Positions 1 to 64,000 of a DNA stretch of 64,000 bases are shown here, one piece after another; the first letter of the stretch is position 1, and each line of letters starts with the position of its first letter. The stretch comes from a virus (taxonomy: Duplodnaviria > Caudoviricetes). Made by a program: the position numbers and the translations under genes. Location of the stretch: the IMG/VR virus record IMGVR_UViG_3300025018_000093, one strand, 5' to 3'. Under the pieces are notes generated by a model, which was not told where the DNA came from, made no database searches, and saw nothing but the letters and a program-made list of their open reading frames with translations.

Positions 1-4
1 GGTT

Positions 5-427
5 GTGAAGAACAACTACGATCTTGGGGTGTTCAATGGGGACATCGGCACTGTGGTGAAGATCGACCGTAGAGCTAAGATCGTAAAGGTCAAGATTCAT
101 GGGGTACCCCCGGTGTACGTTTCCTTCCCCCTCAGTGCCGTCTACAACCACCTTCGTCTGGCATATGCCTGCACCGTGCACAAGTATCAGGGTCTGGAAG
201 TGGACACTGTTGTGCTACCTGTCATCCCTAGTTTTAGACACCAGCTGCAGCGGAATCTCTACTACACAGCGATCACCCGAGCCCGCAAGAAAGTCATCCT
301 GGTGGGTTCTCGCTCTGCGTTGGAGGCTGCTGTCCACAATAACAAGGAAGACCAGAGAAACACGCTGTTTCTGGATCGTCTTCAACGTCTTTTCTCGGTG
401 CGGTCAGTTTCCTCGGAAACTGCGTAG
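5..427 (+). CDS. recD: RecD-like SF1B helicase, C-terminal fragment (gene starts before the window)
   Basis: VFNGDIG, LAYACTVHKYQGLE and LYYTAITRARKKVILVG match the RecD/RecD2 C-terminal helicase motifs. Confidence 0.85.
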   Translation: MKNNYDLGVFNGDIGTVVKIDRRAKIVKVKIHGVPPVYVSFPLSAVYNHLRLAYACTVHKYQGLEVDTVVLPVIPSFRHQLQRNLYYTAITRARKKVILVGSRSALEAAVHNNKEDQRNTLFLDRLQRLFSVRSVSSETA

Positions 428-450
428 TAGTCACGGGAAGGGGGTCCTTT

Positions 451-786
451 ATGTCTGATGCAGACACGAACAAATTGCGGGGTTACTTGCAGCAGCTACG
501 GAGCAAGGTATCCGTGCAGCATGTGACTTGCACTCGAAGAGTGGCCTCACAGAACAAAGCCATGGGGGATACCCTGCTCAGCTACGAGGTGGTGCTTGAG
601 GAGGGTGTCTCTTTGGACGAGGCGCGGGTGATTTCGCTCCTTCTCGGACTTGAGGTAGACTTGGCTGCACACAACAATGCCCTGGCTGGCGGTATCCTTT
701 CGCAAGAAAGGCGGGACGTAGCAATGTCTGCTTTGCGCAACAACTACAATGCCCTGCTGTCTCAAGTGCTCGAAAGGGAACGGTAA
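451..786 (+). CDS. hypothetical protein
   Basis: 111-aa ORF with purine-rich SD-like GGAAGGGGG, collinear with neighbours; no motif recognised. Confidence 0.6.
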   Translation: MSDADTNKLRGYLQQLRSKVSVQHVTCTRRVASQNKAMGDTLLSYEVVLEEGVSLDEARVISLLLGLEVDLAAHNNALAGGILSQERRDVAMSALRNNYNALLSQVLERER

Positions 787-795
787 GACGGAGGA

Positions 796-1824
796 GTGAT
801 GTCTGAGGACAAGACCAATATCCTTTGCTTGGAGGCAAAGGAAGGGGACTCTCTGGTTGACTTGGATGCTGTAGACTTTCTTCTCAATGCAATGGAGGGG
901 ATGAGCATTGAGTTGGATAGAGATCCCCTGGGCGGTGGCCCCACGCGCCTGCAGAGTAAACTGGCCACTGTGCGGAACATGCTCTCCAAGTTGCAGAGGT
1001 GGTACCACATCGTCAGTCGTGCGGACCACACCTTGGGGCGTTCCCTGTTGCTCATCAACACGGAGCTGGAACTTCGAGTGAAGGATCTACTCGCAAATGA
1101 TCCCGAGGTGAAAAAGCCTACTTCCCACAGAGATCGAGAAGCTGTGGCGCACTACAAGCTGCGGGCGCTGTTTCAAGAGAAGTATCGGCTGGAAGCCGCC
1201 GTGCACGATACGACATCCGTTCTCCGAGCGCTGTCGCAGAAGCGCACGGACCTGAAGGATATGATCTCTCGACTTAGAGATCAGGTGCGGCTTTGCCAGG
1301 ATGAGTTGACGCTGGGTCGCAAGTGGGGTTCCAAGGTACCGGAGTCCAAGCTGGTTATCACCCCAGAGCCTTTCCTTTCTCAGGCGGTTTCGGAAGATGC
1401 CGACGTCACCCTTGCAGAACTGCTGAGCGAGAGTGATCAGGATGCCTCTCTCTACGACTTTGAGGTTCCTACACGGGCTTCCTTGGAGGAGCGCCTTGTG
1501 AGTAAGGAGCCCCTCCCGGACAGTACCCCGGAGCCTTCCGAGGTGGCGGTCACACTGACAGAACTTCTCGGTGCTGAGTTTGATTCGGGGAACCCCTCCG
1601 AGAAGAGTCTAGTTGTGAAGGCGGAGCCACCCTCTGCTCCAGATCCTGCAGAGAAAACTGACAACCCTCTCGACCTCTCTGGCGTTCCGATGGATAATGC
1701 CCTTGAAGAGTTGAGCATGGATGTGCTAGACGAGCTGTTTCAAGAGTCTCAAGGAATTGCCCCCACCGTGGAGGCGGATGCTGAGGATATCGAAGATGGC
1801 CTTCCTGCTGATTTTTGGGAGTAG
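796..1824 (+). CDS. hypothetical protein with coiled coil and acidic C-terminal half
   Basis: SD GGAGGAG before the start; heptad-like region followed by a D/E/P-rich tail. Confidence 0.65.
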   Translation: MMSEDKTNILCLEAKEGDSLVDLDAVDFLLNAMEGMSIELDRDPLGGGPTRLQSKLATVRNMLSKLQRWYHIVSRADHTLGRSLLLINTELELRVKDLLANDPEVKKPTSHRDREAVAHYKLRALFQEKYRLEAAVHDTTSVLRALSQKRTDLKDMISRLRDQVRLCQDELTLGRKWGSKVPESKLVITPEPFLSQAVSEDADVTLAELLSESDQDASLYDFEVPTRASLEERLVSKEPLPDSTPEPSEVAVTLTELLGAEFDSGNPSEKSLVVKAEPPSAPDPAEKTDNPLDLSGVPMDNALEELSMDVLDELFQESQGIAPTVEADAEDIEDGLPADFWE

Positions 1825-1957
1825 GGAGGTTACTTTTCTCGACGATTGCGTATGGTCACTGGAAGCGGGGGCTTCCAGAGACTGGTCTTGACCGGACCCG
1901 ATTTCCGGGTCGTCCTAACCCTTCACATAAGTCCCTGCGAAAACAAGGAGATGTGCT

Positions 1958-2704
1958 ATGGCCGATTATGATCCGTTCCGAGAGTTTGAGGTTGGTGACA
2001 ATGACGAGGACCTCGCGAGAGATGACAAGGAGAAGTTCAGTCCTCAGAAGGATGAGACGTATCGCGTGAGCTTGGCGTGGTGGCAATCACAAAAGTCCCC
2101 GGATGGTCGCATTCTGTTCAAGATGGACAGTGCGAAGCCCCGGATGCTGCAAACCAAGATCCTGTACGGTGGAAAGGGCGTCGGGTACGCCATCTACAAG
2201 GGACCGGAGTATGCGCGGCTCTTGGGGCGGGAGCCGGAAGACCGCATCGCAACTGTCGTTGTCTCATGGCCGGTGTTCCGCAAGGGTGGCAATGCAGGAA
2301 AAACGGATCCCGACCTGTTCAAGGCGGGGCGTTACGAAGTGCTGCCCTGGATCTTCAGCAAGCACAAGTACCAGCAGGTACTTCGTGCACACAACACGAA
2401 GCCTCTGGGTCGGGGTGATCTTCGGATCACCTGCACCAATGCCCAGTACCAGCATCTGGAGATGGGGTCCTACGAGGATAACTATCTTCGAAAGATCATG
2501 GAAAGCAAGCCGGAACTCTTCGAGGAGATTCGCCTCCGTGTGGCGGAGGTAGCTGGGAAGCTGAAGAAGCACCTGGGTACCGACTACACCCTGGAAGAAC
2601 TTCGCGAGAAGGTGGGCCTGGAAGGCGGGCAGCCGGAGGTGGGTGAGATCGCGACCTCCGGAGAGGACTTCGATGATCTGATCGATGGTCTGACGGAATC
2701 CTGA
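1958..2704 (+). CDS. putative phage single-stranded DNA-binding protein
   Basis: SD AAGGAG; 248 aa; acidic hydrophobic tail EDFDDLIDGLTES; next to ruvC/recA. Function is inferred from context. Confidence 0.5.
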   Translation: MADYDPFREFEVGDNDEDLARDDKEKFSPQKDETYRVSLAWWQSQKSPDGRILFKMDSAKPRMLQTKILYGGKGVGYAIYKGPEYARLLGREPEDRIATVVVSWPVFRKGGNAGKTDPDLFKAGRYEVLPWIFSKHKYQQVLRAHNTKPLGRGDLRITCTNAQYQHLEMGSYEDNYLRKIMESKPELFEEIRLRVAEVAGKLKKHLGTDYTLEELREKVGLEGGQPEVGEIATSGEDFDDLIDGLTES

Positions 2705-2757
2705 TTCCGGGTTCGGCGGGGAGGGGCTACTGCCTCTCCCCGCGAGAGGGGGAGTCC

Positions 2758-3399
2758 ATGCTAGTGCTGGGACTTGATCCCAGCCTGACGAACTATGGCT
2801 GGGCCTTACACGAGACAACAGCTCAGGGACAGAACAGGTGTGTGTTACGAGGGCGTCACCAGACACCCTCTCGAATGCTGGAGATTCTTCGTTACATGGA
2901 CCACAGGGAATATGTAGCGTCGTTGATTCGAACTCACAAGCCAGATCGGGTTGCCATTGAGTATCCCGTCTTCAACGAGTTGTACAGCTCTGGCATGTAT
3001 GGGTTGTTTCTGTTTACCTTTGAGGCTCTGCTTAGCTCTCGCGCCGACGTCGTGTTTCTCTCGAACAGCTCGACCAAGGCGCTGGTGCGTCGACTTCTGG
3101 ACCGCCCCAAGGGGTGGGGACAAATCACCAAGCAAGACATGATCGAGGCTGCCAAGCGTGATGTCGGTCGAGGAAGATGGACATCGGACGAAGCGGATGC
3201 CTACTGGGTTGCTGTCTTGGGGGGACGGTTCTGGGAGTTCTTTGCAGGGTCTCTGACGGAAGAGGCCTTGAGCGAGTATGAGAAAACGCTGTTCACTGAG
3301 ATAAAACGCCCTACGCGGGGCAAGATGGCTGGGAGAACCGTGGAGAAGGGTCTGGTGTATCGGCAGGATGACAGGTTCTTTCTTCTCTCTCAGTTGTAG
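2758..3399 (+). CDS. ruvC: RuvC-like Holliday junction resolvase
   Basis: N-terminal VLGLDPSLTNYGWA, VAIEYP, and C-terminal DEADAY acidic motifs. Confidence 0.85.
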   Translation: MLVLGLDPSLTNYGWALHETTAQGQNRCVLRGRHQTPSRMLEILRYMDHREYVASLIRTHKPDRVAIEYPVFNELYSSGMYGLFLFTFEALLSSRADVVFLSNSSTKALVRRLLDRPKGWGQITKQDMIEAAKRDVGRGRWTSDEADAYWVAVLGGRFWEFFAGSLTEEALSEYEKTLFTEIKRPTRGKMAGRTVEKGLVYRQDDRFFLLSQL

Positions 3400-3407
3400 G
3401 ACCCAAT

Positions 3408-4688
3408 ATGGCAAAGAAAACCACAACCGAGAACACCAAGCCGGGGAGTGCCGCTGAGAGGACTCTGCGTGCTATCGCACAGGTGAGAGGTGATCTCGGA
3501 AAGCAACAGGTACAGCTCAGCCGGAAGCACTTGAAGGCTGTCTGGCCGTACATCTCCCCTGGTAACGTCAAGCTCGAATACATTCTGGGCGGAGCTTTCG
3601 ACGCCAAGGGTATGAACTCTTGCCCCGGGTATCCCCGAGGGCGTATCACGAACATCTACGGGAAGGAGCATTGCGGGAAAACGAGTCTATGCCTGCATGC
3701 TGCTGCGGAGACCTGCGCTCGTGGCGGGTGCGTGTGCTACATCGACTATGAGCATGTGCTGGATATCCGGTACGCCGCCAAGTTGGGTGTCCCTGTACAC
3801 GACCCCTCCAAGTTTCTCCTGTTTCAGCCAGAGACTCTGGAGCAGGGTATCGGGTTGGTCTGCATGGCCGCCACCAACAAGATGGATTTGGTTGTGCTCG
3901 ACTCTGTGGGAGCTGCCGTCCCGAAGTCCGCTTTCGAGGTTTCCATCGAGGAGATGGTCAAAGCAGAGAACAAGGCCCTGGGTCTTCAGGCTCGTGTCTG
4001 GTCGAGTGCGATTCCGATGATCCTGCACTACCTGAACTCGGGTGGCACCGCGATGTTGGCCGTTGCTCAGCAGCGTGACAACATTAGCGCGAAAGGAAGC
4101 ACGGTGGTCGGGGGTAATGCCTGGAAGTACTACTCGGCGGTTCGCATTGAGATGCGACAAATCAGCCAGATCAAGGGAAGTCGTTACAATCCGATGACGC
4201 ACAAGATGGATTCAGAGGCGATTCTCGGGTCCCTGGTATCCATCAAGGTTAAGAAGGCGAAGCTTTCGGGTACCTCCAACTATGAGGCCGTCATAGAGTG
4301 CCTCCCGGATGTAGGGTTTGATCCCTTCCGCGTCTGCGTAGACCTGGCCGTCGCGCATGGCATCGTCAAGAAGGCAGGGTCTTGGTACTCTTGGGAGCAT
4401 GCCAAGCATGGTGAGATCAAGCAACAGGGCCTACAGGGTTTCATCACGGCTCTGAGGGGTATCCCGGGGATACAGGAGGAGTTGGACACGGTCATTCGAC
4501 CCTTCCTGCGGTCCCGGGACGTGTCTCCCAGTAGCGAGGATGAGGAGCCGGACTATCACGATGAGGAGGGTGCCTTCGTGGAGGGTGCCCTGGGTGAAGA
4601 GGACTTGGATGAGGAGGAGGTTCTTTCCCGGATCGGTGACATCACGGAAGGGAAGTTCTCGATTCCCTCCGAGGATGAGGAGGATTGA
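3408..4688 (+). CDS. recA: RecA/UvsX recombinase with acidic tail
   Basis: ITNIYGKEHCGKT (Walker A), YIDYEH, QPETLEQG, VVLDSVGA (Walker B), GGNAWKYYSAVRIE. Confidence 0.95.
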   Translation: MAKKTTTENTKPGSAAERTLRAIAQVRGDLGKQQVQLSRKHLKAVWPYISPGNVKLEYILGGAFDAKGMNSCPGYPRGRITNIYGKEHCGKTSLCLHAAAETCARGGCVCYIDYEHVLDIRYAAKLGVPVHDPSKFLLFQPETLEQGIGLVCMAATNKMDLVVLDSVGAAVPKSAFEVSIEEMVKAENKALGLQARVWSSAIPMILHYLNSGGTAMLAVAQQRDNISAKGSTVVGGNAWKYYSAVRIEMRQISQIKGSRYNPMTHKMDSEAILGSLVSIKVKKAKLSGTSNYEAVIECLPDVGFDPFRVCVDLAVAHGIVKKAGSWYSWEHAKHGEIKQQGLQGFITALRGIPGIQEELDTVIRPFLRSRDVSPSSEDEEPDYHDEEGAFVEGALGEEDLDEEEVLSRIGDITEGKFSIPSEDEED

Positions 4689-4691
4689 TCA

Positions 4692-5810
4692 ATGCCCTTC
4701 ACGGTACGAGTGCAGAACTTCCAAAGTATCGCGGATGCGACTCTTGTGGTGGACAGATTCACCACAATCACTGGGCCTAACAACACAGGAAAGTCCGCGT
4801 TTCTCCGTGCCGTGCAGGGCCTCTTTCGAAACTCCAAGGGGACGGATTTCGTGCGCCGTGGTGCAACGCACTGCAGCGTACAGATCACTTTCGATGATGG
4901 TGTCTCCGTCACCTGGGAGAAGGGAAAGAACGTCAATCGCTACCGCATCAACAGCGAGGATTGGCTGGAGAAGGTGTCGCATGGAGTCCCTGAGTCCGTC
5001 GTAGACGTACTCAAGGTTCGTGCCGTGAACATTGCAAACACCTCCTGGTGGCCCCAGGTGGGAGAGCAGTTCAACGGGCAGGTGTTCCTTTTGGACAAGC
5101 CTGGGTCGGTGCTAGCAGAGGCCATCTCTGATGTGGAGCGTGTCGGGAAGCTGAACAAGGCACTCCAGGTGGCAGAGTCAGACCGGAGGAAAGCCCGGTC
5201 TGTACTGAAAGTTCGCCGTTCGGATGAGGAGAAGACCCAGGACAAGCTGGTGCTATTCCACGGTCTGGATGACGTCGGAAAACGCATTGAGGGTTTGGAG
5301 GAGCTGCAGGAACAAGCTGTGAAGGTGCGGGGGGCTCTCCTAGAGCTGCTGCGCTTGAAAGAGGCTCTTCACCGAGAGGGCGCCGTGATTGCGAAGCTTT
5401 CTGGGGTGGACAAGGTTAGTCTACCCGAGAAGGAATCCTTCTCTGAAGTGCTGGAAGACATTCGCATGCACCAGTTTCTTCAGAAGGCTAAGGGGGACCT
5501 GGGTAGTGCAAATCGAGAGGTGCAGGTACTCCAGAAGGCCTGTGAAGCCTTTGCAGCGGTAGACTTCGCGGAGGAGTTGGAGGTGCAGACAGAGAAGGCT
5601 CTTCAGAGTGTCTCTGCTCTTCGACAGTTTCGCTGCAATCTTCAGGAGGCCCAGCGGGATGTGCAGAACCTCTCCGAGGAAGTTCGACAAGCAACCGTAG
5701 ACTTTGTGTGTTCTCAGGAGGAACTCCACGGGGTTCTCCTGGAATTGCCGGAATGCCCCGTGTGCGGTGCTGACATTCAAGACCGGGAGGGACTCCAACA
5801 TGTCCACTGA
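4692..5810 (+). CDS. sbcC: SbcC/Rad50-like ABC ATPase, N-terminal half ending at the zinc hook
   Basis: VQNFQSI, Walker A GPNNTGKS, Q-loop region, long coiled coil, terminal CPVCG; no signature or Walker B motif in this ORF. Confidence 0.85.
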   Translation: MPFTVRVQNFQSIADATLVVDRFTTITGPNNTGKSAFLRAVQGLFRNSKGTDFVRRGATHCSVQITFDDGVSVTWEKGKNVNRYRINSEDWLEKVSHGVPESVVDVLKVRAVNIANTSWWPQVGEQFNGQVFLLDKPGSVLAEAISDVERVGKLNKALQVAESDRRKARSVLKVRRSDEEKTQDKLVLFHGLDDVGKRIEGLEELQEQAVKVRGALLELLRLKEALHREGAVIAKLSGVDKVSLPEKESFSEVLEDIRMHQFLQKAKGDLGSANREVQVLQKACEAFAAVDFAEELEVQTEKALQSVSALRQFRCNLQEAQRDVQNLSEEVRQATVDFVCSQEELHGVLLELPECPVCGADIQDREGLQHVH

Positions 5811-7914
5811 AGGCCCCTTGTTGAAGGATTGCCCTGTTCGTCTTGTCTGGCGAACGGATGTTCACATGGCGGACGTATCCCCAGTGTCCCGAACGGATGA
5901 TTGGGTGGAGACCGTTGCAGACAAGCTCCGACAGGTTGGGAAGATCGCCTGGGAGACCAAGGCGCAGGCTGTTTTGGATGGGGGTGACTTCTTCCATATC
6001 AAGTCTCCGGCCCGAACCTCTCATAGGACCCTTCGCCGTACTGTGGAGGTACACAGGGAAAGCTACCCTTGTCCGGTGTACGCCAACTTTGGAAACCATG
6101 ACAGCGTCTACAGTGACCTGCGCTGGCTGCACCAGCAGCCCCTGGGAGTCTTGTTTGAGACAGGGGTGTTCCTGCCGTTGTATGACGAGCATGAGGCTCT
6201 CTTCGAGAAGGATGGTGTCCGCGTCCGTGTCGTGGGGGTTCCTTACCACGGGACCAGTTACGACCTTTCTCGGTTGAAGATCGCCAAGGGTGAGGAAGAC
6301 TACCTCGTTGTCGTTGCGCATCTCCTTGCTTCCGACACGGACAAGGACAGCTTCTATGATAGCGAAGACGTGGTGCGCTACAGTGATCTACGAGACCTCG
6401 ATGCGGACGTGTTTTGCTTTCTCCCAGGAACTCAGGTTCTGGATTGGAACGGGAGGCAGGTACCTATTGAAGAGGTGGGTAGGTCTGTGGCACTGTCAGG
6501 GCGAGCAACCCCTGTGATCGTAGAGCAAGTGCACCCTCCCAGAGAGTACCATGGGGAGGTAGTCTCCCTTGATGTAGAGGGTGTTCCTTCCACTCTGCTT
6601 CCGGGGGCTACCTTGGAACACCCCTTCTGGGTAGCAAAGGGTGTGCTTTCATATCCTTGCAGTTCCTGTGATACCCCTCCAGAGGTTTCTCCCGAGTGGG
6701 TCGCTGCGGAGGCTATTGATGTAGGAGACTTTGTTTCTATCCCGGTGCCGCAGATCCCTTCAAAAGCAGTCTCCTCTCCGGGATTAGCGCGTCTTCTGGG
6801 TTATTACCTTGCAGAGGGGCATCTCATCGAGAATCGGGGAAAGGATCCCGTGGCCGGGGTAGGGTTCTCTTTCCACTCCGGGGAGACTTCTTTGCACCAA
6901 CACGTTGCGGAGCTGGTGCGAGAACATTTTGATCGAGAAGTACACTCTCACCCCGCAGGACCTAATTGTGTACAGCTTTGCACATACGGTCCCGAGATTG
7001 CTTCCTTCTGCGGAGAGAATGGGGGGCGCTACTCCACAAAGAAGGAGGTGTCCCCTTGGGTGTGGCGGTTGGATGCCAGGAGCCGACTGGAGCTTTTGGT
7101 TGGATGGTTGCTTGGGGATGGGCATGCTCGGAACCCAGAGCGCTACGACCGAACTAAGGTCGAAGTTATGGGAGCGACCTCCTCTCCTAACCTAGCATCA
7201 CAGATGTTTCTCCTCTCTTTGTCTCTGGGCTTGCGGGCGACATATTTCATACGTCCAGGTGGAAAGAGCACATTTCCTGGTGGGATTGTCTCTGATGCAG
7301 AGCCTTCTCATATCATCTCCTTCTACGGGGATGATGCTGAGATGTTGGGCGCTCTGATGGGTGTTTCCTTTCCTGAAAGAGAGAAGACTAGAGTGTCTGG
7401 GTTTTTCCAGGGGGGTTTGTATTGGGCTAGAGTGCGAGGTGTTTCCAGGAAGTCCTACCAGGGGCTCGTTTACAACATGCGAACATCCACTCAGGAGTAT
7501 GTTGCTGGACTTCTCTTGACGCACAATTGCTTCGGTCACTGGCACAAAGACCAGGGGATCACGGAGATTACTCCTGGAAAATGGGTAGTAAACATTGGAA
7601 GCCTCACCCGGGGGTCTCTTTCGCAGGACAACCTTGAACGTGCTCCAGCATGTGCGGTTCTCGCTTTCGGTGCCTCCGGGATTCGCATTGAGAGGAGGAA
7701 CTTGCGAGTCGCTCCTGCGGGGGATGTATTTGATACGCGGGGGAGGGCGCAGAGCGAAGTGCAGTCGATGGTCATTGACGATTTTGCTCGAAAGCTCCGA
7801 GAAGTCCTAAACACAACAGAGGAGCGCAAGTCACTGGTGGACTCTCTTCGTGAGATGGAAGGTGTCCCAGAGGCTGTGCGAGAGCGTGCACTGCTCATCT
7901 TGGAGCAGGTGTAG
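5800..7914 (+). CDS. sbcD: SbcD/Mre11-like metallophosphoesterase interrupted by an intein
   Basis: ATG 5800 after SD GGGAGG; motifs TDVH, GGDFFH, GNHD, VAH, and FGHWH after splicing. Confidence 0.88.
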   Translation: MSTEGPLLKDCPVRLVWRTDVHMADVSPVSRTDDWVETVADKLRQVGKIAWETKAQAVLDGGDFFHIKSPARTSHRTLRRTVEVHRESYPCPVYANFGNHDSVYSDLRWLHQQPLGVLFETGVFLPLYDEHEALFEKDGVRVRVVGVPYHGTSYDLSRLKIAKGEEDYLVVVAHLLASDTDKDSFYDSEDVVRYSDLRDLDADVFCFLPGTQVLDWNGRQVPIEEVGRSVALSGRATPVIVEQVHPPREYHGEVVSLDVEGVPSTLLPGATLEHPFWVAKGVLSYPCSSCDTPPEVSPEWVAAEAIDVGDFVSIPVPQIPSKAVSSPGLARLLGYYLAEGHLIENRGKDPVAGVGFSFHSGETSLHQHVAELVREHFDREVHSHPAGPNCVQLCTYGPEIASFCGENGGRYSTKKEVSPWVWRLDARSRLELLVGWLLGDGHARNPERYDRTKVEVMGATSSPNLASQMFLLSLSLGLRATYFIRPGGKSTFPGGIVSDAEPSHIISFYGDDAEMLGALMGVSFPEREKTRVSGFFQGGLYWARVRGVSRKSYQGLVYNMRTSTQEYVAGLLLTHNCFGHWHKDQGITEITPGKWVVNIGSLTRGSLSQDNLERAPACAVLAFGASGIRIERRNLRVAPAGDVFDTRGRAQSEVQSMVIDDFARKLREVLNTTEERKSLVDSLREMEGVPEAVRERALLILEQV
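6415..7527 (+). mobile_element. intein with LAGLIDADG homing endonuclease (371 aa) in SbcD
   Basis: Starts CFLPGT, contains LEHPF (block B), LLGYYLAEG and LVGWLLGDG, ends THN followed by +1 Cys. Confidence 0.92.
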
Positions 7915-7925
7915 AGGGGAGCAGT

Positions 7926-8900
7926 ATGTCGGATGTGAAACGCGAAAAGGCCCTGTACTGGTCCTCTTACGACTGCTACACGAACTGTGCTCAGCGCTTT
8001 CTATGGAAGTATGGAAACAAGGAGATTGACCTTGGTGCCGGACTTGGGAAGCCAAAACCAGGAGCAAAGCGGAGTTCGGAGCATCACCAGATCATGGGAA
8101 ACACGATCCAGTATGCTGTGGAACGACTCTACAACGACTATCTCTGGCAGCGCCTCATTGCAAAGGATCCTGCGGAGCGGTGGTCCGAGCGACGCTTGGC
8201 GGAGGCTTTGATTCATATCGTGACGACGGACTTGGAGAGGAGGTTAAGCAGTGCCTACATAGAGTGGGCGTGGGCTCCCTCTCACAGAGAGATGGCGCAA
8301 ACGTGCATCGCAGGTGTCATCGGATTTCTCAAGACCATGAAAGCTAACCATCTGGTGGGGAATCCGGCGAAGGCAGAGCACTTTTTACGGGGCTATCTCA
8401 ATGACGTGCCCGTGGCCGCTAGGGTGGACCTTATCCTGGAAAGGAGTCCTGAGTTGCCCCTCCCAGGTGTGACGATCCTGGATGGAAAGAATAGCCAGGA
8501 AAAAGGGGTGTACACAAGTCCAGACCAGCTTCGTTTCTACGCCCTCACCTATTTGTTGGTGCGTGGAAAGCTCCCGGACAGGGTTGGGTTTGTCTACTAC
8601 AGGTTCCCTTACGGCACCCCCACCGAGGAAGGTGGCACTGAGTCTGGGATTGATTGGGTTCCCTTGGATAAGGAGGATATCCGGGGTCTTGCTCATAAGA
8701 TCGTAGCTGTCCGAGAAAGTATCCGAGAGATGAAGTTCGATGCAGATCCTGTCCCATCGAAGTGCAAATGGTGTGTGTATGAGGACATCTGTGCTCCAAG
8801 GCAGGCACAGAAACAAGTGAATCGAGAGAAGCGTAAGAAGAAGGGGGAGGAGGAAGCTTTCTCTTTCAACGCCGATGAGTTGTTCACCGAGATCGACTAG
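7926..8900 (+). CDS. PD-(D/E)XK RecB/AddB-like exonuclease with probable Fe-S cluster
   Basis: WSSYDCYTNC, RVDLI...ILDGK, QLRFY, C-terminal CKWCVYEDIC (1+3 Cys layout). Confidence 0.8.
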   Translation: MSDVKREKALYWSSYDCYTNCAQRFLWKYGNKEIDLGAGLGKPKPGAKRSSEHHQIMGNTIQYAVERLYNDYLWQRLIAKDPAERWSERRLAEALIHIVTTDLERRLSSAYIEWAWAPSHREMAQTCIAGVIGFLKTMKANHLVGNPAKAEHFLRGYLNDVPVAARVDLILERSPELPLPGVTILDGKNSQEKGVYTSPDQLRFYALTYLLVRGKLPDRVGFVYYRFPYGTPTEEGGTESGIDWVPLDKEDIRGLAHKIVAVRESIREMKFDADPVPSKCKWCVYEDICAPRQAQKQVNREKRKKKGEEEAFSFNADELFTEID

Positions 8901-8925
8901 GAGCTTCGTTAAGTTGCCATAGTAG

Positions 8926-8962
8926 CTGACAAACTGTACCTGTTTACATAGATTGTGAACAG
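8926..8962 (+). promoter_or_regulatory. sigma70-like IS607 promoter overlapped by an inverted repeat
   Basis: CTGACA-N17-TAGATT (8926-8954); inverted repeat CTGTTTACA-tagat-TGTGAACAG (8940-8962) runs into SD AGGAGG. Confidence 0.55.
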
Positions 8963-10616
8963 GAGGTGCTTGTGCAGTATGTCAACACCAAGACCGCACG
9001 TTCCTTGTTCGGTGTCCACCCTAACACACTTCGGAAATGGGCAAATGCAGGACAGATCAAGTACATACGAACTCCGTCGGGACGACGGCTGTATGACTGC
9101 TCATCACTGTCCTCCGTCCCCAGATCAAAAATCGTGTATGCCCGTGTGTCCTCACGAGGACAACGACACGACCTTGAATCCCAAATCCGAGCACTACGAG
9201 CTAGCTATCCAGACCACGAAGTGGTCTTCGATATCGCCAGCGGTCTTAACTTCAAGCGAAAAGGACTTGACTCCGTACTGGAGCGAGTTCTGTCTGGAAA
9301 GGTCGAAGAAGTTGTCGTTGCTCACAAAGACCGGCTCTGTCGGTTCGGATTTGAACTCTTCGAGTCCATTGCAAGATTCCACAACACAAGGATCGTGGTT
9401 CTCGACGCTGCACAGGAATCACCTCAAGCGGAGCTTGTCCGAGACCTTCTTTCCATCATCCACGTATTCTCCTGCCGTCTTTACGGCCTCCGAAAGTACA
9501 GTAAACAGATCAAGGAAGATTCGGATCTACCCAAGGCCGGAGAGCCTTCCGAGGATTCAGCAGTACCTGGGGATTTCGAGGTATTGGTACAACAAGGCGA
9601 TTGAGTACTTACGTCAAAAAGGTACGAAAGCTTCGCTGTATGAGGTTCGGAAGATTCAAGCTCTTGAACATCCCGAGTGGGCACTAACGTGCCCTCAGCG
9701 TATTCGTGAACACGCTATCGCAGACGCTTGCGCAGCAGTGCGCAATGCTAAGCGAAAGTTCGTGACTGTAGGCGGTTTTCAGGCAGTCAAATTCCGGTCC
9801 CGCAAGAATCCAGTACAGGGGTTCGGGTTTGATGCTCAGAGTCTCCACGAGACTTTTGTCTTCCGAGGGAAGAACACCTGCGGCTTCGCCGCAACAGAAC
9901 CATTCGAAGCAGAGCTAGAGGGTTGTAGGGTCAAACGAGAATCAGGGCGATGGTTTCTGACTCTACCCTGTCGGGTAGCTATATCCAAACCTGAGAACCA
10001 AAGGCTAGGAGTTGTAGCACTTGACCCTGGGGTACGCACGTTTGTTAGCTACTACAATCCGTTGTGTTCGGGCTCCTTCGGAGCCGGTGACTTTCGGCGT
10101 TTGTATCGGCTGTGTCTGGGGCTAGACAAGTTGATCTCGAAGAAGGCGCTTGCACCTTCGAAGTGTAAGCGGAACATGCGCAAAGCAGAGCAACGCTTAC
10201 GTTGGAAGATCAAAGATTTTGTTGCGGACATCCACAACAAAGTTGCTCACTTTCTAGCCACGAACTTCGATACGATTCTGATACCGTACTTCAAGACCAG
10301 TAAGATGGTTGGCCGCCTGCGGTCGAAGACCGCGCGCAGCATGCTGACGTGGGCACACCATCGTTTCAAGACAGTTTTGAAGTCGGTTGCAGAGCGCTAC
10401 AGCGCTCTGGTTGTCGAGGTATCAGAGGCTTGGACGTCGAAGACGTGTTCGTACTGCGGGGAAGTACAGAACATAGGTTCGAAGAAAGTCATGCGGTGCG
10501 CCTGCGGCGCGACCGTAGACCGTGATTCAAACGGTGCACGAGGGATTTTCCTTCGTGCTTTGTCGGCAACGACCTGGACGGGCGAACCCCGTCTTGCATC
10601 TGTTAGCAACAGTTAG
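8955..10616 (+). CDS. tnpB: IS607 TnpB RNA-guided nuclease, Fanzor-like rearranged RuvC (start uncertain; ATG 9138 is a candidate)
   Basis: KIRIYP, ALDPG, ILIPYF, VSEAWTSKTCSYCG, CACG, DRDSNGARGI. Confidence 0.9.
   Translation: MNRRCLCSMSTPRPHVPCSVSTLTHFGNGQMQDRSSTYELRRDDGCMTAHHCPPSPDQKSCMPVCPHEDNDTTLNPKSEHYELAIQTTKWSSISPAVLTSSEKDLTPYWSEFCLERSKKLSLLTKTGSVGSDLNSSSPLQDSTTQGSWFSTLHRNHLKRSLSETFFPSSTYSPAVFTASESTVNRSRKIRIYPRPESLPRIQQYLGISRYWYNKAIEYLRQKGTKASLYEVRKIQALEHPEWALTCPQRIREHAIADACAAVRNAKRKFVTVGGFQAVKFRSRKNPVQGFGFDAQSLHETFVFRGKNTCGFAATEPFEAELEGCRVKRESGRWFLTLPCRVAISKPENQRLGVVALDPGVRTFVSYYNPLCSGSFGAGDFRRLYRLCLGLDKLISKKALAPSKCKRNMRKAEQRLRWKIKDFVADIHNKVAHFLATNFDTILIPYFKTSKMVGRLRSKTARSMLTWAHHRFKTVLKSVAERYSALVVEVSEAWTSKTCSYCGEVQNIGSKKVMRCACGATVDRDSNGARGIFLRALSATTWTGEPRLASVSNS
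8972..9604 (+). CDS. tnpA: IS607 TnpA: MerR-like HTH plus serine recombinase
   Basis: GVHPNTLRKW HTH; YARVSS, DIASGLNFKRKG, HKDRLCRFG; GTG 8972 after AGGAGG. Confidence 0.95.
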   Translation: MQYVNTKTARSLFGVHPNTLRKWANAGQIKYIRTPSGRRLYDCSSLSSVPRSKIVYARVSSRGQRHDLESQIRALRASYPDHEVVFDIASGLNFKRKGLDSVLERVLSGKVEEVVVAHKDRLCRFGFELFESIARFHNTRIVVLDAAQESPQAELVRDLLSIIHVFSCRLYGLRKYSKQIKEDSDLPKAGEPSEDSAVPGDFEVLVQQGD

Positions 10617-10645
10617 CAGAAAAGGTAGCAGTACATGATGGACCA
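10500..10645 (+). ncRNA. putative TnpB omegaRNA/reRNA (boundaries approximate)
   Basis: Expected at the tnpB 3' end and right end by analogy; hairpin GACGGG-cgaac-CCCGTC at 10577-10593 and GTTAGCA repeats. Confidence 0.35.
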
Positions 10646-10913
10646 CAGCACCAGATTCCAGCAGGCGGTCAAGAAGCGAGATACGCTGCGAGGGAAGTTG
10701 GACCGCTTGCAAGGAAAGCTGGAGAGTGCGCAGTCGCGCCTCTCGGAAGTAGAGGCACAGTGCCGGGCAAAGAACATTGACCCCAGCCAGATCGATGAGC
10801 TGATTGAGAAGGTGGAGAAGATTCTTCTGGGGCGGGTCGAGAACATCGAGCAAAGAGTGCAGGAAGCTGAGGACCAGCTTGCCCCTTACCTTGAGGAGGT
10901 CGCGTCGCTATGA
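10635..10913 (+). CDS. small coiled-coil protein
   Basis: Continuous heptad pattern over 92 aa; overlaps the next start (ATGA). Confidence 0.7.
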   Translation: MMDHSTRFQQAVKKRDTLRGKLDRLQGKLESAQSRLSEVEAQCRAKNIDPSQIDELIEKVEKILLGRVENIEQRVQEAEDQLAPYLEEVASL

Positions 10914-12079
10914 AGTTGACAGCAAAGAAGGAGGATCTTGAGCGGGCGCTTAAGATCGGAAGTACCACTGTGGCAAACTCCGGTGACGAGTTGCGGGCAC
11001 ACTATCTTTTCCGCTACCGCAATGGGAAGATGGAGGTTCTGGGAAATGACGAGCGCCTTCTGGGAAGTGTCGTCCTAGAGTGCGAAGTTGAGGGGGCCTC
11101 CGACAATCCTGACGAGAACAGGTTTACCGTAGAGGCAGACCGAATCAATCGGTGGCTTTCCGCATCTCCCAAGGGAAACGTCTCTCTTCGATTGAAGGAT
11201 GGAAAAGTGATTGCCCAGGCAGCTCTGGGAAAGGTCACGTTCCGCTCTTTGGACCCCGCTCGGTTCCCGTACTGGGAGTCTCGGCTTGAAGCTGCTACCT
11301 TCACAGGGAAAATCTCTGCTTCGCGTCTGCATCGCATTCTGAAGCATGCCCAGTTGTTCATGTCCAACAACGAAGCCCAGGATCCCGAAATCTGCTCCTG
11401 TGAGTTCAAGGACAATGGGTTCCTGTACGCGACGGATGCCGCTTCTGCGACGATCATTCGTGTGGCTGGGATGGAGAAGTCGAATGCCAGGATGACGAAG
11501 AAGAAGGACATTAGCTCCTACCTCCGATTTCTGGAAGCGCACTCGGAAGACGAGATTGAGTTCTGGGAGCATGACCAGTGTCTGTTTTTGAAGACAAGTT
11601 CTGGAAACCTTTTCGGACAGACGAAGTGGAAGTATGACTTCCCGGATATCGACTTGGGGTCCGCCTTTGAGGATGCACACCACTGGTGGACCTTCTCACG
11701 GGAAGAGATGATTTCGGTGATTGGGTTCCTCACACCCAGTGCGGTCCGAGACCGCTACCAGATCCATTTCAAATTGGATGGCGTCGGGAACATTAACGTT
11801 TCCCTCACCTCCGCTGCGGGTGGAAAGGTGGAGATTCCGGTCAACTGCAAGGAATCCAAGTCCGTTGCCGATTGCGTCCCTCTCCCACAGGGTGGCTTCC
11901 CGTTGTCCTATGAGTACCTCAAGAGTGTCCTCAAGGGTTTGAGCGGAGAGTTCGTGACGATGGCCTCCAGCCAGCTCCTCAATGACGCGGGGGATCCTGC
12001 GGGTGGCTACTGCTCCTTCAAGCAGGAGGTGGAAGGCGACCAGTATCTTGTGGTGCTCGGTTGGTACGAGGAGCAATAG
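10910..12079 (+). CDS. dnaN: DNA polymerase III beta-clamp-like processivity factor
   Basis: 389 aa; MKLTAKKEDLERAL start, FPYWE/FPDID linkers, LYATDA; dnaX is nearby. Confidence 0.72.
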   Translation: MKLTAKKEDLERALKIGSTTVANSGDELRAHYLFRYRNGKMEVLGNDERLLGSVVLECEVEGASDNPDENRFTVEADRINRWLSASPKGNVSLRLKDGKVIAQAALGKVTFRSLDPARFPYWESRLEAATFTGKISASRLHRILKHAQLFMSNNEAQDPEICSCEFKDNGFLYATDAASATIIRVAGMEKSNARMTKKKDISSYLRFLEAHSEDEIEFWEHDQCLFLKTSSGNLFGQTKWKYDFPDIDLGSAFEDAHHWWTFSREEMISVIGFLTPSAVRDRYQIHFKLDGVGNINVSLTSAAGGKVEIPVNCKESKSVADCVPLPQGGFPLSYEYLKSVLKGLSGEFVTMASSQLLNDAGDPAGGYCSFKQEVEGDQYLVVLGWYEEQ

Positions 12080-12083
12080 CATC

Positions 12084-12737
12084 GTGAACATCCCACAGGT
12101 TCCCTCTCTTTCAGGTCTTCAATCTAAGCTATCCCGTGCCCAGGGACGCAGAGACACACTCTTGCAGCGACTCCAGGAGGTTCGTCAGGATATCATGCAG
12201 CTGAAGGAAGAGGAGAGCCTTCTGGACCACGTGGAGACGCTCTTCCGAACGCTCATTGACGCGGAGATTTCAGAGGCCGTGAAGGCAGCCGAGGACTTGC
12301 AGACAGAGGCCCTACGGTCTGTGTTTGTAGACCAGGACTTGTCCGTGCGGGCTGACGTCTCCACGGAACGTGGGAAGGTTTCCGTGTCTCTTGTTACCAT
12401 CCAAAAGGATAAGGATGGTAACGTGACAGAGGGAGGCTGCAACGATACGTTCGGGGGCTCCGTCACAACGGTGGAATCTGTGCTGCTCCGCTTCTTGGTG
12501 CTGCTGCGCCGGAACCTTCGTCCGTTGCTTGTGCTGGATGAGTCGCTACCAGCCTTTGACCCCAACTACGCGACCAACATGGGACAGTTTCTGATGGCCG
12601 TCTGCGAGCGCATGGGTGTCGACATCCTAATGGTGACGCACAACCCGATGTTCTACGAGTCTGCTCATCGAACGTACAGGATTCGCCGCCACCAGGACGG
12701 AGTCAAGTTCGACTTGGTGCATGAGGTGTCGAGATGA
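12084..12737 (+). CDS. sbcC: SbcC/Rad50-like ABC ATPase, C-terminal half
   Basis: GTG 12084 after GAGGAG; short coiled coil, signature-like FGGSV, Walker B LLVLDES, H-loop MVTHN; no Walker A. Confidence 0.85.
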   Translation: MNIPQVPSLSGLQSKLSRAQGRRDTLLQRLQEVRQDIMQLKEEESLLDHVETLFRTLIDAEISEAVKAAEDLQTEALRSVFVDQDLSVRADVSTERGKVSVSLVTIQKDKDGNVTEGGCNDTFGGSVTTVESVLLRFLVLLRRNLRPLLVLDESLPAFDPNYATNMGQFLMAVCERMGVDILMVTHNPMFYESAHRTYRIRRHQDGVKFDLVHEVSR

Positions 12738-13519
12738 AACGAGAGGGGCAAATCCGGCAGCAGTACAAGCAGGTAAAGTACCGGATACGAAAGAAGTTGC
12801 TGGATAAGAACATGCGGGTGGAGCCCAGTAATTGTTGCTTCCATGCCCCGGTTTCCGTGGAGAAGTCCTCTGGGGTTGTTCTTTGTGCCTACAAGGAAAT
12901 GGCTGAGGATGCAGATTGGGACGTTGTTGTCTGCGATGTGGACCAGGCAAGACAGTGCGACAGGTTTGCACCCGAAGCAACGCCTGACGAGATCAAGTCT
13001 CGTTTCGAGAGATTCCTGGCAGCCGCAGAGACTTCGGGCAATGCTCAGGCTATCGGAACACTGGCGTATCACTACCCAGACTTGGCTGCTTTGCTCTGGG
13101 TACTAGAACCCTGGACTTCCCAGGGGGAGACTTCCTGCGAGGAGTGTGGAACAGGAGGGCGTTGCTATGAAGCTGGTCAACTGGACTCTGAGGGTTCTGG
13201 GGCATCTTCTGTACCCAATACTTCTGCTAGTGATACGATCCTCGTAGAGGATGAGCACGAGAATCCCCAGGGATTGGAAGAGGAGGTTTTTTCGGAGACC
13301 TCCTCTTCGTCCCTTTCGGTCCTACCTCTGGCAGCCTGTGTTGCACCTGACAAGGTTGAGGAGGATGCCGACGCTGAGCACCCCGTTATGACTTCCGCAG
13401 AGGTTCTGCGGAACCAGGAGCGTCTCCCTTCGAGACGGTGGCTTCTCGTGAAGGGTAGTTTTGTGGCAGCCGCAACGGCTCTGCTTTTTCTCCTCATCTA
13501 CTGGTCTCTTTCGGGGTAG
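12734..13519 (+). CDS. hypothetical Cys-containing protein with C-terminal membrane anchor
   Basis: Cys-rich N-half, acidic linker, hydrophobic FVAAATALLFLLIYWSL end. Confidence 0.6.
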   Translation: MKREGQIRQQYKQVKYRIRKKLLDKNMRVEPSNCCFHAPVSVEKSSGVVLCAYKEMAEDADWDVVVCDVDQARQCDRFAPEATPDEIKSRFERFLAAAETSGNAQAIGTLAYHYPDLAALLWVLEPWTSQGETSCEECGTGGRCYEAGQLDSEGSGASSVPNTSASDTILVEDEHENPQGLEEEVFSETSSSSLSVLPLAACVAPDKVEEDADAEHPVMTSAEVLRNQERLPSRRWLLVKGSFVAAATALLFLLIYWSLSG

Positions 13520-13524
13520 CTTAG

Positions 13525-14130
13525 ATGAACCCTGCTCTCTTGCAACTACTTCCTACTCCACCCCTAGAGCGGGAGTCCTCGCTGGCTCTCATTCGAGAGT
13601 TTGTGGTGGACCCCCGTTCGTTCCCCTACCTGGTTTCTGCGTCAAAGACGCCATTTCTGTGGGTTGAGCGTCCTCTTATGGGCCATCTTGTGAGAGCGTT
13701 CATCCGCAGAGACCAGGATGTAGACCTCATCTTTCAGCAGGTTCTTGCTACGGTCATTGACCGTGGGGAGACGTATACCTACGGCAACATCCACCCCTAC
13801 ACGGAGGAAGGGGTGCAGAGTGCTCTGGAGTACGTGAGTTATTTTCTGAGTGGCGGTGAAACAGAGATAGTCAACCCTCTCCACCAGTTGCTAGAGCTTT
13901 TAGTGCCAGAGGGATCTCCGTGGGCAGAGACATCGCATTTGGACTTCCAGGGGATCAAAGTTCCAGTTGAGGTGGCGAAGTGGCTCCCCAAGGATACGGC
14001 TGTAGTTGTCCCCTTAGACAGAGGGTTCCTGGGGGACGTCCATCTTTTTGGCCAGACATCCTCCGCAGTGGTTGTGCATAACCCTGCACGCGGCATTGCG
14101 GTTGTCAGGGGTACCCAGGATGGGGGCTGA
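13525..14130 (+). CDS. hypothetical protein
   Basis: 201-aa ORF tightly packed between neighbours. Confidence 0.6.
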   Translation: MNPALLQLLPTPPLERESSLALIREFVVDPRSFPYLVSASKTPFLWVERPLMGHLVRAFIRRDQDVDLIFQQVLATVIDRGETYTYGNIHPYTEEGVQSALEYVSYFLSGGETEIVNPLHQLLELLVPEGSPWAETSHLDFQGIKVPVEVAKWLPKDTAVVVPLDRGFLGDVHLFGQTSSAVVVHNPARGIAVVRGTQDGG

Positions 14131-14827
14131 CACCACAACCGAGATGCGGTCTTGGTTGCAGGAGAACCTGTCTCGCTTTTCCCTTTCCGAAGAGGTCGAG
14201 GAGTATCTCTTGGGCCGGGGGGCAAAGGAGGAGTCCTACAGGGAGTTGGAAATTAAGACCTGGGCTGCGTCCAGCTCTCCTGCACCTTGCAAGGATTTCC
14301 GTGCGAGGTATGGGGACCGAGGAGAGAAACTGCGAGGGTGTCTCGTCACCCCGTACCACTCCCCCTCGGGAAGTCTGATTGGGTTTGAGGCCCGCAGGAC
14401 CACCCAGAAATGGATCACAGACTACCGTCTCATGCCGGAGTGCAAGTGGCTTCCTGTGTGGCTAGGTACACGGAGAGCCATCCCAAAGCTCTGGGATGGT
14501 GGTGAGGTGTGGATTGTGGAGGGGTTGTTTGACCTTTTCGCGATGGAGTGGGTCATACCAAGCACGGATGCGATCTTGGCGTCTGTGCGCGCAGCCCTCA
14601 GTTACTCCCATGTGCAGTTCTTGCGGAGGCTTTCCACGAAGTACGTGCACATGGTGTACGATGAGGACAGTACCGGGAGAGATGGAAATGAGAAGGCCAT
14701 TTTTTCCCTAGATCGCGTAGGTGTGCCGGGGGGTGTTGTGCGCTACTGTGGCGGAAAAGACCCCGGAGAGATTTGGGATAGAGGCGGAGAAGAAGGTCTC
14801 CTCCTCTCTTTCAGCAACATGAGGTGA
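14120..14827 (+). CDS. TOPRIM-domain DnaG-like primase without zinc-binding domain
   Basis: YLLGRG, WIVEGLFDLFA, VYDEDSTG, KDPGE; start is ATG 14120 or 14144. Confidence 0.8.
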   Translation: MGADTTTEMRSWLQENLSRFSLSEEVEEYLLGRGAKEESYRELEIKTWAASSSPAPCKDFRARYGDRGEKLRGCLVTPYHSPSGSLIGFEARRTTQKWITDYRLMPECKWLPVWLGTRRAIPKLWDGGEVWIVEGLFDLFAMEWVIPSTDAILASVRAALSYSHVQFLRRLSTKYVHMVYDEDSTGRDGNEKAIFSLDRVGVPGGVVRYCGGKDPGEIWDRGGEEGLLLSFSNMR

Positions 14828-14830
14828 ATC

Positions 14831-15451
14831 ATGGATCTTTGGCTTGCAGGACCCGAGACGAGGAAGCTGTTGGAGAAGGCTATTGCGGAGTGGCACCCGC
14901 ATTTGGCGGACATTGATGCGAAGATTGCCATCTTGATGCGGGATCCCGCATCCAAGTCAGGTGGTGTCGTTTGTCTGGGAGATGCTAAGAAGGCGTCTCC
15001 CATGCTTCGCGCCCTCGGGAAGGAAGACTACATCTTCATCCTGGAGATCGCCGCCAATGAGTGGCAGGAGCTGGATGACAAGCAAAGGTTGGCCCTGATC
15101 GATCACCTGCTGTGCCAGTGTGGAGCAGTCGAGGACGAGAAGAAGGGGACCACGTACACTATCCTGAAGCCAGAGATTCAGCTGTTCAAGGCGAACCTCC
15201 GACGCTTCGGGGTTTGGATGGACATCTCCGATGAAGAGGATGATGGGGACCACGCGGCTACGACCATTGAGGACATGTTCAGTCGGGAGGCCGTGGCCAA
15301 GAGAAAGGGCAAGTCGGATGACACTCAAGTCACAATCGAGGCTGCGGGAAGTTCTGTCACGTTGACAGGGGAAGACTTCCAGGGCATCTCGAAAAAGATC
15401 AGGGGTCTCTCGAAGAAGCTGGGAAAGAGCAAGGATGACCCGGAAGAGTGA
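14831..15451 (+). CDS. phage metallopeptidase-like protein with degenerate HExxH
   Basis: HPHL...EWQELDDKQRLALIDHLLCQC resembles the putative phage metallopeptidase family. Confidence 0.55.
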   Translation: MDLWLAGPETRKLLEKAIAEWHPHLADIDAKIAILMRDPASKSGGVVCLGDAKKASPMLRALGKEDYIFILEIAANEWQELDDKQRLALIDHLLCQCGAVEDEKKGTTYTILKPEIQLFKANLRRFGVWMDISDEEDDGDHAATTIEDMFSREAVAKRKGKSDDTQVTIEAAGSSVTLTGEDFQGISKKIRGLSKKLGKSKDDPEE

Positions 15452-15546
15452 TCTCCCTGCGCGGACCATTCCGCGCCATTAGGCGCACGATCCTCGCATT
15501 TCACAGTCATGGCGAGGTGCCCCCTGTGGGGCGAGGAAACTGACGT

Positions 15547-17190
15547 ATGAGCTGGGACACTAAATATCGTCCAGTCACCTACGCTGATGTGTTGGGTCAG
15601 GAAGCTACAATCAGCATCCTGCGTCAGATCGTGAAGTCCAAGCGGGGTTTCCACCAGAGTTATCTGTTCACGGGACCCTTTGGTACCGGGAAGACAACGC
15701 TGGGTCGGATTCTTGCCCGAGCCCTCCTGTGCTCTGAGGCACGGGAGGGTAACCCCTGCGATGAGTGCCCCTCCTGTATGGAGATGCTTCGAAAGGGGAG
15801 CACGGAGTGCTTCACGGAGGTTGATGCTGCCACGAATAGCGGCAAGGAAGGCATTCGGCGTATCCTGGAGACTATCGAGTTTGGTACGTTCAGCGGAAAG
15901 CAACGGATCTACTTGTTTGACGAAAGCCATCAGCTCTCTCGGGATGCGCTGGATGCGCTTCTGAAGCCGCTGGAGGATACCCGAGGGGACACCGGGGAAC
16001 GCAAACTGGTCTGCATCTTCTGCACCACGGAACCCGAAAAGATGCGGGAGACAATTGGTTCGCGATGTGGCCCCACCTTCGCTGTTCATACGGTCCCTAC
16101 AGAGAAGACTGCAGCTCGACTTGCAGAGATATGCCAGAGGGAGGATGTCCCCTTTGAGTCCGAAGCTCTGGTCCGGGTAGCCGAGAGTGTAGAAGGGCAC
16201 ATTCGAGATGCCTTCAAAGCGTGTGAAATGCTTTCGATGCAGGGAGGGATCACCCTTGCGAACGTCGAGTACTATCTCGGGCATGACCTGAATCGTTTGT
16301 ATCTATCGATCTTCGAGGGCTTGCAGGGGGAGATTTCTTCCGTCATGAACACCCTCGAACAGCTTTTAATTCGAGTTTCTCCGGCTGTGATCTACGAAAA
16401 ACTTGCCAAGGTTGCGATGTTAGCCTACAAATTAGGGTTGGGGATCAGTAAGGTCCCTTCCTACTGGGAAGCTGGGAGGTTACGGCAAATCGGAGCGAAG
16501 TACGGGGGTACCCTACTTGATCTTGCTGAAATGTTTAGCTCTCGCCCTAGGCACCCCTCGAAGGATATGCTCCGATGTGATCTTCTGTCTGTGCATCGCC
16601 GCCTCCAGAGTGGTATTCAATTAAAGTACGTGGAGTCCTCTCCTCTCGCTTCGGCAGGGGAGGTTGTTCTTTCACAACCTGAGACAACCCGAGTGCAGGT
16701 AGCGATAAGCGCGGAGCCGCAGGTGAAGTCTGCAGTCCCGGCCTCGGCAGCGGTTCCTTCTCCCCAGGTGAGTCCCTCTCCTGGGGAGGAAGGTGCCCTC
16801 CGGAAGCCTTCTCTCTTGCCAATACCCTCCGACCAGAGTAGCAATTTCCTGACTACTAGTGGGGTTTACAACCCACCGTGGGGGCAGAGTAAAAGTCGGA
16901 TCGAGGCTATCAAGCGTTTGGAAAACGGTGGCATTGTTTCCAAGGACAGTCCGGTCACGTCTGCTCCGCAGAGTGCTCAGAGCTTTTCTCAACCCCGCGC
17001 TCAGGAAGTCGCTACAGAAACCGCGAGCGAGTTGCCGGCAAACTTGTTTTGCTCTCTCGTAAACGCACTTTCGTCTGAGTTGAGCAAGAGTGGGAAAAAG
17101 CAAAGATCCCAGCATGAAGAGGCCGACAGCCAAGCAGTTCTTCGACCCCCTGGTGAAGGTCCTGGGGAGGTTGACGGACTACCGTGCTGA
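15547..17190 (+). CDS. dnaX: DNA polymerase III gamma/tau clamp loader
   Basis: KYRP..ADVLGQE, GPFGTGKTT, PCDECPSC, EVDAATNSG, FDESHQLS, SRC. Confidence 0.93.
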   Translation: MSWDTKYRPVTYADVLGQEATISILRQIVKSKRGFHQSYLFTGPFGTGKTTLGRILARALLCSEAREGNPCDECPSCMEMLRKGSTECFTEVDAATNSGKEGIRRILETIEFGTFSGKQRIYLFDESHQLSRDALDALLKPLEDTRGDTGERKLVCIFCTTEPEKMRETIGSRCGPTFAVHTVPTEKTAARLAEICQREDVPFESEALVRVAESVEGHIRDAFKACEMLSMQGGITLANVEYYLGHDLNRLYLSIFEGLQGEISSVMNTLEQLLIRVSPAVIYEKLAKVAMLAYKLGLGISKVPSYWEAGRLRQIGAKYGGTLLDLAEMFSSRPRHPSKDMLRCDLLSVHRRLQSGIQLKYVESSPLASAGEVVLSQPETTRVQVAISAEPQVKSAVPASAAVPSPQVSPSPGEEGALRKPSLLPIPSDQSSNFLTTSGVYNPPWGQSKSRIEAIKRLENGGIVSKDSPVTSAPQSAQSFSQPRAQEVATETASELPANLFCSLVNALSSELSKSGKKQRSQHEEADSQAVLRPPGEGPGEVDGLPC

Positions 17191-18106
17191 GGTAGGGGTA
17201 CCCTGCGCCCAGGTTCTGGATCAAGTTCTAGCGGAGGTGGGGGTTGATCCGGTACAAAGCCCCTGGCCGCTTACAGGCTCGGCTCCACTGGGTCTATACA
17301 GAATCATTGGGTTTGCCTACCGCAACCAGAGACCCAACATTGAGACCTCCAGGTACACGGGGAAGCGTTCATCCTTGTGCATGGACTTTGGTCGCGGTAT
17401 CTGGGGGCTCACACATAGCGGGGTGGAGAGATCCCGAGAATTAGCCAATGTTGTTCTTCCCAGGCTTCTCTCGGACCTGCACCCGGAAACCAGCGGTGAC
17501 CTTGACCCAGAGTTGATACCCGAGAGGGAGCCCGAGCAGGATACCCGAGATGCTTTGACATGGGTGGTGCTTGAGCTATCTTACCTGGGAGAGATCAAGG
17601 TGATGGATGGCTCCCTTGAGCAAGCTCTCCGTCGTTCCCTGCGCTTGGATGCAAATCATCCTATCTTCATCCCGGCAACTTCCTATTGTCGAAATGACCG
17701 CGTGGTGACCCTCCAGCTCATGGAGGGTTACGTGTTTGTGGGGGCCGGTCTTGATGAGGTGGAGTACTTTACGCTGGAGCGGACAGGTTACGTAAAGCAG
17801 GTCATGTCCGTCATTGGGCCAAACGGGATGCGTGTCTTGCACACAATCCCGAACCGCAATGTTGAGGATATGCAGCGGAAGCTGCGTAGCATGGCAATGC
17901 TGGATGTGAATCCTGGAGATCAGGTGAAGGTAGTTGAGGGGAAGTATGCGGGACTTCTGATGGAAGTTCTTTTCGTTGAGGAAGAGTATGTCATTCTGCA
18001 GACAAGTGGTTTGAGATCCCTCAGCGTGATCACACGCCTGCCAAAGATGTTCATGGCTCTGGATAAGACAGAAGAAGAGATGTGGGAGGGGGAGGATGAA
18101 CTCTGA
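17090..18106 (+). CDS. Mrr_N-like winged helix fused to a NusG-like NGN+KOW module
   Basis: PTAKQFFDPLVKVL...GRGIWGLTHSG (Mrr_N-like); WVVLE, IFIP, LMEGYVFV, PGDQVKVVEGKYAG (NGN/KOW); start 17090 or 17114. Confidence 0.72.
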   Translation: MGKSKDPSMKRPTAKQFFDPLVKVLGRLTDYRAEVGVPCAQVLDQVLAEVGVDPVQSPWPLTGSAPLGLYRIIGFAYRNQRPNIETSRYTGKRSSLCMDFGRGIWGLTHSGVERSRELANVVLPRLLSDLHPETSGDLDPELIPEREPEQDTRDALTWVVLELSYLGEIKVMDGSLEQALRRSLRLDANHPIFIPATSYCRNDRVVTLQLMEGYVFVGAGLDEVEYFTLERTGYVKQVMSVIGPNGMRVLHTIPNRNVEDMQRKLRSMAMLDVNPGDQVKVVEGKYAGLLMEVLFVEEEYVILQTSGLRSLSVITRLPKMFMALDKTEEEMWEGEDEL

Positions 18107-18707
18107 ACTGTGGCCCGGACATCACATGGTGGACCCTTCGGTAATGGACTCTCGATTTTCAACGCAGGATGGAATGCAGTACATGGACTCTATCTTCGAG
18201 GAGACCTCGGAGGAGAGCCAAGAGATGATTGAGAGGATACGGGGTATCCTGGATCTTCTCCCCGCTCGTGAAGCGGACTTCATTGACCTGTACTACTTCA
18301 ACCGGCTCAAGCAGACGGCTATCGCCAGGATTTTTCGTTGCAGCCAGCCGACAGTGTGCTACCGGCTGCAGCGGGCAGCAGCTCGTATCCAATTCCTGCT
18401 GGAGCTTCCAGACGTCAGCTCGGCTTCCGTTGAGGTGGCCATGCGATCCTTCCTCAGCAATGAGGTTGACATCAAGATCATGGTCTTGATGTTTGAGACG
18501 ACATGCCAATCTGAGGCTGCAAAACAGTTGGGTATTAGTCAAGGGAAAGTTCGTCACAGGTTCATGCGGTCCCTGGAAAAGATGCGGGGCGTGGAAGAAC
18601 TGTCTGTGTTTGTTACCCTTTTCAACAAGATATCCGAGAACTTGAATATCCTTCGAGAGGTTTGCCGCTCTTCCACGGAAGAGCCTGTCACTCACATTGT
18701 GGACTAG
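18096..18707 (+). CDS. tandem sigma70 region-4-like HTH protein
   Basis: LDLLPAREADFIDLYYF..KQTAIARIFRCSQPTV and QSEAAKQLGISQGKVRHR; no sigma region 2. Confidence 0.75.
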   Translation: MNSELWPGHHMVDPSVMDSRFSTQDGMQYMDSIFEETSEESQEMIERIRGILDLLPAREADFIDLYYFNRLKQTAIARIFRCSQPTVCYRLQRAAARIQFLLELPDVSSASVEVAMRSFLSNEVDIKIMVLMFETTCQSEAAKQLGISQGKVRHRFMRSLEKMRGVEELSVFVTLFNKISENLNILREVCRSSTEEPVTHIVD

Positions 18708-18783
18708 CCGTGCGTTAGAAATCCTATCAGACCCTCAAGGTAGAGTCGGACTACCCCCGACGCTACTCTGTCTGGTAGAAAAA

Positions 18784-19086
18784 ATGGCAAGACCATCCAT
18801 ACAACGTGTTGTGCTGTCACGGGATCTTGCTCGCAGGTGGCTACAGGATAAGGGGAAGGCGGAGCACCGCCTCCGCATTTTTGGTAGCCAGGTGCGAAAC
18901 CTCCCAGGATTGCTCCGGTCACTACGGGACAGTCGTGTCCGTATTGCGGGGATCGAATCTTTGCCTGATCTCGGTATCCAGGAGGGTTTTGACATCGTAA
19001 CCGTATGGTCCTCCGATTACCGTGCTCTTCGCTCTCTCCAGGCATGGGTAGAGCACAAGGGTATGGAGACGTCAGGAGTCTGGTAA
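18784..19086 (+). CDS. hypothetical protein (first gene of the virion cluster)
   Basis: ATG 18784 downstream of a long hairpin; QRVV..LARRWL motif. Confidence 0.6.
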   Translation: MARPSIQRVVLSRDLARRWLQDKGKAEHRLRIFGSQVRNLPGLLRSLRDSRVRIAGIESLPDLGIQEGFDIVTVWSSDYRALRSLQAWVEHKGMETSGVW

Positions 19087-19087
19087 C

Positions 19088-19516
19088 ATGGCGCTGACCC
19101 GAGTTCAAACAGTTCTGACGTATCAGTCCGGGGGAGGTGGAGTATTCTATCGTTTTGATGTTGTCCAAGATCAACTCGGGAACAGGTCTGTGCGTAACAT
19201 ACGCACTCCCCAAGGGTTGATCGTGGACTCTCTTACAGGTCTTCCGCAGACCGTGGTGAGCGACATCCAGACGGCCCTTGGACAGTTGGGGGACCTCGTG
19301 GCACAGACAAGTGCAGTCAATGGAAATCTCTCCTACACAGGAGAGACTACGCAGTCGGTGGTCTTTGCGACACCTTTCCTGAGCACGAGCTATCGTGTCC
19401 TGGTGAGTGTTGGGGACTTCATCGCTTGGCGGATCGTGAACAAAACCCTCAACGGGTTCGATATCGAATTGGCCAGCACCTACACAGGCGCTATTGGCTA
19501 TGACGTGTTCGTGTGA
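19088..19516 (+). CDS. putative virion protein with C-terminal beta-rich (H-lectin-like) domain
   Basis: SVVFATPFLSTSYRVLV...NKTLNGF. Confidence 0.5.
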   Translation: MALTRVQTVLTYQSGGGGVFYRFDVVQDQLGNRSVRNIRTPQGLIVDSLTGLPQTVVSDIQTALGQLGDLVAQTSAVNGNLSYTGETTQSVVFATPFLSTSYRVLVSVGDFIAWRIVNKTLNGFDIELASTYTGAIGYDVFV

Positions 19517-19524
19517 GGTGATGC

Positions 19525-20733
19525 ATGGCTCAGGGACCGCTACAGATTGATGCTATCCGGGTGGAGCCCGGATTCTTTGGAACTCGCACCATCGACCGGG
19601 ACAGCTCGGGTTCTCTCCGTTTCACGGACCCCGATGTACCAGGTGGAATTACGTTGGCAGGGCTTGCGGGACTCCGGTCAGTGGCCTCCATCCTGGTAGT
19701 GGGGAAAGGGGGTCCCGGTGCACAGTACGACACTCTGCAAGCAGCTGTGGATGCTGTACCACCGACGTCTAGCTTGACGGCGCCCACTCTCATCCTGGTT
19801 GGTCCTGGGTTGTATCAGGAGAATCTGGTCATCGAGAAGGATGGGGTGTGGATTGTAGGGTTGGGGGGTGTGGTCATCGAGGCTGCCGTTGCGGACCCTA
19901 CTCTTACCATCCAAGCATCTGTGACAGTTACTCCTCAGTGGTGTCGTCTCCAGAACCTACGGGTTCTGAATGCTAATGCTGGAGAGTCGTGCGTTTCTGT
20001 GCTAGGTGGCGTGGGAAGTGAGGTAGGTGCCCAGGAGATCAGCCTGATCGACTGTGACTTGGTGGCCAGCGGGGCGAGTTCCATACAGGTTCTGGCAGAC
20101 ACCATCAACAACCTTCGGGTGATGGGTGGGACTTTCGAGGGGAGCGCTTCCACATCTCTTGTGAGGGCGACGAATTGTCATCAGGTTTCCCTGTCTTCCA
20201 TTGAGAAGCTGTTCAATCTGCAACTCGACTACAACACAGCAAATCCCACACCCGATCAGGTGGGGTGCTCCTACACAGCTAAGAACTCCACGCTCTGGGG
20301 AAACATCCTCTCCACCCTCATCGGGACAGGAACTTTGGAGCTGGGGTCGCTGCTGGCGCCGACAACTGCGGGTGACCTGACTGTCAATGGGGATGGCTCT
20401 GGGAGCTTCCGTGCGGCCGGATGCCGGCTTCGGAACCTATCCCTGAATGGTTCTGCCCCCCTCACACTTGCGAGCTGTACACGGGGCTCTGCTGCGGGAT
20501 CTGGCACTCTGGCTGAGGACATCCAAGAGGGTACAGCATCCTTTTCGGCGGCTAGTAGCAAATCCGTAGTCTTCGGAGTACCGCAACCCGATGCCAACTA
20601 CACGGTTCATCCTGAGACAGAGTTGACATCTGTGATCAGCGTCACAAGTAAGACTGCCGCAGGTTTTACGCTGGGTTTCAGTACCCCGCAGACTACCACG
20701 GTGAGCTACAAGATTCTGCGGAGGGCTTTGTAG
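19525..20733 (+). CDS. putative virion spike/fibre protein with pectin-lyase-like beta-helix
   Basis: YDTLQAAVDA...LVGPGLYQENL beta-helix cap; G/S/T/V/N-rich; C-terminal SVVFGVP..NYTV..KTAAGF domain. Confidence 0.6.
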   Translation: MAQGPLQIDAIRVEPGFFGTRTIDRDSSGSLRFTDPDVPGGITLAGLAGLRSVASILVVGKGGPGAQYDTLQAAVDAVPPTSSLTAPTLILVGPGLYQENLVIEKDGVWIVGLGGVVIEAAVADPTLTIQASVTVTPQWCRLQNLRVLNANAGESCVSVLGGVGSEVGAQEISLIDCDLVASGASSIQVLADTINNLRVMGGTFEGSASTSLVRATNCHQVSLSSIEKLFNLQLDYNTANPTPDQVGCSYTAKNSTLWGNILSTLIGTGTLELGSLLAPTTAGDLTVNGDGSGSFRAAGCRLRNLSLNGSAPLTLASCTRGSAAGSGTLAEDIQEGTASFSAASSKSVVFGVPQPDANYTVHPETELTSVISVTSKTAAGFTLGFSTPQTTTVSYKILRRAL

Positions 20734-20734
20734 G

Positions 20735-21625
20735 ATGCTGACGACACAGGAATCAGCTCGAAGAGTTCTGGATCGTTACGTCTTGCGGACAGTTGTGCGC
20801 GGGATCTGCGCTTCAGGGGACTTTCGTACACGCCTATCGTCTTTGCAGGACCTTACTCCAGACGTGATGGAGGCATTCGGAGAGGCCTTCCTTCTTTCGA
20901 TGGTTCGCCCCAGCACAAGGGTTGCTCTTCTTGGAGGGCTCGGCGGGAAAATCAAGAAGCTCTGGGATCTTTTCAAGAAGGCTCCTCAGCTTTGGACGCA
21001 GATTAAAGAGTTCCTGGGTATCCAGGGGTTGACTGACATCCCCAAGCGGATCAAGGAGTGGGCGAAGAAGGGGATGGACGCCTTGAAGAAGGGTCTGCAT
21101 GCAGTGATCGTGCAGAACCCTGTCGCGGCCTTGTATGTTGTTCCGCATAAGAAGATGCCGGGCGTGACGAACATGCTGACCCAGATCAGGAATGCACACC
21201 CTAAGTTGCAAGCTATCCTGGATAAGGTCCACACCAGCATTGTGGATCCCATAGACAAGGTCCTTGCCGAGAGCAAGCTCCTGCGCACGGCAGCTCGCCC
21301 TGTGTTGGCCGCGATTTTCATCTGGGTCTGGCTCCATGTGGTAGAGATATCCTGGGACTTGCACGACTTAGTTCGTGGGTTCACGGGGGCTATTACTTTT
21401 GGGGAACTTCTGCAGTCTCTTCCTGAGTCTGGTGTCGGTTTGCTGCTTTCAGTTTTGTTTCCAGGGCTGGGGACATTCGCGTTACTCCCCCTCACGCTAA
21501 TTGCTCGTGTCCTCTATTTGTTGGCGAAGAAGGTCCTTGTTTGGGTGAAGGGTAAGGGGTTCCTTGTTGACTGGACCAAACTCGGCAAGCCGGAGCAAGG
21601 TCGTGAGCTGGTTCCTGTTTTCTAG
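20735..21625 (+). CDS. hypothetical membrane-associated protein
   Basis: Hydrophobic segments VLAAIFIWVWLHVV and GVGLLLSVLFPGLGTFALLPLTL. Confidence 0.6.
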   Translation: MLTTQESARRVLDRYVLRTVVRGICASGDFRTRLSSLQDLTPDVMEAFGEAFLLSMVRPSTRVALLGGLGGKIKKLWDLFKKAPQLWTQIKEFLGIQGLTDIPKRIKEWAKKGMDALKKGLHAVIVQNPVAALYVVPHKKMPGVTNMLTQIRNAHPKLQAILDKVHTSIVDPIDKVLAESKLLRTAARPVLAAIFIWVWLHVVEISWDLHDLVRGFTGAITFGELLQSLPESGVGLLLSVLFPGLGTFALLPLTLIARVLYLLAKKVLVWVKGKGFLVDWTKLGKPEQGRELVPVF

Positions 21626-21636
21626 GGGAAGTATCG

Positions 21637-22224
21637 ATGAAAGACCTATGGGAACGTGTAGCAGAGGGTGACGCTCTATTTGGAGAGGGCACCACGATTG
21701 ACTCTGCCCTAGGCGAGGACGGTGCCTATCTACGGTTTGCTGCCTCTTTGCCACCAGAGAGGGCCAAGAGGAAGAACATGCGGAACGAAGATTGGCTCGG
21801 AAAAAGGCCAGCAGCAGGAACCCGTGTCGCGTTTGCGGATACACTGGAAGCTATCCTGACTTACCCCGACTTCCCGTCCCCCGGGATTGGAAGCACCAAG
21901 GCAGAGGGCAGCATCATTGCTGTGCGTACCAGTTCCGGCGACACGACCTCCAGAGGTGGCCGTGTCTACGTGCAGTGGGATGATGGAAAGGTACGCGCGG
22001 TTGCGCATGAACACCTTCGTCCTGCCTCGGGTCGTCTTCGCATGGCCAACAGCTTCCGCAGAAAGGTGGCTGGTCTGGGTGACCTTACGGACTTCCTTCG
22101 CAGCAGCGAAACAGACCTGGTGCACAAATCCACAAAGGATCTGTGGAGCCTGCGAAAGGAAGGGGAGCAGTACGTCATCGAGCGTATGTTCGATGCCAGC
22201 GGGGATCCCCTGAAGGGAGTCTAA
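21637..22224 (+). CDS. hypothetical (probable head-associated) protein
   Basis: 195-aa ORF in the head cluster; SH3-like VYVQWDDG. Confidence 0.6.
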   Translation: MKDLWERVAEGDALFGEGTTIDSALGEDGAYLRFAASLPPERAKRKNMRNEDWLGKRPAAGTRVAFADTLEAILTYPDFPSPGIGSTKAEGSIIAVRTSSGDTTSRGGRVYVQWDDGKVRAVAHEHLRPASGRLRMANSFRRKVAGLGDLTDFLRSSETDLVHKSTKDLWSLRKEGEQYVIERMFDASGDPLKGV

Positions 22225-22225
22225 C

Positions 22226-22831
22226 ATGAAGAAGCCTGATGCCAGAAAAGTGATTGCGGCATACTTGGCGGGTTTGACTTCCGTTGAGGGACTTTGGCAC
22301 CTCAATCGAGGACACCTAGCGCTGCAAGAGTTGCAACGCCGTCCGAAGACAGCAGGAGAAGTCCGTCACGTCAAGGACAACTCGGGGGATGCATCCACCT
22401 GGGCGTACTCTACGCACAATCCTGTTGACCGAGAGATGGACCCCAAGTTTGACTGGGATCCTCGGATGGCGGAGGACCTGGCTTTGGTTTTGCGCTCCAC
22501 CGTGGCTTCAATGGGTCACGCGATCAGCGCACAGAACAAGTTTGCGCAGATCAAATCTCGTAACGTGAGTCCAGATGGTCGTCTTGGGGGGCGTGGGTAT
22601 GTCCAGCGTGTGGCTGACATGCGGCGTCAATACTTCAACATCGTGGAGGCGCTCTCCTCTTTGCAAGACACCCTGTATGATGAAGTGCACGCTCCGCACT
22701 GGGCTATTTTCAGTCGCGAGATGGATGAGGACACACAGGAAGTTCTGGAGCAGACAGACGACATGCGAAAGGATCCTAGCGGGTGGGCCGACGAGGAGCT
22801 TGACGAGGATCTTGAGGAGGAGTTGGCCTGA
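22226..22831 (+). CDS. hypothetical (probable head-associated) protein
   Basis: 201-aa ORF; KTA motif, acidic tail. Confidence 0.6.
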   Translation: MKKPDARKVIAAYLAGLTSVEGLWHLNRGHLALQELQRRPKTAGEVRHVKDNSGDASTWAYSTHNPVDREMDPKFDWDPRMAEDLALVLRSTVASMGHAISAQNKFAQIKSRNVSPDGRLGGRGYVQRVADMRRQYFNIVEALSSLQDTLYDEVHAPHWAIFSREMDEDTQEVLEQTDDMRKDPSGWADEELDEDLEEELA

Positions 22832-24903
22832 TGTCCAAGCACAAGAAAAGAAGTGGCGACGCCTCTCGTCTCCCCAGTGATGACTTCACCTGGACTGAGG
22901 GCAATAGCTTTGGTCTGGATACCTTCCTGTTCGACATGGAAGACGGAGAGGGTGTGGCGCAATCCGCCAGGTTACCCCAAACCAAGGGGTACTCTCGTCT
23001 TCCCGGTACGGAGCAGGTTGAGGAAAGCTCTTTTAGTTCCGTTCCCCTGGGACCTTCCGTTTACACGCATGCCCCGGGGAAGAAGCACGGAAAGAGGCAT
23101 GGGAGTGAGTTTGACGGGGAGGACCGCCTTGGTATTCGAGGATTGTTTGCTGCGGATGCGCATGCGGATGAGTCTGTTCGCCTCCCAGCGTTGGATTGGC
23201 TAGAGCTGGAGACGGACCAGGAGAAGCAGGATCCCGCAAGACTCCCTAAGAATCCCGTGGACAGGTCTATCCGGGAGCTGGAGGAGGCATGGGGTGTTCG
23301 CCATCGCACAGATGGTGTGGTCACCTATGACGAGAATGTCCAAATGGCGGGTGACTTCCGCTTGGGTGAGAACAACCTCGACCTGGACGCGGCTCGCTAT
23401 GCACGTTCGATGGAGGTGGACCCTGCGGAGAAGCATCGTTTCACGGCATCCGACTTGAAGGTGGTTGTCGCGGAGGCGATGCGAAGGTCCGCAGCTGGCT
23501 ATCCTATCCGGGAGGTTCTTCTCCACACGGCTCGTTTGCTTGAAGATGAGGCATACCGGGTCAAGGAGTCCATGCAGGCTCTCGTATCGGAGCATGGACT
23601 TGCAGGAAACGTCTACGTGCGTGCCTCTGCATACCCAGGATGCCACAACGGGGAGTGGACGGAGCATGTGAATAAGCATGCGAAGTCTGCCCGTTATGTG
23701 ATGGCCGCAGAGAAGTGTGCGGATTGTTCGCACAATCGCCAAGGTTCCTGCGCACTACTTCAACGGCGTTTGGTTTCCAGTGTGCCTTGGGAGGAAGCTC
23801 GGGACGTCTACCTACCACGGTTCCTGGCAGAGGGTGTCAAGGTTGCTTCTAAGGGGGATCCCAAGGAAGCCTTGCGCAAGGCCTTTCAATCCAAGGCTGT
23901 CAAGAAAAGTCCGGACACGTATTTCCCCTCAGAGAACTCTTCCGGGGAGGAGAGGCTGGACGCAAAGCTCAAGTCTGCTCGTGACCAGCAAGCTTTCGTT
24001 GGGATACAGGACGTCAAACTCCGACAGCAGGCTCGTCGCCGGGATAAGCTCGCAGCCTATCTAGGCAAGCTCAAGGCAGCGGGTCTCCTGACTGCAAAGG
24101 AAGCTAAGACTCTTCTCCGTGAAGGCGGGGAGATGGAGGATATCAAGTCGACGGTGACCGCCTTGATTGCCCGAAAGGACATTAAGAGTGGGTCTCACGA
24201 CACAGGGGAGCGCGCGACCTACATTGGGCAACCGAAAGAGGTGGTGCGAAAGCTCACGGCTCACGAGAAGGATATCCATAAGATTGCCAAAAAAGCAGGT
24301 GTTCGCCCTGCTGAGGTAAATGGGATGATTCGCTGGGTTCGCGAGGAATTGAATGCAGGGTGGATGGGAAGAGAGCTGGATGGCCTCCTCCGGGCTCGTT
24401 TTGCAAAGCCTCTCCTCAAGGCAGCCAGCGGTATGATTCAGAACCTTCGTGATCAGCACGAAGGACTGGCTGGGCAGCTCTACATTGATGCTGCTACTTA
24501 CGGGGACAAGAGGGGTGTGAAGGGGTGTGAAGAGGGTGCTTTGAAGCACCGCACCAATGACATCCCCTATGTGCTGCGGATGGCCGCGTGCGATTCGTGT
24601 GTGCACTGCAACCAGCATGAAAAGTGCAACAAGTATGGCAAGGAGCTGGTGTCCCTGGAGGACTTCAACAGTAAGGACTTGCGGTCCTACCAGCAGGAGT
24701 CCATCCGCATGGCGGATGCTCCAGACGCCGAGAAGACAGCTTCCATTTTCGCTCCTGTGGAGGATCCTGCGTCGGAGTGGGGGTTGCGCAACGATAACTT
24801 GGAGAACTTTTCCTACTACGGGGAAGAGGAAGATCCAGACGAGATTGGTGATCTTGGCAGCATCGCTTTCAGTGGTATGGACTTGCCAGAGGAGTGGGGT
24901 TGA
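22831..24903 (+). CDS. large hypothetical protein with two repeated Cys-cluster domains
   Basis: GLAGNVY...CADC..N.GSC and GLAGQLY...CDSC..N.HEKC repeats. Confidence 0.65.
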   Translation: MSKHKKRSGDASRLPSDDFTWTEGNSFGLDTFLFDMEDGEGVAQSARLPQTKGYSRLPGTEQVEESSFSSVPLGPSVYTHAPGKKHGKRHGSEFDGEDRLGIRGLFAADAHADESVRLPALDWLELETDQEKQDPARLPKNPVDRSIRELEEAWGVRHRTDGVVTYDENVQMAGDFRLGENNLDLDAARYARSMEVDPAEKHRFTASDLKVVVAEAMRRSAAGYPIREVLLHTARLLEDEAYRVKESMQALVSEHGLAGNVYVRASAYPGCHNGEWTEHVNKHAKSARYVMAAEKCADCSHNRQGSCALLQRRLVSSVPWEEARDVYLPRFLAEGVKVASKGDPKEALRKAFQSKAVKKSPDTYFPSENSSGEERLDAKLKSARDQQAFVGIQDVKLRQQARRRDKLAAYLGKLKAAGLLTAKEAKTLLREGGEMEDIKSTVTALIARKDIKSGSHDTGERATYIGQPKEVVRKLTAHEKDIHKIAKKAGVRPAEVNGMIRWVREELNAGWMGRELDGLLRARFAKPLLKAASGMIQNLRDQHEGLAGQLYIDAATYGDKRGVKGCEEGALKHRTNDIPYVLRMAACDSCVHCNQHEKCNKYGKELVSLEDFNSKDLRSYQQESIRMADAPDAEKTASIFAPVEDPASEWGLRNDNLENFSYYGEEEDPDEIGDLGSIAFSGMDLPEEWG

Positions 24904-24908
24904 GCAGT

Positions 24909-25499
24909 ATGCTAAAGCACACAGATCAGCAGAAATCACTTCTCCGGGAGGTGCTTACGGATATGCTTTCTCTCCTGCAGGCACAGCGATGGAACTACCA
25001 GACGTCGCACTGGCAGAGCCAGGGAGAGCCCTTCTATGGTGACCACCTCATGTTCCAGCGTCTCTATGAGAGTCTGGATGCGGACATCGATGGTTTGGCC
25101 GAGAAGATCCTCGGGCTTCTGGTGATGCCCGGGGATGATGCCTATCCCTTTGACAACACCACGCAAGCTACGAAGCTCTCCCAATGGCTGGAGAGTTGGA
25201 ACGTCTTTGACTGCCCCTACAAGCGTTCTCTCCAGAGCGAGCGCGACATGCAGACACTTTGGGCGAGGGGCTACGAGGTCTTGAAAGACACGGGGTCTCT
25301 GTCCTTGGGGTTAGATGACTGGGTGATGAGCACTGCGAGTGCCCATGAGACCAACCTGTATCTTCTCCAGCAGCGCATGCATGCGCAGGATCACATGCGC
25401 AAGGCGTCTCAGGACTTGACCCGAGCTTGGTATCTCAAGCCGTCTTCCAGTCGTCGTGGGCGAGAGTTCCATGCGGCGGAAGATAAGGAGTCTGATTGA
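24909..25499 (+). CDS. Dps/ferritin-like protein
   Basis: HWQSQGEPFYGDHLMFQRLYESLDADIDGLAEK keeps the Dps HW-x10-H...D-x3-E ferroxidase pattern. Confidence 0.75.
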   Translation: MLKHTDQQKSLLREVLTDMLSLLQAQRWNYQTSHWQSQGEPFYGDHLMFQRLYESLDADIDGLAEKILGLLVMPGDDAYPFDNTTQATKLSQWLESWNVFDCPYKRSLQSERDMQTLWARGYEVLKDTGSLSLGLDDWVMSTASAHETNLYLLQQRMHAQDHMRKASQDLTRAWYLKPSSSRRGREFHAAEDKESD

Positions 25500-27882
25500 C
25501 GTAGCGGCCAAACTGCGCTCGAAAAAGTGGTCGCACCCGGAGACGGGGAACCAGGTTGAGTTTTCTTCGCTGCCCTCTGAGGAGCAGGAGAGGTTGCGTG
25601 CGCAGGCTATGGCCGCTGCCGAGAAAGAGGAAGCCAAGGGTGGTGAGGGGACTGCCGAGAAAGAGGAAGCCAAGGGTGGTGAGGGGGCTCCCGCGTCGGA
25701 GTCGCCCAATAGTCAATCTCCTGAGGACTTGGAACAGGAGATGTCAGAGCAGAAGGTTCAGCATGTTGTCGAGCTGTCCGAGAATGATCGAAAGCTCTAT
25801 GACAGGATGCTCCAGGAACCCGCTGCGAAGGGGAGTGTGAAGGAACGCCTCTTGGGGAGCTTGAAGCGTCTACAGAACTTGCTCCCTGATGAGGTGATGA
25901 AGCCCATCCAGAAGTATATGCTCCAAAGAGAGCTTCGAAAGTCGGATGCGGATGCTGCCAAGGAGCAGGAGGCGCAGCAGGAGGCTGTGGAGAAGGCTCT
26001 CCAGGCATGGGAGGGTCGTTTCCAGGAGGGTATGGCGGGGGCTCTGGAAGAGGAGGGTGTGAACGCATCTGAGATGACCATTGAGGATATCAAGGGGAAG
26101 TTCGAGGATGCGAAGCTTCGTCAAGAGTTTGCAGATGCCTTCATTGATGATGCGCCCCCAGAAGTGAAGAAGCTGGGTCCACCCTCATTCCTTAAGTTCA
26201 TGCTCACGCACATCCTGGAGAGTATGTTCGAGTGGGCTGGTGCGCCGGAAGGCCATGAGTCTGCAATGGACAAGATGAAGCGCTATGAGGATTACAGCCA
26301 TGAGTTTGACAAGAGTAAGACCTTGGCTATGGAGTCTGAGCAAGAGCTGAAGCTGGCAGAGAAGGATCTGAATGCGCTAGGGAAGCGTCCTACTGTGGGC
26401 AAAGAGCCGCCCGATCCCGGAAGAGAACCCCAGAGAGGAACCCCTGAATGGGATGCTTGGGCAAAGGCAAGTGATACGCTGAAATCTTGGGAGAAGAGTG
26501 TAAAGAAGCAGGAAGACTGGGACGCTAAGAAGGATGTGGTCATTGAGAAGAAGAAGGCTCTCAATGATGCCATGCGTGGTTTGCTGGACATGACTGAGGA
26601 CCAGCAGTTGGGTCCTGGGGACAAGTTGGAAGAGCGGAAACGAGAACGTGAGCAGCAGGAGAAAGAGAAGCCCATCGCGAAGAAAGAGAGAGAACTTCCC
26701 TTCAAGAGTGTCTCGGAGCTTATCCAAAGTCTGGAGCAGGCCCAGGAGGAACTAAGGGAGGAGGCTGAGCAGGAGTCCTCCGATGATCTACCGGATGACG
26801 TGTTTGCGGATGATGATACGGATGTGGAAGAACCCGAGGTGACTTCCAAGACGCCCAAGGCCCCCAAGACGCCTAAGGCCCCCAAGACGCCTAAGGCCCC
26901 CAAGACCCCCGAAGAGACCCCCGAAGAGACCCCCGAAGGAGAGGAAGCGGAAGAGGCTGCCGAGATGGCAGATCCAGGGACGACTTCGGAGAGAAAGAAA
27001 GAACTGGCAAAACGGAAACGCGAGCGAGATCGTGCAAAGTACGTGGCCAAGAAGTATGACCTGGATCAGGGTGCAGTGGAAGCTATGCGCGTGTTCAAAC
27101 GACAGCTCTCTGAGATGGAGACGGAAGAGAAGCCTCCAGCGGCATCCAAGTCCAAGCCCAAGTCCAAGTACCCGGAGAAGTCCAAGTCCCCGGAGAAGTC
27201 CCCTGCCAAGCAGAAGGTGAAACCCCCGCAAACAGATGCACAGAAGATGCAGGAGTTCATGCGTAATGCCGATCCCGACATGAAGAAGCGCATGAAGGAC
27301 ATGACACCCAAGGAGTTCATGGCAATGTTGGCAGTCATCTCTGAAGAGGAAGAAGGGAACAAGCCCGAGACGTTGCGATTCGCCCGGTATCTCCAGGGTG
27401 ATTGGATACGGTGGGCTGAGGATTCTGGGGACGCGAATGGAATGTCGGAGTTCTTTGCGGGAATCCAGGAGGGGCTCAAGGAGCCCTCGGATGAGGTCCT
27501 TGCTTCGACGTTGAAAGCAATGGCGGATGACGCAGAGAAGAGCCAGAAGAAGGCTAGTCGAGAGCTGGAGCGGCGCTGGTTCCGTCTGGGAGCAACAGCC
27601 GAGGGGTACTTCTTTGATAACCCCGAAAAGCGAGAAGTGCGTGAGTTTGCAGAGTCTCACGCAATGGGCAACAGCACGCGCAGAGAGCGTGCTGAGGGGG
27701 CTCCTCCAACGGTAGAAGAAATTGATCATGCTCCCGGTGGCGAAGCTGTTTCCACACTCAATCGCTACCTCATTCAGACAGAAGAGCCTGTCCCTACAAG
27801 TGTTCCGCAGGATCGTGATGATCTTCCCAAGCACCCTAAAATGGCTGCTCGCCAGAGACTGACACGAGGGAGAATCCGATGA
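25471..27882 (+). CDS. large charged low-complexity protein (probable internal head protein)
   Basis: About 800 aa, E/K/D-rich, internal tandem repeats; start uncertain (25456 GTG or 25471 ATG). Confidence 0.65.
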   Translation: MRRKIRSLIDVAAKLRSKKWSHPETGNQVEFSSLPSEEQERLRAQAMAAAEKEEAKGGEGTAEKEEAKGGEGAPASESPNSQSPEDLEQEMSEQKVQHVVELSENDRKLYDRMLQEPAAKGSVKERLLGSLKRLQNLLPDEVMKPIQKYMLQRELRKSDADAAKEQEAQQEAVEKALQAWEGRFQEGMAGALEEEGVNASEMTIEDIKGKFEDAKLRQEFADAFIDDAPPEVKKLGPPSFLKFMLTHILESMFEWAGAPEGHESAMDKMKRYEDYSHEFDKSKTLAMESEQELKLAEKDLNALGKRPTVGKEPPDPGREPQRGTPEWDAWAKASDTLKSWEKSVKKQEDWDAKKDVVIEKKKALNDAMRGLLDMTEDQQLGPGDKLEERKREREQQEKEKPIAKKERELPFKSVSELIQSLEQAQEELREEAEQESSDDLPDDVFADDDTDVEEPEVTSKTPKAPKTPKAPKTPKAPKTPEETPEETPEGEEAEEAAEMADPGTTSERKKELAKRKRERDRAKYVAKKYDLDQGAVEAMRVFKRQLSEMETEEKPPAASKSKPKSKYPEKSKSPEKSPAKQKVKPPQTDAQKMQEFMRNADPDMKKRMKDMTPKEFMAMLAVISEEEEGNKPETLRFARYLQGDWIRWAEDSGDANGMSEFFAGIQEGLKEPSDEVLASTLKAMADDAEKSQKKASRELERRWFRLGATAEGYFFDNPEKREVREFAESHAMGNSTRRERAEGAPPTVEEIDHAPGGEAVSTLNRYLIQTEEPVPTSVPQDRDDLPKHPKMAARQRLTRGRIR
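25616..25686 (+). repeat. 36-bp-period tandem duplication (AEKEEAKGGEG x2)
   Basis: CTGCCGAGAAAGAGGAAGCCAAGGGTGGTGAGGGG at 25616 and 25652. Confidence 0.9.
26848..26938 (+). repeat. coding tandem repeats KTPKAP x3 then 12-bp TPEE units
   Basis: AAGACGCCYAAGGCCCCC x3 followed by ACCCCCGAAGAG units. Confidence 0.9.
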
Positions 27883-28706
27883 GCCACAGGTACTACACAA
27901 CCCCACCTTTCACGGTACTGGTGGCGCATCCCCGTCGAAAAGCGTTTCGCAACCAGATTGTGCGTGACAATTCAGGACAGGCCCAGGTATCCCTCCTGAC
28001 TGGAGATCCCACTGCCTCCTCGGGTAGCATCACAGTCTTGGACGCAGGGTTTCTGGTGACAGCGCTTCCCGCAAGGGGAGGGCTCACGCTAACCCCACCT
28101 CTGACAGTAGGGGTTGTCGTCACTATCAATGGCAATACTCTCACTGGGGTTGCAGGGGCAAGAACACCGGGGGCCAATAACTTTCAAGTTACAGCTTCGG
28201 ATGTGGCGGCGGAGATTGTCGCTGCTATCAATGATGCTGCTAATGCCTTTAAGACAGACGTGGTTGCATGCCGTACGGGTAACTTCGTTGGCTTGACCGC
28301 TGTTACAGCGGGAGCTGCTGGGAATAGCCTTACGCTTGCGACTAGCGACCCGACGGAGGTTAGTCTGTCTGGCGACACACTCCTGGGTGGTGGACAGTCC
28401 GCTGGACAGTCTGTTTTTCGTCTTGGTCCCTACACTTTGGTCACAGGACTGCACTGGTCTCCCGTGGTGGGAAATATCAACAGCTCCGCCACGGCTCTGG
28501 CAGCGGCGATCAATCGACTTCAGTGTTACAGTGCTACGGCTGCGGGTCCCGTGGTCAATATCGTGGGTCCCCCTGGGGTACAGGATGCGGAAGGTTTGGT
28601 CTTCTCCGTCAGCTATGACGGAGTGGTTGAGAACTTTGCCGTGAGTCCCACCAATGGATTCCTAGGTGGGGGAGCACCCAACATGGGTCCACCTGAGATA
28701 CTCTGA
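27879..28706 (+). CDS. putative virion structural protein
   Basis: G/A/T/V-rich; shares an approximately 95-aa module with the 57593 protein. Confidence 0.65.
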   Translation: MSHRYYTTPPFTVLVAHPRRKAFRNQIVRDNSGQAQVSLLTGDPTASSGSITVLDAGFLVTALPARGGLTLTPPLTVGVVVTINGNTLTGVAGARTPGANNFQVTASDVAAEIVAAINDAANAFKTDVVACRTGNFVGLTAVTAGAAGNSLTLATSDPTEVSLSGDTLLGGGQSAGQSVFRLGPYTLVTGLHWSPVVGNINSSATALAAAINRLQCYSATAAGPVVNIVGPPGVQDAEGLVFSVSYDGVVENFAVSPTNGFLGGGAPNMGPPEIL

Positions 28707-28718
28707 TGAGGTGTTGCC

Positions 28719-29459
28719 ATGACGAAGTTGAAGGGAAAGACTCAGAAACTGAGTAACTATGTTGTTCCAGATGCCCCACAGTCCCCCAGGGATAAGGAAC
28801 TCATCCTTGCGGAGCTACCCCGTAACACAAGGGTGTACGTCAAAGAAGAGGGTGGGAAGCTCAAGTACAAGGAGTTGTCGCAGGTTCGCGACTCCGACAC
28901 GCTTATCTACAAGAAGAACGGGGATCCCGTGCTTATGCGGGGTCGCCCAGGTCGCCTGTCGGAGGACCGGACCAAACTCGAAGTTGCTAACAGTGAAGTA
29001 GCTGAAATCAACCGACAGAGGGATGACTATCTTGCGCAAGACAGTCTGGTTCAGGCAGCAAGGATCAACTCGGATGGTCCGGATGTACTGACAGAAACGA
29101 TCATTCGATTGACGGAGGTAGCCTCCACAATCTCGTTTGAGCGTCAGGAGGCACATCGAACAGGAACCCCAACAAGCATCATTGCACGCCGAGAGGTAGC
29201 TGCTCTGGTGGCTGTTCGAGATGCTTCCCTCAAGCGTATCGACCAGCGCTTGCGCAAGCAGGAGATTGACCTGGAAAGTTTGGCTTTCCGCAATCTCTTT
29301 GTCTACATGGTCAGGACATTCACTGAGGCAATGGATGCCACTGGAATACCAGCAACGGAGATAGACTCCGTTGTATCCTACCTCTCGAAGGAAGTGGACA
29401 CGGAAGAGTGGAAAAACTCGGCTCTCAAGTCGATGGTAGGCCCCTCTTCGGTTCATTGA
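28719..29459 (+). CDS. hypothetical protein, candidate terminase small subunit
   Basis: Helical 246-aa protein directly upstream of terL; assignment is positional only. Confidence 0.4.
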   Translation: MTKLKGKTQKLSNYVVPDAPQSPRDKELILAELPRNTRVYVKEEGGKLKYKELSQVRDSDTLIYKKNGDPVLMRGRPGRLSEDRTKLEVANSEVAEINRQRDDYLAQDSLVQAARINSDGPDVLTETIIRLTEVASTISFERQEAHRTGTPTSIIARREVAALVAVRDASLKRIDQRLRKQEIDLESLAFRNLFVYMVRTFTEAMDATGIPATEIDSVVSYLSKEVDTEEWKNSALKSMVGPSSVH

Positions 29460-29467
29460 GATGATGT

Positions 29468-32400
29468 ATGACGGGAGCCAAAGGAAGTCTAGGCGAATTG
29501 GCCCTTGGAGTGTCTCGCTCCAGGTCTGCCGTACGCGAAAGCGTCTCCGGTCAGGATGACTGTCCCAGTATTATTGACTTCATCGAAGCCCCCTGGGGCC
29601 TTGCCCAGAGGATGTTTCCAGTCCAGAAGGTCATTCTCAAAGCCTACTATGGCTTGGCTCTGGATACGAAGAAACGCAACGTTCGGATCACTGACTGGAA
29701 GCATCAGAACGAGCGCATTCTCACGGAAGCCGAGTACCTTGAGTGGCTTTACGAGCAGGGACGAAGCAATATCCGGGAAGTGGTCGCGGGGGACCGCCGT
29801 CGTGATCTAGTCCTGGCCATCGGACGTCGTTCTGGGAAATGTGTTTTGGGGGGCACCTTGGTCTTGACCAACCAAGGGCTACTCAAGATCCGTGACTTGC
29901 TTCCAGATCCGAATCTGCCCGAAAACCAGTCCGCGCCTTTGCGTGTGCAGGTGGCGCAGGAAGGAAGTCGTCGAGCGGACACCAGTCATTTCTACAATGG
30001 GGGTGTCAAGACAGTCCGTGAGTTGACGACACGGTGTGGGTACCAGCTTGGGGGGACGGACAATCATCGTATCAAGGTGCTGTATCCAGACGGTGCGGTG
30101 CGTTGGAAGTATCTGGCAGACTTGCGTGAGGGAGATATTGTGGCGGTCCATCGGGGGACAAACCTGTGGGCCGTAGATCCTGTAGATTGCCGTTCACACC
30201 ACGTGGCCTCTGGGCAGAAAGAGGTGCGTCTACCCGAGATCCTGGATGAACGCTGGGGCCTCTTGTTGGGGTGTCTTGTCGGAGACGGACATTGGACTAA
30301 GAGGTCCAGTGTTGCGATGACGATGGAAGATCCCGAGATGTGGGATCAGATGCAGGAGCTGTTCTCCGAGTTGCTCGGGCACAGCTCGACATACATGGAC
30401 AAGCGAACTGCAAACACAGGAGACCTCCAGTTTCATAGTGTTGCGGTTCGGGAGTTTCTGCACCGTCTTGGGTGGCGTTGGGATCTGGAGAGAGACCAGA
30501 AAGAGATACCCTGGTCGATTCTGCAATCTCCGAGGTCTGTTGTTGCTGCCTTCCTTCGCGGGTTGTTCGAGACGGATGGTTGCGCAGAGAGCCAGGGGCA
30601 AAGTGTTACTTTCTCTTCTGCTTCTGAGGTTCTAGCACGGCAGGTGCAGACCGTGCTGCTTAACTTCGGCATTGTCAGCTTTGTGTTCCCGAAGCCCGTG
30701 CATGACAAGACGTACTGGATTTTGCGGGTGCGTGGCACGAACTCCCGTCGCATATTTGCGCAGGAGATTGGGTTCCTGACTGATCGAAAGATGTGTCCGC
30801 TACTCGAATCTTTCAGGGAGGATCCTCGGGAGGGTGGGGACACCGAGGCAATCCCCTATCAGCAGGTTCTAGCGCGGCAACTTCTCGAATCGGTGCCCAA
30901 GAACGTTTCTGGTAAGGGATGGACGAGGTCTGCATTGCGTGCTGCTCTGGGGAATGTAATCAAGCCTTCTTCGGGTGAGCCGTTGACATACCCCAGGCTC
31001 CGAAAAGTCATCCAGATCGCTCGGGATGTAGAGGCACAAGACAGTGAGACTCTTGCCCACTTTCAGGGAGTTCTGGACACCAACTACTTCTTTGATCCCG
31101 TAGTCTCCATCACAGAGCGAGAGGAACAGGTATGGGATCTGACAGTCCCCAATGGCCATGCCTTTGTGGCCAACGGGATGGTCAATCACAACACCGAGAT
31201 GGCAGCCTGGATCACGTCTTACGAAATCTACAAGCTTCTGCGCAAGCCTAATCCCCAGGGGTACTACGGCATTCCTCCTGGAGACGAGATCAAGCTGTGT
31301 GCTGTGGCTACGGGTAGAGATCAGGCTGGGGAGCTATACGCCAAGGCGAAGCACTACTTCCTAGACTGCACCTTGTTCGACCCCTATCGGGCGAATATGA
31401 CGACCACCTACAGTCGTTTTCAGACCCAGCACGACATTGAAAGTTATGGGAGATACGGGGAGCACGACGTCACGCAGGCGACGATCAAAGCCACGTTCTA
31501 CTCCTGTATCGCAAAGGGTCTTCGTGGTGCTGGAAATATCGTGGTGGTGTTGGATGAGATTGCTCACTTTGTGACGAGTGGGCAGAGTTCAGGAAAGGAA
31601 GTCTATAAGGCGGTCACGCCTTCTATTGCTGCCTTCAGCCCTAAGGACCCGGACAAGTCCGTTTCGGCGGCACCCAGCCGAACAGATGGGCGAGTCATCC
31701 TGATTAGCTCCCCTCTGGGGAGAGATGGGTTCTTTTACCAGAAGTTTCGACAAGGGTTCGAACGTTCTGAGTCGATGCTGTGCATTCAGGCTCCAACGTG
31801 GGAGGTCAACCCTTCCATCTCGGCAGAGGACCTGGAAGGGTTCTACCTGGATGATCCCACAGATTTCTTCACGGAGTTCGGGGCAGAGTTCTCGGACCGT
31901 ACCCGAGGGTGGATTGAGCGCCGTGAGGATCTGGTGCATTGTATCGATCCAAAGTTGTCGCGACTCTTGAAAGCTCCGGCCCGGCAGCCGCACTTCATGG
32001 GGATCGACGTTGGTGTTACCAAAGGGGGCGACGGAACAGCTGTCGCCATTGGACACATTGACAAGAAACAGCAGATTGTCCTGGACTACATTGAGTGGAT
32101 ACGTGCTGGCGAGGGCAAGTACGCGCACCTGGAACGGCTGGACTTCGAGGATATTGCGGATTGGATTGTTTCCCTGGGGAAGAAGTTCCACATCACAGAG
32201 GGTATTATGGACCGCTGGGCGGGACTCCCAATGGAGCAGTACCTTCAGAAGAAGGGTATGCGTCAGATTGTCTCCCAGCTATTTACTCCGAAGGATACCA
32301 CGTTCATGTACAAGACCTTCAAGGACATGATGTGGGATGGTCGGCTTCGGTTGTACAACTGGCGACCCAACCCCACCGGGTCCTCAGGGGTGCTCCTGGG

Positions 32401-32764
32401 CAGTGCTGAGGAGGGCACTCTCTGTGATTACCTGGAAGAGCTGCTTAGTCTCCAGGAAGAGAAAATCAGCCGCCACGTCTCAAGTATTGAGGCACCCAAG
32501 TCTGGGGACAAGCATGACGACCGTTCGGATGCCCTGATTCGCATGGTATGGTTAGCAAGCCAGAAGCTCGGCAACCCCAAGTTTATTGCCGGGGGTGCCG
32601 GGGGTGCCTCTGCGTACGCCCGAGCAACGGGATATGGTAACCGTCCACAAACCCAGCTGGGCTTCTTACGCCGTGCCCGCTTGGGTGGAAGCCACCCAAG
32701 TCGACAGATCATCTCTCGGCTCACCGGAAATCCGGGTGGATTTCCGGGAGGAGGGAGGATGTGA
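29468..32764 (+). CDS. terL: terminase large subunit with intein
   Basis: Walker A GRRSGK|T split by the intein, Walker B VVVLDEIAHF, LISSP coupling motif, nuclease GIDVG...DDRSDA. Confidence 0.93.
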   Translation: MTGAKGSLGELALGVSRSRSAVRESVSGQDDCPSIIDFIEAPWGLAQRMFPVQKVILKAYYGLALDTKKRNVRITDWKHQNERILTEAEYLEWLYEQGRSNIREVVAGDRRRDLVLAIGRRSGKCVLGGTLVLTNQGLLKIRDLLPDPNLPENQSAPLRVQVAQEGSRRADTSHFYNGGVKTVRELTTRCGYQLGGTDNHRIKVLYPDGAVRWKYLADLREGDIVAVHRGTNLWAVDPVDCRSHHVASGQKEVRLPEILDERWGLLLGCLVGDGHWTKRSSVAMTMEDPEMWDQMQELFSELLGHSSTYMDKRTANTGDLQFHSVAVREFLHRLGWRWDLERDQKEIPWSILQSPRSVVAAFLRGLFETDGCAESQGQSVTFSSASEVLARQVQTVLLNFGIVSFVFPKPVHDKTYWILRVRGTNSRRIFAQEIGFLTDRKMCPLLESFREDPREGGDTEAIPYQQVLARQLLESVPKNVSGKGWTRSALRAALGNVIKPSSGEPLTYPRLRKVIQIARDVEAQDSETLAHFQGVLDTNYFFDPVVSITEREEQVWDLTVPNGHAFVANGMVNHNTEMAAWITSYEIYKLLRKPNPQGYYGIPPGDEIKLCAVATGRDQAGELYAKAKHYFLDCTLFDPYRANMTTTYSRFQTQHDIESYGRYGEHDVTQATIKATFYSCIAKGLRGAGNIVVVLDEIAHFVTSGQSSGKEVYKAVTPSIAAFSPKDPDKSVSAAPSRTDGRVILISSPLGRDGFFYQKFRQGFERSESMLCIQAPTWEVNPSISAEDLEGFYLDDPTDFFTEFGAEFSDRTRGWIERREDLVHCIDPKLSRLLKAPARQPHFMGIDVGVTKGGDGTAVAIGHIDKKQQIVLDYIEWIRAGEGKYAHLERLDFEDIADWIVSLGKKFHITEGIMDRWAGLPMEQYLQKKGMRQIVSQLFTPKDTTFMYKTFKDMMWDGRLRLYNWRPNPTGSSGVLLGSAEEGTLCDYLEELLSLQEEKISRHVSSIEAPKSGDKHDDRSDALIRMVWLASQKLGNPKFIAGGAGGASAYARATGYGNRPQTQLGFLRRARLGGSHPSRQIISRLTGNPGGFPGGGRM
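29840..31192 (+). mobile_element. intein with LAGLIDADG endonuclease (451 aa) in the TerL Walker A motif
   Basis: Starts CVLGGT; GTDNHR block B; LLGCLVGDG and LRGLFETDG; ends VNHN followed by +1 Thr. Confidence 0.93.
32677..32693 (+). repeat. 17-bp direct repeat, copy 1 (copy 2 at 33420-33436)
   Basis: CCGCTTGGGTGGAAGCC occurs at both positions. Confidence 0.85.
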
Positions 32765-33459
32765 TGCCAAAGCGACTTCCAAATGCTTCTGCCCAACTAG
32801 GTGCACACGTTCAGATCAAGGTGTCGCAGGCTGCCTCCGCGCTGAGCGAGATCCTGAGCATCATGGTGGAGCATGAGGGAAAGGTACGAAAAGCAAGAGG
32901 GGAGGCACGCCAGGACTTCTTGCGGGGTGTGCTCCGCATCCTGTCTCAGATTCACGTCTCTTCCACAGTTGTTGAAGATCAGGACTTGGGCCTTCGTACC
33001 CTCGGCAGTTTGGAACAAGAGTTGGAGTCTTTGGGTGCTGCAACGGGAGTCGGTATTCAAGAGATACTCTTGCACTCCCAGGGGGACTTGGAGGACACAC
33101 GAGAACGGATAACTCGACTGGAAGCTGTGCATGTGACTCTGGAGCGTGCTTTGACAATCCTTCAGGCTCCCGCGCAGAGACCTTCCAGTAGAGCAGGGCG
33201 CCTTCAGTTTGATCTTGATGCACGCCTCTCTTCTCTGCAGGGTAGGGTGGGGGATATGTTACGGTTGCTGGAAAGCACAAGGGATGCAGAGAGTTTGCGT
33301 TTTTCCTCTTTACGTCCACAAGTAGAGAAGGCTTTGGGGATGCTACACAGCGCTGGGGTTCTGCCCCGGAAGAGTTCCCGAAACTGGTGGCAGAACGAAC
33401 GTGAGATTCCCACCCGTAACCGCTTGGGTGGAAGCCGCTTGGTTGGGGCAAGTAAGTGA
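32764..33459 (+). CDS. hypothetical helical protein between terL and portal
   Basis: TGATG overlap with terL; L/E/R-rich heptads. Confidence 0.55.
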   Translation: MPKRLPNASAQLGAHVQIKVSQAASALSEILSIMVEHEGKVRKARGEARQDFLRGVLRILSQIHVSSTVVEDQDLGLRTLGSLEQELESLGAATGVGIQEILLHSQGDLEDTRERITRLEAVHVTLERALTILQAPAQRPSSRAGRLQFDLDARLSSLQGRVGDMLRLLESTRDAESLRFSSLRPQVEKALGMLHSAGVLPRKSSRNWWQNEREIPTRNRLGGSRLVGASK

Positions 33460-35237
33460 CAGACGTAACACAAGTTCAAGACGGTACCGTTGTTGCTCGT
33501 GTCCCTCGGCGCCCAGGGGTGCAGGTTGGAAAGCCCCGTCGTGTGGTGACCTCTGCTATGCGGTCGAAGTACGGCTTCGGGTGCAGTACGGGTGGCGGTG
33601 GCGGTAGCGGTGGTGGCTTCTTTTCTGGTGGGGGGTTTGGGAACATCGGGGGGACTACCTCTGGCTCTGGGGGTAACTTCTACAGCCCAGAGATGTCCAC
33701 GGACTTCTTGGAGATTGCCCAAAGTCTTGACGAGATGCGTCAATACTTTAGGTTCTTCTACGATAACGATGCCTTTGTCGGGCAAGCGTTGGACGTCCAC
33801 ACTGAGATCCCTCTCTCGAAGATTCGCCTAGGACTCCCCAAGGCCAAGAATGCAGAACTCTCGCAACGTGCCAAACGTTTCTGCGATAAGTGGCAGAAGC
33901 GCGTGCGGGGTGGTGGCGCCAGTGGTCTCCCTGGACTCATGTCTCGGCTTCTCGAAATCGTGCATGAGTACCATAAGATCGGAGAGGTGTTTATTTGGGT
34001 GGAGGACCCCTCCCCGGATGAACCTGAGGACTTGCGGTTTGAGATCCGCAGAACAGTCGGCAAGGATGGCAAAACCAGTGAGGAGAAGGTTGAGCGAGCC
34101 GATGCGGATGAGCGCCATCTGAAGTGGTTGCGGAAGAATTACAAGGGGTGGACGAAGATCGATATCTTCCCCCCGGAACAGATTCAGGTGGAGACGTTCC
34201 CCTTCTCGGATGAGGTTCTGATTCAGCTGGTCATCGACTCTAAGTCAAAGAGTATCGTTAACCAGGCGCAGACAGGGGACGAGGAAGCTATCCGCATTGT
34301 GGAGGGGATGCCCCCTGAAATTGTGGAGGCGATCCTCAATGGAGAGAGCAAGGTCACACTGAACACGGACCCCGAGAGGGGGAGTTTCGTAGCGTACCTG
34401 GCGCGCAAGAGAAGCCCCTACGAGAAACGTGGACGGTCCATACTTCAACGCTGCCTCCGCACACTGGTGTACCGGGACAAGCTACGCCAGGCTCAGACCA
34501 GTATCGCATCCCGCAATATGACGCCCACGCGAGTTGTCTGGGCAGAGGGAATGGATACGGGAGACATTGAAGCTCTGCGAGAGCAGATCGATATGTCTCT
34601 GATGGACCCAGACTACTCCATCATTGCGAACTATGAGTTGCATTGGGAGGAAATGTCTTCGAATGGGCGTCTTCTGGACTTGACGAGTGAGTACGATCTC
34701 ACGGACAGACAGCTCTATGCGGGTCTCGGTGTCACGGAAGGGCTTCTCTCTGGGGAAACCAGTTACAGTGGGGATAGAATCCACCTGGAGGTGATCAACA
34801 CCCGGTACATGCTTCTTCGGGAGATTGTTTCCACCTTCGTGGAGGAGATGCTTCTGAAGCCCATGTGCTCCCGTATGGGCTTCGTAGAGGAAGACGAAGA
34901 TGGTGACGAGGAGATCATCTCTCCTACGATCAGCTTCACTCGTTTGGGTTTGCGAGACAACGATTCCACCTTCGACCAGCTGTTCAATCTGTACCAGAAG
35001 GGCAGCCTCGATATTTGGACTATCTTCGAGCTGTTGAATGTGGACTCCCAGGTGGTCGAGGAACGCCTCTTCTCCTCTATTGGGAAAATCACAGACCCGA
35101 ACTTCAATGAGGTTCTTCGCGGCATGTACAGCAGGATTGGAGACGACTTGGCGGAGAAGTCGGATGCGTCGGAGCGTATTGCTGCCTACCTGGGCTATTC
35201 GTACACGAAAGCGGAAGAGGAAGGCGGGCGTTTCTGA
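33456..35237 (+). CDS. portal protein
   Basis: 593 aa after terL; FRFFYDNDAFVGQALDVHTEIPLS and RGRSILQRCLRTL, helical body; Gly-rich N-terminal insert. Confidence 0.75.
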   Translation: MTDVTQVQDGTVVARVPRRPGVQVGKPRRVVTSAMRSKYGFGCSTGGGGGSGGGFFSGGGFGNIGGTTSGSGGNFYSPEMSTDFLEIAQSLDEMRQYFRFFYDNDAFVGQALDVHTEIPLSKIRLGLPKAKNAELSQRAKRFCDKWQKRVRGGGASGLPGLMSRLLEIVHEYHKIGEVFIWVEDPSPDEPEDLRFEIRRTVGKDGKTSEEKVERADADERHLKWLRKNYKGWTKIDIFPPEQIQVETFPFSDEVLIQLVIDSKSKSIVNQAQTGDEEAIRIVEGMPPEIVEAILNGESKVTLNTDPERGSFVAYLARKRSPYEKRGRSILQRCLRTLVYRDKLRQAQTSIASRNMTPTRVVWAEGMDTGDIEALREQIDMSLMDPDYSIIANYELHWEEMSSNGRLLDLTSEYDLTDRQLYAGLGVTEGLLSGETSYSGDRIHLEVINTRYMLLREIVSTFVEEMLLKPMCSRMGFVEEDEDGDEEIISPTISFTRLGLRDNDSTFDQLFNLYQKGSLDIWTIFELLNVDSQVVEERLFSSIGKITDPNFNEVLRGMYSRIGDDLAEKSDASERIAAYLGYSYTKAEEEGGRF

Positions 35238-35269
35238 GCGGGTCTGTCAGCGAAGAGCAGGGAGACAGA

Positions 35270-37558
35270 ATGTCAGCAGAGAACGGGAGCAAGTCGGGGA
35301 ATCGGATGGAGGTGGGGTTGTTCATTCCGCTCCCCGAAGTACTTGCCGAGGAGTGCCCCTCTCTGGCCCCGGAAGACAACTCAGTCCCTCACGTCACATT
35401 CCTGTATGTTGGAGAAGTACCCGGGGAACGGGAGGACGAGTTCCTCCAAGTGGTCCAGGAAGCTTTCTCTTCACTGGGTAATGTCCATGCTTCCCTAGGG
35501 AAGCTGAGTTACTTTGTACACCCCGAGCAAACCATCGCACACATGCGTGTGCGGTTTGATCAGGATCTGCGGGGTGCTCGTCAGCGTCTCCGTGAGTCTC
35601 TGGAGGCTGCAGGGTTCTCTGTGGAGGATAGCTACCCCCTTGTCTATCATCCACATGTCACCCTTGCCTACCTGGAGGGAACCGACCGAGTCTACGAAGG
35701 TCCCCGCCCTTACGGCGGGTGGACGTTCAATAGCATCGAAGTTTGGGGTCTTCCCCAGGTGCATACGGTGCGATTCGGGGTCAATCCTCAGAGAGTAGCC
35801 TTTGCGTGGAGTCTCGTTGCCAAGTACCAGAAAAAGGTCAAGGACGAGGAGGGGAACACGCATTATGAGTACGGACCTCGGCAGGTTGCGGAGCGACATA
35901 AGGAGAAGGCCAAGAAGGTTGAGAAGCTCCGCAAGTCTATAGGTGGTCTTCGGGAGCGTGTTCTCTCGGATCTCCAGGGAAAGGATGAGAAGAAACGCCT
36001 TCTGGCTTTGGTTGTGGCGCTAATTGATGCCACCTATGAGCGAGTGGGAAATGAGGACTCTGCCAAGGATGGCCACTTCGGTGTTACGGGGTGGCAGGCG
36101 CAGCACTTGGAGATTAAGGGAGATAAGGCAACAATCACGTATGTCGGGAAGAGTGGGGTCAACCAGAAGAAGGTTGTGGATGATCCTCGCATCCTGTCGG
36201 TGCTTCGAGAAGTGTCCAAGGACAAGTCTGGAAAAGATTCCTTGATGGCCTATGGGGAAGAGCAGCTCATTAGCTCTAAGGATGTCAACGAGTATCTCTC
36301 CAAGTTTGGGGTCACGGCCAAGGACTTGCGTGGCTTCCATGCCAATAGAGAGATGTCGGAGCGTTTGAAGAAGCTTCGGAAGAAGGGTCCTACCCTTCCG
36401 AAAGGTCGGAAGGAAAAGGATGACGTCTTGCGGAAGGAGTTTGAGAAAGCTCTTGCGGAGACTGCGGATGCTGTAGGGCACGAGGAGGCCACGCTTCGCT
36501 CGGAGTACCTAGTGCCAGGGTTGGAGGATGACTTTCTCCACGACGGGACGGTTTTGGACACGTACCTGAAGAAGGGCACCAAGACGCGGACGCAAGCCGA
36601 GGATGAGGAGGTAGAACGCCTGGTTCGTCCAAGCCCGAAAAAGAAGCCCCCAAGGAAGGACAAGCGGCGGAATCAAGTTCAGATCAAAGACTCGGACCTA
36701 GGCCAGGGTGACCGGGGGGACGATAAGGACTTGTCTTTGAACTACAAACGTGTTGGTGGCGAAAAAATTCGTCAATCGACGTCCTATAACGAGACTCTTA
36801 TAGGCGAGAGGGTAGGGCATGGTGAGGGGATTCCTCCACTGTTCTCTCAAACCGCCGCCATGCATTGGAGGGAAGACATGCCTCGAAGAATGACTAAGAA
36901 GGGCGCTCAGCAAGTTGTGGTTGAATTGGACCGTCTCGCCAGTGTGATGCAAGATCACTGGGAAGCGCTGGGCGTTCCGAAGAGGGCAGCCTTGGATCTG
37001 GCATACCGCTGTGATCTCCTGTCGGACTACATCGAGAAGAGTGCTGGTCTCCAGCCCTCGGTGAAGAACGAGGGGTTTGATCCCTCGGAAATCGCCGCAG
37101 AAGAGTCCGGTGCGCTGGAGAGCAACAAGGACGAAGCCTACACTAAGAAGAACTTCACGGAGCAGGAGCACCGCGAGCTTCGCGAGAAGCAGGAAGCTGG
37201 AAAGCTCCCTAGCGCGGAGAAGTTGGCTTCCCAGCATGGCTTCAATCTGTTTGCCTCCGACTTCTACAAGCTGTCACCCATCCTTTTGGGTGAAGTGAAG
37301 GCGGATGTCGCGCAGAGGTTTGAGGAAGATCCTAGCAGACGTCGCATCTACAACGTGGATGCCATTCTGCGAGAGGTTGCCAGAGATTATTGGCAACAGA
37401 CTTCGAAGGATGATCGGTTTGATCTCATGAGTGCTCTTGATCCTGGCGTGGGAGTTAAGAGTGTTGCTTTGAGCCAGAATGTAAGACAGATCCCCGTCGA
37501 GATTGCAAAGAGACTTCTCACCAAAGAGCGCAAGTGGGCAGAGAGCTTGCTCAGATAA
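35270..37558 (+). CDS. multidomain protein: 2H phosphoesterase + topoisomerase IB-like domain + head-protein domain
   Basis: PHVTF and PHVTL (two HxT motifs); ERVGN, YVGKSG, AKDLR, VGHE, SEYL (TopoIB pentad); C-terminal domain paralogous to the 37603 ORF. Confidence 0.85.
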   Translation: MSAENGSKSGNRMEVGLFIPLPEVLAEECPSLAPEDNSVPHVTFLYVGEVPGEREDEFLQVVQEAFSSLGNVHASLGKLSYFVHPEQTIAHMRVRFDQDLRGARQRLRESLEAAGFSVEDSYPLVYHPHVTLAYLEGTDRVYEGPRPYGGWTFNSIEVWGLPQVHTVRFGVNPQRVAFAWSLVAKYQKKVKDEEGNTHYEYGPRQVAERHKEKAKKVEKLRKSIGGLRERVLSDLQGKDEKKRLLALVVALIDATYERVGNEDSAKDGHFGVTGWQAQHLEIKGDKATITYVGKSGVNQKKVVDDPRILSVLREVSKDKSGKDSLMAYGEEQLISSKDVNEYLSKFGVTAKDLRGFHANREMSERLKKLRKKGPTLPKGRKEKDDVLRKEFEKALAETADAVGHEEATLRSEYLVPGLEDDFLHDGTVLDTYLKKGTKTRTQAEDEEVERLVRPSPKKKPPRKDKRRNQVQIKDSDLGQGDRGDDKDLSLNYKRVGGEKIRQSTSYNETLIGERVGHGEGIPPLFSQTAAMHWREDMPRRMTKKGAQQVVVELDRLASVMQDHWEALGVPKRAALDLAYRCDLLSDYIEKSAGLQPSVKNEGFDPSEIAAEESGALESNKDEAYTKKNFTEQEHRELREKQEAGKLPSAEKLASQHGFNLFASDFYKLSPILLGEVKADVAQRFEEDPSRRRIYNVDAILREVARDYWQQTSKDDRFDLMSALDPGVGVKSVALSQNVRQIPVEIAKRLLTKERKWAESLLR

Positions 37559-37602
37559 CTCTTGTGCATGGCTTTCAACCTGTTTGTGAAGGGAAGAACA
37601 AG

Positions 37603-38037
37603 ATGGCCGTAACCAAAAAAGGTGCCCTCCAGGTGAGCCAGGCTATGGACCGCCTCGCCTCTCTGTTTCAACAGGATCATGCGGTGATGGGTGTCGCCCC
37701 ACGCATCGCAGAGGACTTCGCGATTCGCTTGGACCGAATGTCGGATCTGGTGGAAAAGAGTGCGGGTGTGGTACGGGCAGAGTGGTTTGATAAGGATGTG
37801 GATGGGGACTTCGATCCTCGGGAGGTTGGCAAGGCGACGCCTTCACAGGATGACGATGAGCCCTACGTCCGGGACAACTTCACGCAGCAGGAGTTCAGTG
37901 AGCTGTCCAGCAAGCAGAACACGGGTCAGCTCCCGTATGCGGATGTTCTCCCTGAGCAGGATATGATGGGAAAGCTAGCAAAGGCGGCTGAGGCGCTGGT
38001 TTCCCTGACACAAGAGCTGAAAGCTCGTAACCGTTGA
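37603..38037 (+). CDS. hypothetical head-cluster protein, paralog of the preceding C-terminal domain
   Basis: TKKGA.QV...DRLAS...EKSAG...FDP.E...NFT.QE shared with the 35270 ORF. Confidence 0.7.
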   Translation: MAVTKKGALQVSQAMDRLASLFQQDHAVMGVAPRIAEDFAIRLDRMSDLVEKSAGVVRAEWFDKDVDGDFDPREVGKATPSQDDDEPYVRDNFTQQEFSELSSKQNTGQLPYADVLPEQDMMGKLAKAAEALVSLTQELKARNR

Positions 38038-38045
38038 GGCTCCTA

Positions 38046-38702
38046 ATGCCTATCCGCAAGAGAGCTACATACATCAATCAACAGCAGCGGGCTACCGAGT
38101 TTCAAGTCGGGCAGCCCGTAACGCATTGGGGGCATCCGATTGAGGAATCGGGTCGTGTGACCGCAGTGTGGCCGGCTATTGGTCAGGTTGACGTGCAGTT
38201 CCCTTGGGGCAACGTTCGGGTTCCCGTTGAAGACCTCCAGATCATTGCAGACAGCACTTGGATTGTCACCCCGAAGAATGACAATACCCCAGGCGGAACA
38301 GCTACCCTGGTTTCGGGTGGTCCCTTTACGCTGAAGGATGCTCCCTATGATCCTCTTCCCCTCCCCGTGAAGGTGAAGACGGCTTCCCCTAGTCTGGAAC
38401 GTGTCGTGGTGGCCTACGTCAAGAAGGCTATCTACTGGCAGGAAAAGAATCGGAAGTACAGGGTCAGCCAGGGCGAGCGAGACAGTGGTAGCTTCCATTG
38501 TCCGCGTTGCAAGGAAACGATCCTTCGGGACGCCATCTACAAGCGCGAAGAGGGGCAGAGTGTGCGTCTTCTGGGTTGCCCCTCGTGTCTCTTTCTGGTC
38601 AAGAAGGAAGACTTGCTTGGGGTCGAGTCTTCCGCACCGGATTTGGAAGTTGCTATCCCCCAGGGAAAGAGCGTCATGATTCGCCTACTGCGGGGTGAGT
38701 GA
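38046..38702 (+). CDS. hypothetical protein with SH3-like and Zn-ribbon segments
   Basis: GRVTAVWPAIGQVDVQFP; CPRC...CPSC. Confidence 0.65.
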   Translation: MPIRKRATYINQQQRATEFQVGQPVTHWGHPIEESGRVTAVWPAIGQVDVQFPWGNVRVPVEDLQIIADSTWIVTPKNDNTPGGTATLVSGGPFTLKDAPYDPLPLPVKVKTASPSLERVVVAYVKKAIYWQEKNRKYRVSQGERDSGSFHCPRCKETILRDAIYKREEGQSVRLLGCPSCLFLVKKEDLLGVESSAPDLEVAIPQGKSVMIRLLRGE

Positions 38703-38703
38703 G

Positions 38704-40143
38704 ATGGCATTCCTTCGTTATGCATATGCGCAGGACATCCGCCAAGTCAGCTCCAAGACCTGGAGCAAGATACGAGTTTCGTCCACGACGGCGACTATCA
38801 GTCCCAACCTCCTGGAGCAGGCTAGCGAAATTCTGCACGAGCACTTCGATCCGAATAAGTACCTCCTGTCTCACGCCACTATCGTGGCCAGTGTGGACAC
38901 GTATGATGTTCCTGGGGTTGTCACAGGGAACATCAAGGAGGGCAGTCGAACAATCCAGCGCAAGTTCTCCAACTATCGAATCCTCCCCGAGTGCGATCCT
39001 TGGATCAACAACAACAATGACTCCTGGGAACGTCGTGTTCTGCTCAAGAGCTATGCCACTTTTGTTGGTGGGCACAACTTCGTAGAGCACGTTCAGATTG
39101 AGGAGCAAAGCAAGGGTCGCATCCTGGATGCTTGCGCGAGGGACATTGGGGACTCCGTCTACGTCGACATCCTGATTGCCACGGCGAAGAAGCACAAGTC
39201 CCTGATCAACTCCATCCAGTCTGGGGAGATGGGGACCCTGTCGATGGGGTGCTCTATTGACTTCTCTCAATGCACTAAATGTGGACATGTGGCTGTTGAC
39301 GAAGCCGATATGTGCCCCTGCGTGCGGTATGAGAAGGGCAACTACTTCTATGATGATTCCGGTCGTCGGCACCGCGTAGCCGAACTCTGTGGGCATCACT
39401 CTGTGAATCCCACAGGGGGTGTGCGATTCATCGAAGGATCTTGGGTCGGTGTTCCTGCCTTTGGTGGAGCTGTCTTGCGTACCATCCTCACCCCCGAGGG
39501 TGTCTCCGCAGAGCATTTGAAGCGGGCTCAGGCCCTGCTGATGAATCCTCCGAAGGTGTGGTCTCGTGATGTCCTCCAGGGTATTGCCAAGGCAGCTACC
39601 CTGTTGGCTTCTGCGAAGAAAGCCGCGTTCGACTTTGGAGGCGAAGAGGACGAGGCTGATGCTGACACCGGTGGTGAAACTGGTGGAAGCTCCGATGGTG
39701 GTGGGACTTTGAAGGAGCTGGAGGATGCAGCCTCGAAAGAGGTTGTCCGACGGCTCAAGAAGAAGCTCCAGGATGAAATCAACCCACCGCAACCTGTGGA
39801 CAAGACGAAAGAGTCTATCACGGATGAGGAGCTTAATCGGCAAGCTGCAGCACAACGTCTGTGGGTTGGAAATGTCTATCGAGACACCATCCAGACCATC
39901 ACAAAGATGGCTAGCTCAGACGTAGAGTTGATTAATGGGGTTGCCCAAGTCAACAATTCGTTCGGTGTAGAAGTCCCGGTCGAGTTATACCGGGCAGCGT
40001 TGAGGGTAGGATCGACCACCCGTCACCATGATCCTCGGAAATATCTCCGGGCATGTGGGCAGGTAATGGGTCGGACGCCAACCCTGGGGGAGTCGCGAAC
40101 TCTAGTCCGACTCGGTAACCTGCTCGCTCGCTTGAGCGGCTGA
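38704..40143 (+). CDS. putative prohead (maturation) protease with Zn-finger insert
   Basis: NFVEH...KGRILDA, LSMGC (candidate catalytic Ser), CTKCGH, GVPAF; position portal-protease-scaffold-capsid. Confidence 0.65.
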   Translation: MAFLRYAYAQDIRQVSSKTWSKIRVSSTTATISPNLLEQASEILHEHFDPNKYLLSHATIVASVDTYDVPGVVTGNIKEGSRTIQRKFSNYRILPECDPWINNNNDSWERRVLLKSYATFVGGHNFVEHVQIEEQSKGRILDACARDIGDSVYVDILIATAKKHKSLINSIQSGEMGTLSMGCSIDFSQCTKCGHVAVDEADMCPCVRYEKGNYFYDDSGRRHRVAELCGHHSVNPTGGVRFIEGSWVGVPAFGGAVLRTILTPEGVSAEHLKRAQALLMNPPKVWSRDVLQGIAKAATLLASAKKAAFDFGGEEDEADADTGGETGGSSDGGGTLKELEDAASKEVVRRLKKKLQDEINPPQPVDKTKESITDEELNRQAAAQRLWVGNVYRDTIQTITKMASSDVELINGVAQVNNSFGVEVPVELYRAALRVGSTTRHHDPRKYLRACGQVMGRTPTLGESRTLVRLGNLLARLSG

Positions 40144-40163
40144 CACAAGGGAGGTTTGCATAA

Positions 40164-41750
40164 ATGGGACGCAAACGAATGACCTGGACTCAAAGTAGAC
40201 GTGCTTCGGCGCCACCCGCAATTCCCGGCTATGATGACGCAGGGTACAGACACCCCGCTCACCAGACTCCGGATCCTGACTCGGACCAGTACGAGAACGG
40301 GGACATAAGTTCTTGGGCAGAGGACGTGCATCCGCCGCCCTACCAGAATAGCCGTCACCCCGCTGTCCCTACAGAGTCCGGTGGCTACAACCATCCGGCA
40401 GGCAACCCTGCCAATCTCAAGCAGGCTATGTATCGCAAGGCACATAAGTGCATTCGCATTGCACAGACCCTGCTTGGCCCGAGGGCAACAGTTGCACAGA
40501 TCGAGAACAAGGCGCTTTCGATGTTGGACTGGCCCGAGCGGAAGGTCCAGGCTTCTCTGAAGCACATTGCCTCTTCGCGTCAGGCCGCCTCTTCGCGTCG
40601 CTCTTGCGGTGAGATGGGCATGTACGGCATGTACGGACAGGATGACATGGATCTTCCGAATGCCGGCATGTATGAGGATGACATGGACGACATGGGTCTG
40701 TACGGCATGGATGACGAGTTGGGCATGGATGACGAGTTGGACATGGACGACGAGTTGGGCATGTTTGACGAGGAAGAAGACGAAGGCATGTCTATGCTCG
40801 ATGATGACTTCGATGATGACTTCGAGGAGGACTTCGAGGAGGACTTCGAGGAGGACATGTACGGGATGCTCGATGACTATGAGCAGGGCGATCCCGTCAT
40901 GGGTCCGCAGCGCATGGCTTCGCAAGAGGACAGAATGCTGGCCTCGATGCTTCGCGAAGCTCGCGTCAAGAAGCAGAATCGCTTCGCGGGTCTTGATGCA
41001 ACAGAGAAGCGGATGCTAGCTTCGATGCTTCGTCAGGCTGCTGCGGAAGAGGAAGTGGAAGAGGAAGTGGACGAGGAAGAGGAAGAGGGTGCCAAGAAGA
41101 AGGCTCGCTCTCGGAAGGCCGTCTCCACTCGTCGTGCTCTCACCCGTCGTCGTGCTGCTGAGGACGAAGAAGAGGGTGCTGAGGACGAAGAAGAGGAAGA
41201 GGGAGCTAAGAAGAAGGCTCGCCGCAACCGCGACCTGGATCCGATGGGTCTGATGGACGATCCGATGGACCGTCTGGCCTCCAAGGGAGAGGATGCGGAG
41301 CTTCGTGCCCTTTTTGAGAATGATCTCTTTGCGGCAGCTGCTCGTGTAGCTGCTGGGGAAGAGGACGAGGAAGAGGGTGCTGAGGAGGACGAGGAAGAGG
41401 GTGCCAAGAAGAAGGCTCGCTCTCGTAAGGCCGTCTCCACTCGCCGTAACCCCCTCCGTCGCCGTGCGGCTGACGAAGAGGAAGAAGACGAGGATGAGGA
41501 CGAGGACGAGGATGAGGACGAGGATGAGGAAGAGGAAGAGGAGGGAGCCAAGAAGAAGGCCACCCGCCTCGCTTCCGCACAGCGCCCTCGCCCCCGCAAG
41601 CCCGCTCGCAGTGGGTCGCCTCGCCGTCTCGGAAACATCCATACGGCTTCCTCCGGTGGCGAGCTCAACGAACTGTCGCAGCTCTGGGCTTCCGCTCCCG
41701 ATATCAGTGAGACCTTCGGGATCACGGAGACGAACCTCGACGTGGAGTGA
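40164..41750 (+). CDS. putative scaffolding protein, very acidic and repeat-rich
   Basis: Between protease and capsid genes; poly-E/D tracts alternating with KKKAR/RRRAA blocks. Confidence 0.6.
   Translation: MGRKRMTWTQSRRASAPPAIPGYDDAGYRHPAHQTPDPDSDQYENGDISSWAEDVHPPPYQNSRHPAVPTESGGYNHPAGNPANLKQAMYRKAHKCIRIAQTLLGPRATVAQIENKALSMLDWPERKVQASLKHIASSRQAASSRRSCGEMGMYGMYGQDDMDLPNAGMYEDDMDDMGLYGMDDELGMDDELDMDDELGMFDEEEDEGMSMLDDDFDDDFEEDFEEDFEEDMYGMLDDYEQGDPVMGPQRMASQEDRMLASMLREARVKKQNRFAGLDATEKRMLASMLRQAAAEEEVEEEVDEEEEEGAKKKARSRKAVSTRRALTRRRAAEDEEEGAEDEEEEEGAKKKARRNRDLDPMGLMDDPMDRLASKGEDAELRALFENDLFAAAARVAAGEEDEEEGAEEDEEEGAKKKARSRKAVSTRRNPLRRRAADEEEEDEDEDEDEDEDEDEEEEEEGAKKKATRLASAQRPRPRKPARSGSPRRLGNIHTASSGGELNELSQLWASAPDISETFGITETNLDVE
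40707..40856 (+). repeat. coding tandem repeats (MDDELG x3; DFEE x3)
   Basis: 18-bp unit x3 from 40707; (GACTTCGAGGAG)3GAC at 40818-40856. Confidence 0.9.
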
Positions 41751-41759
41751 GACTACGGC

Positions 41760-41933
41760 ATGCTCAAGCTCAGTTTTAGATCCAAGCGGTTTGCGCCCAC
41801 GCACACCATCTACTTTGAAGATGAATGGAACCAGTACGAGATGCAGGTTCAAGTTGACGAAGTAGATGGCATGGCCTGGGATGAGGACGGTGAGGCGGTA
41901 GCTGAGCGAAAGCGTCTGGGAGCCCCTTGGTAA
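41760..41933 (+). CDS. small hypothetical protein (57 aa, not in the ORF track)
   Basis: MLKLSFRSKRFAPTHTIYFEDEWNQYEMQVQVDEVDGMAWDEDGEAVAERKRLGAPW, read manually. Confidence 0.45.
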   Translation: MLKLSFRSKRFAPTHTIYFEDEWNQYEMQVQVDEVDGMAWDEDGEAVAERKRLGAPW

Positions 41934-42028
41934 ATCTTGGATGACAAGCTAAGGGTTGATCCCAACTATACTGTGCGAAAGGTGAAGCCCCTTTCCTGAT
42001 TCGACTTACACCCCGATGAGCCAAGTTG

Positions 42029-42065
42029 ACCGCCGTAGTTCTTCTGAACTGCGGCGGTTTTTTTT
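42029..42065 (+). terminator. Rho-independent terminator
   Basis: ACCGCCGTAGTTC-ttct-GAACTGCGGCGGT followed by a T run. Confidence 0.85.
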
Positions 42066-42188
42066 CAATAGCCGTTCGATACCTCCACCTTATCTGTGGA
42101 AGGAGAGCATGGTGCTCTCAATCTTAGATGGGGAGGACTAGTAGTGGTCACTTCTCATAACCCGCACCTCTGAACAGGGAGAATCGAT

Positions 42189-42872
42189 ATGACAGACAAG
42201 ATTCTTGGAGAGGCGTCGGGAGGTTGGACAGAGTCTTCGTCGGCATTGCGTCTTCTTCAACCCGGTATCCGAAACAGTTTGGATGTCCTGGTCGATGATG
42301 CGTTCACACAGACGAATCCGCCCAACGTCCGGACGGCGGGAACAGTCAGCACACAAGTCAACACTCGGATGTTTGGTGTGCCAGGCGGTTCCATTGCTTT
42401 TGTGCGACCCGACGCTCTTGGCGAAGGGTTCGTGGGCGGAAACGTGGAGGGTCTCGACGACGCCAGTCTGGAGACTTTCGTTCGTCCGCTGGGTGTGTTC
42501 ATCAACAACGCGAACGGAAACGCATACGAGAACCTCCCTGGCCAGGCCAGTGGGAAGGGTCCGTATATGTCTTCGCAGGGCGTCTACGGGAACGCACTTT
42601 TCGAGACACAGATCCTGGACGGTGATGCGATCACCGGGTTCGCTACCGGGGACACCATCCCCTACGTGGCGGGCGTGGAACTGATCGCAAGCCGCAACGG
42701 GTATCTGATGCCCCGGGATGCCATCGACGGTGGTGGTACCGTCCGATCTTTGGACGTCGCCGGTTGTGCCGCTGAGGTTGAGCATGGTCGCAGTGCTTCG
42801 ACGCTGATTGCCATCCTCAAGGTGCCTGCGGATTCCAACATCAACGAACTGATTTACGATCAGCGAATCTGA
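42189..42872 (+). CDS. putative head decoration/capsid-associated protein
   Basis: Immediately upstream of the capsid gene; SD GGGAGA; G/A/V/T-rich beta-type composition. Confidence 0.55.
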   Translation: MTDKILGEASGGWTESSSALRLLQPGIRNSLDVLVDDAFTQTNPPNVRTAGTVSTQVNTRMFGVPGGSIAFVRPDALGEGFVGGNVEGLDDASLETFVRPLGVFINNANGNAYENLPGQASGKGPYMSSQGVYGNALFETQILDGDAITGFATGDTIPYVAGVELIASRNGYLMPRDAIDGGGTVRSLDVAGCAAEVEHGRSASTLIAILKVPADSNINELIYDQRI

Positions 42873-42886
42873 GGGAGGAATCAGAC

Positions 42887-43774
42887 ATGGCCACATCAGG
42901 ACGGAACATTAGTGCCAAGCAGAAGCGTGAGATCATTGCTCGCTACCTGTCGACCCAGAATGGTCGGCACAAGCTGGCTGCCAGTCTCACCCAGCCGCTT
43001 CGCCTTCGCCGCGACTACTCGGCGGTCGGTCGTAAGACCTTCCTCGTGGAGCAGTTGCCGGATGGGGCTCTCCCCATCTATGACAAAGACCCCGATGTCA
43101 CTGCCTTCGTGATCGGTGAAGAGGGTGAGAACATTGTCGCGATGGTGAAGAGCCGCCGCGTGCTGTTCCCGCTGTTCGAGATCGCCTCGAACCCGGAAAT
43201 CCCCCTGACCCAGATCAAGGAGCGTCGGTACGACCTCATCGAGCGTTCGCAGGATCTCGCGCGTGCCGAGATTCAGGCTGCGGAAGACTCTCGCGTCTTC
43301 TCCATCCTGGACTCCATCGCCGTCTCCGGCTTCGATTCGGTTCCTGGTCAGACCAACCCCGACATCCCGGTTGTCGCACCCCTCAACGGTGCTGTGCTGG
43401 CTGACGCTTTCGCATCCATCGAGCGCCACGACCTTCGCGTCGCCCGTATGTACATGAACGCCGTCGACTACGCCGACATCCGCAAGTTCGGTCGTGACAT
43501 CCTCGACACCGAGACGCAGCAGAGCTTGCTCCGTACCGGCCTCATGGGGACGCTGTGGGGAGCCCAGCTCATCACCAGCCGTCTCGTGCCCGCTGGGACA
43601 GTGTACTGCTGCTGTGACCCGGAGATGTTCGGTAGGATTCCAGTACGCACTGAGCTTACCGTTCTCTCTGCCGACGATCCGAAGGCTCGCACCATCGGTT
43701 TCTCGGTCTTCGAGAACATCGGTATCGGCGCGTACAACCCGCGCGGTCTCGTGCGCTTGAGCATCAGCCGCTAA
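42887..43774 (+). CDS. major capsid protein, compact HK97/encapsulin-like fold
   Basis: SD GGGAGG; strongly C-ending codons; LAASLTQPLRLRRDYSAVGRK, LPDGALPIYDKD, C-terminal IGAYNPRG; terminator follows. Confidence 0.85.
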   Translation: MATSGRNISAKQKREIIARYLSTQNGRHKLAASLTQPLRLRRDYSAVGRKTFLVEQLPDGALPIYDKDPDVTAFVIGEEGENIVAMVKSRRVLFPLFEIASNPEIPLTQIKERRYDLIERSQDLARAEIQAAEDSRVFSILDSIAVSGFDSVPGQTNPDIPVVAPLNGAVLADAFASIERHDLRVARMYMNAVDYADIRKFGRDILDTETQQSLLRTGLMGTLWGAQLITSRLVPAGTVYCCCDPEMFGRIPVRTELTVLSADDPKARTIGFSVFENIGIGAYNPRGLVRLSISR

Positions 43775-43803
43775 GCCAATTTCCGGCTATCCTCGCTCAT
43801 CTG

Positions 43804-43837
43804 AACCCCTGGGGCTTTGGCCTCGGGGGTTTTTTTG
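43804..43837 (+). terminator. Rho-independent terminator after the capsid gene
   Basis: AACCCCTGGGGC-tttg-GCCTCGGGGGTT followed by a T run. Confidence 0.85.
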
Positions 43838-43902
43838 TATCTCCACTCAGAGGTACGAAACCGCTTGATCTGCCCTTTGGTATGAGGTACAGTTAGTTTC
43901 CG

Positions 43903-46470
43903 ATGCATTGCGTCCACACCATGGAGAGTGCTATGGGAAGCTTGTCTTCGAGGGTCACAAAGGAAAGTCTGGAGAGACTTCACGCGGAGTGTACGGACAG
44001 GGAGGTGGCAGCCTTGTACGGGGTCACGGATGTGGCCGTGAGTCGCCTTCGGTACAGGTGGGGAATAACGACGCTCTCCCAGCGGGAACGCCGGGAGGTG
44101 CTGCGGGGGGCTGAAGGGTTATCTTTGGACACCCTGACACCCGCGAAGTTGGTGGACCTGTACACACAGATGGGGGACTCCCAGATTGGTGCCCTTTACG
44201 GTGTGTCAGGCACGACGATTCGGAAACTCCGGCAGGATTGGGGTATACTGAGTCTCTCCAAACGCGAGAGGTCTACCTCAGTAGGAGACTTCACGGAGGA
44301 CCAGAAGCAAATCTGCATGGGAACCCTGCTTGGGGATGGTCACCTCATGAAGCATGGAGTCTTGAAGATATCCCATGCTTGGCACCAGCTTTCGTACACG
44401 AGATGGTTGCAACGAGCGTTGCAACCGCATGCTCGCCCTCTCTTCTATGAAGAGAAACAGATGGATACAGGGACTCTGTGTTTTGCCTTCGGGTTTCGTA
44501 CCCAGGAGCATGTTTGGTTGCGGACCCTCCGAGGGATTTTTTACCCAGAGGGGAGGCGTATCTTTCCGCAGTCTGTTCTGGAGGAGTTAGGGCCTTTGGG
44601 CTTAGCGGTCTGGTACTTCGATGATGGGAACCTTGCGAGTGGCCTTCCCTCTTTTGCACTGGGGGAGATCAGCGACCAGGAAGCGGAAGCGGTATGTCAG
44701 AAGGTGCACCAGAGGTTTGGACTCGACACTTATGTCCGACCACAGTCCACGGAGACCTGCAAAATTATGGGGGTGCGCGGGGGAAGTGCTGACATCTTCT
44801 TTCACCTGGTGCGCTCTTATGCCACCCCAGATATGCTCCACAAGCTCCCCCAGAAACACTGGACCACACACGCTCCGCTTCACATCCACAGCACGCCCGA
44901 GAAAGGGATTCCGCAGGAGTTGGGAGAGCGGTGCTGTGCGTGGGACTCCCTAAGTGCACAGTCTAGGGAGACGCTCCTGGGGGACCTTGTGGCGTACTGG
45001 CACCAGCGGGGTTTCCCACATTACGTGCCCCGCCCCGAGGAACTGGAAACGCTGCTGTCCCTATCTGCGGAGCAGGTTCTCCGCAAGGATGGTCTTTCCT
45101 GTCGTCCACACAATGTGGGGCAGGCAACTTGCCAGGCGTTCGCAACGCACATCTGGGAGGCTCGTTCTTGGGGATCTAAGCAGAGTCCTCGGGAGATATT
45201 TGAGGATGCAGACGCTCTTGGTAAAGCAATGTGCGCTCGCCTCACGGCCCGCAGTAAGACGCAAAAAGGACGTGTGGCACCCATGTCCGCAGCGGAGGTT
45301 CGTGTCAGTATCCGTTCCTGGAAGCTCTCCGGGGTGTACAATTTCAGACCGAGCCTAGCCAAGATACTAGTAGACTTGTACGGCACTCCTGGAGGGACTG
45401 TGTATGATCCCTGTGCTGGATATGGGGGAAGGATGCTCGGTGTGGTGCTTTCCCAGCATGTGATGCGTTACGTAGGGTGCGACCCCCATCGGGAGGGGAT
45501 CGCGCGTCTCGGTTCTTTCGCAGGTTGGTTGGAGGAGTACCTTCCAGGAGTGTCTTCCAGGGTGTCTTTGCATGTCACTCCTGCAGAGGACTTCTATCCA
45601 CCCCCCTGTGATCTTGTGATCACGTCTCCTCCCTACTGGTGTCGCGAGCAGTATGAAGACTCCCCACAGCAGTCCGGGGTACGGTACCCCACATACGCGG
45701 CATGGCTGGAAGGATTTTGGTCACGTGTACTTGGAGCTTCCTATCAAGCTCTCCGTCCGGGTGGGTGGATGCTCCTGAATGTGGATGACTTCACCATTGG
45801 GCAAACCTCATATCCTCTGGTGAAGGACACTTTGGATCTATGCCGAGACCTCGGTCTCCATCTGGAAAAGACTTTCCGCTATGAGATGCCGAGGTTTGCG
45901 CAGCGGAGAAATCATGAGTCTATTCTGGCTTTGGTCAAACACGGAGATGCCCGTGAAGTGACCCCGGCTGCCAAAATGACACTCTCTCGTTGTACCCAAT
46001 GTGGGTGCGTGTTACCTGCGAGGGAGCTTCGGGAAAAACGGTGCTCCGACTGCCGAAAGCCAAAGACACATATTGTGGTCTGTGAGGGCTGTGGGCAAAA
46101 GCTGGAGGCTCATCGGGGAAACCGCCGCTTCTGTTCTGAGAACTGTAGGGCTCGGCACCACCGAAAGAAAAAGTCCGAGGGGAGGGGTGCTATCGTGCGT
46201 TCCTTCCTCTGCATCTCTTGCGGGAAGACTTGGGAGACGGAAGCTCAGGGAAGTTTCAAATGGTGCCCTGTGTGCCGGGAGAGGGAGGCAATCCAAAAAA
46301 GGACGCAGACGTGCGCGTATCACCATTGCGGGAGAGAGTTCGTTGACACCACCCCGAAAAACTCGATGAGTTACTGTCATCCAGAGCATCGTCGTCGCGA
46401 GAAGTTGTTTCGCTCTGGTAAGGCGAAGGATTTGAGCTACTTCCGAAGTCCAGATCCCGTGCTGGGATAA
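43903..46470 (+). CDS. fusion: 2xHTH + LAGLIDADG_2 endonuclease + N4C/N6A DNA methyltransferase + Zn ribbons
   Basis: EVAALYGV..VSRLR / QIGALYGV..IRKLR; GTLLGDG and AVWYFDDG; NFRP, VYDPCAGYGG, ITSPPY; at least 4 CxxC pairs plus CSENC. Start may be 43921 or 43933. Confidence 0.85.
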   Translation: MHCVHTMESAMGSLSSRVTKESLERLHAECTDREVAALYGVTDVAVSRLRYRWGITTLSQRERREVLRGAEGLSLDTLTPAKLVDLYTQMGDSQIGALYGVSGTTIRKLRQDWGILSLSKRERSTSVGDFTEDQKQICMGTLLGDGHLMKHGVLKISHAWHQLSYTRWLQRALQPHARPLFYEEKQMDTGTLCFAFGFRTQEHVWLRTLRGIFYPEGRRIFPQSVLEELGPLGLAVWYFDDGNLASGLPSFALGEISDQEAEAVCQKVHQRFGLDTYVRPQSTETCKIMGVRGGSADIFFHLVRSYATPDMLHKLPQKHWTTHAPLHIHSTPEKGIPQELGERCCAWDSLSAQSRETLLGDLVAYWHQRGFPHYVPRPEELETLLSLSAEQVLRKDGLSCRPHNVGQATCQAFATHIWEARSWGSKQSPREIFEDADALGKAMCARLTARSKTQKGRVAPMSAAEVRVSIRSWKLSGVYNFRPSLAKILVDLYGTPGGTVYDPCAGYGGRMLGVVLSQHVMRYVGCDPHREGIARLGSFAGWLEEYLPGVSSRVSLHVTPAEDFYPPPCDLVITSPPYWCREQYEDSPQQSGVRYPTYAAWLEGFWSRVLGASYQALRPGGWMLLNVDDFTIGQTSYPLVKDTLDLCRDLGLHLEKTFRYEMPRFAQRRNHESILALVKHGDAREVTPAAKMTLSRCTQCGCVLPARELREKRCSDCRKPKTHIVVCEGCGQKLEAHRGNRRFCSENCRARHHRKKKSEGRGAIVRSFLCISCGKTWETEAQGSFKWCPVCREREAIQKRTQTCAYHHCGREFVDTTPKNSMSYCHPEHRRREKLFRSGKAKDLSYFRSPDPVLG

Positions 46471-46476
46471 GTAGGA

Positions 46477-46693
46477 GGAGTGCGGCGGAAACTCTGCGAA
46501 GTTTCTACCGCACTCCGGGGAGACAATCTGAAAGTGCGGCGGAAACTTTCAGGGTCTCCTGCTACCAGGTACCGTCTGAGACGGTAACCTTGGTTCAATC
46601 TACCGGCGGTCTCGCGTGAAAGTCAAGCTGAAGTGAAAGGCGGTCACTTCTTTCCGACTTTGCGTATAGTCGGTGGAGAGCACCCGTCGGTGC
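46477..46693. ncRNA. hairpin-dense non-coding element (candidate sRNA or cis element)
   Basis: Six stem-loops and a 15-bp direct repeat AGTGCGGCGGAAACT (46479, 46533). Confidence 0.45.
46597..46626 (-). promoter_or_regulatory. sigma70-like promoter on the minus strand
   Basis: TTGACT (46626-46621)-N18-TAGATT (46602-46597). Confidence 0.35.
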
Positions 46694-46714
46694 GTTACCG
46701 CGTAGGAGTCCCGT

Positions 46715-46843
46715 ATGGTGAACCGTCCAGACAATGAGCCGATCCGATGTGTTGATTGCGAGCAGCTCCTGGAGCCAGGTGGGGACAATGGGCGTGGGCA
46801 GTGTTACGATTGCGCTGCCGAGGGTGCGGAAGACGAGGAGTAA
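46715..46843 (+). CDS. 42-aa zinc-ribbon microprotein (not in the ORF track)
   Basis: SD AGGAG; MVNRPDNEPIRCVDCEQLLEPGGDNGRGQCYDCAAEGAEDEE. Confidence 0.6.
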   Translation: MVNRPDNEPIRCVDCEQLLEPGGDNGRGQCYDCAAEGAEDEE

Positions 46844-46891
46844 TACCCTTCTTCGATCCAAGGCTGAGCGATTACGGCGTGAGAGTTGAGT

Positions 46892-47215
46892 ATGTCGAAG
46901 ATTCCATATAACTGGCACCGTCTGTACGGGGGAAACCGGGTGAAGTCCCCACCGGAGAACGGCGGGCATGTCCTGATGGTGTTCAAGACCACTTCCGTCT
47001 ACATCCCTGGGGATGAGCGAAGCCGGACGCATCCGGGGCATGGGTACCCTGAGCGCACGGAGATGCATGACACATTTGAGATTTACCTTTTTGAGGACAA
47101 GGAGAAGTGGGCCGCCGCCTTGACGGAACTTTACAAAGAGGACCCCTATCGTGTAGACGTGTGGGCGTTCACGGCAGGTCTTCCGGCCAAGCCCAAAATT
47201 CGATGGGAGCTGTGA
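46892..47215 (+). CDS. hypothetical protein
   Basis: About 107-aa ORF with TGATG coupling to the next gene. Confidence 0.55.
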   Translation: MSKIPYNWHRLYGGNRVKSPPENGGHVLMVFKTTSVYIPGDERSRTHPGHGYPERTEMHDTFEIYLFEDKEKWAAALTELYKEDPYRVDVWAFTAGLPAKPKIRWEL

Positions 47216-48114
47216 TGGGCAAGATACGAGGAGAGCGAGGGGTGTGTACAGCTGAGCAAGAGGACATTTTCCCGGAGGTGGATTACAGCGATGCCAAGTC
47301 TGTCATTGCTGCTCTCCAGCAGGATCGGAGTACCGTGAGCATGCAGGAGCTGCAACGTCCAGACCGTGCTCTGGTACTGGAGGAAGTCGCCAAGTGGGTG
47401 CGGTCCCAGCCTGAGATGTCGGAGCTGAAGCAGGGCATTCTGGAGGTGTGTTTGATCCTGCACATCCCGGATGCAGCCGAGGATGGGCTTATCCCGGTGG
47501 ACCCGGATGCAGCTGCCGTGATCTTCTCTATCCTGCTAGAGGAGAAGGCAGGAGTTTCCTCTCTGCTCTATCCCTTTCTGGTTATGCTCCAGAATGAGGA
47601 TCGTGGGGGACTGTTCCAGGAAACGGACTTGCGGCGCCGTCTCCCAGAGAAGATGGGAGTCCCACTAGAGAGTATCGAAGGGGAGCTGAAAGCAGCCCTC
47701 AAGTTGCTCCGTGACAGAGGGGTTCTTGTATGGTACGCGGATGGGGGCATGTACCTGGACCGCCACTATATTCAACCCTCTCGTGAGGAGTTGAAGGCTG
47801 CGGGGTACTTCTCTCTCCCCACTGTGCTAGGGGAGACTCCCTCGGAGTTGTATGACGTGGAGATCCCCAAAGGTCTTACTCCCTTCCAGAATCTTGAAAA
47901 AGGGGGTGTTATGCCGTACGGCGTGAATATGGGTGCAGCCGAGAGAAAGAGTTCCTCAGACAAGGCGCTTCTCGTCTACATCGAGAAGCTCGGATCGGAG
48001 GTGTGGGTACCCAAGTCCGTCATCCACGATGGCTCCGAGGTGTACGAGGGTGGGGATGGAGAAGGGGACTTGGTCGTCAAATCCTGGTGGGCTGAAAAGG
48101 AAGGTTGGGAATGA
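47215..48114 (+). CDS. hypothetical protein with small C-terminal beta domain (KALLV...WVPKS)
   Basis: ATG overlapping the previous stop; ATGA overlap with def. Confidence 0.55.
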   Translation: MGKIRGERGVCTAEQEDIFPEVDYSDAKSVIAALQQDRSTVSMQELQRPDRALVLEEVAKWVRSQPEMSELKQGILEVCLILHIPDAAEDGLIPVDPDAAAVIFSILLEEKAGVSSLLYPFLVMLQNEDRGGLFQETDLRRRLPEKMGVPLESIEGELKAALKLLRDRGVLVWYADGGMYLDRHYIQPSREELKAAGYFSLPTVLGETPSELYDVEIPKGLTPFQNLEKGGVMPYGVNMGAAERKSSSDKALLVYIEKLGSEVWVPKSVIHDGSEVYEGGDGEGDLVVKSWWAEKEGWE

Positions 48115-48758
48115 ACGCAGAGCCTAAAGTGCAGGACATCACTAACACAGTCGAGGACTTTCTCCAGAACCTGGAAGAGGGTGTGGCAGAAGAGAGGGGG
48201 GAGGGAGAGAAGTACTCGGGTCAGGTCCGAGAGGTCATTCTTTTCGGGAACCCTCTTCTCCGGGAGCCCAGTGCACCCGTGCCTGAGGTGACGGAGGACG
48301 TTCAAAAATTGGCAGCGGACCTCACGGCCACAATGTTCGACTACGGCGGCGCGGGTATTGCGGCACCACAGATCGGGAGAAATCTGCGTGTGGTGGTTCT
48401 GAGGGACAACCCAAGAGAGGAACTCGATGACGTGATCTTGGTGCGAGCGATGGTCAACCCTGTGATCCTTTCCAGGGAGGGGTCCTTCTCTATGCTGGAG
48501 GGCTGCCTCTCAATCCCTGGTGCTCGGGGAACTGTGGAGCGTTCCGCCACGGTGGTCGTTTCATACCTGGACCTACAGGGGGAGGCGCAGGAGAAGGAGC
48601 TTTCAGGGTACCAGGCGGCTGCAGTACAACATGAGTTGGACCACCTGGACGGAAAGTTGTTTGTGGACCACCTCAGTGCTTTCCAGAAGAGCCGGGCTCT
48701 GGAGAAGCATCGAAAGGTCATGAAGAAGGCATATCGGCAGGCTAAGAGAAGCTTGTGA
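48111..48758 (+). CDS. def: peptide deformylase
   Basis: GAGIAAPQIG, EGCLSIPG, QHELDHLDG. Confidence 0.97.
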   Translation: MNAEPKVQDITNTVEDFLQNLEEGVAEERGEGEKYSGQVREVILFGNPLLREPSAPVPEVTEDVQKLAADLTATMFDYGGAGIAAPQIGRNLRVVVLRDNPREELDDVILVRAMVNPVILSREGSFSMLEGCLSIPGARGTVERSATVVVSYLDLQGEAQEKELSGYQAAAVQHELDHLDGKLFVDHLSAFQKSRALEKHRKVMKKAYRQAKRSL

Positions 48759-49060
48759 TAGGAAGGGGTATGTGCGAAGAATGCATTGAGGGCGTTGCTC
48801 GTATGGTGGGAGACTTTCTGGAGGACGAGGATGTTCCCCCAGAGTTGGCTTTTTCTGCTCTGCATATGTTGGCGAGAGTGATCGAGCTGCGCACGGGGAT
48901 GTCCTTGCAGGACATGACTGCACTCTTGCACCAGGGTCGAGAGCTTGGGGAGCACGTTTCCGAGAAAATGGGATGCTACCTCCCGCTCAATGAGGAGGAG
49001 AAGCATCGGTCTCTCCTGGTGGAGGCTACCCTGAAGCACTACAACGAGAAGCCAGATTGA
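48755..49060 (+). CDS. hypothetical protein
   Basis: 101-aa ORF overlapping the def stop. Confidence 0.55.
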   Translation: MIGRGMCEECIEGVARMVGDFLEDEDVPPELAFSALHMLARVIELRTGMSLQDMTALLHQGRELGEHVSEKMGCYLPLNEEEKHRSLLVEATLKHYNEKPD

Positions 49061-49147
49061 TGTTGTACAGGGCGAAATATCTCGCGGGTGTGGGCAGTAC
49101 TCGGGTACGGGAACCCGAGCCGAAATCCCACAACCAGCGAGAAGAGC

Positions 49148-49515
49148 ATGAGCAAGAGATCCCAGAGACGACACGAGCTGGCCAAGCGTAAGCTCCGTTG
49201 GATTCGCATCACTTCAAGATGGTGGTACCTTTCTGCAAACGAGGTGTCCGAAGGGGCAGCTCTGAGCTGGGAGGGGAGCCCAACCCCAAATTGGCCCAAC
49301 CAGGCCTTTGCCGTAGCCCTACGGAGGCCACGAACCCCAACTCCCTGTTCGTGCCCCATGTGCGGTATCCCAGACGGTGGTTCAAAACAGTCACCCCTCA
49401 GGAGCGCCGGTCTGCAGACCAGTACCAGTATCAATTGCAGGAGCTGGAGAGAGGCTGCCCGTCAAGGGTACTTCGAGTGAAGGGGGGACAGTGCAAAAAG
49501 ATGATAAGATGGTGA
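49148..49515 (+). pseudogene. small CSCxMCG protein apparently frameshifted near 49367
   Basis: Frame A ends TPTPCSCPMCG; the other frame continues PRRWFKTVTPQERR and stops overlapping the next ATG. Confidence 0.5.
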
Positions 49516-49772
49516 CATACCACATGTATGTTTGTCGGTGCCAGGATGGTAGTCTCTACACGGGCATCGCAAAGGATGTCACAGCTCGCGTGTGTAGACA
49601 CAACTCCGGGAGGGGAGCCAAGTACACTCGGTCGCGCCTCCCCGTGGTGTTGGAATCTTCCTGGGAGTACCCAGATCGCAGCTCTGCGCTAAAAGCGGAG
49701 TACGCCTTCAAGCAACTTAGCCGGGAACGTAAACTCGCATGCCTCGCGGGGCGGACAAGCCTTCCATTTTGA
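49509..49772 (+). CDS. GIY-YIG nuclease (YhbQ/UPF0213-like)
   Basis: YHMYVCRCQDGSLYTGIAKDVTARVCRHNSGRGAKYTR...ALKAE. Confidence 0.92.
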   Translation: MVTYHMYVCRCQDGSLYTGIAKDVTARVCRHNSGRGAKYTRSRLPVVLESSWEYPDRSSALKAEYAFKQLSRERKLACLAGRTSLPF

Positions 49773-49819
49773 CTTGCCTATCCTTTGACCTTTCCAGGAA
49801 CTCTGCAAAGGAGCGGAAA

Positions 49820-50047
49820 ATGACCAAGCGCTCGGTACGCGCAACGTTCTTTGGGAAAGGTTGGGGCAAAATTAAGTACCTTGATCACACTCTTCTTGGC
49901 TGCAACGTCCATTACCTTGGTAGTGTGTGGAGGGTCACTGTCGCGTACCAGGGGGCTACGCCTAAGTTGGAGCCCTGGCTGGTGCTACGAAGGGGTATGA
50001 CCGAGGTCACCGTGAAGCCCCATGAAGTTGATCTAGCGTTTGACTAG
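49820..50047 (+). CDS. hypothetical protein
   Basis: SD AAGGAG; 75 aa. Confidence 0.55.
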   Translation: MTKRSVRATFFGKGWGKIKYLDHTLLGCNVHYLGSVWRVTVAYQGATPKLEPWLVLRRGMTEVTVKPHEVDLAFD

Positions 50048-50062
50048 GGTAAGGGATCTCGC

Positions 50063-50761
50063 ATGTCGGCACATGATTCGTTCCGGGTTCTCGTTGAACA
50101 CATAGAGAAAGACATCCCAGGTTTTCGAATTGGCTACAAGGATGAGAAGCTGGCATTGCGAGATTGGAAACTCTGGGTTGCGGCACGCACAGTCGGTCTC
50201 TTCAACAAGAGGTTCATGACGGACTACACCACAACGCTGTACCCGACCGTCTACTTCACCTCCCGTTCTGTTGTAGAGGAAGATCCCCTGGGGTGCTTCC
50301 GAACACTGTGCCACGAGTATGTGCACCTGTGGGATGAGAAGAAGCGAAGACTCTTGTTTCCCACTAGCTACCTGCTCCCACAGATCCTGGCTGTTTTCTC
50401 CCTTGGGGCGTTGGGAGCCATTTGGTGTCTGTGGTTTCTTTTGTTCCTTGGATTTCTCGGGTTCCTTGCACCTTGGAGATCGCCTTGGCGGTCCAGATGG
50501 GAAATGCGGGGCTACACCATGAATCTGCTGACCCACTACTGGTCGCAGGGTACGGTACCGGAGAGCCTCCGTTCTCACATCGTGCCTTGTTTCACGGATG
50601 TGGGTGCGTACTACCGCATGTGGCCAGATGCGAAGGCTGTCCGATTGGAGATTGACCGTCGTGCGAAACTGATTGAGTCCGGTCTACTCTTGGAAGAGGA
50701 GAGGGACAAGGAACCGTATGAAGTCTGCCAGGCCATATGGCAGAACACTTTCAACAAGTAG
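50063..50761 (+). CDS. putative membrane-anchored zinc metalloprotease
   Basis: LCHEYVH, then a hydrophobic hairpin, then WEMRGY. Confidence 0.6.
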   Translation: MSAHDSFRVLVEHIEKDIPGFRIGYKDEKLALRDWKLWVAARTVGLFNKRFMTDYTTTLYPTVYFTSRSVVEEDPLGCFRTLCHEYVHLWDEKKRRLLFPTSYLLPQILAVFSLGALGAIWCLWFLLFLGFLGFLAPWRSPWRSRWEMRGYTMNLLTHYWSQGTVPESLRSHIVPCFTDVGAYYRMWPDAKAVRLEIDRRAKLIESGLLLEEERDKEPYEVCQAIWQNTFNK

Positions 50762-50794
50762 GCCCTGTGCCTGACAGAGGAGGAGAACACAAGT

Positions 50795-52303
50795 ATGTCA
50801 AGACGACCTGTAGCCACCGGGATGCACCATGACTTCGTCAAGGGTGAGTACCGCTCCTATCGTTCGGTGAGCACGTTTCACGTTGGTGCGCATGAGAACC
50901 TGCAAATCTACGAGGATGATATCGTGGAGTTTGATGGGTATACCCTGCGAATTGGTCATGACGAGTACTCTGCTCCCAGTCTCCGGGGAGCGGTCAAGTC
51001 AGCCTGGCTGGTCCCGGAGGGTGACAACACTTCCGTGTACAACCCTCGGCCGGCAGGCGTAGTCATGTCTCCCGCAGACACGGCCAAGTCCAAAGAAAGT
51101 CAGGTCGTCGGGCGAGCTGTCATGTCCAGTGATGAGAGGGTGGTGGGGGACCGACAGCAGGTCCGACAAGCCGCCTCCCAGGGGACGTCTCGGAGCCTTC
51201 GAAAGGTGTCTGGTGGGCAGGCTGCACCCCCGGACGTGACCACTGTAGACGCCGGCATTGAAGTGGGGCGTGTGAACGTCCCTGCCAAGCATGATCGCGT
51301 AGAGCTGACCAGGAGTAATGCTCATCTGGTTGGAGCGCAAGCAATGGATCAGGCTTCAGATGGTAAGCGACGTGCGACTCTGAACTTGGATTCGGAAGCG
51401 TTGCGGAAGATTTCAGAAGCGGAGGCCAACACTGCTGGGATGACAGAGGAGGAGCTTGATGCGTGGGACGCCAAGCAGGAGCGTCGTCGGCTTGCTGCTC
51501 TCCAGGCAGAGGCTTCCCGTGAAGCTCGTCGGGCGGATTTCGTGACAGACGGAAAGCTGGGGATCACCGAACATGACCGAAAGTCTGCGGTCGCCCAGCA
51601 GCAAGTTCTCTCCGAGAAGCGGGGTGTGTACACGGGAGCGGTTCCTTTTGAAGAGGGGAACCTGCAGGAGACTGCGCAAGCTCTCCAGGCGATGGATATG
51701 TCCAGTTCCCCTGTCGTGGTTACCACAGTGGGTACGGTCTCTGGTGGACCACAGAAACCCTCCAAGGTGGTGCGCACGTCTGTGGGTGTGGACTGGGAGC
51801 TGGGACGCGAGCCGCACGTCCGAATGCAGGATGCCATACAGCGCTTTGGATGGAGCAAGGACATCATCCTGGCTATTGCTGCTGTGGAAGAGGAGGATGT
51901 GGCTCGGTTCCTCCGCCACCAAGCTGGCGCCAAGAGCGTACCCCCGTCAGTGAAGATGCGGTTTCCAGGTGTGGACGGAAGTGTCGTGGAGGCCACATTC
52001 GAGAAAGACTCTCAAATGGAGGACTTCGAGGAGGACTTCGAGGAGGACTTCGAGGAGGACCCTCAAATGGATGAAATGGATGCGGAGCTGGAGGAGGAGG
52101 GGGAACTCCCGGAAGGAACCGTGATCACTTCTACGGGGGTCTCCTGGAACACCCTGGAGCCTCCGCATTGGGCCTCTCGCGTCAAGAAAGCCGTGCAGGA
52201 GTTCCCAGGGGCGAGCGACCTGCTTTCCATTGCGGACGTCGAAGCCGAGGCTGTGGCGAACCGCCTCCGGAAGCATGTGGCGAAGATTAAGTCCCTGGAG
52301 TAA
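50795..52303 (+). CDS. hypothetical protein with duplicated C-terminal domain and DFEE repeat
   Basis: SD GAGGAGG; GVDW..PH...D.I..IAAVE / GVSW..PH...D.L.SIADVE duplication. Confidence 0.65.
   Translation: MSRRPVATGMHHDFVKGEYRSYRSVSTFHVGAHENLQIYEDDIVEFDGYTLRIGHDEYSAPSLRGAVKSAWLVPEGDNTSVYNPRPAGVVMSPADTAKSKESQVVGRAVMSSDERVVGDRQQVRQAASQGTSRSLRKVSGGQAAPPDVTTVDAGIEVGRVNVPAKHDRVELTRSNAHLVGAQAMDQASDGKRRATLNLDSEALRKISEAEANTAGMTEEELDAWDAKQERRRLAALQAEASREARRADFVTDGKLGITEHDRKSAVAQQQVLSEKRGVYTGAVPFEEGNLQETAQALQAMDMSSSPVVVTTVGTVSGGPQKPSKVVRTSVGVDWELGREPHVRMQDAIQRFGWSKDIILAIAAVEEEDVARFLRHQAGAKSVPPSVKMRFPGVDGSVVEATFEKDSQMEDFEEDFEEDFEEDPQMDEMDAELEEEGELPEGTVITSTGVSWNTLEPPHWASRVKKAVQEFPGASDLLSIADVEAEAVANRLRKHVAKIKSLE
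52022..52060 (+). repeat. (GACTTCGAGGAG)3GAC, identical to 40818-40856
   Basis: Direct read; flanked by CTCAAATGGA at 52011 and 52062. Confidence 0.9.
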
Positions 52304-52372
52304 TAGCAGGAATCGCGGTAAGCGTTCAATGGGGAGCCCCATGATAGAAGCTGCTGTCACCTGGGGGCTCTC

Positions 52373-52996
52373 TTGAACAATCGACGACACAAAAACGCAG
52401 ACGAGAGCAGCGCTCCCGTAACGGTACAGAGTGCCCTATCGGAAGCACAGGAATCCCTTGGGGCAATATCCCTGCTCATGCAGGAGGCTCTTGATCTTGT
52501 GAATCGGTCTGTCTACCGAGACCACCTGTATGAGATCGCAGACCATATCATAGAGCGTGTCCCAGAGGAGGTCCTTCACCTGCAACGTGCCCTAACAGAG
52601 GCCCAGAGGACTTTGATGCAGCAGGGGAAGAAGTCCGCCTACCAGCCTTCTGGAGAGGACATGGCGGGGGTACAGACTCTCGTCCGTCGGAATGAGGACG
52701 TCAGCGAGGGCGTCTCCGACCAAGACCGCACCCAGGAGAGAGCGCTTCCTCGAAGAGAACATTCCTCCCCGGGGAACGAGAATGACTTTGCCACCCAGAA
52801 GATTTTCTTCAATGTTCCCCCAGGAACAGGTGGAGCTGATGAGGGACTCTCCAAGACTCGCACGCGGAATCGACCTCAACCTGGCGAGGAATATGGGACA
52901 CCCTACAAAGACACTCCGCTCCTGACGCGGAGGACTATGGAAGGTCTTTGGCGTCGCGCTGTGAGAGCTGCACTGCGGGAGACGTACAGTCTATGA
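52373..52996 (+). CDS. hypothetical protein (start uncertain)
   Basis: 207-aa ORF; ATGA overlap with the next gene. Confidence 0.5.
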   Translation: MNNRRHKNADESSAPVTVQSALSEAQESLGAISLLMQEALDLVNRSVYRDHLYEIADHIIERVPEEVLHLQRALTEAQRTLMQQGKKSAYQPSGEDMAGVQTLVRRNEDVSEGVSDQDRTQERALPRREHSSPGNENDFATQKIFFNVPPGTGGADEGLSKTRTRNRPQPGEEYGTPYKDTPLLTRRTMEGLWRRAVRAALRETYSL

Positions 52997-53814
52997 GCTT
53001 CTACAGGGACGAGGAGAAGGCAGAGAGCCGTACGCAGACTTGGAATCAGCCTGGTGAGCGCAGCACTCCACGGGATGATGGGAGTGCTGTGCCCCAGGGT
53101 ACAACCAACTGGCCGAACACATCTGCTCGCCCCCCTGCTCTTTATCAATCAGAGCGGGACTCCCAGCACCCTGCAGAGGAGCAGGACTTTGGCACGGTCG
53201 AGAACTCTGGTGGGTCTGCTAAGGTCATCCCCGAGAACTCGGACTTCGAGAACAAGGGGGATCGGATTCGGTTTGGGCGGAAAAAGGAAGCCATCCGCAT
53301 GGACCACATCCGGCAGTATGTGTCGGAGGCTGTGCGTGCAAAGGCTAAGAATTACACCCCCAAACTGAAGCGGGTGGACAAGAAAAACATGATCTGGACG
53401 TACCAGGTTGGAAAGTGGGAAGTGAAGGCAAAGGTATCCTTTTCGCACCCTCGGATGACTGACCTTAGGAAGGCGGACCTGCATTTGACCTGCTCCTGTC
53501 CCTTCTGGCGCTGGCAGGGACCAGAGCACTGGGGAAAGGAGGAAGACTACCTTCGAGGTACTCCCCGAGGTACGGCTTCTTTCCCCATCATCCGAGATCC
53601 TGAGCATGAGAAGGCAGTGTGCAAGCACGTCTACGCGGTTTTCTCGGCACTGGAGGGGGTGATGCTGGCGAGGCGGGAGAAGAAAGGGTCTACGCGACCC
53701 TTGCTGGCAGCGGTGCAAAGGGGGCGTGTGACGGTATCCTATGAGGGGAGGGAGCACCTCGCGAAAGCGATTGTTCGCCGCTACCTGAGAGGAGAGTGTG
53801 ATGCCCACTTATGA
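52993..53814 (+). CDS. SWIM zinc-finger protein
   Basis: LTCSCP...VCKHVYAV (CxC-xn-CxH). Confidence 0.75.
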   Translation: MSFYRDEEKAESRTQTWNQPGERSTPRDDGSAVPQGTTNWPNTSARPPALYQSERDSQHPAEEQDFGTVENSGGSAKVIPENSDFENKGDRIRFGRKKEAIRMDHIRQYVSEAVRAKAKNYTPKLKRVDKKNMIWTYQVGKWEVKAKVSFSHPRMTDLRKADLHLTCSCPFWRWQGPEHWGKEEDYLRGTPRGTASFPIIRDPEHEKAVCKHVYAVFSALEGVMLARREKKGSTRPLLAAVQRGRVTVSYEGREHLAKAIVRRYLRGECDAHL

Positions 53815-54184
53815 GTACGCTTGCCGTGACTGTGGCCACCGTTTCGAGCGCCTTCTTCGTCTGAAGGATCGCAAGGAAACGCAGGTGTGTGATGCTTGTC
53901 AATCTCTGGAGACGGAGAAGATTTTCACGACCTGTAACTTCATCCTGAAAGGGGACGGATGGCCGGGTAAGACTTTCCGCATCAACGACCAGATGAGCAA
54001 GAAAAACGAGCGCCTCGACCGGAAGCAAAACGAGATGAAGCGGGAGGCTCCGGGTATGAAACTAGCCCCCAATGTTGAGGGGGAGAGAGTAGATAGCTGG
54101 AGCGAAGCTCAGCGGCTAGCTGCCAGCAAGGGTAAGGATGCGCAAAGTTACGAGACCCTCGTGCGACAGGAGAAGTCCCAGTGA
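53801..54184 (+). CDS. FmdB-family zinc-ribbon protein
   Basis: MPTYEYACRDCGHRFE...CDAC...FILKGDGW. Confidence 0.88.
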   Translation: MPTYEYACRDCGHRFERLLRLKDRKETQVCDACQSLETEKIFTTCNFILKGDGWPGKTFRINDQMSKKNERLDRKQNEMKREAPGMKLAPNVEGERVDSWSEAQRLAASKGKDAQSYETLVRQEKSQ

Positions 54185-54873
54185 GTGCCACATCTAGTTT
54201 GTTGACCCGCTCCGTCCACTTGGTGGACCTCATGATCAAGAAGGATCCTAACATCCTGCGTTATAGGGTTCGGGGACACTGCACGCTTGATGGAGCCTTC
54301 TTCGGTGCCGTCGAGATGTTCACCGTTCAAAAGGGGAGCCACTACCGCAGCCACACCCTCTTGGTTAACAAGACGGGGGTGGTCGAGGACTCCAAACGGG
54401 GGATGACACGGATCACATTCGATCCGGATGACTTCGGCCCAACGAGCCCGAGTCTCCCGAAGGACCATGACGTGTTGTTCCTGCGCGTGGAGGATTACAG
54501 CATTGCTCTCGGAGGATACCTTCCCCCTGGGCAGATCCTAATCATCCCACCACCGGAGTTTTTCGGGGTGCAGGACTCAACGATAACCGTGGCGGGGACA
54601 GCTCCAGGTGGTGTGGGCGCAACACAGGGTGCTAACCCCCCTCCTGGTGCAATGACCTTTGGGCTTCCCCTATACTCCACAAGCGCCAACATCACGAACC
54701 TGGACAGTACAAACAACCTGCTGGTGTCCTTCAATGAGGGTCTGCCGATGGTTGCTATTGCTCCCAAGAGTAGTGTGCTGATCTCGGATGGCTCTGTTGT
54801 CGAGGTCTACGTGGCCTCTTCCGTTGCGAACCCCGTGGAGTTCTCGATGTTCTTCACTCTGACGAAGGTATGA
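54181..54873 (+). CDS. hypothetical (probable virion) protein
   Basis: 230-aa beta-rich ORF at the start of the appendage cluster. Confidence 0.55.
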   Translation: MSATSSLLTRSVHLVDLMIKKDPNILRYRVRGHCTLDGAFFGAVEMFTVQKGSHYRSHTLLVNKTGVVEDSKRGMTRITFDPDDFGPTSPSLPKDHDVLFLRVEDYSIALGGYLPPGQILIIPPPEFFGVQDSTITVAGTAPGGVGATQGANPPPGAMTFGLPLYSTSANITNLDSTNNLLVSFNEGLPMVAIAPKSSVLISDGSVVEVYVASSVANPVEFSMFFTLTKV

Positions 54874-54880
54874 TGCCCCC

Positions 54881-55240
54881 ATGCCATTTCCGCCCAATTG
54901 GCCCCCGACAACCGGGAGTGGGCGTAAGTCAGAGCGAATCTACGTGAGTGGCATCGCGACGTCTGACTACGCCGACCATGCCTACATGTTTGTGGACTTG
55001 GCCTTCCCGGAGGGAAAGTGTCCTCGTAAACCAGACGTGTACCCTCTGACGGCCATTCGGGTGTTCAACGATGGGACAGCAGACTTGTTCGTGGCCTTTG
55101 ATGGGATCACCACACATGGGATCGTGCGGCCCTCAGAGAAACTCTTGTTTGAGGACCGAGTGGAGACAGGTATCGCTGTGCGTACAGATTCCACGCATAT
55201 TCATCCTCTGTACGCATCCTTTCGGGTCGAGGGGTGGTAA
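54881..55240 (+). CDS. hypothetical (probable virion) protein
   Basis: 119-aa ORF abutting the next gene. Confidence 0.55.
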   Translation: MPFPPNWPPTTGSGRKSERIYVSGIATSDYADHAYMFVDLAFPEGKCPRKPDVYPLTAIRVFNDGTADLFVAFDGITTHGIVRPSEKLLFEDRVETGIAVRTDSTHIHPLYASFRVEGW

Positions 55241-55510
55241 GTGGCGAAGATCACCATTGGACGGGTGCTGGATTCCACCACAGATTCCGTGGTGGTGGTC
55301 CAGGGATCTCCTGCCGTAGATACGAACTCCTGGCCAGTCCGGGATTTGAACAAACTCGTACCCAAGGAGTACGACTACATTTCGCTGTCCTACACAGGGG
55401 ACAATCTCACCACTGTCGTCTATCGTCAGGGGGGCTCCGCAGGGACCCTTGTGGCTACGCTGGAGCTTACCTACACGGGAAGCCATTTGGACACAGTGAC
55501 CCGAACTTAA
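55241..55510 (+). CDS. hypothetical (probable virion) protein
   Basis: YDYISLSYTGDNLTTVVYRQGG...LTYTG beta-hairpin repeats. Confidence 0.6.
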   Translation: MAKITIGRVLDSTTDSVVVVQGSPAVDTNSWPVRDLNKLVPKEYDYISLSYTGDNLTTVVYRQGGSAGTLVATLELTYTGSHLDTVTRT

Positions 55511-55534
55511 CACCGTGGATTCTCTGTTGGGCTC

Positions 55535-56374
55535 ATGGCCAGAATCATCTTCAACCCGTTCACAGGTAGCTTTGACTACATTGTGTCCACACTTGCTGAG
55601 GTGGACGATGTGGAAAGCTCTGTCCTACCAACGAAGGGGTCTCTCCTGGCGGGGGATGGTTCGCTATGGCAGGAGCTGGGCGTCGGGACCAACAACTACG
55701 TCCTGATCGCAGATAGCACCCAACCTCTGGGTGTGCGCTGGTCTGCTGCGGCTCCCGGTGCAGGGGACGTGGTAGGACCTGGAAGTTCCACGGACAATGC
55801 TCTTGTCCGTTTTGATGGAGCCACTGGAAAGCTCCTCCAGAACTCAGGGGTTATTGTTGATGACAGTGACAACCTGACTCTCCCAGGGACCTTGAACGGG
55901 GTCCAGCACTTTGCAAGTGGGAGTGCCGACCCTGGGGTTCCAACTCCAGCCGATGGGGACCGCTACTTCAACACCTCTTTGAAAGAGGAGATGCGGTATG
56001 ACGGGAGTCGCTCGAAGTGGCTCAGCGTGGGTTCTCTCAACGTGCAAGCAGGTAGGCGAGGAAACACTCTTGCCGGTAGCTACTACCGAGCCGTGGATGG
56101 GATGACCTTTGACGGGGGGCATCTTGGAGTGTGTGCCCCGAAGGGCACCTTGGTATATCTTGGTTGGTCAAAGGGGAGCGCTGCAACCGCAACTCTGGAG
56201 GTACTGGTGGGTGGCGTTGTTGTTACCACCTTGACAAATCCTGCCGCAGGGTCTGTAGCCTCGCTAACAGTCAATGCGGACTTCGATGCTGGAAACATGT
56301 CATTTCGTAACCAGACGGGTGGAAGCACGACGACGGACGTGCAGGTCTTTGCGGTCTTCAAGAGGAGAGTCTGA
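55535..56374 (+). CDS. fibre-like virion protein
   Basis: KGSLLAGDG..VGTNNYVLIADS, GDVVGPGSSTDNALVRFDGATGKLLQNS fibre-type motifs. Confidence 0.6.
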   Translation: MARIIFNPFTGSFDYIVSTLAEVDDVESSVLPTKGSLLAGDGSLWQELGVGTNNYVLIADSTQPLGVRWSAAAPGAGDVVGPGSSTDNALVRFDGATGKLLQNSGVIVDDSDNLTLPGTLNGVQHFASGSADPGVPTPADGDRYFNTSLKEEMRYDGSRSKWLSVGSLNVQAGRRGNTLAGSYYRAVDGMTFDGGHLGVCAPKGTLVYLGWSKGSAATATLEVLVGGVVVTTLTNPAAGSVASLTVNADFDAGNMSFRNQTGGSTTTDVQVFAVFKRRV

Positions 56375-56967
56375 TGGCTCTAACCCTCGTCGCCAAGAAC
56401 CTGACAGCATCCGATGTGGTGCTGGTGCAGCTTGCTGTGACGGTACCCGGAAGTGGCCAGGCAATCCTGACCGATGCCAATGTCTGGTTTGAGATTCGGG
56501 ATGACCCTCAGCTTGAGCTGGAAATCCTGGACAACCAGCTCATCCTCAGTGATGGGTTCAATGACTATGACAAGGCTGGGAGTCTTGCTCTCCTGAACCC
56601 GCCGATAGCAGGACAGCTGCGGAGCTATCCTGGAGCATTTACAGTCCCCTCGTCGGTTGCCGTGGGTGATATTGTATGCGTGACGGGAGCCAACAGCGCC
56701 GACGTAGCGGATGACAGTACCATAACCAAACTTCCTGCTATGGGTGTGGTTCTCCAGAAACTTAGTACGGTAACGGCTACGCTTCTCTACCGGGGAGAAG
56801 CGCACATTTTCAGTGGCCTTACGCCAGGAGCTAGGTACTTCATTGCTACGTCTGGGGGTCTCACGCTAACTCCCACTGACGTAGTGGGGAAGTACATCCA
56901 GTCTGTTGGAGTCGCCATTGATGACAACACTCTCTTTTTTGATCCCGGAATGCTGATCAAGCTATGA
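56374..56967 (+). CDS. virion protein with C-terminal DUF2190/cement-like domain
   Basis: VAVGDIVCV...AMGVV...GLTPGARYF...VGVAID. Confidence 0.55.
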   Translation: MALTLVAKNLTASDVVLVQLAVTVPGSGQAILTDANVWFEIRDDPQLELEILDNQLILSDGFNDYDKAGSLALLNPPIAGQLRSYPGAFTVPSSVAVGDIVCVTGANSADVADDSTITKLPAMGVVLQKLSTVTATLLYRGEAHIFSGLTPGARYFIATSGGLTLTPTDVVGKYIQSVGVAIDDNTLFFDPGMLIKL

Positions 56968-57248
56968 GTGCAAAACAGTTTTTGCCGGAGCTTCTTCTTT
57001 GGAAACTTCGGGCGCACTACTATGAAGCAGAGTTGGCTCTGGAGAGGGCTCGAAGTGCGTCTCTGAAACGAGATCACTTGGTGGCTGAGGTCCGTGCTAA
57101 GATCACGCAGGACCTTCCAGAGGGGTGCGTCGTCCTTGAAATCGATATGGAGACAGGTGCTTTCACGTTTGGTCTCCCACCTTGCAAGAGTACTTCTATA
57201 GCTCCCCCTAGTAGAGGCACGGAGGTGCAAGATGGCAGAGCAAGCTAG
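56964..57248 (+). CDS. small coiled-coil protein
   Basis: LWKLRA...LPEG; similar to the 59682 ORF. Confidence 0.55.
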   Translation: MSAKQFLPELLLWKLRAHYYEAELALERARSASLKRDHLVAEVRAKITQDLPEGCVVLEIDMETGAFTFGLPPCKSTSIAPPSRGTEVQDGRAS

Positions 57249-57615
57249 ATTTCAACTGACAACCGCTGGTAAGCAGTTCGCGCAAGCAGGCTACTTCCGG
57301 TTTCGCGTGGCCTTCACAGGATCCACTGGAGGTGTGACTCGTTACTATCAGCAGAGGGACTGCCCTGTCATTCAGATGGGGCATCCTGGGCTCAACGATG
57401 TTCTGGGTACCACGAATGTCTGGGCCATCTCAAACATGAGATTGATGAAAGTACCGGATCAAACTCGAAGAGGGGGTTCTAAGAAGGACTCCGGTCTTGT
57501 GTTCGAGGACGTAACCTCAACAACAACTCCTGGGGATGTAGACCAGGATCTCGACGTGATTTTCGACATCGTGCGGAACGTGGGAGTATACCATGGCGAA
57601 TGCAATTCCGCTTAA
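57232..57615 (+). CDS. hypothetical protein
   Basis: SD GGAGG; 127 aa. Confidence 0.55.
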   Translation: MAEQARFQLTTAGKQFAQAGYFRFRVAFTGSTGGVTRYYQQRDCPVIQMGHPGLNDVLGTTNVWAISNMRLMKVPDQTRRGGSKKDSGLVFEDVTSTTTPGDVDQDLDVIFDIVRNVGVYHGECNSA

Positions 57616-59668
57616 GGTCAACAATGCCGAGGGCTGCGTTGAGCAATTTGGTAGTACCGATGTACTTCTTGCTGACGGCGTAGAGCGTCGGTCTTCTACA
57701 GGCAACCTGATCATTGGTTCTGTTCTGGGGACTGTGGAAGCCACGGGATCGATCACGGTTGCCGGGGTTCCCGCCGCCGCTGGTGGCACAATCACGATCA
57801 ATGGCACGGTGCTGACAGCTGTTGATGGTGCTCGCACCCCTGGGAGCAATGACTTTAGTCTTGACTCCGGGACGGTAAATGGAATCGCTTCCGAGATTGT
57901 CGCTGCAATCAACGACGTGGCCAATGGCTTCACAAGCATCGTTACGGCTGTTGATGGTACGGGTGTTGTCAACCTGACCGCTGTCCCGCTGGGGACTGCC
58001 GGAAACAGTATCACCCTAGCCACGTCCGATGCCGTCAGTTTCACCCTCTCGGGTGTTAACCTCACAGGTGGCGTTACCGATTCGTTGCAACTCGGGAGCG
58101 CGACTTCGATTGTTGCCATCCAAGGTGATCTTACCGTTGCAGGGTCTTCCACAATCTCTGTGGATGAAACTGTTATTGGGGACTTCGCGGTTGAGGGAAA
58201 CGTTTCTCTCGGCACGGGAGATGGTGACACCATTGACTTGGGTGGTGGTACCAGTGACACAGTCAATCTGAATGCAGACCTGACTGTGGGAGCGGGAGTC
58301 GTCAGCATTGGTAGCAGCGTCACAGATTACCTTGGTGATCTGTGGCTCGATGCGGTTAACACCAATGGCCCCGGACTTGCGGCGTACAACTTGAACGCCA
58401 CAGGGACAAATGCGGGTGCTTACGCCATTGGCGTTGATCCGTCGCTTCTGCTTAACGCGAGTGCCACGGACCTGATGACCGTCCTTGATCAGTTGGACGC
58501 TGCCATCTCCGCCTCGGGTGCTGACACCCTTCAGACAGCCTATGCAGCGGGAAACACCATCGCTGTTACGGCTGCTGAGGGAACCATCGACTTCTCCAAC
58601 AGTACGGCTTCAGACACAACTACGGTTTTGACTGTTAGCCGAGCCCCTTCCTCCTCTACAGGGGGAAATGGGATTGACTTGTCGATGGGTGCCAATACCA
58701 CAGGTGTTGGCCTCAGTATCTTGGCTGCGGGATCCGGGGATGCTCTGTTCGTGGACAACACTGGCTCTGGGAATGCCCTGGATGTCCAGGATGGCAGTAG
58801 CAGTGTTCTCCAGGTGACGGGTGCGGGTGCTGTCAATGTGACTCCGACTTCGGGTCAGAGTCTTACCATGACGGTTGCTGGTGCGGGTGTCGTTGACATC
58901 AATGCAGCGGGCGCTATCACCCTTGACTCTACAGGTGCCGGAATCAGTCTGGATGGCGCGGGTGCGTCCAACTTTACAACCAGCACCGGGGATCTAACCG
59001 TCAACACGGCAAGTGGTTCTTTGGTCATGTCGGCAACGACAGCCGTCACGCTTGACGCTACTGTGGGTGGCGTCAGCATTGATGCTGCTGCGGCATCAAA
59101 CTTCTCTACTTCGGCGGGCAATCTCACGCTGGATGCTGCTGCTGCAGAGCTGGTTTTTGACGATGTTGGGAACAGTGGTTTGACCCTGAGTCAATCCAGT
59201 GACCGTACCCTGAGCCCCACAGGTGCCGGCCTCCTGTATGACGGGGTTACCTCCATCATTGGGGCTTTCAATGCCCTTGGTGTGCGTGACAAGTTCACGA
59301 AGACTCTTCCGATTGAAGTCGGTGTGACGATTTCAGCTGGATACGTGGTTGCCGCCTCCACGACCTCCGGGAGATTGACAAATGGCACGGGTGGGAGCGG
59401 TGGAAATAAGGCGATTGTCGGGATTGCTCTGAGTGGTGGCACAGGGGATGCGGGTGGTACTGTAACAGCGACGTTCGTTCTACCTGGGGCGTATGTCACG
59501 GTCGCAGGTGGTTCCTTTACGCCGGGGACCCCGGTGTTCGCACCACTCCTTGCTGGACCTCCTTCCGATACCTTCTCCGGGGGTACTGGAGACCGTAACA
59601 TCCGTCTCGGGTACGCAATCACCTCTACGGATATCGTGTTCATGCCGACAGTGGGTGTTGGCATCTAA
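57593..59668 (+). CDS. fibre/appendage protein with G/S/T/A-rich beta repeats
   Basis: 691 aa; repeated ITLDS/VTLDA/LTLDA units; shared module with the 27879 ORF; cement-like C-terminal domain. Confidence 0.7.
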   Translation: MANAIPLKVNNAEGCVEQFGSTDVLLADGVERRSSTGNLIIGSVLGTVEATGSITVAGVPAAAGGTITINGTVLTAVDGARTPGSNDFSLDSGTVNGIASEIVAAINDVANGFTSIVTAVDGTGVVNLTAVPLGTAGNSITLATSDAVSFTLSGVNLTGGVTDSLQLGSATSIVAIQGDLTVAGSSTISVDETVIGDFAVEGNVSLGTGDGDTIDLGGGTSDTVNLNADLTVGAGVVSIGSSVTDYLGDLWLDAVNTNGPGLAAYNLNATGTNAGAYAIGVDPSLLLNASATDLMTVLDQLDAAISASGADTLQTAYAAGNTIAVTAAEGTIDFSNSTASDTTTVLTVSRAPSSSTGGNGIDLSMGANTTGVGLSILAAGSGDALFVDNTGSGNALDVQDGSSSVLQVTGAGAVNVTPTSGQSLTMTVAGAGVVDINAAGAITLDSTGAGISLDGAGASNFTTSTGDLTVNTASGSLVMSATTAVTLDATVGGVSIDAAAASNFSTSAGNLTLDAAAAELVFDDVGNSGLTLSQSSDRTLSPTGAGLLYDGVTSIIGAFNALGVRDKFTKTLPIEVGVTISAGYVVAASTTSGRLTNGTGGSGGNKAIVGIALSGGTGDAGGTVTATFVLPGAYVTVAGGSFTPGTPVFAPLLAGPPSDTFSGGTGDRNIRLGYAITSTDIVFMPTVGVGI

Positions 59669-59681
59669 CGGAGTCGTGCAC

Positions 59682-60035
59682 ATGAGTAAGTCTCGGGCTA
59701 GCAGTGAGGAGGGAAGGGGCAGTAACGAAAAGGTTGCAACCCTTCCCCGGTCCCCTTCTCTTCCAGCAGAAAAATCTATCCCACTACCGGAGCATCTCCG
59801 GTGGAAGGTCAAGGCTTTCCAGGAAGGGGAGGAAAAAGCGCAAGCAAACGTCAAGGCTGCCCAGGCAGAGCTTCATTTGCGGCAGGTGGAATTGCAGGGG
59901 GCACGCAAGGAGCTTCAACTTGTGGTCGATGAGGTGACTTTCGCACTGCAGAGTAGTGTTCCTCCGGGATACATTCTCGCGGAATTGAACCCTACCCGTG
60001 GAGTGGCCCTCTGTCGCTTAGCTCCTGCGGAGTAG
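59682..60035 (+). CDS. small coiled-coil protein
   Basis: ATG 59682; LRWKVKA...VPPG; similar to the 56964 ORF. Confidence 0.55.
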   Translation: MSKSRASSEEGRGSNEKVATLPRSPSLPAEKSIPLPEHLRWKVKAFQEGEEKAQANVKAAQAELHLRQVELQGARKELQLVVDEVTFALQSSVPPGYILAELNPTRGVALCRLAPAE

Positions 60036-60038
60036 CGC

Positions 60039-60323
60039 ATGACCACCCCCAAAAATGGGCTCATCGTTGGTGTTCTGGATGCCTACGGGAACTTTGAGAC
60101 AGAGCAGCAGGTAGATGACCCTGAGAAAGGGGACATGGTCTATTTCGAAGGCCCAGAATGGGTAGCTCTGACACCGGGGACCACAGGGCATTTTCTCCAA
60201 ACCCAGGGTACGGGAGAGGTCCCTGTGTGGGCTCCCGCTACAGCGTCGTTTGACGAGATAGTGTTGGAAGAGAACGGCGCTATAGTCTACGTCGGGGACG
60301 GCGAGTTCGTATTGAGGGGATAG
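60039..60323 (+). CDS. small fibre-related protein
   Basis: KGDMVYF..WVALTPGTTGHFLQTQG..PVW module. Confidence 0.55.
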   Translation: MTTPKNGLIVGVLDAYGNFETEQQVDDPEKGDMVYFEGPEWVALTPGTTGHFLQTQGTGEVPVWAPATASFDEIVLEENGAIVYVGDGEFVLRG

Positions 60324-60326
60324 TCT

Positions 60327-63300
60327 ATGGCGCTGCATCGTAATCTGTCAGGGACAAATATCCACGTTTCCCATGCCTACACGTATGCGGACGCGACAGA
60401 GCGCCTTGCAGCCGTGTTGACGGCGGATGACATTGGTAAAGTCTGCTTTCAGCAGGACAGTTCTGTCTTCTACGTGCTGATAGGCTATTCTCCCATGGCC
60501 TGGGCAGCTATGACCGGGAACATTGCTAATCCGTTGACCGACGAGGGAGATATCCTCTACGGCGGCGCTAGCGGTACGCCACAACGGCTCCCCGGTGTTG
60601 ACGGGAGTTATCTGCGTTCACAAGGGAATGCAGGGGCTCCGACGTTCACGCGAGCCCTCGATGTTGACTCTTTGCTCGCCGCCCCATTGGGGTCGTCCCT
60701 TCACGCTTCGGCTATCCTACAGGCAGACTCCGTTACCCAGGGAATCCTAATGCCCCGGATGACGGAGGCGCAGCGGGACGCGATTACTACCCCGGCTGCC
60801 GGCCTCGTGGTGTACGCGACAGATCAGCGCTGCCCGTATGTCTATGACGGTTTTGTCTGGAGAAAACTGCAGATTGCGGCTACTCAGTTTGTCAGTGTCA
60901 CGACGGACGAGACGGGTGACTTTTTAACCATTCAGGACGCTATCGACAGCATCACCGGCGCTGCTGACGACAACCGTTATGTGGTACGTGTAGGTCCAGG
61001 GACGTTCACCGAGGACGTTACCATGGGAGACTACATTCAGGTTTCCGGTCAAGGATGGGACACTTTGATTCTCGGCCAGGTGATTTGCGACGGCTTGGGG
61101 TACACCCAGCTGAGCAACGTCCGCGTGTTTGCGGTTAACAAGCCAGCTCTGCTTTGTTCTTCGGATGAAGTCAACGTCACAGATTGCTTCCTTGAGTCTG
61201 CCTGGGATGACGCGGAGGACCCTGGGATTGTCCGCTGCTGCGTAGAAGCGTCTTATGGCATCGTTTACCTGTACAAGGAGTCGGAGGCATCTCTAGTCGT
61301 GACGGATGCGGTGAACACTTCCGCGAGCACGATACAGACGGTGTATCACCTCACGGGAACGGACACGGTGTACCTAGAGTCGTACGGAAGCTTTGAGTAC
61401 ATTGACACGGTCAACGGAGGGAACACCCTGTGCTGCCTGTACAGTGACAATACTGACGAGAGTACAGAGGGAGTGCTGACACTAGGTGTGTTTGAGCTGA
61501 GCATGGGGGGCACACACCTAAACAAGGCTACACTGCTAAGTTGTTCAGGTGCGAACAGTGTCTTGATCGCAGAGTACAAGTCGACGCGGGGCGTATCGGC
61601 GGCGGGCACACCGATGTTTATCCTGGCCGATATCAGCAATTCGCCGGTCATGTCTGCGGGGCGGTGCGCTTTTGGAAAAGTAGACCTAACAGGGTTTGCG
61701 GATGCTGATGTGTACTATGCTCGGGCGACTCACGCGACAGACCGGGTAGGTGCTCAGAATTATCTGTTCAAGCGGAGCACAGACTCATTCCCGGCGAGGA
61801 ACACGACGGGGGGATCGGCCGGAAGTTGTAAGTACAATCTTGCGACCAATTTCGGATCGGCGTCATCCTCAGGGAAGTTCAACGATGCGGATCACGGGGC
61901 GCAGATCACTGACTGGGCGACCGTCGCAGAAGCCCTCGGAGGGGAAGCCTCTGCTGCCGGGGATATTTTCGTAAGTGACGGCCTTGGTAGCGGAGCCATG
62001 CTTCCTACTGTCCCGGTAACAAGGGTGTTGACCGTTGGGGTTGGAACCGGTGCTCAGTACAGCTCAATCAAGACCGCGATTGAAGCGGCAATCACCGGGG
62101 GAGCCTCCGCGACCTCTCCTTGGAGGGTTGACGTCTATCCGGGGACGTACACCGAAGATCCGATGGTGCTTGCGCCCGGAATCGTACTGACGAGTCTCGA
62201 TTCGAGATCAGACACGGTGTTCATCGTCGCTAGCGATTCTCTTGAAGACCTGTTTACCTGCACGGGCGGCTACATGACAGGCATGCTCCTGTCTGGTGTT
62301 GCGGCGGCGGCTAAGGCGCTGATTCGCTGCGCCACGGCTAGTACCCTAACCGTTCTGCACGGCATCTCAGTGAGAGGGTGCTCTACAGGTATCGCGGTGT
62401 CGAACGGCGCTTCTGTGGTAGCTACGTCGTTCTCGATCCATCTTACCGGACCGAGTCAAGGGATAACCACGGCAGTTCAGGTGTTGTCTGGTGGAGCTTT
62501 CCATATGTCCGGAGGCTTTGTGTCGGCGCCTGCTGCCCTGTTGCCTTACTACTCCGTCAATCCTATTCAGACAGTGTTTAACTGCAGCGGCAGCTCGTCT
62601 GTGTGTTTCTTGACGTCGTGCACGCTCCTACTGTCCTACAAGACCGACGATGCTACGGGTCTCCTATGTGACGACGGAGGGGATCTGTCCATCTTCGCGT
62701 CTCAGGTATCAGGGGCAGGTATTGCAGCGCATATCGGGTCGTCGGGCAGTGCGTCTCAGATTATGATTCAAGGTTGTTCCTTCTCGAATAACTACCTGAA
62801 TGGGAAGTGCGAATCGTCGACAGGTTTGTTTTTTGTCAACGCCAGCTCTACGGCGTTGCAATGGGACGGAGTTGCCGGGTCCGTTCTGTCTGGTATAGTG
62901 CAGTTGCGCGGGCAGGATAGAACCTACCTGGTAGGAGAGGCCTCTTACTCGGATGTTGAGGGACACACGGTAGACCTGGCTCACTACCTACACGACGGGT
63001 TATCGACGGGTGTGTCCGTTGGCGGCGAAGTAACGCCCTCCTCAGGCCTCGATGTTGACGTAGCTGCGGGAAGGGGATGGGTAGTTGAGCATGCCACGCA
63101 TTCCTCGCAGGATGCGGAATGGGAAGCGACGTCTCTAACTCTCACGGCGAACTCTACTTGCTATGTTGTGTATGACTCGGTTGCGGCTGCGATTGCGGAG
63201 AAGTTGACCGCTCCAGGGTTGTCGTCCGTCTTGCTTGCTATCGTTGTAACCGGTGCGAGCAGCCTGAGATTTGTTCATCTTGCTCGGACGGTAGTGCACG

Positions 63301-64000
63301 ACAACGCTAAGATGCTCAATGACTACCTCAGCGATACGAGAAAGGTAGCGTTGAAGAGCGGGTTGGGAGTTGTACAAGGGACAACAGCGAGGAACATCAC
63401 AGTAGGATCGGGATCATACTACCTGATGCTGGATGCGGTGACCTACGCCGGGGCTGCGGATGCTACCTTCAGTGCCTTCTATGGTACGAACGGGGCTACC
63501 GAGGTCGCGTCTCAGACTCAGTTAGATATCACCCAGTATGACTCTTCGGGCACGTTGACCAATCTCACGGCAGGCTATTTCCGTGCTGATACTGTAGTAT
63601 TGACGTCAGACGGCCGTGTCAGCGTTATCTATGGCACAGAGGAGTTTGCAACGCAGGTAGCTGCGGAAGCGGCGCTAGTGGCGGCCATTCCGACGTTCAT
63701 TGAGCCGAGCGCTTTCCTACTTGCTCTTGTCATTGTCCAGCAGGCGTCCGGGATCGTATCCGTTCTCGACCGAAGACTTCAGCCAGCCACTGGAGGATCG
63801 GGAGGTGGATCGGCCGGTGTGACGGTCCACGCGGCGCTGACGGGCCTAAGTGCAGATGACCATACGCAGTATCTTTTGGCTGCGGGGACACGAGCTATGT
63901 CCGGCTCCCTGGACATGGGCGGGAACGCGATTACCGACGTTGGAAATGTCGACGGTGTCGATGTTTCCTCACACATGGACAGGCATTTACCGGGAGGAGC
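60327..64000 (+). CDS. large tail fibre/spike protein with two beta-helix modules (3' truncated, over 1200 aa, not in the ORF track)
   Basis: ATG 60327 after GAGGGG; frame spot-checked open at 61023, 62043, 63003 and 63843; PRMTEAQRDAI, TIQDAIDS..VGPGTF, SIKTAIEA..VYPGTY, ADDHTQY. Confidence 0.75.
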   Translation, partial: MALHRNLSGTNIHVSHAYTYADATERLAAVLTADDIGKVCFQQDSSVFYVLIGYSPMAWAAMTGNIANPLTDEGDILYGGASGTPQRLPGVDGSYLRSQGNAGAPTFTRALDVDSLLAAPLGSSLHASAILQADSVTQGILMPRMTEAQRDAITTPAAGLVVYATDQRCPYVYDGFVWRKLQIAATQFVSVTTDETGDFLTIQDAIDSITGAADDNRYVVRVGPGTFTEDVTMGDYIQVSGQGWDTLILGQVICDGLGYTQLSNVRVFAVNKPALLCSSDEVNVTDCFLESAWDDAEDPGIVRCCVEASYGIVYLYKESEASLVVTDAVNTSASTIQTVYHLTGTDTVYLESYGSFEYIDTVNGGNTLCCLYSDNTDESTEGVLTLGVFELSMGGTHLNKATLLSCSGANSVLIAEYKSTRGVSAAGTPMFILADISNSPVMSAGRCAFGKVDLTGFADADVYYARATHATDRVGAQNYLFKRSTDSFPARNTTGGSAGSCKYNLATNFGSASSSGKFNDADHGAQITDWATVAEALGGEASAAGDIFVSDGLGSGAMLPTVPVTRVLTVGVGTGAQYSSIKTAIEAAITGGASATSPWRVDVYPGTYTEDPMVLAPGIVLTSLDSRSDTVFIVASDSLEDLFTCTGGYMTGMLLSGVAAAAKALIRCATASTLTVLHGISVRGCSTGIAVSNGASVVATSFSIHLTGPSQGITTAVQVLSGGAFHMSGGFVSAPAALLPYYSVNPIQTVFNCSGSSSVCFLTSCTLLLSYKTDDATGLLCDDGGDLSIFASQVSGAGIAAHIGSSGSASQIMIQGCSFSNNYLNGKCESSTGLFFVNASSTALQWDGVAGSVLSGIVQLRGQDRTYLVGEASYSDVEGHTVDLAHYLHDGLSTGVSVGGEVTPSSGLDVDVAAGRGWVVEHATHSSQDAEWEATSLTLTANSTCYVVYDSVAAAIAEKLTAPGLSSVLLAIVVTGASSLRFVHLARTVVHDNAKMLNDYLSDTRKVALKSGLGVVQGTTARNITVGSGSYYLMLDAVTYAGAADATFSAFYGTNGATEVASQTQLDITQYDSSGTLTNLTAGYFRADTVVLTSDGRVSVIYGTEEFATQVAAEAALVAAIPTFIEPSAFLLALVIVQQASGIVSVLDRRLQPATGGSGGGSAGVTVHAALTGLSADDHTQYLLAAGTRAMSGSLDMGGNAITDVGNVDGVDVSSHMDRHLPGG

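Follow-up and report, generated by a model that had tools for sequence, protein, structure and literature searches.

An IS607 element in phage DNA whose pro-Fanzor-type TnpB probably carries an N-terminal domain encoded in the +1 frame of tnpA

The stretch of DNA that we analyzed, 64,000 nucleotides long and hereafter called the window, is a tightly packed single-strand array of genes, including those for a sliding clamp, a clamp loader, a terminase and a PD-(D/E)XK nuclease. Judging by the clamp, clamp loader and terminase neighbors, the host genome is that of a large phage. Within this array lies an IS607-family element (Table 1), between the PD-(D/E)XK nuclease gene, whose stop is at 8900, and a small coiled-coil ORF and the sliding-clamp gene. 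Its right end, at ~10631, is the end of the motif GAAAGGTAGCAG, which is common to relatives, and its left end is bounded only by the stop of the upstream gene and by a shared motif, CCTGTT.ACATA, at ~8937-8952. Conserved subterminal motifs at both ends, common to relatives, are a hallmark of IS607 membership, as is the gene order, with tnpB 3' of tnpA on the same strand. No joint of an empty-site variant, which would fix the ends of the IS, was found among the contigs of four sequencing runs over 8500-11000, and a BLASTN comparison of the element with 50,697 phage records returned no match. A sequencing-run search listed no RNA run for the window and traced its DNA to aquifer metagenomes. The left end also contains a promoter-like site, and relatives show TTGACA in their left ends at an equal position; from these sequences we infer that the site may act as a promoter.

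As for tnpA, its product has the architecture of an IS607 TnpA, an N-terminal MerR-like HTH (residues 14-43, Pfam 3.8e-8) followed by a Resolvase domain (residues 56-176, Pfam 2e-18) in which the catalytic YARVSS motif is present. GTG 8972 is most likely the start codon because of its spacing from the Shine-Dalgarno sequence.

The TnpB core exhibits the features of an RNA-guided nuclease of this family. The RuvC triad D357, E491 and D524 (553-aa numbering, used below for the core) is invariant in alignments, and a zinc finger of the CxxC...CxC type is formed by the likewise invariant C498, C501, C515 and C517. RuvC-I reads ALDPGVRT, while the canonical RuvC-II position reads ILIPYF and holds no Glu. 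A DPG motif together with a relocated RuvC-II glutamate defines pro-Fanzors and Fanzors (PMC10711439), and both are present in the window. In an AlphaFold2 (AF2) model, the core has a pLDDT >90 and shows high structural similarity to TnpB and Fanzor2 structures (Z 24.7-26.7), including ISDra2 TnpB (Z 24.7-24.9), consistent with a WED/REC/RuvC fold. The 3' end of the element may encode the guide-RNA scaffold: RNAalifold on 12 relatives predicts a conserved structure of 24 pairs, eight with compensatory changes, and the terminal motif is conserved. The guide would then be the flanking phage DNA from 10632 onward. Comparison of 8800-11200 with Rfam gave no family at E values up to 1.

Table 1. 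Features of the IS607-family element and their positions in the window.
Feature	Position	Strand	Remarks
IS607-family element	8903..10631 (approximate ends)	+	Flanked by PD-(D/E)XK nuclease gene and coiled-coil ORF
Candidate promoter CTGACA-17-TAGATT	8926..8954	+	Consensus scan, 9/12 matches; in left end
Shine-Dalgarno AGGAGG	8961..8966	+	5 nt before GTG 8972; 12 nt before TnpB-frame ATG 8979
tnpA, IS607 serine recombinase	8972..9604 (alternative start 8966)	+	Pfam MerR and Resolvase; catalytic YARVSS
5' part of open TnpB frame	8979..9196	+	Nonconserved; candidate starts ATG 8979, 9045, 9093, 9138
Putative overprinted N-terminal domain of TnpB	9197..9500	+	+1 frame of tnpA codons ~76-177
Trp codon of PYW	9279-9281	+	Within the overprinted domain
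Leu codon of the overprinted domain	9312-9314	+	
SWF motif	9393-9401	+	Within the overprinted domain
Canonical TnpB core, pro-Fanzor type (WED/REC/RuvC/zinc finger)	9501..10616	+	Pfam, alignments, AF2
tnpA 3' tail overlapping canonical TnpB core	9501..9604 (104 nt)	+	
RuvC-I Asp in DPG	10023-10025	+	Invariant column
Relocated Glu in SEAWTSK	10425-10427	+	Invariant column
Candidate omegaRNA/reRNA scaffold	10460..10631	+	Overlaps tnpB 3' end; stops at right-end motif
RuvC-III Asp	10524-10526	+	Invariant column

The TnpB reading frame extends far upstream of this core. It is +1 relative to tnpA and, after a TAG at 8950-8952, is free of stops from 8953 to the stop at 10614-10616, spanning all of tnpA. 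The resulting ORF (8955..10616) is 553 aa long, and the canonical TnpB start, as defined by Pfam HTH_OrfB_IS605 (profile position 2), corresponds to residue 183 at nt 9501. The ORF listing and Pfam thus agree with a first-pass annotation, made from the letters alone, that had pointed out 182 open codons from 8955 to the core. The overlap in the window amounts to as much as 626 nt; in relatives, the part shared between tnpA and the canonical TnpB core is 34-205 nt, and lower in a few giant-virus elements. How often an open frame would arise by chance was estimated by shuffling synonymous codons of tnpA. The probability of encountering no +1 stop was 0.28 for tnpA codons 1-75, which is not significant, 0.027 for codons 76-177, and 0.003 for the whole gene. 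Given these values, the evidence from the window by itself is modest; it is the comparative evidence that is decisive.

A protein search retrieved 933 relatives, many of which are 446-551 aa long and cover 80-93% of the 553-aa frame at 50-60% identity. Since this search and a first locus search could favor long forms, we fetched 160 loci by similarity to the TnpB core alone, from metagenomes and viral contigs including giant-virus MAGs. Nearly all of these loci that have tnpA next to tnpB place tnpB in the +1 frame, and even at core identities as low as 26% this frame stays open for 88-200 codons ahead of the canonical start. The same +1 overlap arrangement is seen in 80 loci from bacterial genomes. 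We then assembled 75 nonredundant elements sharing <75% nucleotide identity with one another, 58 of them chosen by the core alone; because they share a phylogeny, they are not fully independent despite this cutoff. When compared with shuffles that preserve TnpA sequence and codon usage, these elements show 0 stops in the +1 frame of tnpA codons 81-180, where ~288 are expected. Stops in the +2 frame are as frequent as in the shuffles, and +1 stops are in excess in tnpA codons 1-20. The beginning of tnpA is often closed in the +1 frame, with stops within codons 1-75 in 59 of the 75 relatives and a shared stop at codon 20 in 29, and the last +1 stop never lies beyond codon 75, which corresponds to ~nt 9197 of the window. 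An overlap of the whole of tnpA, as first proposed, is therefore not conserved among relatives. The suggested alignment of the +1 frame across relatives bears out only its downstream part, codons 81-180, as always open.

The codon choices made within tnpA tell the same story. The probability that two tnpA genes use the same codon for the same residue is 0.31-0.37 in codons 1-60, rises to 0.50-0.60 in codons 81-120 and 141-160, and reaches 0.73 in codons 181-200, the region of acknowledged overlap with the TnpB core. In particular, Leu103 of tnpA is CTG or TTG in 72 of 74 sequences and the next codon begins with G in 73 of 75, which yields the Trp of a PYW motif in the other frame. Similarly, 71 of 75 sequences have xTG at position 142 and 70 of 73 use GTT for Val143, yielding the Trp-Phe of an SWF motif. 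These tnpA codon choices are exactly those needed for the Trp and Phe residues of the two motifs. Across the 75 aligned sequences, conservation of the extension residues W48, L59, S86, W87 and F88 is at least 90%, a level comparable with that of the catalytic residues, and W48, L59 and SWF are all intact in the window copy. As a separate observation, third-position entropy in tnpA follows the same trend as codon identity, although the tblastn alignments used there ran through stop codons.

Seven relatives lack tnpA, and these are best read as derived copies. They nevertheless retain the domain and its motifs ahead of the core, while what was once the tnpA frame contains many stops. An HMM built solely from the extension matches them with E values of 2e-24 to 5e-8, in the TnpB frame only. 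Taken with the stop counts and codon choices, this argues that selection acts on the protein encoded by the +1 frame and supports the extension as a real, translated and dual-coded N-terminal domain of TnpB.

What this domain might be is suggested by mimivirus L79, also known as ApmFz2 (PDB 9b0l; PMC11832414). A profile of extension plus core matches it with an E value of 1.4e-68, the alignment starting at L79 residue 77, before the "KIRIYP" strand that L79 has at residue 133. The SWF motif pairs with SWY of L79, in keeping with the resemblance to the Trp-containing N-terminal extensions of Fanzor2 that the first-pass annotation had noted. The AF2 model, computed for the 492-aa form from ATG 9138 with the 75 sequences, also finds its best structural match in 9b0l (Z 26.7 over 395 residues, model residues 44-480 against chain residues 53-518), whereas alignments with the ISDra2, ISFba1 and Cas12f structures begin only at model residue ~120. 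In ApmFz2, residues 1-53 are a disordered NLS and residues 53-130 form a structured N-terminal domain that is absent from other TnpB structures; its RuvC-R segment (65-91) completes the RuvC fold and touches the guide RNA, and its basic thumb (109-130) clasps DNA near the TAM (PMC11832414). HMM and structural alignments thus recover a domain of the RuvC-R plus thumb kind in the window protein, with AF2 confidence low for much of it, and mark the extension as a homolog of the N-terminal domain of Fanzor2. The only ordered elements in the modeled extension are a helix at 50-58 (pLDDT ~82) and a strand at 90-94, and the leader stretch from ATG 9138, 5' of the conserved domain, has a pLDDT of 26-32; its counterpart in ApmFz2, residues 1-53, is the disordered segment. 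We therefore make no independent claim about the fold of the extension. Such low values are what one would expect of a domain that becomes ordered upon binding RNA or DNA, yet they do not count as positive support.

Despite this kinship, the window protein differs from ApmFz2. Both have DPG at RuvC-I, a relocated RuvC-II Glu, a zinc finger and an N-terminal domain with an S-W-aromatic motif before "KIRIYP", which makes ApmFz2 the best match in both sequence and fold, but they share only 21% identity. ApmFz2 comes from a giant virus that infects amoebae, its leader is a basic NLS and its thumb is highly basic, whereas the present element resides in a bacteriophage and its leader is not conserved. 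Fanzor2 proper is found in eukaryotes or their viruses and carries an N-terminal NLS; on reading, the leader here is neither basic nor NLS-like. We would therefore file the protein as a prokaryotic/phage pro-Fanzor-type TnpB rather than a Fanzor2, because of its phage setting among genes that use Shine-Dalgarno sequences. It shares the DPG and alternative-Glu RuvC signature, and an IS607 serine TnpA, with the pro-Fanzor IS607 TnpBs (PMC10711439), and many of its cyanobacterial relatives (36-45% identity) have the same overlap. Pro-Fanzors were described as exclusively cyanobacterial (PMC10711439); in contrast, the clade examined here also occurs in phage contigs, Poribacteria, Chloroflexota, Myxococcota and other phyla. 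ISFba1 (RAGATH-18 reRNA, PDB 8iaz; PMC11061315) and ISDra2 (8exa, 8h1j) are likewise IS-carried RNA-guided nucleases and share the WED/REC/RuvC/zinc-finger core (Z 21.9-24.9), ISDra2 with a canonical RuvC-II Glu (PMC11832414). However, these proteins begin at the canonical start, and their structures, which align only with the part of the model that follows the extension, are devoid of the N-terminal domain.

The translation start of TnpB has several candidates. Four in-frame ATGs lie upstream of the core (8979, 9045, 9093 and 9138), and near 9501 the frame contains no ATG or GTG, the only nearby alternative being TTG 9435. ATG 8979, which shares the AGGAGG with tnpA, has a predicted anti-Shine-Dalgarno energy of -11.6 kcal/mol, to be compared with a median of -8.2 for genes of the phage and a background of -3.3. 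The values for 9045 and 9093 are weak (about -4), and 9138 has no Shine-Dalgarno sequence (+0.4), while most genes of the phage have one. In 72 of the 75 relatives, an ATG is found between the last stop and tnpA codon 85, often 3-14 codons after that stop. The commonest first ATG is at tnpA codons 23-26, aligned with 9045 in the window; in some relatives it is at codon ~82, and in ~10, including several of the most divergent elements from viral contigs, it is within a few codons of the tnpA start. ATG 9138 had been favored in the first-pass annotation. It is merely the last ATG before the conserved domain and cannot outrank 8979, which has the better Shine-Dalgarno sequence, or 9045, which has the better alignment. 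All three remain candidates. If translated, 8979..9196 would be a poorly conserved leader. Twin starts with a full 626-nt overlap are plausible yet unproven, since the first ~75 codons lack conservation and their openness is not significant.

The evidence above leads us to view the locus as an intact IS607 element in a phage, with a TnpB of the pro-Fanzor/Fanzor2 lineage whose N-terminal domain is encoded in the tnpA +1 frame, a reading to which we assign a probability of about 0.88. It has to be weighed against the possibility that this copy translates TnpB solely from a codon close to the canonical start, such as TTG 9435 or some other non-ATG codon, the upstream frame being an untranslated relic of ancestry. 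TTG 9435 is suitably placed 22 codons ahead of the core, ATG 9138 is without a Shine-Dalgarno sequence, and public gene callers sometimes give short forms of 354-389 aa in relatives. These short calls cannot serve as evidence for a canonical start, because the loci are open further upstream, as for P0097 at locus L184, where the frame is open for 133 codons. TTG 9435 itself has a weak anti-Shine-Dalgarno energy (-3.3) and a GGAG only 1 nt away. Moreover, a relic would gather stops, of which there is none over the conserved stretch in 75/75 relatives, and every conserved residue of the extension is kept in the window copy. We consider a relic very unlikely.

IS1 and IS3 families make fusion transposases by -1 frameshifting. 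A programmed +1 (or -2) frameshift from tnpA, giving a fusion of the TnpA N terminus to TnpB with the frame open only past the shift site, would have such precedents in other IS families, and would account for a +1 relation that is constant in all loci and an open zone that always starts within tnpA. Yet a fusion is unnecessary in view of the near-universal ATGs of the TnpB frame upstream of the conserved domain (72/75), the copies that keep the domain with no tnpA to shift from, and ApmFz2, which is active and structured from its own ATG (PMC11832414, PMC10530073). No conserved slippery site was noticed on informal reading of the alignments, and we give frameshifting scarcely any credence. 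The idea that open frame and conservation are by-products of TnpA, codon-usage or RNA-structure constraints, with no second protein made, draws on the expectation of only ~4 +1 stops per gene, so that a single gene, such as the one in the window, may be open by chance. It fails to predict that shuffles keeping TnpA sequence and codon usage contain the many stops missing from the real genes, and that stops are depleted neither in the +2 frame nor in codons 1-20. Since relatives without tnpA keep the motifs, and a cryo-EM structure shows the domain, this by-product explanation is already effectively refuted.

If the dual-coding reading is right, TnpB of the pro-Fanzor/Fanzor2 lineage would begin at least ~100 residues upstream of "KIRIYP" rather than at it, its N-terminal domain would be written in the +1 frame of tnpA over the latter half of the catalytic domain of the recombinase, and ~400-630 nt of DNA would encode two proteins. 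By homology with the mimivirus Fanzor2, a RuvC-reinforcing segment of the window protein would also touch the guide RNA around SWF, and a "thumb" would clasp target DNA beside the TAM. As regards origin, the tnpB frame would most likely have been extended upstream into a pre-existing tnpA. The tnpA frame is the older one because it encodes a widespread resolvase catalytic domain, and overprinting, as first proposed, remains the most economical scenario since other TnpB clades lack the domain and all of it falls inside tnpA. A more far-reaching version, which we put forward tentatively and think rather doubtful, holds that the domain was born de novo in the +1 frame of a serine-recombinase gene, that this physical interlock couples the nuclease to the transposase in bacteria, phages and giant viruses alike, and that one Shine-Dalgarno sequence serves twin starts 7 nt apart (tnpA GTG 8972 and tnpB ATG 8979). 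In that case, the transposase gene would be read in two frames over its whole length, and competition between the two start codons would determine the TnpA:TnpB ratio.

No description of a TnpB N-terminal domain overprinted on tnpA was found in the literature searched. The nearest published statement is that IS607 ORFs "often overlap" (PMC6188088); compared with that general orfA/orfB overlap, what is predicted here is not a short junction but a conserved, structured domain of ~100 residues inside the recombinase catalytic domain. The words "overlap" and "N-terminal" are absent from the text of the pro-Fanzor study (PMC10711439), and the ApmFz2 structure paper (PMC11832414) makes no mention of the domain overlapping tnpA.

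The implications concern both the nuclease and its lineage. It appears that a structured segment with an important function in an RNA-guided nuclease arose inside the frame of another gene. Among solved TnpB structures, only Fanzor2 is said to possess this N-terminal domain, and an arrangement kept from bacteria and phages to giant viruses would give a concrete origin for the domain that marks the Fanzor lineage. It may also help explain why the similarities of TnpA and TnpB have been considered jointly in this lineage (co-conservation analysis, PMC10711439). In practical terms, public gene calls that make these TnpBs only ~360-390 aa long are probably truncations, a concern when they are mined as compact genome editors, and the relatives constitute a large natural data set for the study of overprinting.

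In seven of the related IS607/TnpB loci (L043, L223, L086, L198, L199, L021 and L023), tnpA is absent beside TnpB and its former frame contains many stops. These copies have nevertheless kept the N-terminal domain, the conserved TnpB extension otherwise written in the +1 frame of tnpA, with its PYW/LWLP/SWF-type motifs, which is now ordinary single-coding sequence. The tnpA gene is truncated or interrupted by internal stops while the tnpB frame is open in 31/168 loci (e.g., L090, L200, L011, L025 and L051), which agrees with the reported share of pseudogenes among IS607 TnpAs, ~30% (PMC11061315).

As for the start of TnpB, tnpA codon 20 (window numbering) is the site of a common +1-frame stop in 29 of the 75 non-redundant elements (relatives L081-L240), and an ATG comes after it, at codons 23-26. 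This arrangement points to a conserved internal TnpB start immediately downstream of the tnpA HTH. In the window itself, the codon-20 stop is missing. When public protein clusters (P0084, P0097 and P0116) were compared with loci such as L184, gene calls at equivalent loci of the clade were found to range from ~355-390 aa with a canonical start to a long form of 450-550 aa. The upstream frame is open at the loci of the short calls, which are probably truncated.

At the left end of the element (see table), a perfect TTGACA is frequent in relatives at the position of the promoter-like CTGACA. At the right end, the window and 11 relatives (L081, L083, L084, L092, L096, L101, L103, L162, L184, L001 and L002) were compared for an RNA-like structure, in which 8 of 24 pairs exhibit compensatory changes and whose terminus is a motif common to relatives, GAAAGGTAGCAG, reaching 10631. 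A Rfam scan of the element region gave no match to it. The structure is probably an omegaRNA/reRNA scaffold, the guide of which would probably be the adjoining phage DNA beyond the right end.

Features of the IS607 element and of two other phage genes in the window
Feature	Coordinates	Remarks
Promoter-like CTGACA-17-TAGATT	8926-8954	left end of element
CCTGTT.ACATA	~8937-8952	left end; common to relatives
Conserved RNA-like structure	10412-10631	overlaps tnpB 3' end; comparison with relatives
Large-terminase homologue	29468-32764	unusual length, 1098 aa; terminase matches only within residues ~529-1035
855-aa ORF	43903-46470	LAGLIDADG homing-endonuclease domain, residues 129-318 (PHROG 11023, 2.2e-20)

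Elsewhere in the window, the LAGLIDADG domain of the 855-aa ORF has other phage-protein matches on both sides; an intein is one possible reading, and a homing endonuclease fused to the phage protein is another.

Pro-Fanzors, TnpBs with a DPG RuvC-I motif and a relocated RuvC-II Glu, have been described as exclusively cyanobacterial (PMC10711439). In contrast, record titles of L001-L080 place the tnpA/tnpB overlap together with the DPG/alternative-Glu core well outside cyanobacteria, relatives with both features occurring in Poribacteria, Chloroflexota, Myxococcota, Thiomargarita, Parachlamydia, Synergistales and phage contigs, which is a broader range.

Follow-up and report, generated by a model that had tools for sequence, protein, structure and literature searches.

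The window, a stretch of 64,000 nucleotides, belongs to a phage from aquifer groundwater. Between approximately 8901 and 10631 on its + strand lies what is very probably one complete IS607-family insertion sequence, sitting between two closely spaced genes of a huge tailed phage and carrying an IS607 TnpA together with a TnpB of the pro-Fanzor/TnpB2 lineage whose N-terminal part overlaps tnpA. The analysis establishes membership by sequence, fold and phylogeny, the intactness of all parts and selection on the overlapping frame. On the left the element abuts CTAG (8897–8900, +), the end of a PD-(D/E)XK nuclease gene with its stop codon TAG, and on the right it is followed by TACATGATGGACCACAGCAC (10632–10651, +), which includes the start ATG of the next gene at 10635. 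The bacteriophage setting proposed in the initial annotation is supported by the hallmark genes of the window, namely TerL, portal and prohead protease of Caudoviricetes type, UvsX, a bacterial-type beta clamp and a clamp loader, with the nearest TerL relative leading to a 485-kb uncultured phage. The genes are compact, lie on one strand and are preceded by Shine-Dalgarno motifs of the AGGAGG type, and the window also holds several inteins and a large genome context. The element is present with identical sequence in Logan contigs from four aquifer runs, and no joint across it occurs in these contigs, which are blind to rare excision and therefore silent on mobility. Neither viral contigs searched via the clamp protein nor JGI metagenomes searched via the flanking nuclease gave an empty site or close phage relatives, and a DNA-level search of the element against deposited phages gave no match.

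The first gene of the element, tnpA (8972–9604, +), encodes a full-length IS607 serine recombinase with a MerR-type HTH and a resolvase catalytic domain, in agreement with the tnpA originally noted at the locus. Its likely start is GTG 8972, 5 nt after an AGGAGG at 8961–8966 (the listed open reading frame begins at 8966). The product matches NF033518 (transpos_IS607) at 2.5e-53 over model positions 3–186 of 187, as well as PF00239 (2e-18, residues 56–176) and PF00376 (3.8e-8, residues 14–43), and contains the catalytic YARVSS motif. The gene lies directly upstream of tnpB and overlaps it.

Both ends of the element, and a promoter-like site, can be placed by comparison with relatives, and since these relatives are diverged the boundaries are those of a comparison. 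The left end (8901–8965, +) starts with GAGCTTCGTTAAGTTGCCATAG and holds a subterminal site of the GTT(A/G)(A/C)CA type; the start GAG-N8-11-GTTrmCATAA is conserved in the window and in the related loci L003, L004, L005 and L008. Left junctions of the nearest elements are of the xAG|GGAG type (…CGACTAG|GAG in the window and L003, …ATAG|GAG in L005, …AAAG|GAG in L004), and that of L008 is TG. Inside the left end, a sigma-70-like promoter, CTGACA-17-TAGATT (8926–8954, +), is the one site found against 0.8 expected by chance and is not significant alone; TTGACA-17-TAnAnT recurs at the same place in L003, L004, L008 and L016. The right end (10602–10631, +), which occurs once in the window, consists of two GTTAGCA direct repeats, GAAAA and the terminal GGTAGCAG, an architecture repeated in L003, L005, L008, L046, L049 and L053. 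The last three were the only new true ends from a metagenome scan with the right-end motif, which otherwise returned mostly unrelated matches. In the wider family the right-end repeats co-vary and the terminus is GTATCGG. The long inverted-repeat pairs that were reported do not link both ends. From the left flank we infer a crossover core AG and a candidate TAM, as opposed to the CGG termini of the wider family and the usual GG core of IS607. GG at 8900–8901 and 10641–10642 was rejected as the crossover because excision there would take the next gene's start codon with it, and because …GCAG/ACAG is the terminus in relatives. The element that the initial annotation took as intact does look so, with its full tnpA, promoter-like site and both ends.

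The 3′ end of tnpB carries three hairpins (10536–10558, 10562–10573 and 10577–10593, +) that form a candidate guide-RNA (reRNA/omegaRNA) scaffold. The region 10400–10651 has a fold z-score of -5.3, and the hairpins carry compensatory changes, as counted by script on hand-specified hairpins. In 20 elements, hairpin A is 86% paired compared with 36–56% for slid partners; two of its pairs, both at wobble positions, show 6 pair types each, and hairpin B shows 5 pair types at two pairs. RNAalifold on a 21-sequence 3′ alignment returned a 3-pair helix only, and a search of 8700–11100 against Rfam (E up to 5) returned no family.

Direct translation places TnpB in one open frame, 8955–10616 (+), which matches NCBIfam NF040570 at 1.8e-34 over nearly the whole model and Pfam PF07282 at 1.7e-15. 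The gene, of pro-Fanzor type, is drawn at 9045–10616 (+), with ATG 8979 and ATG 9045 as candidate starts, and its core of WED, REC, RuvC and zinc finger (9516–10616, +) begins with KIRIYP. Each active-site residue named in the initial annotation is found by translation and has a counterpart in ApmFz2 (ApmFNuc; Acanthamoeba polyphaga mimivirus L79; PDB 9B0L; IS607-like ISvMimi). The RuvC-I D-P-G (10023–10031, +; GAC, CCT, GGG) provides D357, equivalent to ApmFz2 D324. The classical RuvC-II Glu position is occupied by Pro444 (CCG, 10284–10286, +) inside ILIPYF, and pairwise and profile alignments to 9B0L pair this column with the Gly that replaces the classical Glu in ApmFz2; the column is Glu in classical phage TnpBs and Gly in giant-virus Fanzor2s. 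No Asp or Glu occurs in residues 440–452 around this position. The alternative catalytic Glu491 (GAG, 10425–10427, +) lies in VSEAWTSKTC, six residues before the first CxxC (E491-x6-C498), and aligns with E467, whereas the RuvC-III Asp524 (GAT, 10524–10526, +), the second D of DRD, aligns with D501. In a 41-sequence alignment D357, P444, E491 and D524 are invariant, as is the G of D-P-G, the P of which is nearly so. ApmFz2 E467A is reported to be catalytically dead, and likewise D324A (PMC10530073).

The zinc finger CSYC…CAC (CxxC-N13-CxC; 10446–10505, +) has C-A-C as its second knuckle. The published pro-Fanzor regular expression (CxxC-x(12,18)-CxxC, then Asp within 4–8 residues) fails in its strict form because this knuckle is CxC rather than CxxC, and passes if CxC is allowed. 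The nearest relatives normally have CxC, and the cysteines are gone in many more distant members. Only 4 genome relatives in 80 pass the strict pattern (76/80 fail), which served as a search device and not as a phylogenetic definition.

The Fanzor/IS607-clade active-site pattern, and the grouping with Fanzors that it had suggested, were followed into the wider kinship of the protein. The best solved relative by sequence is the mimivirus Fanzor2 9B0L (5e-24 with the single sequence, 2.5e-53 with the profile, compared with 1e-14 to 1e-24 for classical TnpBs in the same profile comparison). A model of the TnpB core matches TnpB, Fanzor2 and Cas12f structures in Foldseek and VIA-align, and the best structural relative is again 9B0L (Foldseek 1.6e-21; VIA-align Z 27.1, rmsd 3.9 over 388 residues). 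In a quick-search tree of a 63-row clade against five classical phage TnpB outgroups, with Fanzor2 and no Fanzor1 included, a branch of 98% SH-aLRT separates these outgroups from the window protein, its relatives in viral contigs and two Fanzor2s of giant viruses. In 62 of the 63 clade members the classical position is Pro or Gly and both the alternative Glu and the RuvC-III Asp are present, the remaining row being gapped at the last two positions, and RuvC-I in these 62 reads DPG in 59, DQG in two and DVG in one; the five outgroups have D-hydrophobic-G and the classical Glu. These comparisons support the assignment of TnpB to the pro-Fanzor/TnpB2 group, with a Fanzor-type rearranged RuvC that would use the Asp of D-P-G, a moved Glu and the RuvC-III Asp, with Pro at the classical position. 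The closest relatives, at 50–60% identity, are in phage-like contigs and bacterial genomes, and giant-virus copies are at about 30%. The protein is related to Fanzor2 but is not classed as one because it is carried by a tailed phage whose translation signals are of bacterial type, not by a eukaryote or a eukaryotic virus.

Upstream of the core, the TnpB frame runs through tnpA. At every locus examined TnpB is read in the +1 frame relative to tnpA, and this frame is open for 93–200 codons in nearly all of them. Over the last 93 tnpA codons there are no +1-frame stops in 23/23 viral and 76/77 bacterial loci, whereas synonymous shuffles expect 1.1–5.4 stops and the third frame has about 5–20. Shuffling that keeps the tnpA protein and codon usage leaves the frame of the window open with a probability of 0.003. 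In the +1 frame, amino-acid identity reaches 0.351 compared with 0.243 ± 0.005 in shuffles (z about 23), with no excess over the first 40 columns, which are mostly upstream of the N-terminal extension. In 20 of the 77 bacterial loci tnpA has internal stops, and in 19 of these 20 the TnpB frame is open for at least 105 codons (median 165; 52 in the exception).

The part of the extension that is conserved, residues 95–187 (9237–9515, +), is predicted from sequence and structural model to encode the equivalent of the N-terminal domain of Fanzor2, which comprises RuvC-R and thumb and has been described as absent from other available TnpB structures and unique to Fanzor2 (PMC11832414). Its S-W-F motif (residues 147–149; 9393–9401, +) is nearly invariant in the 41 sequences and is aligned to S83-W84-Y85 of ApmFz2, in which Asn82 and Ser83 are in contact with the pseudoknot of the omegaRNA (PMC11832414). 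When the family profile is aligned to 9B0L or to a Fanzor2 from a giant virus, the alignment starts at this motif, whereas the N-terminal 200 residues alone gave no phmmer match in the PDB. In VIA-align, model residues 105–541 superpose on 9B0L 53–518, the only structure to align upstream of model residue 170. The match is anchored on this short motif and on the superposition as a whole. AF2 gives a pLDDT of about 80–97 over residues 171–540; the extension contains one helix of modest confidence (107–122), with pLDDT <50 for residues 1–105 and 123–170. Conservation is lacking over the first roughly 95 residues, which are not rich in basic residues either. We found no mention of a pro-Fanzor N-terminal domain or of the tnpA overlap in the searchable pro-Fanzor/TnpB2 literature.

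Where translation of this frame begins bears on two other accounts of it. One is that TnpB is produced as a TnpA-TnpB fusion by programmed ribosomal frameshifting into the +1 frame, the upstream open frame having no start of its own. The universal +1 relation would suit such a fusion, as would the lack of any ATG, GTG or TTG in the 49 codons upstream of the core. ATG 8979 lies 12 nt after a Shine-Dalgarno motif. ATG 9045 (M31), the start position common to most relatives, has no convincing one, which would likewise suit a fusion; this shared ATG was rejected as proof of a start because it is imposed by conserved tnpA Lys-Trp codons. Frameshifting, however, needs only a short open stretch, not the length observed here, and does not account for conservation of the extension beyond the tnpA constraint. 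Internal stops in tnpA would abolish a fusion, yet the frame stays open in nearly every locus that has them. The L019 group has a GGAG 10 nt before an ATG that lies 93 codons upstream of the core, and giant-virus Fanzor2s have the same motif without an overlapping tnpA, making this account improbable. Even less probable is that the open frame is a by-product of tnpA codon usage, the real TnpB being a core of roughly 370 aa from a non-standard start and the extension a gene-caller artefact. The conserved extension is rich in Ser/Thr (32/93 residues) and predicted to be mostly disordered, and some of its conserved motifs reflect ones conserved in the tnpA frame, all of which speak for an artefact. 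Against it stand a frame free of stops in 99/100 loci where shuffling expects 1–5, the excess +1-frame conservation, a frame that outlasts the decay of tnpA, and the match in sequence and structure to a solved Fanzor2 domain.

The active site and the carrier are each open to another explanation. With the classical RuvC-II Glu gone, a zinc finger that deviates from the standard form here and is missing from many relatives, and an element fixed at its site in four samples with no empty-site contig, the nuclease might have lost its activity or been domesticated, perhaps into an RNA-guided repressor of the kind that TldR represents in phages, the loss of Glu being inactivation rather than rearrangement. 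We consider this improbable, as the alternative Glu and both Asp are invariant, they align to a triad in which two mutants are reported dead (PMC10530073), and the intact tnpA, ends and structured 3′ RNA are retained. In addition, one related element is found in multiple insertion contexts, which show recent mobility of the family. That the carrier is a eukaryotic virus, such as a giant virus or a mirusvirus, and the gene simply a Fanzor2, is hardly credible. The best solved relative is indeed a mimivirus protein, and inteins and a large genome context would fit, but the hallmark genes listed above, the compact one-strand organization with AGGAGG-type ribosome-binding sites, the TerL kinship to an uncultured huge phage and the closer identity to TnpBs of phage-like contigs and bacteria all argue against it.

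Our reading of the overlap is that the Fanzor2 N-terminal domain may not be a eukaryotic invention. It would be clade-wide in prokaryotic and phage pro-Fanzors, overprinted on the +1 frame of tnpA (about 280–560 nt coding for two unrelated proteins), and most likely arose de novo inside tnpA, to be carried as a stand-alone gene into giant viruses after separation from tnpA. We hold this tentatively, as a possibility of slightly less than even weight.

Comparison with ApmFz2 brings out what the two proteins have in common and where they part. Identity is about 20%, yet both have lost the classical Glu (Gly in ApmFz2, Pro here), have an N-terminal domain with S-W-F/Y ahead of the KIRIYP strand and are associated with an IS607 serine recombinase. 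ApmFz2 has 520 aa and the window TnpB about 520–545 aa with its N-terminal domain, so the nuclease called ‘compact’ in the initial annotation is not especially small. Whereas ApmFz2 has a 53-residue NLS tail, the window protein has its unconserved first ~95 residues, and the second zinc knuckle is CxxC in the former and CxC in the latter. The ApmFz2 guide RNA runs about 200 nt past the open reading frame (PMC10530073), whereas the window element ends 15 nt beyond its tnpB stop codon. In two giant-virus loci that were inspected, tnpA and the Fanzor2 gene lie clear of each other, unlike tnpA and tnpB here, and the host virus is eukaryotic in one case and bacterial in the other. The TnpBs of ISXfa1, ISFba1 (8IAZ) and ISDra2 (8H1J/8EXA) have the same WED-REC-RuvC-ZnF fold (Z 23.5–25.2) and the same expected logic of a 3′-end-derived guide RNA and transposon retention, but keep Glu in its classical place, some 50 residues ahead of the zinc finger, together with D-hydrophobic-G; they have no N-terminal domain, their structures aligning from model residue 181 on.

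The clade itself has already been named as pro-Fanzor, TnpB2 or RIIr, with virus-enriched rearranged branches reported (PMC10711439, PMC10691335), and has in common with the element the DPG, the alternative Glu and the IS607 TnpA partner. Pro-Fanzors were reported mainly from filamentous cyanobacteria (PMC10711439), which also dominate the relatives found here; the window copy differs in its huge aquifer phage carrier and in failing the literal CxxC…CxxC. The clade is widespread among bacterial genomes (at least 535 loci) and occurs in 32 viral contigs and 24 deposited phages, with one cyanophage and a Vibrio phage group among its phage carriers. The Vibrio phage copies were at one point taken to be without tnpA, a view rejected on finding that they keep a truncated tnpA remnant. 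Of the viral carrier suggested in the initial annotation, occurrence in phages is observed, and carriage to eukaryotes has only co-occurrence in its favour.

A mechanism can be proposed by analogy with characterised IS607 TnpBs and ApmFz2, in which nuclease activity, RNA boundaries, TAM, exact start codon and homing role are inferences. The first roughly 150 residues of TnpB would be translated from the +1 frame of tnpA, so that about 560 nt would encode two proteins, and the last 93 residues of the extension would correspond to the mimivirus Fanzor2 domain, in which neighbours of S-W-F/Y hold the guide-RNA pseudoknot in the solved structure. The promoter in the left end would give one transcript, the 3′ part of which (the hairpins at 10536–10593 and the right end) would be kept as guide-RNA scaffold, and the right flank is the predicted guide-encoding and target sequence because known IS607 TnpB guides are read from DNA just beyond the right end (PMC10711439). 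The ribonucleoprotein could then cut element-free phage genomes at the same site, beside the left-flank motif ending in AG, and recombination after the cut would restore or spread the element.

To a lineage common in phage genomes, the locus contributes a pro-Fanzor element that is complete, looks functional and is carried by a huge phage, and phage pro-Fanzors of this kind are of use for picking test candidates and for thinking about how the lineage spreads. If the overlap is true, the origin of the Fanzor2-specific domain, which binds the guide-RNA pseudoknot and clasps target DNA, becomes directly testable, and annotation pipelines hide one gene of two, as may be the case in a Microcoleus phage record and a metagenome gene call where the long open reading frame is listed alone. 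‘Core-only’ TnpB constructs may then miss a functional part of the protein, and the evolution of nuclease and transposase would be tied together nucleotide by nucleotide.

Flanked by genes for a PD-(D/E)XK nuclease (7926-8900) and a small coiled-coil protein (10635-10913), an IS607 insertion sequence on the + strand is made up of two overlapping open frames. The first, tnpA (8966/8972-9604), encodes a serine recombinase with a MerR-type HTH and a resolvase domain that covers almost the full NF033518 model (2.5e-53), and the second, open over 8955-10616, reads as TnpB from KIRIYP (9516) on (NF040570, 1.8e-34; PF07282, 1.7e-15). All genes of the window share one strand, AGGAGG-type ribosome-binding sites occur, and the encoded proteins include large terminase, portal, prohead protease, UvsX-like recombinase, sliding clamp and clamp loader; the closest terminase belongs to a 485-kb uncultured phage. 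The DNA originates from aquifer metagenomes, and an element of identical sequence is present in contigs from four samples, among which may be the source sample. These data support the view that a huge phage carries an intact IS607 whose TnpB is of the pro-Fanzor type; the initial annotation had likewise described an intact-looking, pro-Fanzor-like element in a bacteriophage.

The rearranged active site proposed for this TnpB is present codon by codon: RuvC-I D-P-G at 10023 (GAC-CCT-GGG), Pro in ILIPYF at 10284 (CCG), the alternative Glu in VSEAWTSKTC at 10425 (GAG) and the RuvC-III Asp in DRD at 10524 (GAT). Position counts on the printed alignment place D357, E491 and D524 on D324, E467 and D501 of the mimivirus Fanzor2 ApmFz2, and Pro444 on the Gly that substitutes for the classical Glu there. 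The structure paper assigns the ApmFz2 triad to Asp324, Glu467 and Asp501 (PMC11832414), and D324A and E467A are reported to be catalytically dead (PMC10530073). A 68-row alignment includes 63 members of the window clade, and 62 of them combine the alternative Glu and RuvC-III Asp with Pro or Gly in the classical column; 59 of the 62 have DPG, and the one other row has gaps at the last two positions. All five classical phage TnpBs of the outgroup exhibit D-hydrophobic-G and the classical Glu, their alternative column being occupied by Arg, Lys or Pro. The initial annotation's refuting condition, another Glu aligned to the canonical RuvC-II position, does not apply, since the window protein has no acidic residue near that position. 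Published work gives DPG with an alternative Glu six residues ahead of the zinc finger as the fingerprint of Fanzors and of a narrow clade of IS607 TnpBs, mostly from cyanobacteria, termed pro-Fanzor (PMC10711439) and also named TnpB2 or RIIr; the window element is thus a further member of an already named clade. Its one formal deviation is the second zinc knuckle, which is CxC, so that the literal published pattern fails; this is common to the nearest relatives, and the strict pattern is matched by only 4 of 80 bacterial relatives. The zinc-finger cysteines are lost in many clade members (e.g. TSKTVSWT...IKS..TGK) that retain D, alternative E and D, including Vibrio phage F100 with about 22 related Vibrio phages (L002) and the loci L007, L009, L012, L016, L018 and L019. 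In the Vibrio phage copies DVG replaces DPG, and only a truncated remnant of tnpA is left.

By sequence, the best solved relative is mimivirus L79 Fanzor2 (9B0L, 5e-24; ISDra2 TnpB, ~1e-3), and a 41-sequence family profile scores 9B0L at 2.5e-53 versus 1e-14 to 1e-24 for classical TnpBs. With the AF2 model as query, which is confident over residues 171-540, 9B0L is likewise the top structural match (Foldseek 1.6e-21; VIA-align Z 27.1, rmsd 3.9, 388 residues). In a maximum-likelihood tree, a quick search with few outgroups (classical phage TnpBs) and without Fanzor1, the window protein falls into one clade with its relatives from viral contigs, the copies in Microcoleus and Vibrio phages and two Fanzor2s of giant viruses, and a branch of 98% SH-aLRT splits this clade from classical TnpBs.

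No ATG, GTG or TTG occurs in the 49 codons that precede the TnpB core, and the TnpB frame of the window runs without a stop across the entire tnpA gene, a state with P = 0.003 for the window alone under synonymous shuffles. TnpB occupies the +1 frame of tnpA in every locus examined. In the 93 tnpA codons that directly precede the core, no stop interrupts the TnpB frame at any of the 23 distinct viral loci or at 76 of 77 bacterial ones, where synonymous-codon shuffles within each tnpA predict 1.1-5.4 stops and the third frame has about 5-20. The mean pairwise identity of the +1 frame (0.351, against 0.243 +/- 0.005 in shuffles) exceeds what tnpA constraint imposes, with no excess in the first 40 columns (0.124 versus 0.135 shuffled), which lie mostly upstream of the N-terminal extension. 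Internal stops interrupt tnpA in 20 of the 77 bacterial loci, and in 19 of these 20 the overlapping TnpB frame continues without a stop for 105 codons or more (median, 165; one exception, 52). A frame that is open, conserved beyond tnpA and kept after tnpA stops argues that the extension is a coding part of TnpB, and by these sequence comparisons about 560 nt of the element appear to encode two proteins. We found no mention of the tnpA/tnpB overlap in the literature searched. The record of Microcoleus phage My-WqHQDG (L001, OR578706.1 154597-156282) illustrates how the overlap conceals the transposase from gene callers: a single 561-aa hypothetical protein is annotated and the embedded IS607 tnpA is missed. 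The metagenome gene call for the closest homologue is likewise one long protein with no tnpA.

Several codons are candidate starts of TnpB. ATG 8979 lies 12 nt past an AGGAGG that also serves tnpA (GTG 8972), and ATG 9045 is the start position in most relatives, yet is dictated by tnpA Lys-Trp codons. In one related element a GGAG stands 10 nt ahead of an ATG that precedes the core by exactly 93 codons. A frameshift fusion, by which the N-terminus of TnpB would originate from tnpA translation, fits the data poorly. An element with identical TnpB in IMG/VR contigs L019, L020, L021, L022, L024 and L031 has an internal stop in tnpA and a TnpB frame that stays open from an ATG with an SD ahead of it, 93 codons away from the core; it occurs in at least three flanking contexts, with its boundary after ...GTAACCG.

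A promoter-like site and both ends, as claimed initially, could be placed by comparison with relatives. The nearest elements share GCATnTGTTArCA-N3-GTTAGCA-GAAA-GGTArCAG up to a right end at 10631, beyond which flanks diverge; in remoter elements the two direct repeats change in concert and the terminus is GTATCGG, and one element found in three different contexts fixes its own boundary. From 8901, the left end displays a conserved GAG-N8-11-GTTrmCATAA. Judged from these sequences, the crossover dinucleotide is most likely AG, which gives a reconstructed empty site ...GACTAG/TACATGATGG... that retains the nuclease stop codon and the ATG of the next gene. A promoter-like CTGACA-17-TAGATT in the left end is not significant alone and has counterparts at the equal place in relatives. 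The last 250 nt fold much more stably than shuffles (z = -5.3). A hairpin at 10536-10558, over the GARGIFLRA codons, is kept in 86% of cells versus 36-56% for slid controls and shows six pair types at each of two codon-third-position pairs; in a second hairpin (10562-10573), five pair types are seen at two pairs. Both fit a candidate guide-RNA scaffold that overlaps the 3' end of its nuclease gene, the arrangement of characterised TnpBs; the guide-RNA boundaries, the TAM and the guide themselves we infer. The terminal ~60 nt of the same right-end type (hairpin, GTTAACA/GTTAGCA repeats, GGTAACAG) recur in two JGI metagenome contigs (L046:7948-8177, L053:9178-9407) with no recognisable TnpB coding region upstream, and may be miniature or decayed derivatives.

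The family comprises 933 proteins in one library (E up to 1e-10) and 912 clusters in another (E up to 1e-30). It is found in 32 IMG/VR viral contigs and, of 50,697 deposited phage records, in those of one cyanophage and some 23 Vibrio phages; bacterial genomes, chiefly of filamentous cyanobacteria, Poribacteria and Chloroflexota, carry it at no fewer than 535 loci. Virus enrichment in some rearranged branches was already noted in a census (PMC10691335). The clade is widespread in phages and bacteria. A viral route to eukaryotes is without direct support. Among the closest relatives is one (54% identity) on a short 4.1-kb contig (L097, P0080) binned, unverified, as a Parachlamydia sp. MAG; Parachlamydia is an amoeba endosymbiont and shares its host with mimiviruses, and the contig is a lead to a possible meeting place of bacterial and giant-virus copies. 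The window phage is rich in selfish elements beyond IS607, several genes being apparently split by inteins or homing-endonuclease inserts (5704-7914, 29468-32764, 43903-46470); its SbcD-like metallophosphoesterase has 736 aa, its large terminase has 1098 aa with the nearest relative matched in two pieces, and a DNA methylase carries a LAGLIDADG domain. The N-terminal half of an SbcC/Rad50-like ATPase (AAA_15, SMC_N) at 4692-5810 lies 6 kb upstream of an ORF at 11982/12084-12737, with sbcD, nuclease, IS607 and clamp between them, and the 92-aa coiled-coil ORF directly after the IS may be part of this system.

The N-terminal domain (NTD) of ApmFz2 spans residues 53-130, with RuvC-R at 65-91 and a thumb at 109-130, and Asn82 and Ser83 contact the guide-RNA pseudoknot; the structure paper describes the domain as lacking in the other TnpB structures available (PMC11832414). 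The family profile alignment to 9B0L begins at residue 78, within which the near-invariant S-W-F of the extension (residues 147-149, window 9393-9401) aligns to S83-W84-Y85, and the profile-profile alignment with a metagenomic giant-virus Fanzor2 begins at the SWF motif of the latter (E 3.5e-37). VIA-align superimposes model residues 105-541 on 9B0L chain residues 53-518, the sole entry aligned upstream of model residue 170; alignments of the ISDra2 TnpB, ISFba1 TnpB and Cas12f entries start at 179-184, and no other among the matches listed begins before 170. The AF2 model of the extension is of modest confidence, with one helix (107-122) and the remainder at pLDDT < 50; segments folding onto RNA and DNA would be expected to give such values, though these limit the NTD assignment. 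In contrast to the window element, the giant-virus Fanzor2 gene does not overlap tnpA in two loci examined, tnpA being divergent in one and absent in the other. No mention of a prokaryotic counterpart of the Fanzor2 NTD was found in the literature searched. The presence of this domain in the pro-Fanzor-type prokaryotic lineage, overprinted on the transposase gene, is the most interesting outcome of the analysis.

Follow-up and report, generated by a model that had tools for sequence, protein, structure and literature searches.

Which task falls to two overlapping genes that stand between the replication genes and the virion genes of a large phage, and that encode a NusG-like protein and a tandem sigma region-4 protein? 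In the window (the whole 64-kb stretch of DNA analysed), gene A and gene B overlap by 11 nt, and a Shine-Dalgarno sequence, GGGAGG, sits 6 nt 5' of the ATG of gene B (Table 1). The original prediction described a late transcription switch, in which a NusG paralogue tethered to DNA by its N-terminal domain loads onto host RNA polymerase at a specific site and, together with B, drives a long operon through its terminators. The two genes and their domains proved real, as judged from the open reading frames, the NusG fold of A and the two sigma region-4 helix-turn-helix (HTH) domains of B, which lacks a region 2. Their position at the boundary was also correctly recognised, as the genes for terminase, portal, head protease and major head protein follow 3' of the pair. 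Taken as a whole, the interpretation is partly supported; we infer late-gene activation plus antitermination as the function of the pair.

Table 1. Features of the gene pair and its surroundings in the window.
Feature	Position	Strand	Basis or remark
Gene A, winged-helix + NGN + KOW NusG-like protein	17090..18106	+	338 aa; alternative start ATG 17114
N-terminal winged-helix domain (Ndom), aa 10-125	17117..17464	+	model secondary structure, VIA, alignment
Acidic disordered linker, aa 126-150	17465..17539	+	pLDDT <50 at aa 130-145 of model
NGN domain, aa 151-272, including LMEGYVFV strand motif	17540..17905	+	profile and fold matches
KOW β-barrel, aa 273-326	17906..18067	+	profile matches, AF2 model, VIA
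Gene B, tandem sigma region-4-like protein without region 2	18096..18707	+	203 aa; Pfam, folds
B domain 1, aa 37-107, sigma region 4 fold	18204..18416	+	VIA Z 9-10, 24 sigma-4 chains
B domain 2, aa 108-181, second sigma-4-like HTH	18417..18638	+	second r4 stretch, NF004052, VIA
B C-terminal tail NLNILREVxR, invariant, predicted disordered	18639..18668	+	alignment, model
Window copy of motif CGnTWnTYnnYYTAT, CGTTAGAAATCCTAT	18713..18727	+	begins 6 nt past the stop codon of B
First virion-block gene	18784..19086	+	directly 3' of B; position kept in relatives
Intrinsic terminator, 14-bp stem + T8	42028..42069	+	5' of capsid-gene region; strong hairpin
Intrinsic terminator, 13-bp stem + T7	43803..43842	+	directly 3' of major head protein gene; strong hairpin

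Gene A consists of a basic winged helix, an acidic linker, an NGN domain and a KOW domain, in this order. The segment RPTAKQFFDP is kept in its homologues and lies 5' of the start of the 317-aa version in the database. The AF2 model (pLDDT 83) matches NusG, RfaH and Spt5 in Foldseek with E values of 2.6e-9 (NusG) to 1e-5 and a probability of 1.0 (RfaH, 2.1e-7). VIA superimposes it on the RfaH NGN domain with a Z score of 9.0 (97 residues aligned, rmsd 3.4), and its KOW part, with strands at aa 278-324, on Spt5 KOW domains with Z scores of 8.4-8.8 (DSIF KOW, 8.8). Profile searches detect Spt5 in the PDB at E 1.7e-6 and the NCBIfam nusG family (TIGR00922) at E 3.4e-5. The Pfam NusG and KOW models stay under their gathering scores for the window protein and exceed them in three relatives (P0172, P0196 and P0206; KOW of P0172, 26.6 bits vs a cut-off of 22.3). 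Both the NGN fold and the C-terminal KOW β-barrel of the NusG/Spt5 superfamily are thus found in gene A. The curated subfamily cut-offs are missed by a wide interval for nusG (23.8 vs 135.7 bits) and UpxY (NF033644; 18.3 vs 100 bits). The LoaP model (NF033641) does not match the window protein and reaches at most 24.3 bits in relatives, against a cut-off of 125, and the NCBIfam RfaH model is absent from the matches at E<=0.01. The KOW domain is modelled as a β-barrel, with no sign of an RfaH-type autoinhibition in the model, and the N- and C-terminal extensions of NGN-KOW relatives contain no sigma-4 domain.

Gene B is matched by Pfam Sigma70_r4_2 (7.4e-12, 45.2 bits) and r4 (9.8e-11, 41.4 bits), both above their cut-offs and each in two stretches, and by TIGR02937 (59.6 bits, over cut-off) in region 4 only (model positions 98-162). 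In 35 homologues, the recognition helix SQPTVxYRLxRA of the first domain and the segments TTCQSE and QGxVRHRFxR of the second are invariant. The second domain matches NF004052 over aa 126-164 and, in the B model (pLDDT 81, pTM 0.70), resembles region 4 of RpoS (aa 106-181, VIA Z 6.4). Neither Pfam (Sigma70_r2, E<=1) nor the fold comparison, in which all matches are to region 4, detects a sigma region 2 in B, which accordingly has the region 4 HTH of the sigma-70 family and lacks its region 2. A search of the relatives for a canonical region 2 returned a single sub-threshold match, and the longer forms of B found there are triple sigma-4 repeats, not fusions. No fusion of B to a NusG-like protein turned up in a search for longer proteins with B, although this result is weak evidence. 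The C-terminal tail of B is a candidate docking peptide.

B also shows some likeness to the Q proteins, namely a partial match to PHROG 79 'anti-termination protein Q-like' (E 1.3e-5), a Pfam Phage_antitermQ (PF06530) match at E 0.02, and a VIA match to Q21 of the Q-engaged complex (Z 6.8, 87 residues aligned). Like Q genes, B lies directly 5' of a late block, and it could be a Q-type antiterminator that is loaded at a DNA site, as are the Q proteins of lambda, 82 and 21, with the NusG-like protein as its cofactor. However, these scores are far below those for sigma region 4, the Pfam match stays under its cut-off (15.3 vs 26 bits), and the common part may be the HTH alone, which makes a Q-type B highly improbable.

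The pair of NusG-like protein and B is not peculiar to the window phage. In all 80 IMG/VR loci compared, on contigs of up to 619 kb, genes for primase, metallopeptidase, clamp loader, NusG-like protein, B and virion proteins follow each other in that order. The NusG-like protein of the relatives is usually a stand-alone protein of about 175 aa, and its fusion to a winged helix, as in the window, is a minority variant. The DNA tether, central to the original prediction, is therefore better seen as an add-on than as the core of the mechanism, because the pair is kept in about 80 huge phages in which the NusG-like protein lacks the winged helix. Genes for RNA polymerase β and β' subunits were not detected with Pfam models in five relatives, three of which are 92-100% complete, while positive controls were recovered; the absence of a phiKZ-type divergent polymerase likewise rests on Pfam models. 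With no RNA polymerase gene found in these relatives, the phages must depend on the polymerase of the host. In the vicinity of the two genes, sigma-70-type promoters show no excess over shuffled sequence. The two terminators named in the original prediction exist, each as a hairpin followed by a T-run. They stand on either side of the capsid genes, where the 23-kb gap-free block ends. Read-through of these terminators by the pair is possible, but it is not needed to explain terminators in this position.

Directly 3' of B, most relatives carry the 15-nt motif CGnTWnTYnnYYTAT, which starts 6-25 nt past the stop codon and keeps the positions C-11, G-10 and T-8 in 41-44 of 45 copies. It occurs across the clade with or without a winged helix on the NusG-like protein. 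The intergenic region 18708-18783, which holds the window copy and where the original prediction would look for binding of the winged helix, is therefore not specifically its site. A better candidate for a motif reader is B, both of whose recognition helices are invariant. In relatives, the motif is found genome-wide and on one strand (0 forward and 12 reverse copies in G001, 6 forward and 0 reverse in G003; control pattern, 0-2), and 20 of 20 sampled copies are located 3-81 nt 5' of an ORF start. This distribution gives the motif the look of a promoter. The link between motif and B consists of co-conservation only, as both are universal in the clade. A further point against the reading preferred below is that the window copy has a low score of 11.0 with the clade matrix (median, 17.9), and that in the 64 kb of the window, part of a 261-kb contig, a matrix scan found no convincing second copy, i.e. 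no match above shuffled background; counts of exact and one-mismatch copies equal chance expectation.

Two other readings of the sequence around the motif were rejected. An RNA hairpin could form by pairing of CTA with TAG, but the flanks show no covariation and several copies have no pairing partner. The string GTAG(A/G), 11-13 nt 3' of the motif, was considered as a -10 element, but strings of the type GTAGA or GGAG also stand 5' of clamp-loader starts in relatives without the 15-mer, and they are found 5' of 7 of 50 start codons in the window. GTAG(A/G) is better taken to belong to the ribosome-binding region.

RfaH reads the ops sequence and B. subtilis NusG reads TTNTTT. The motif could likewise act in the manner of ops, as a site of loading or pausing that the NGN domain reads in the non-template strand, while B has a separate role; polymerase arriving from genes A and B would then take up the NusG-like factor at the motif. 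The short distance to the stop codon of B fits this, because read-through transcripts would cross the motif, and the copies share with ops sites both strand specificity and a position at operon heads. In addition, some copies read CGGTAG, which equals the ops core, and many are T-rich and read CGGTTTTC. A precedent is given by PrfaH, for which the use of an ops-like site 3' of its own promoter has been reported (PMC11880322). On the other hand, the position that corresponds to ops G5 is the least conserved of the core. A stably bound factor would need neither motif copies on both sides of a gene, as observed for a gene inserted in relatives, nor the tandem copies 45 nt apart that also occur, and the short and fixed spacing between motif and ribosome-binding site is that of compact promoter-RBS cassettes. 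An ops-like role is therefore unlikely.

The lack of a region 2, which leaves B unable to melt DNA alone, also raises the question of whether B directs transcription at all. As a sigma-4 mimic that binds the host β flap, or a host anti-sigma or sigma partner, B might shut off host transcription that depends on -35 elements, while the NusG-like factor acts genome-wide and without site specificity to displace host NusG and to blunt Rho. T4 AsiA/gp33 and the PhyR sigma-like domain are precedents for such an appropriation or decoy role, and the fold matches of B include this PhyR domain as well as complexes of sigma-4 with anti-sigma. Its conserved disordered N- and C-terminal peptides resemble docking motifs, and most NusG-like proteins of the clade have no extra targeting domain. 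By contrast, the recognition helices of B are invariant and carry the basic residues usual in helices that read DNA, the gene adjoins a bipartite DNA motif conserved together with it, and the fusions to a winged helix speak for the importance of targeting. A decoy function is thus considered quite unlikely.

The N-terminal domain of gene A is a winged helix encoded in one reading frame with NGN-KOW, as the original prediction held, and this architecture recurs in 19 representative clusters. Its model comprises the three helices (H14-28, H39-49 and H69-79) and the β-hairpin wing (E97-101 and E104-107) of this fold, and every VIA match is a winged helix (Hel308 WH, Z 7.9; SSV1 F-93, 7.6; cohesin WHD, 7.0; 2obp, 7.0; MarR, 6.8). 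These Z scores of about 7-8, obtained with the domain modelled within full-length gene A, are middling by the scale of the tool, and winged helices can mediate protein contacts too, both of which are counted against the reading preferred below. Of the label 'Mrr_N-like', only the winged-helix fold stands: no Pfam model matches the domain, Mrr_N (PF14338) leaves the window protein unmatched at E<=1, and it finds weak, short, sub-threshold matches in two relatives (E 6.5e-4 and 0.027; P0191, 20.2 bits vs a cut-off of 29.5; L084 ORF, 15 bits). In 8 clusters of other lineages, the winged helix is C-terminal to NGN-KOW, and N- and C-terminal fusions fall in separate branches of the tree. The domain also occurs in tandem arrays of two or three copies, and it forms the N-terminal part of ECF-like sigma factors in relatives (TIGR02937, E 2.5e-7 over model positions 16-163, score under cut-off). 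In one relative, G005, genes for a winged-helix-NusG protein and for a winged-helix-sigma protein occur together.

Such a domain might also be a protein-protein adaptor for RNA polymerase, B or another phage factor instead of a DNA tether, by which sigma-like and NusG-like factors, rivals for the clamp-helix site, would swap on one docking point. Its presence on both types of factor, even within one genome, its occurrence at either end of NGN-KOW and its arrays are consistent with an adaptor, and the top structural matches include the protein-binding winged helices of cohesin and Hel308. A weak lead from an Atlas search (scores of 0.75-0.77, which count as leads only) points to HARE-HTH, a family that takes in the RNA polymerase δ subunit. 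Nevertheless, the net charge of +6 and the conserved basic RNQR helix and W-G-L-T wing are typical of DNA-binding winged helices, and the matched SSV1 F-93 and MarR are DNA binders. An adaptor function is possible, if rather doubtful.

The reading preferred here is that the pair lies at the heart of transcription by host RNA polymerase throughout a large clade of huge phages, with B as reader of the motif and the NusG-like protein as elongation factor, and we give it about an even chance of being correct. The folds, the synteny, the recurrent fusions and the motif with its distribution are directly seen, and from these we infer every functional step. B most likely reads the promoter-like motif via the half-sites CGnTW and YYTAT, whose starts are about one helical turn apart; the two HTHs, their invariant recognition helices and the sigma-4 folds are counted in favour of this role. 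An HTH on duplex YYTAT would, however, clash with melting at this site if TAT is the -10 element. B may additionally occupy the β-flap site used by sigma region 4, and it would steer the polymerase to a few phage operon heads, one of them right after B, where the virion block follows. During elongation, the NusG-like protein would attach to the polymerase through its NGN domain and, by analogy with RfaH, LoaP and UpxY, could make the enzyme processive and exclude host NusG and Rho over long operons, which in the window would mean covering about 23 kb without a gap. The gained basic winged helix most likely raises the local concentration of the NusG-like factor at start sites, and would do so by DNA binding or via a shared partner. 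In an extended version, the 15-nt promoter, the sigma-4 tandem reader and the NusG paralogue would form a three-part system on the host polymerase, in which the shared winged helix hands sigma-like and NusG-like factors over at one tethering point; this version is improbable.

NusG is the sole transcription factor conserved throughout cellular life; specialised paralogues have been described on chromosomes and plasmids, and for most of them the mode of recruitment has yet to be worked out (PMC7593976). Neither this phylogenomic study nor a review (PMC7819879) mentions phage NusG paralogues or fusions of this kind, and the literature searched contained no description of the architecture, in agreement with the original prediction. 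Gene A shares the two-domain build of NGN and KOW with RfaH, LoaP, UpxY, TaA and ActX/PrfaH, and its profile matches to the nusG, UpxY and LoaP families are weak but consistent. Like the specialised paralogues, it is found on horizontally moving DNA and, like loaP, taA and upxY, it adjoins a long operon that is hard to express. UpxY is the first gene of a two-gene regulator pair (PMC11685472); its partner is UpxZ, whereas the partner of gene A is the sigma-4 tandem protein. Unlike the known paralogues, gene A is phage-encoded and a core gene of a huge-phage clade, and it carries an extra winged helix (N-terminal here, C-terminal in relatives). The clade adds a large phage-borne branch to the NusG family, which is core in phages of up to about 600 kb and is invariably paired with a sigma-4 tandem protein, behind which comes a conserved cis motif. 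It also adds repeated independent winged-helix fusions of a NusG-like protein and the same module on the sigma-like factors of these phages.

In the T4 late scheme, a truncated sigma (gp55), a flap binder (gp33) and a clamp (gp45) redirect host RNA polymerase as small phage factors to compact promoters without a -35 element, and T4-type late genes and the window pair both adjoin clamp or clamp-loader genes. The T4 scheme has no NusG-like partner, and no homology to gp55 or gp33 was seen. Minimal sigma factors with a single HTH were described in jumbo phages without their own RNA polymerase, in a survey that mentions neither NusG nor KOW (PMC7824862). B differs from T4-type and minimal sigma factors by its two sigma-4 domains and the lack of a region-2-like part. 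Lambdoid Q represents the same concept as the model proposed here, i.e. a factor directed by a DNA site that loads onto RNA polymerase where the late operon starts and travels along. However, Q is a single protein without NGN-KOW, the Q-like profile and fold matches of B are sub-threshold, and the modules of the window (winged helix, sigma-4 and NusG) differ in ancestry. ECF sigma factors with accessory domains provide a further parallel, because the ECF-like sigma factors of relatives carry the same N-terminal winged helix, which in the window is placed on an elongation factor instead.

The pair thus offers a testable model of how huge phages without a polymerase might keep the host enzyme on track over tens of kb, and its small parts might serve as orthogonal transcription tools. 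It would also represent a natural case of elongation-factor recruitment by domain fusion. If the three-part version is true, such fusion would be a modular answer to the site-specific recruitment that RfaH achieves via ops.

The NusG-like gene A and the tandem sigma region-4 gene B lie among densely packed, co-directional genes of a huge phage, and the database assigns the product of gene A to a contig of 261,416 bp. A Shine-Dalgarno sequence, GGGAGG, is placed 6 nt 5' of the ATG of gene B. Since the pair is preceded by a Toprim primase-like gene, a phage metallopeptidase and a clamp loader, and followed by terminase, portal, head protease and major head protein genes, it stands at the replication/virion boundary, as originally predicted. 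Gene A has 309 relatives in an exhaustive search, most of them lone NGN-KOW proteins of ~175-185 aa. Eighty IMG/VR loci were retrieved with the family alignment, on contigs as long as 618,736 bp, and in all of them the order is primase, metallopeptidase, clamp loader, NusG-like gene, gene B, followed by a shared set of downstream genes; the NusG-like/B pair is a module across the clade. In five relatives, of which three are 92-100% complete, searches with working positive controls found no RNAP beta or beta' genes, and canonical sigma region 2 is absent as well, so these phages must depend on the host RNA polymerase.

Features of the window discussed in the text (window positions)
Feature	Position	Strand	Remarks
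Clamp-loader ORF	15547-17190		low-complexity tail shares 101 nt with start of gene A
ORF A	17090..18106	+	open, 338 aa
ORF B	18096..18707	+	open, 203 aa; shares 11 nt with ORF A
15-nt motif copy	18713-18727		CGTTAGAAATCCTAT; near-invariant positions kept; low score against clade matrix
528-aa gene	40164-41750		
ORF in another frame	41377-41865		overlaps end of 528-aa gene
Terminator 42028	42028-42069		14-bp stem, T run
Motif-like match	42055-42069		CGGTTTTTTTTCAAT; one mismatch to 15-nt motif
Terminator 43803	43803-43842		13-bp stem, T run
855-aa ORF	43903-46470		LAGLIDADG homing-endonuclease match, aa 129-318

The clamp-loader ORF aligns to relatives only over its first ~350-390 residues.

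In Pfam, gene A matches NusG at E 0.006 and KOW at E 0.017, both below threshold. This gap is closed by relatives of the same family that pass the Pfam cut-offs (P0172, P0196 and P0206), by the NCBIfam nusG match of gene A itself (E 3.4e-5) and by its AF2 model (pLDDT 83), for which Foldseek returns NusG, RfaH and Spt5 (E 2.6e-9 at best) and an independent structural aligner gives Z 9.0 for NGN and 8.8 for KOW. The predicted NGN-KOW NusG module is thereby borne out. By sequence, gene A represents a divergent branch outside any named subfamily, because it scores far under the cut-offs of the curated NusG, UpxY and LoaP models.

Residues 10-125 of gene A are modelled as three helices and a beta-hairpin wing, and the structural matches of this domain are all winged-helix (Hel308, SSV1 F-93, cohesin, 2obp and MarR; Z 6.8-7.9). 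With a net charge of +6, the domain is basic, and its RNQR helix is conserved; it is followed by an acidic, disordered linker that leads to the NGN domain. It is fused to the NusG module and not a separate gene, since no stop codon intervenes and the same build is common to 19 representative clusters; the original label 'Mrr_N-like' is without profile support. The 317-aa database call of gene A cuts into the winged helix; homologues conserve residues upstream of its start.

Among 164 family representatives, NGN-KOW stands alone in 115 clusters, follows a winged helix in the 19 clusters with the order of gene A, and precedes one winged helix in 6 clusters and two in 2. Of the six single-copy C-terminal fusions, five have domain E-values of 1e-25 to 1e-35 for the winged helix, and the sixth, P0187, has 0.001. 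A quick maximum-likelihood tree groups the window lineage in one clade (SH-aLRT 95) and places the C-terminal fusions in branches apart from it; these separate branches and the opposite domain order imply at least two independent fusions. The winged helix also occurs alone (128-163 aa), as arrays of two or three copies, and at the N-terminus of ECF-like sigma proteins, whose match to TIGR02937 (E 2.5e-7) spans both sigma regions and which have a PDB profile match to SigW region 4. The relative genome G005 encodes both a fused NusG-like gene and a winged-helix-sigma protein (hhalign probability 99.9%), and where the NusG-like gene of a relative is plain, the domain is found on other ORFs. The window holds a single copy of each module. 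As a module, the winged helix is mobile and associated with transcription factors.

Gene B contains two sigma region-4 units according to Pfam, PHROGs and NCBIfam. Its confident model (pLDDT 81, pTM 0.70) matches sigma-4 domains over residues 37-107 (Z 9-10) and RpoS region 4 over residues 106-181 (Z 6.4), and sigma region 2 was found by none of the methods used; profiles and folds thus agree with the prediction of two region-4 HTHs and no region 2. The family is large (691 matches), and the 120 matches listed mostly share 54-78% identity, and many of these lie on contigs 200-530 kb long. Homologues show no variation in the two recognition helices or in short peptides at the N- and C-termini. 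A third sigma-4-like repeat is present in the B-family proteins P0042, P0064, P0085 and P0125 (290-337 aa), and the 619-kb relative G001 has a second tandem sigma-4 ORF at 572512-572838, far from the conserved pair.

Directly 3' of the stop codon of gene B, most relatives carry the 15-nt motif CGnTWnTYnnYYTAT, in which C-11, G-10 and T-8 are kept in 41-44 of 45 non-redundant sites. Exact copies are rare in whole relatives, with about one per 50 kb, and strand-specific (0 forward and 12 reverse copies in G001, 6 and 0 in G003; 0-2 for a control pattern). All 20 sampled copies sit 3-81 nt 5' of an ORF start, several immediately 3' of the preceding stop codon. The favoured reading of the motif is that of a compact promoter used by the phage, with a loading site of the ops type, as used by RfaH, as a possible alternative. 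Its two conserved halves start ~11 bp apart, a spacing that suits a tandem-HTH reader; B, linked to the motif by co-conservation only, is a candidate. A purine-rich GTAG(A/G), 11-13 nt 3' of the motif, is better taken as part of the ribosome-binding region. In ten loci (L006, L014, L016, L017, L024, L032, L038, L040, L043 and L058), B is separated from the first virion gene by an additional, lipoprotein-like gene, at about 11150-12100 in each; the product starts MSRFGK and includes a lipobox-like GGC site. In some relatives (L006, L017) this gene lies between two motif copies, an arrangement that resembles a moron brought in together with its own start signal.

The original prediction placed intrinsic terminators within the late operon. 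Both sites are real and strong, and they bracket the capsid-gene region after ~23 kb of virion genes without an intergenic gap. The sites are consistent with a requirement for processive or read-through transcription, but also with ordinary operon ends. The motif-like match in terminator 42028 covers its T run and the next bases and is probably due to chance, arising from the T run. Coding-looking sequence runs on to ~41934, shortly 5' of this terminator, and the out-of-frame ORF may be a frameshift extension of the 528-aa gene. The 855-aa ORF lies just 3' of the capsid terminator; its LAGLIDADG match sits inside a larger protein and may mark an intein.

Literature searches pairing NusG with huge or jumbo phages yielded nothing relevant. 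NusG and KOW are absent from the text of the jumbo-phage survey (PMC7824862) and the huge-phage paper, and phage-encoded paralogues and such fusions from the NusG review (PMC7819879) and the paralogue phylogenomics (PMC7593976). The NusG likeness is already known at annotation level, given a 'NusG-like' annotation in an H. pylori prophage, the name 'transcription antiterminator' of PHROG 6386 and the JGI label 'NusG' of relatives. The module, its B partner, the winged-helix fusions and the 15-nt motif are not described in the literature searched. Overall, the predicted observation is confirmed, and its interpretation, a DNA-tethered NusG paralogue and a sigma-4 protein driving the late operon past terminators, is supported in part; the functions of A, B and the motif are all ones that we infer. 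What the window itself contributes is the winged-helix fusion, which is given more weight because it is recurrent, occurs in both domain orders and involves a domain common to sigma-like factors, and gene A itself is the same kind of factor as the specialised NusG paralogues.
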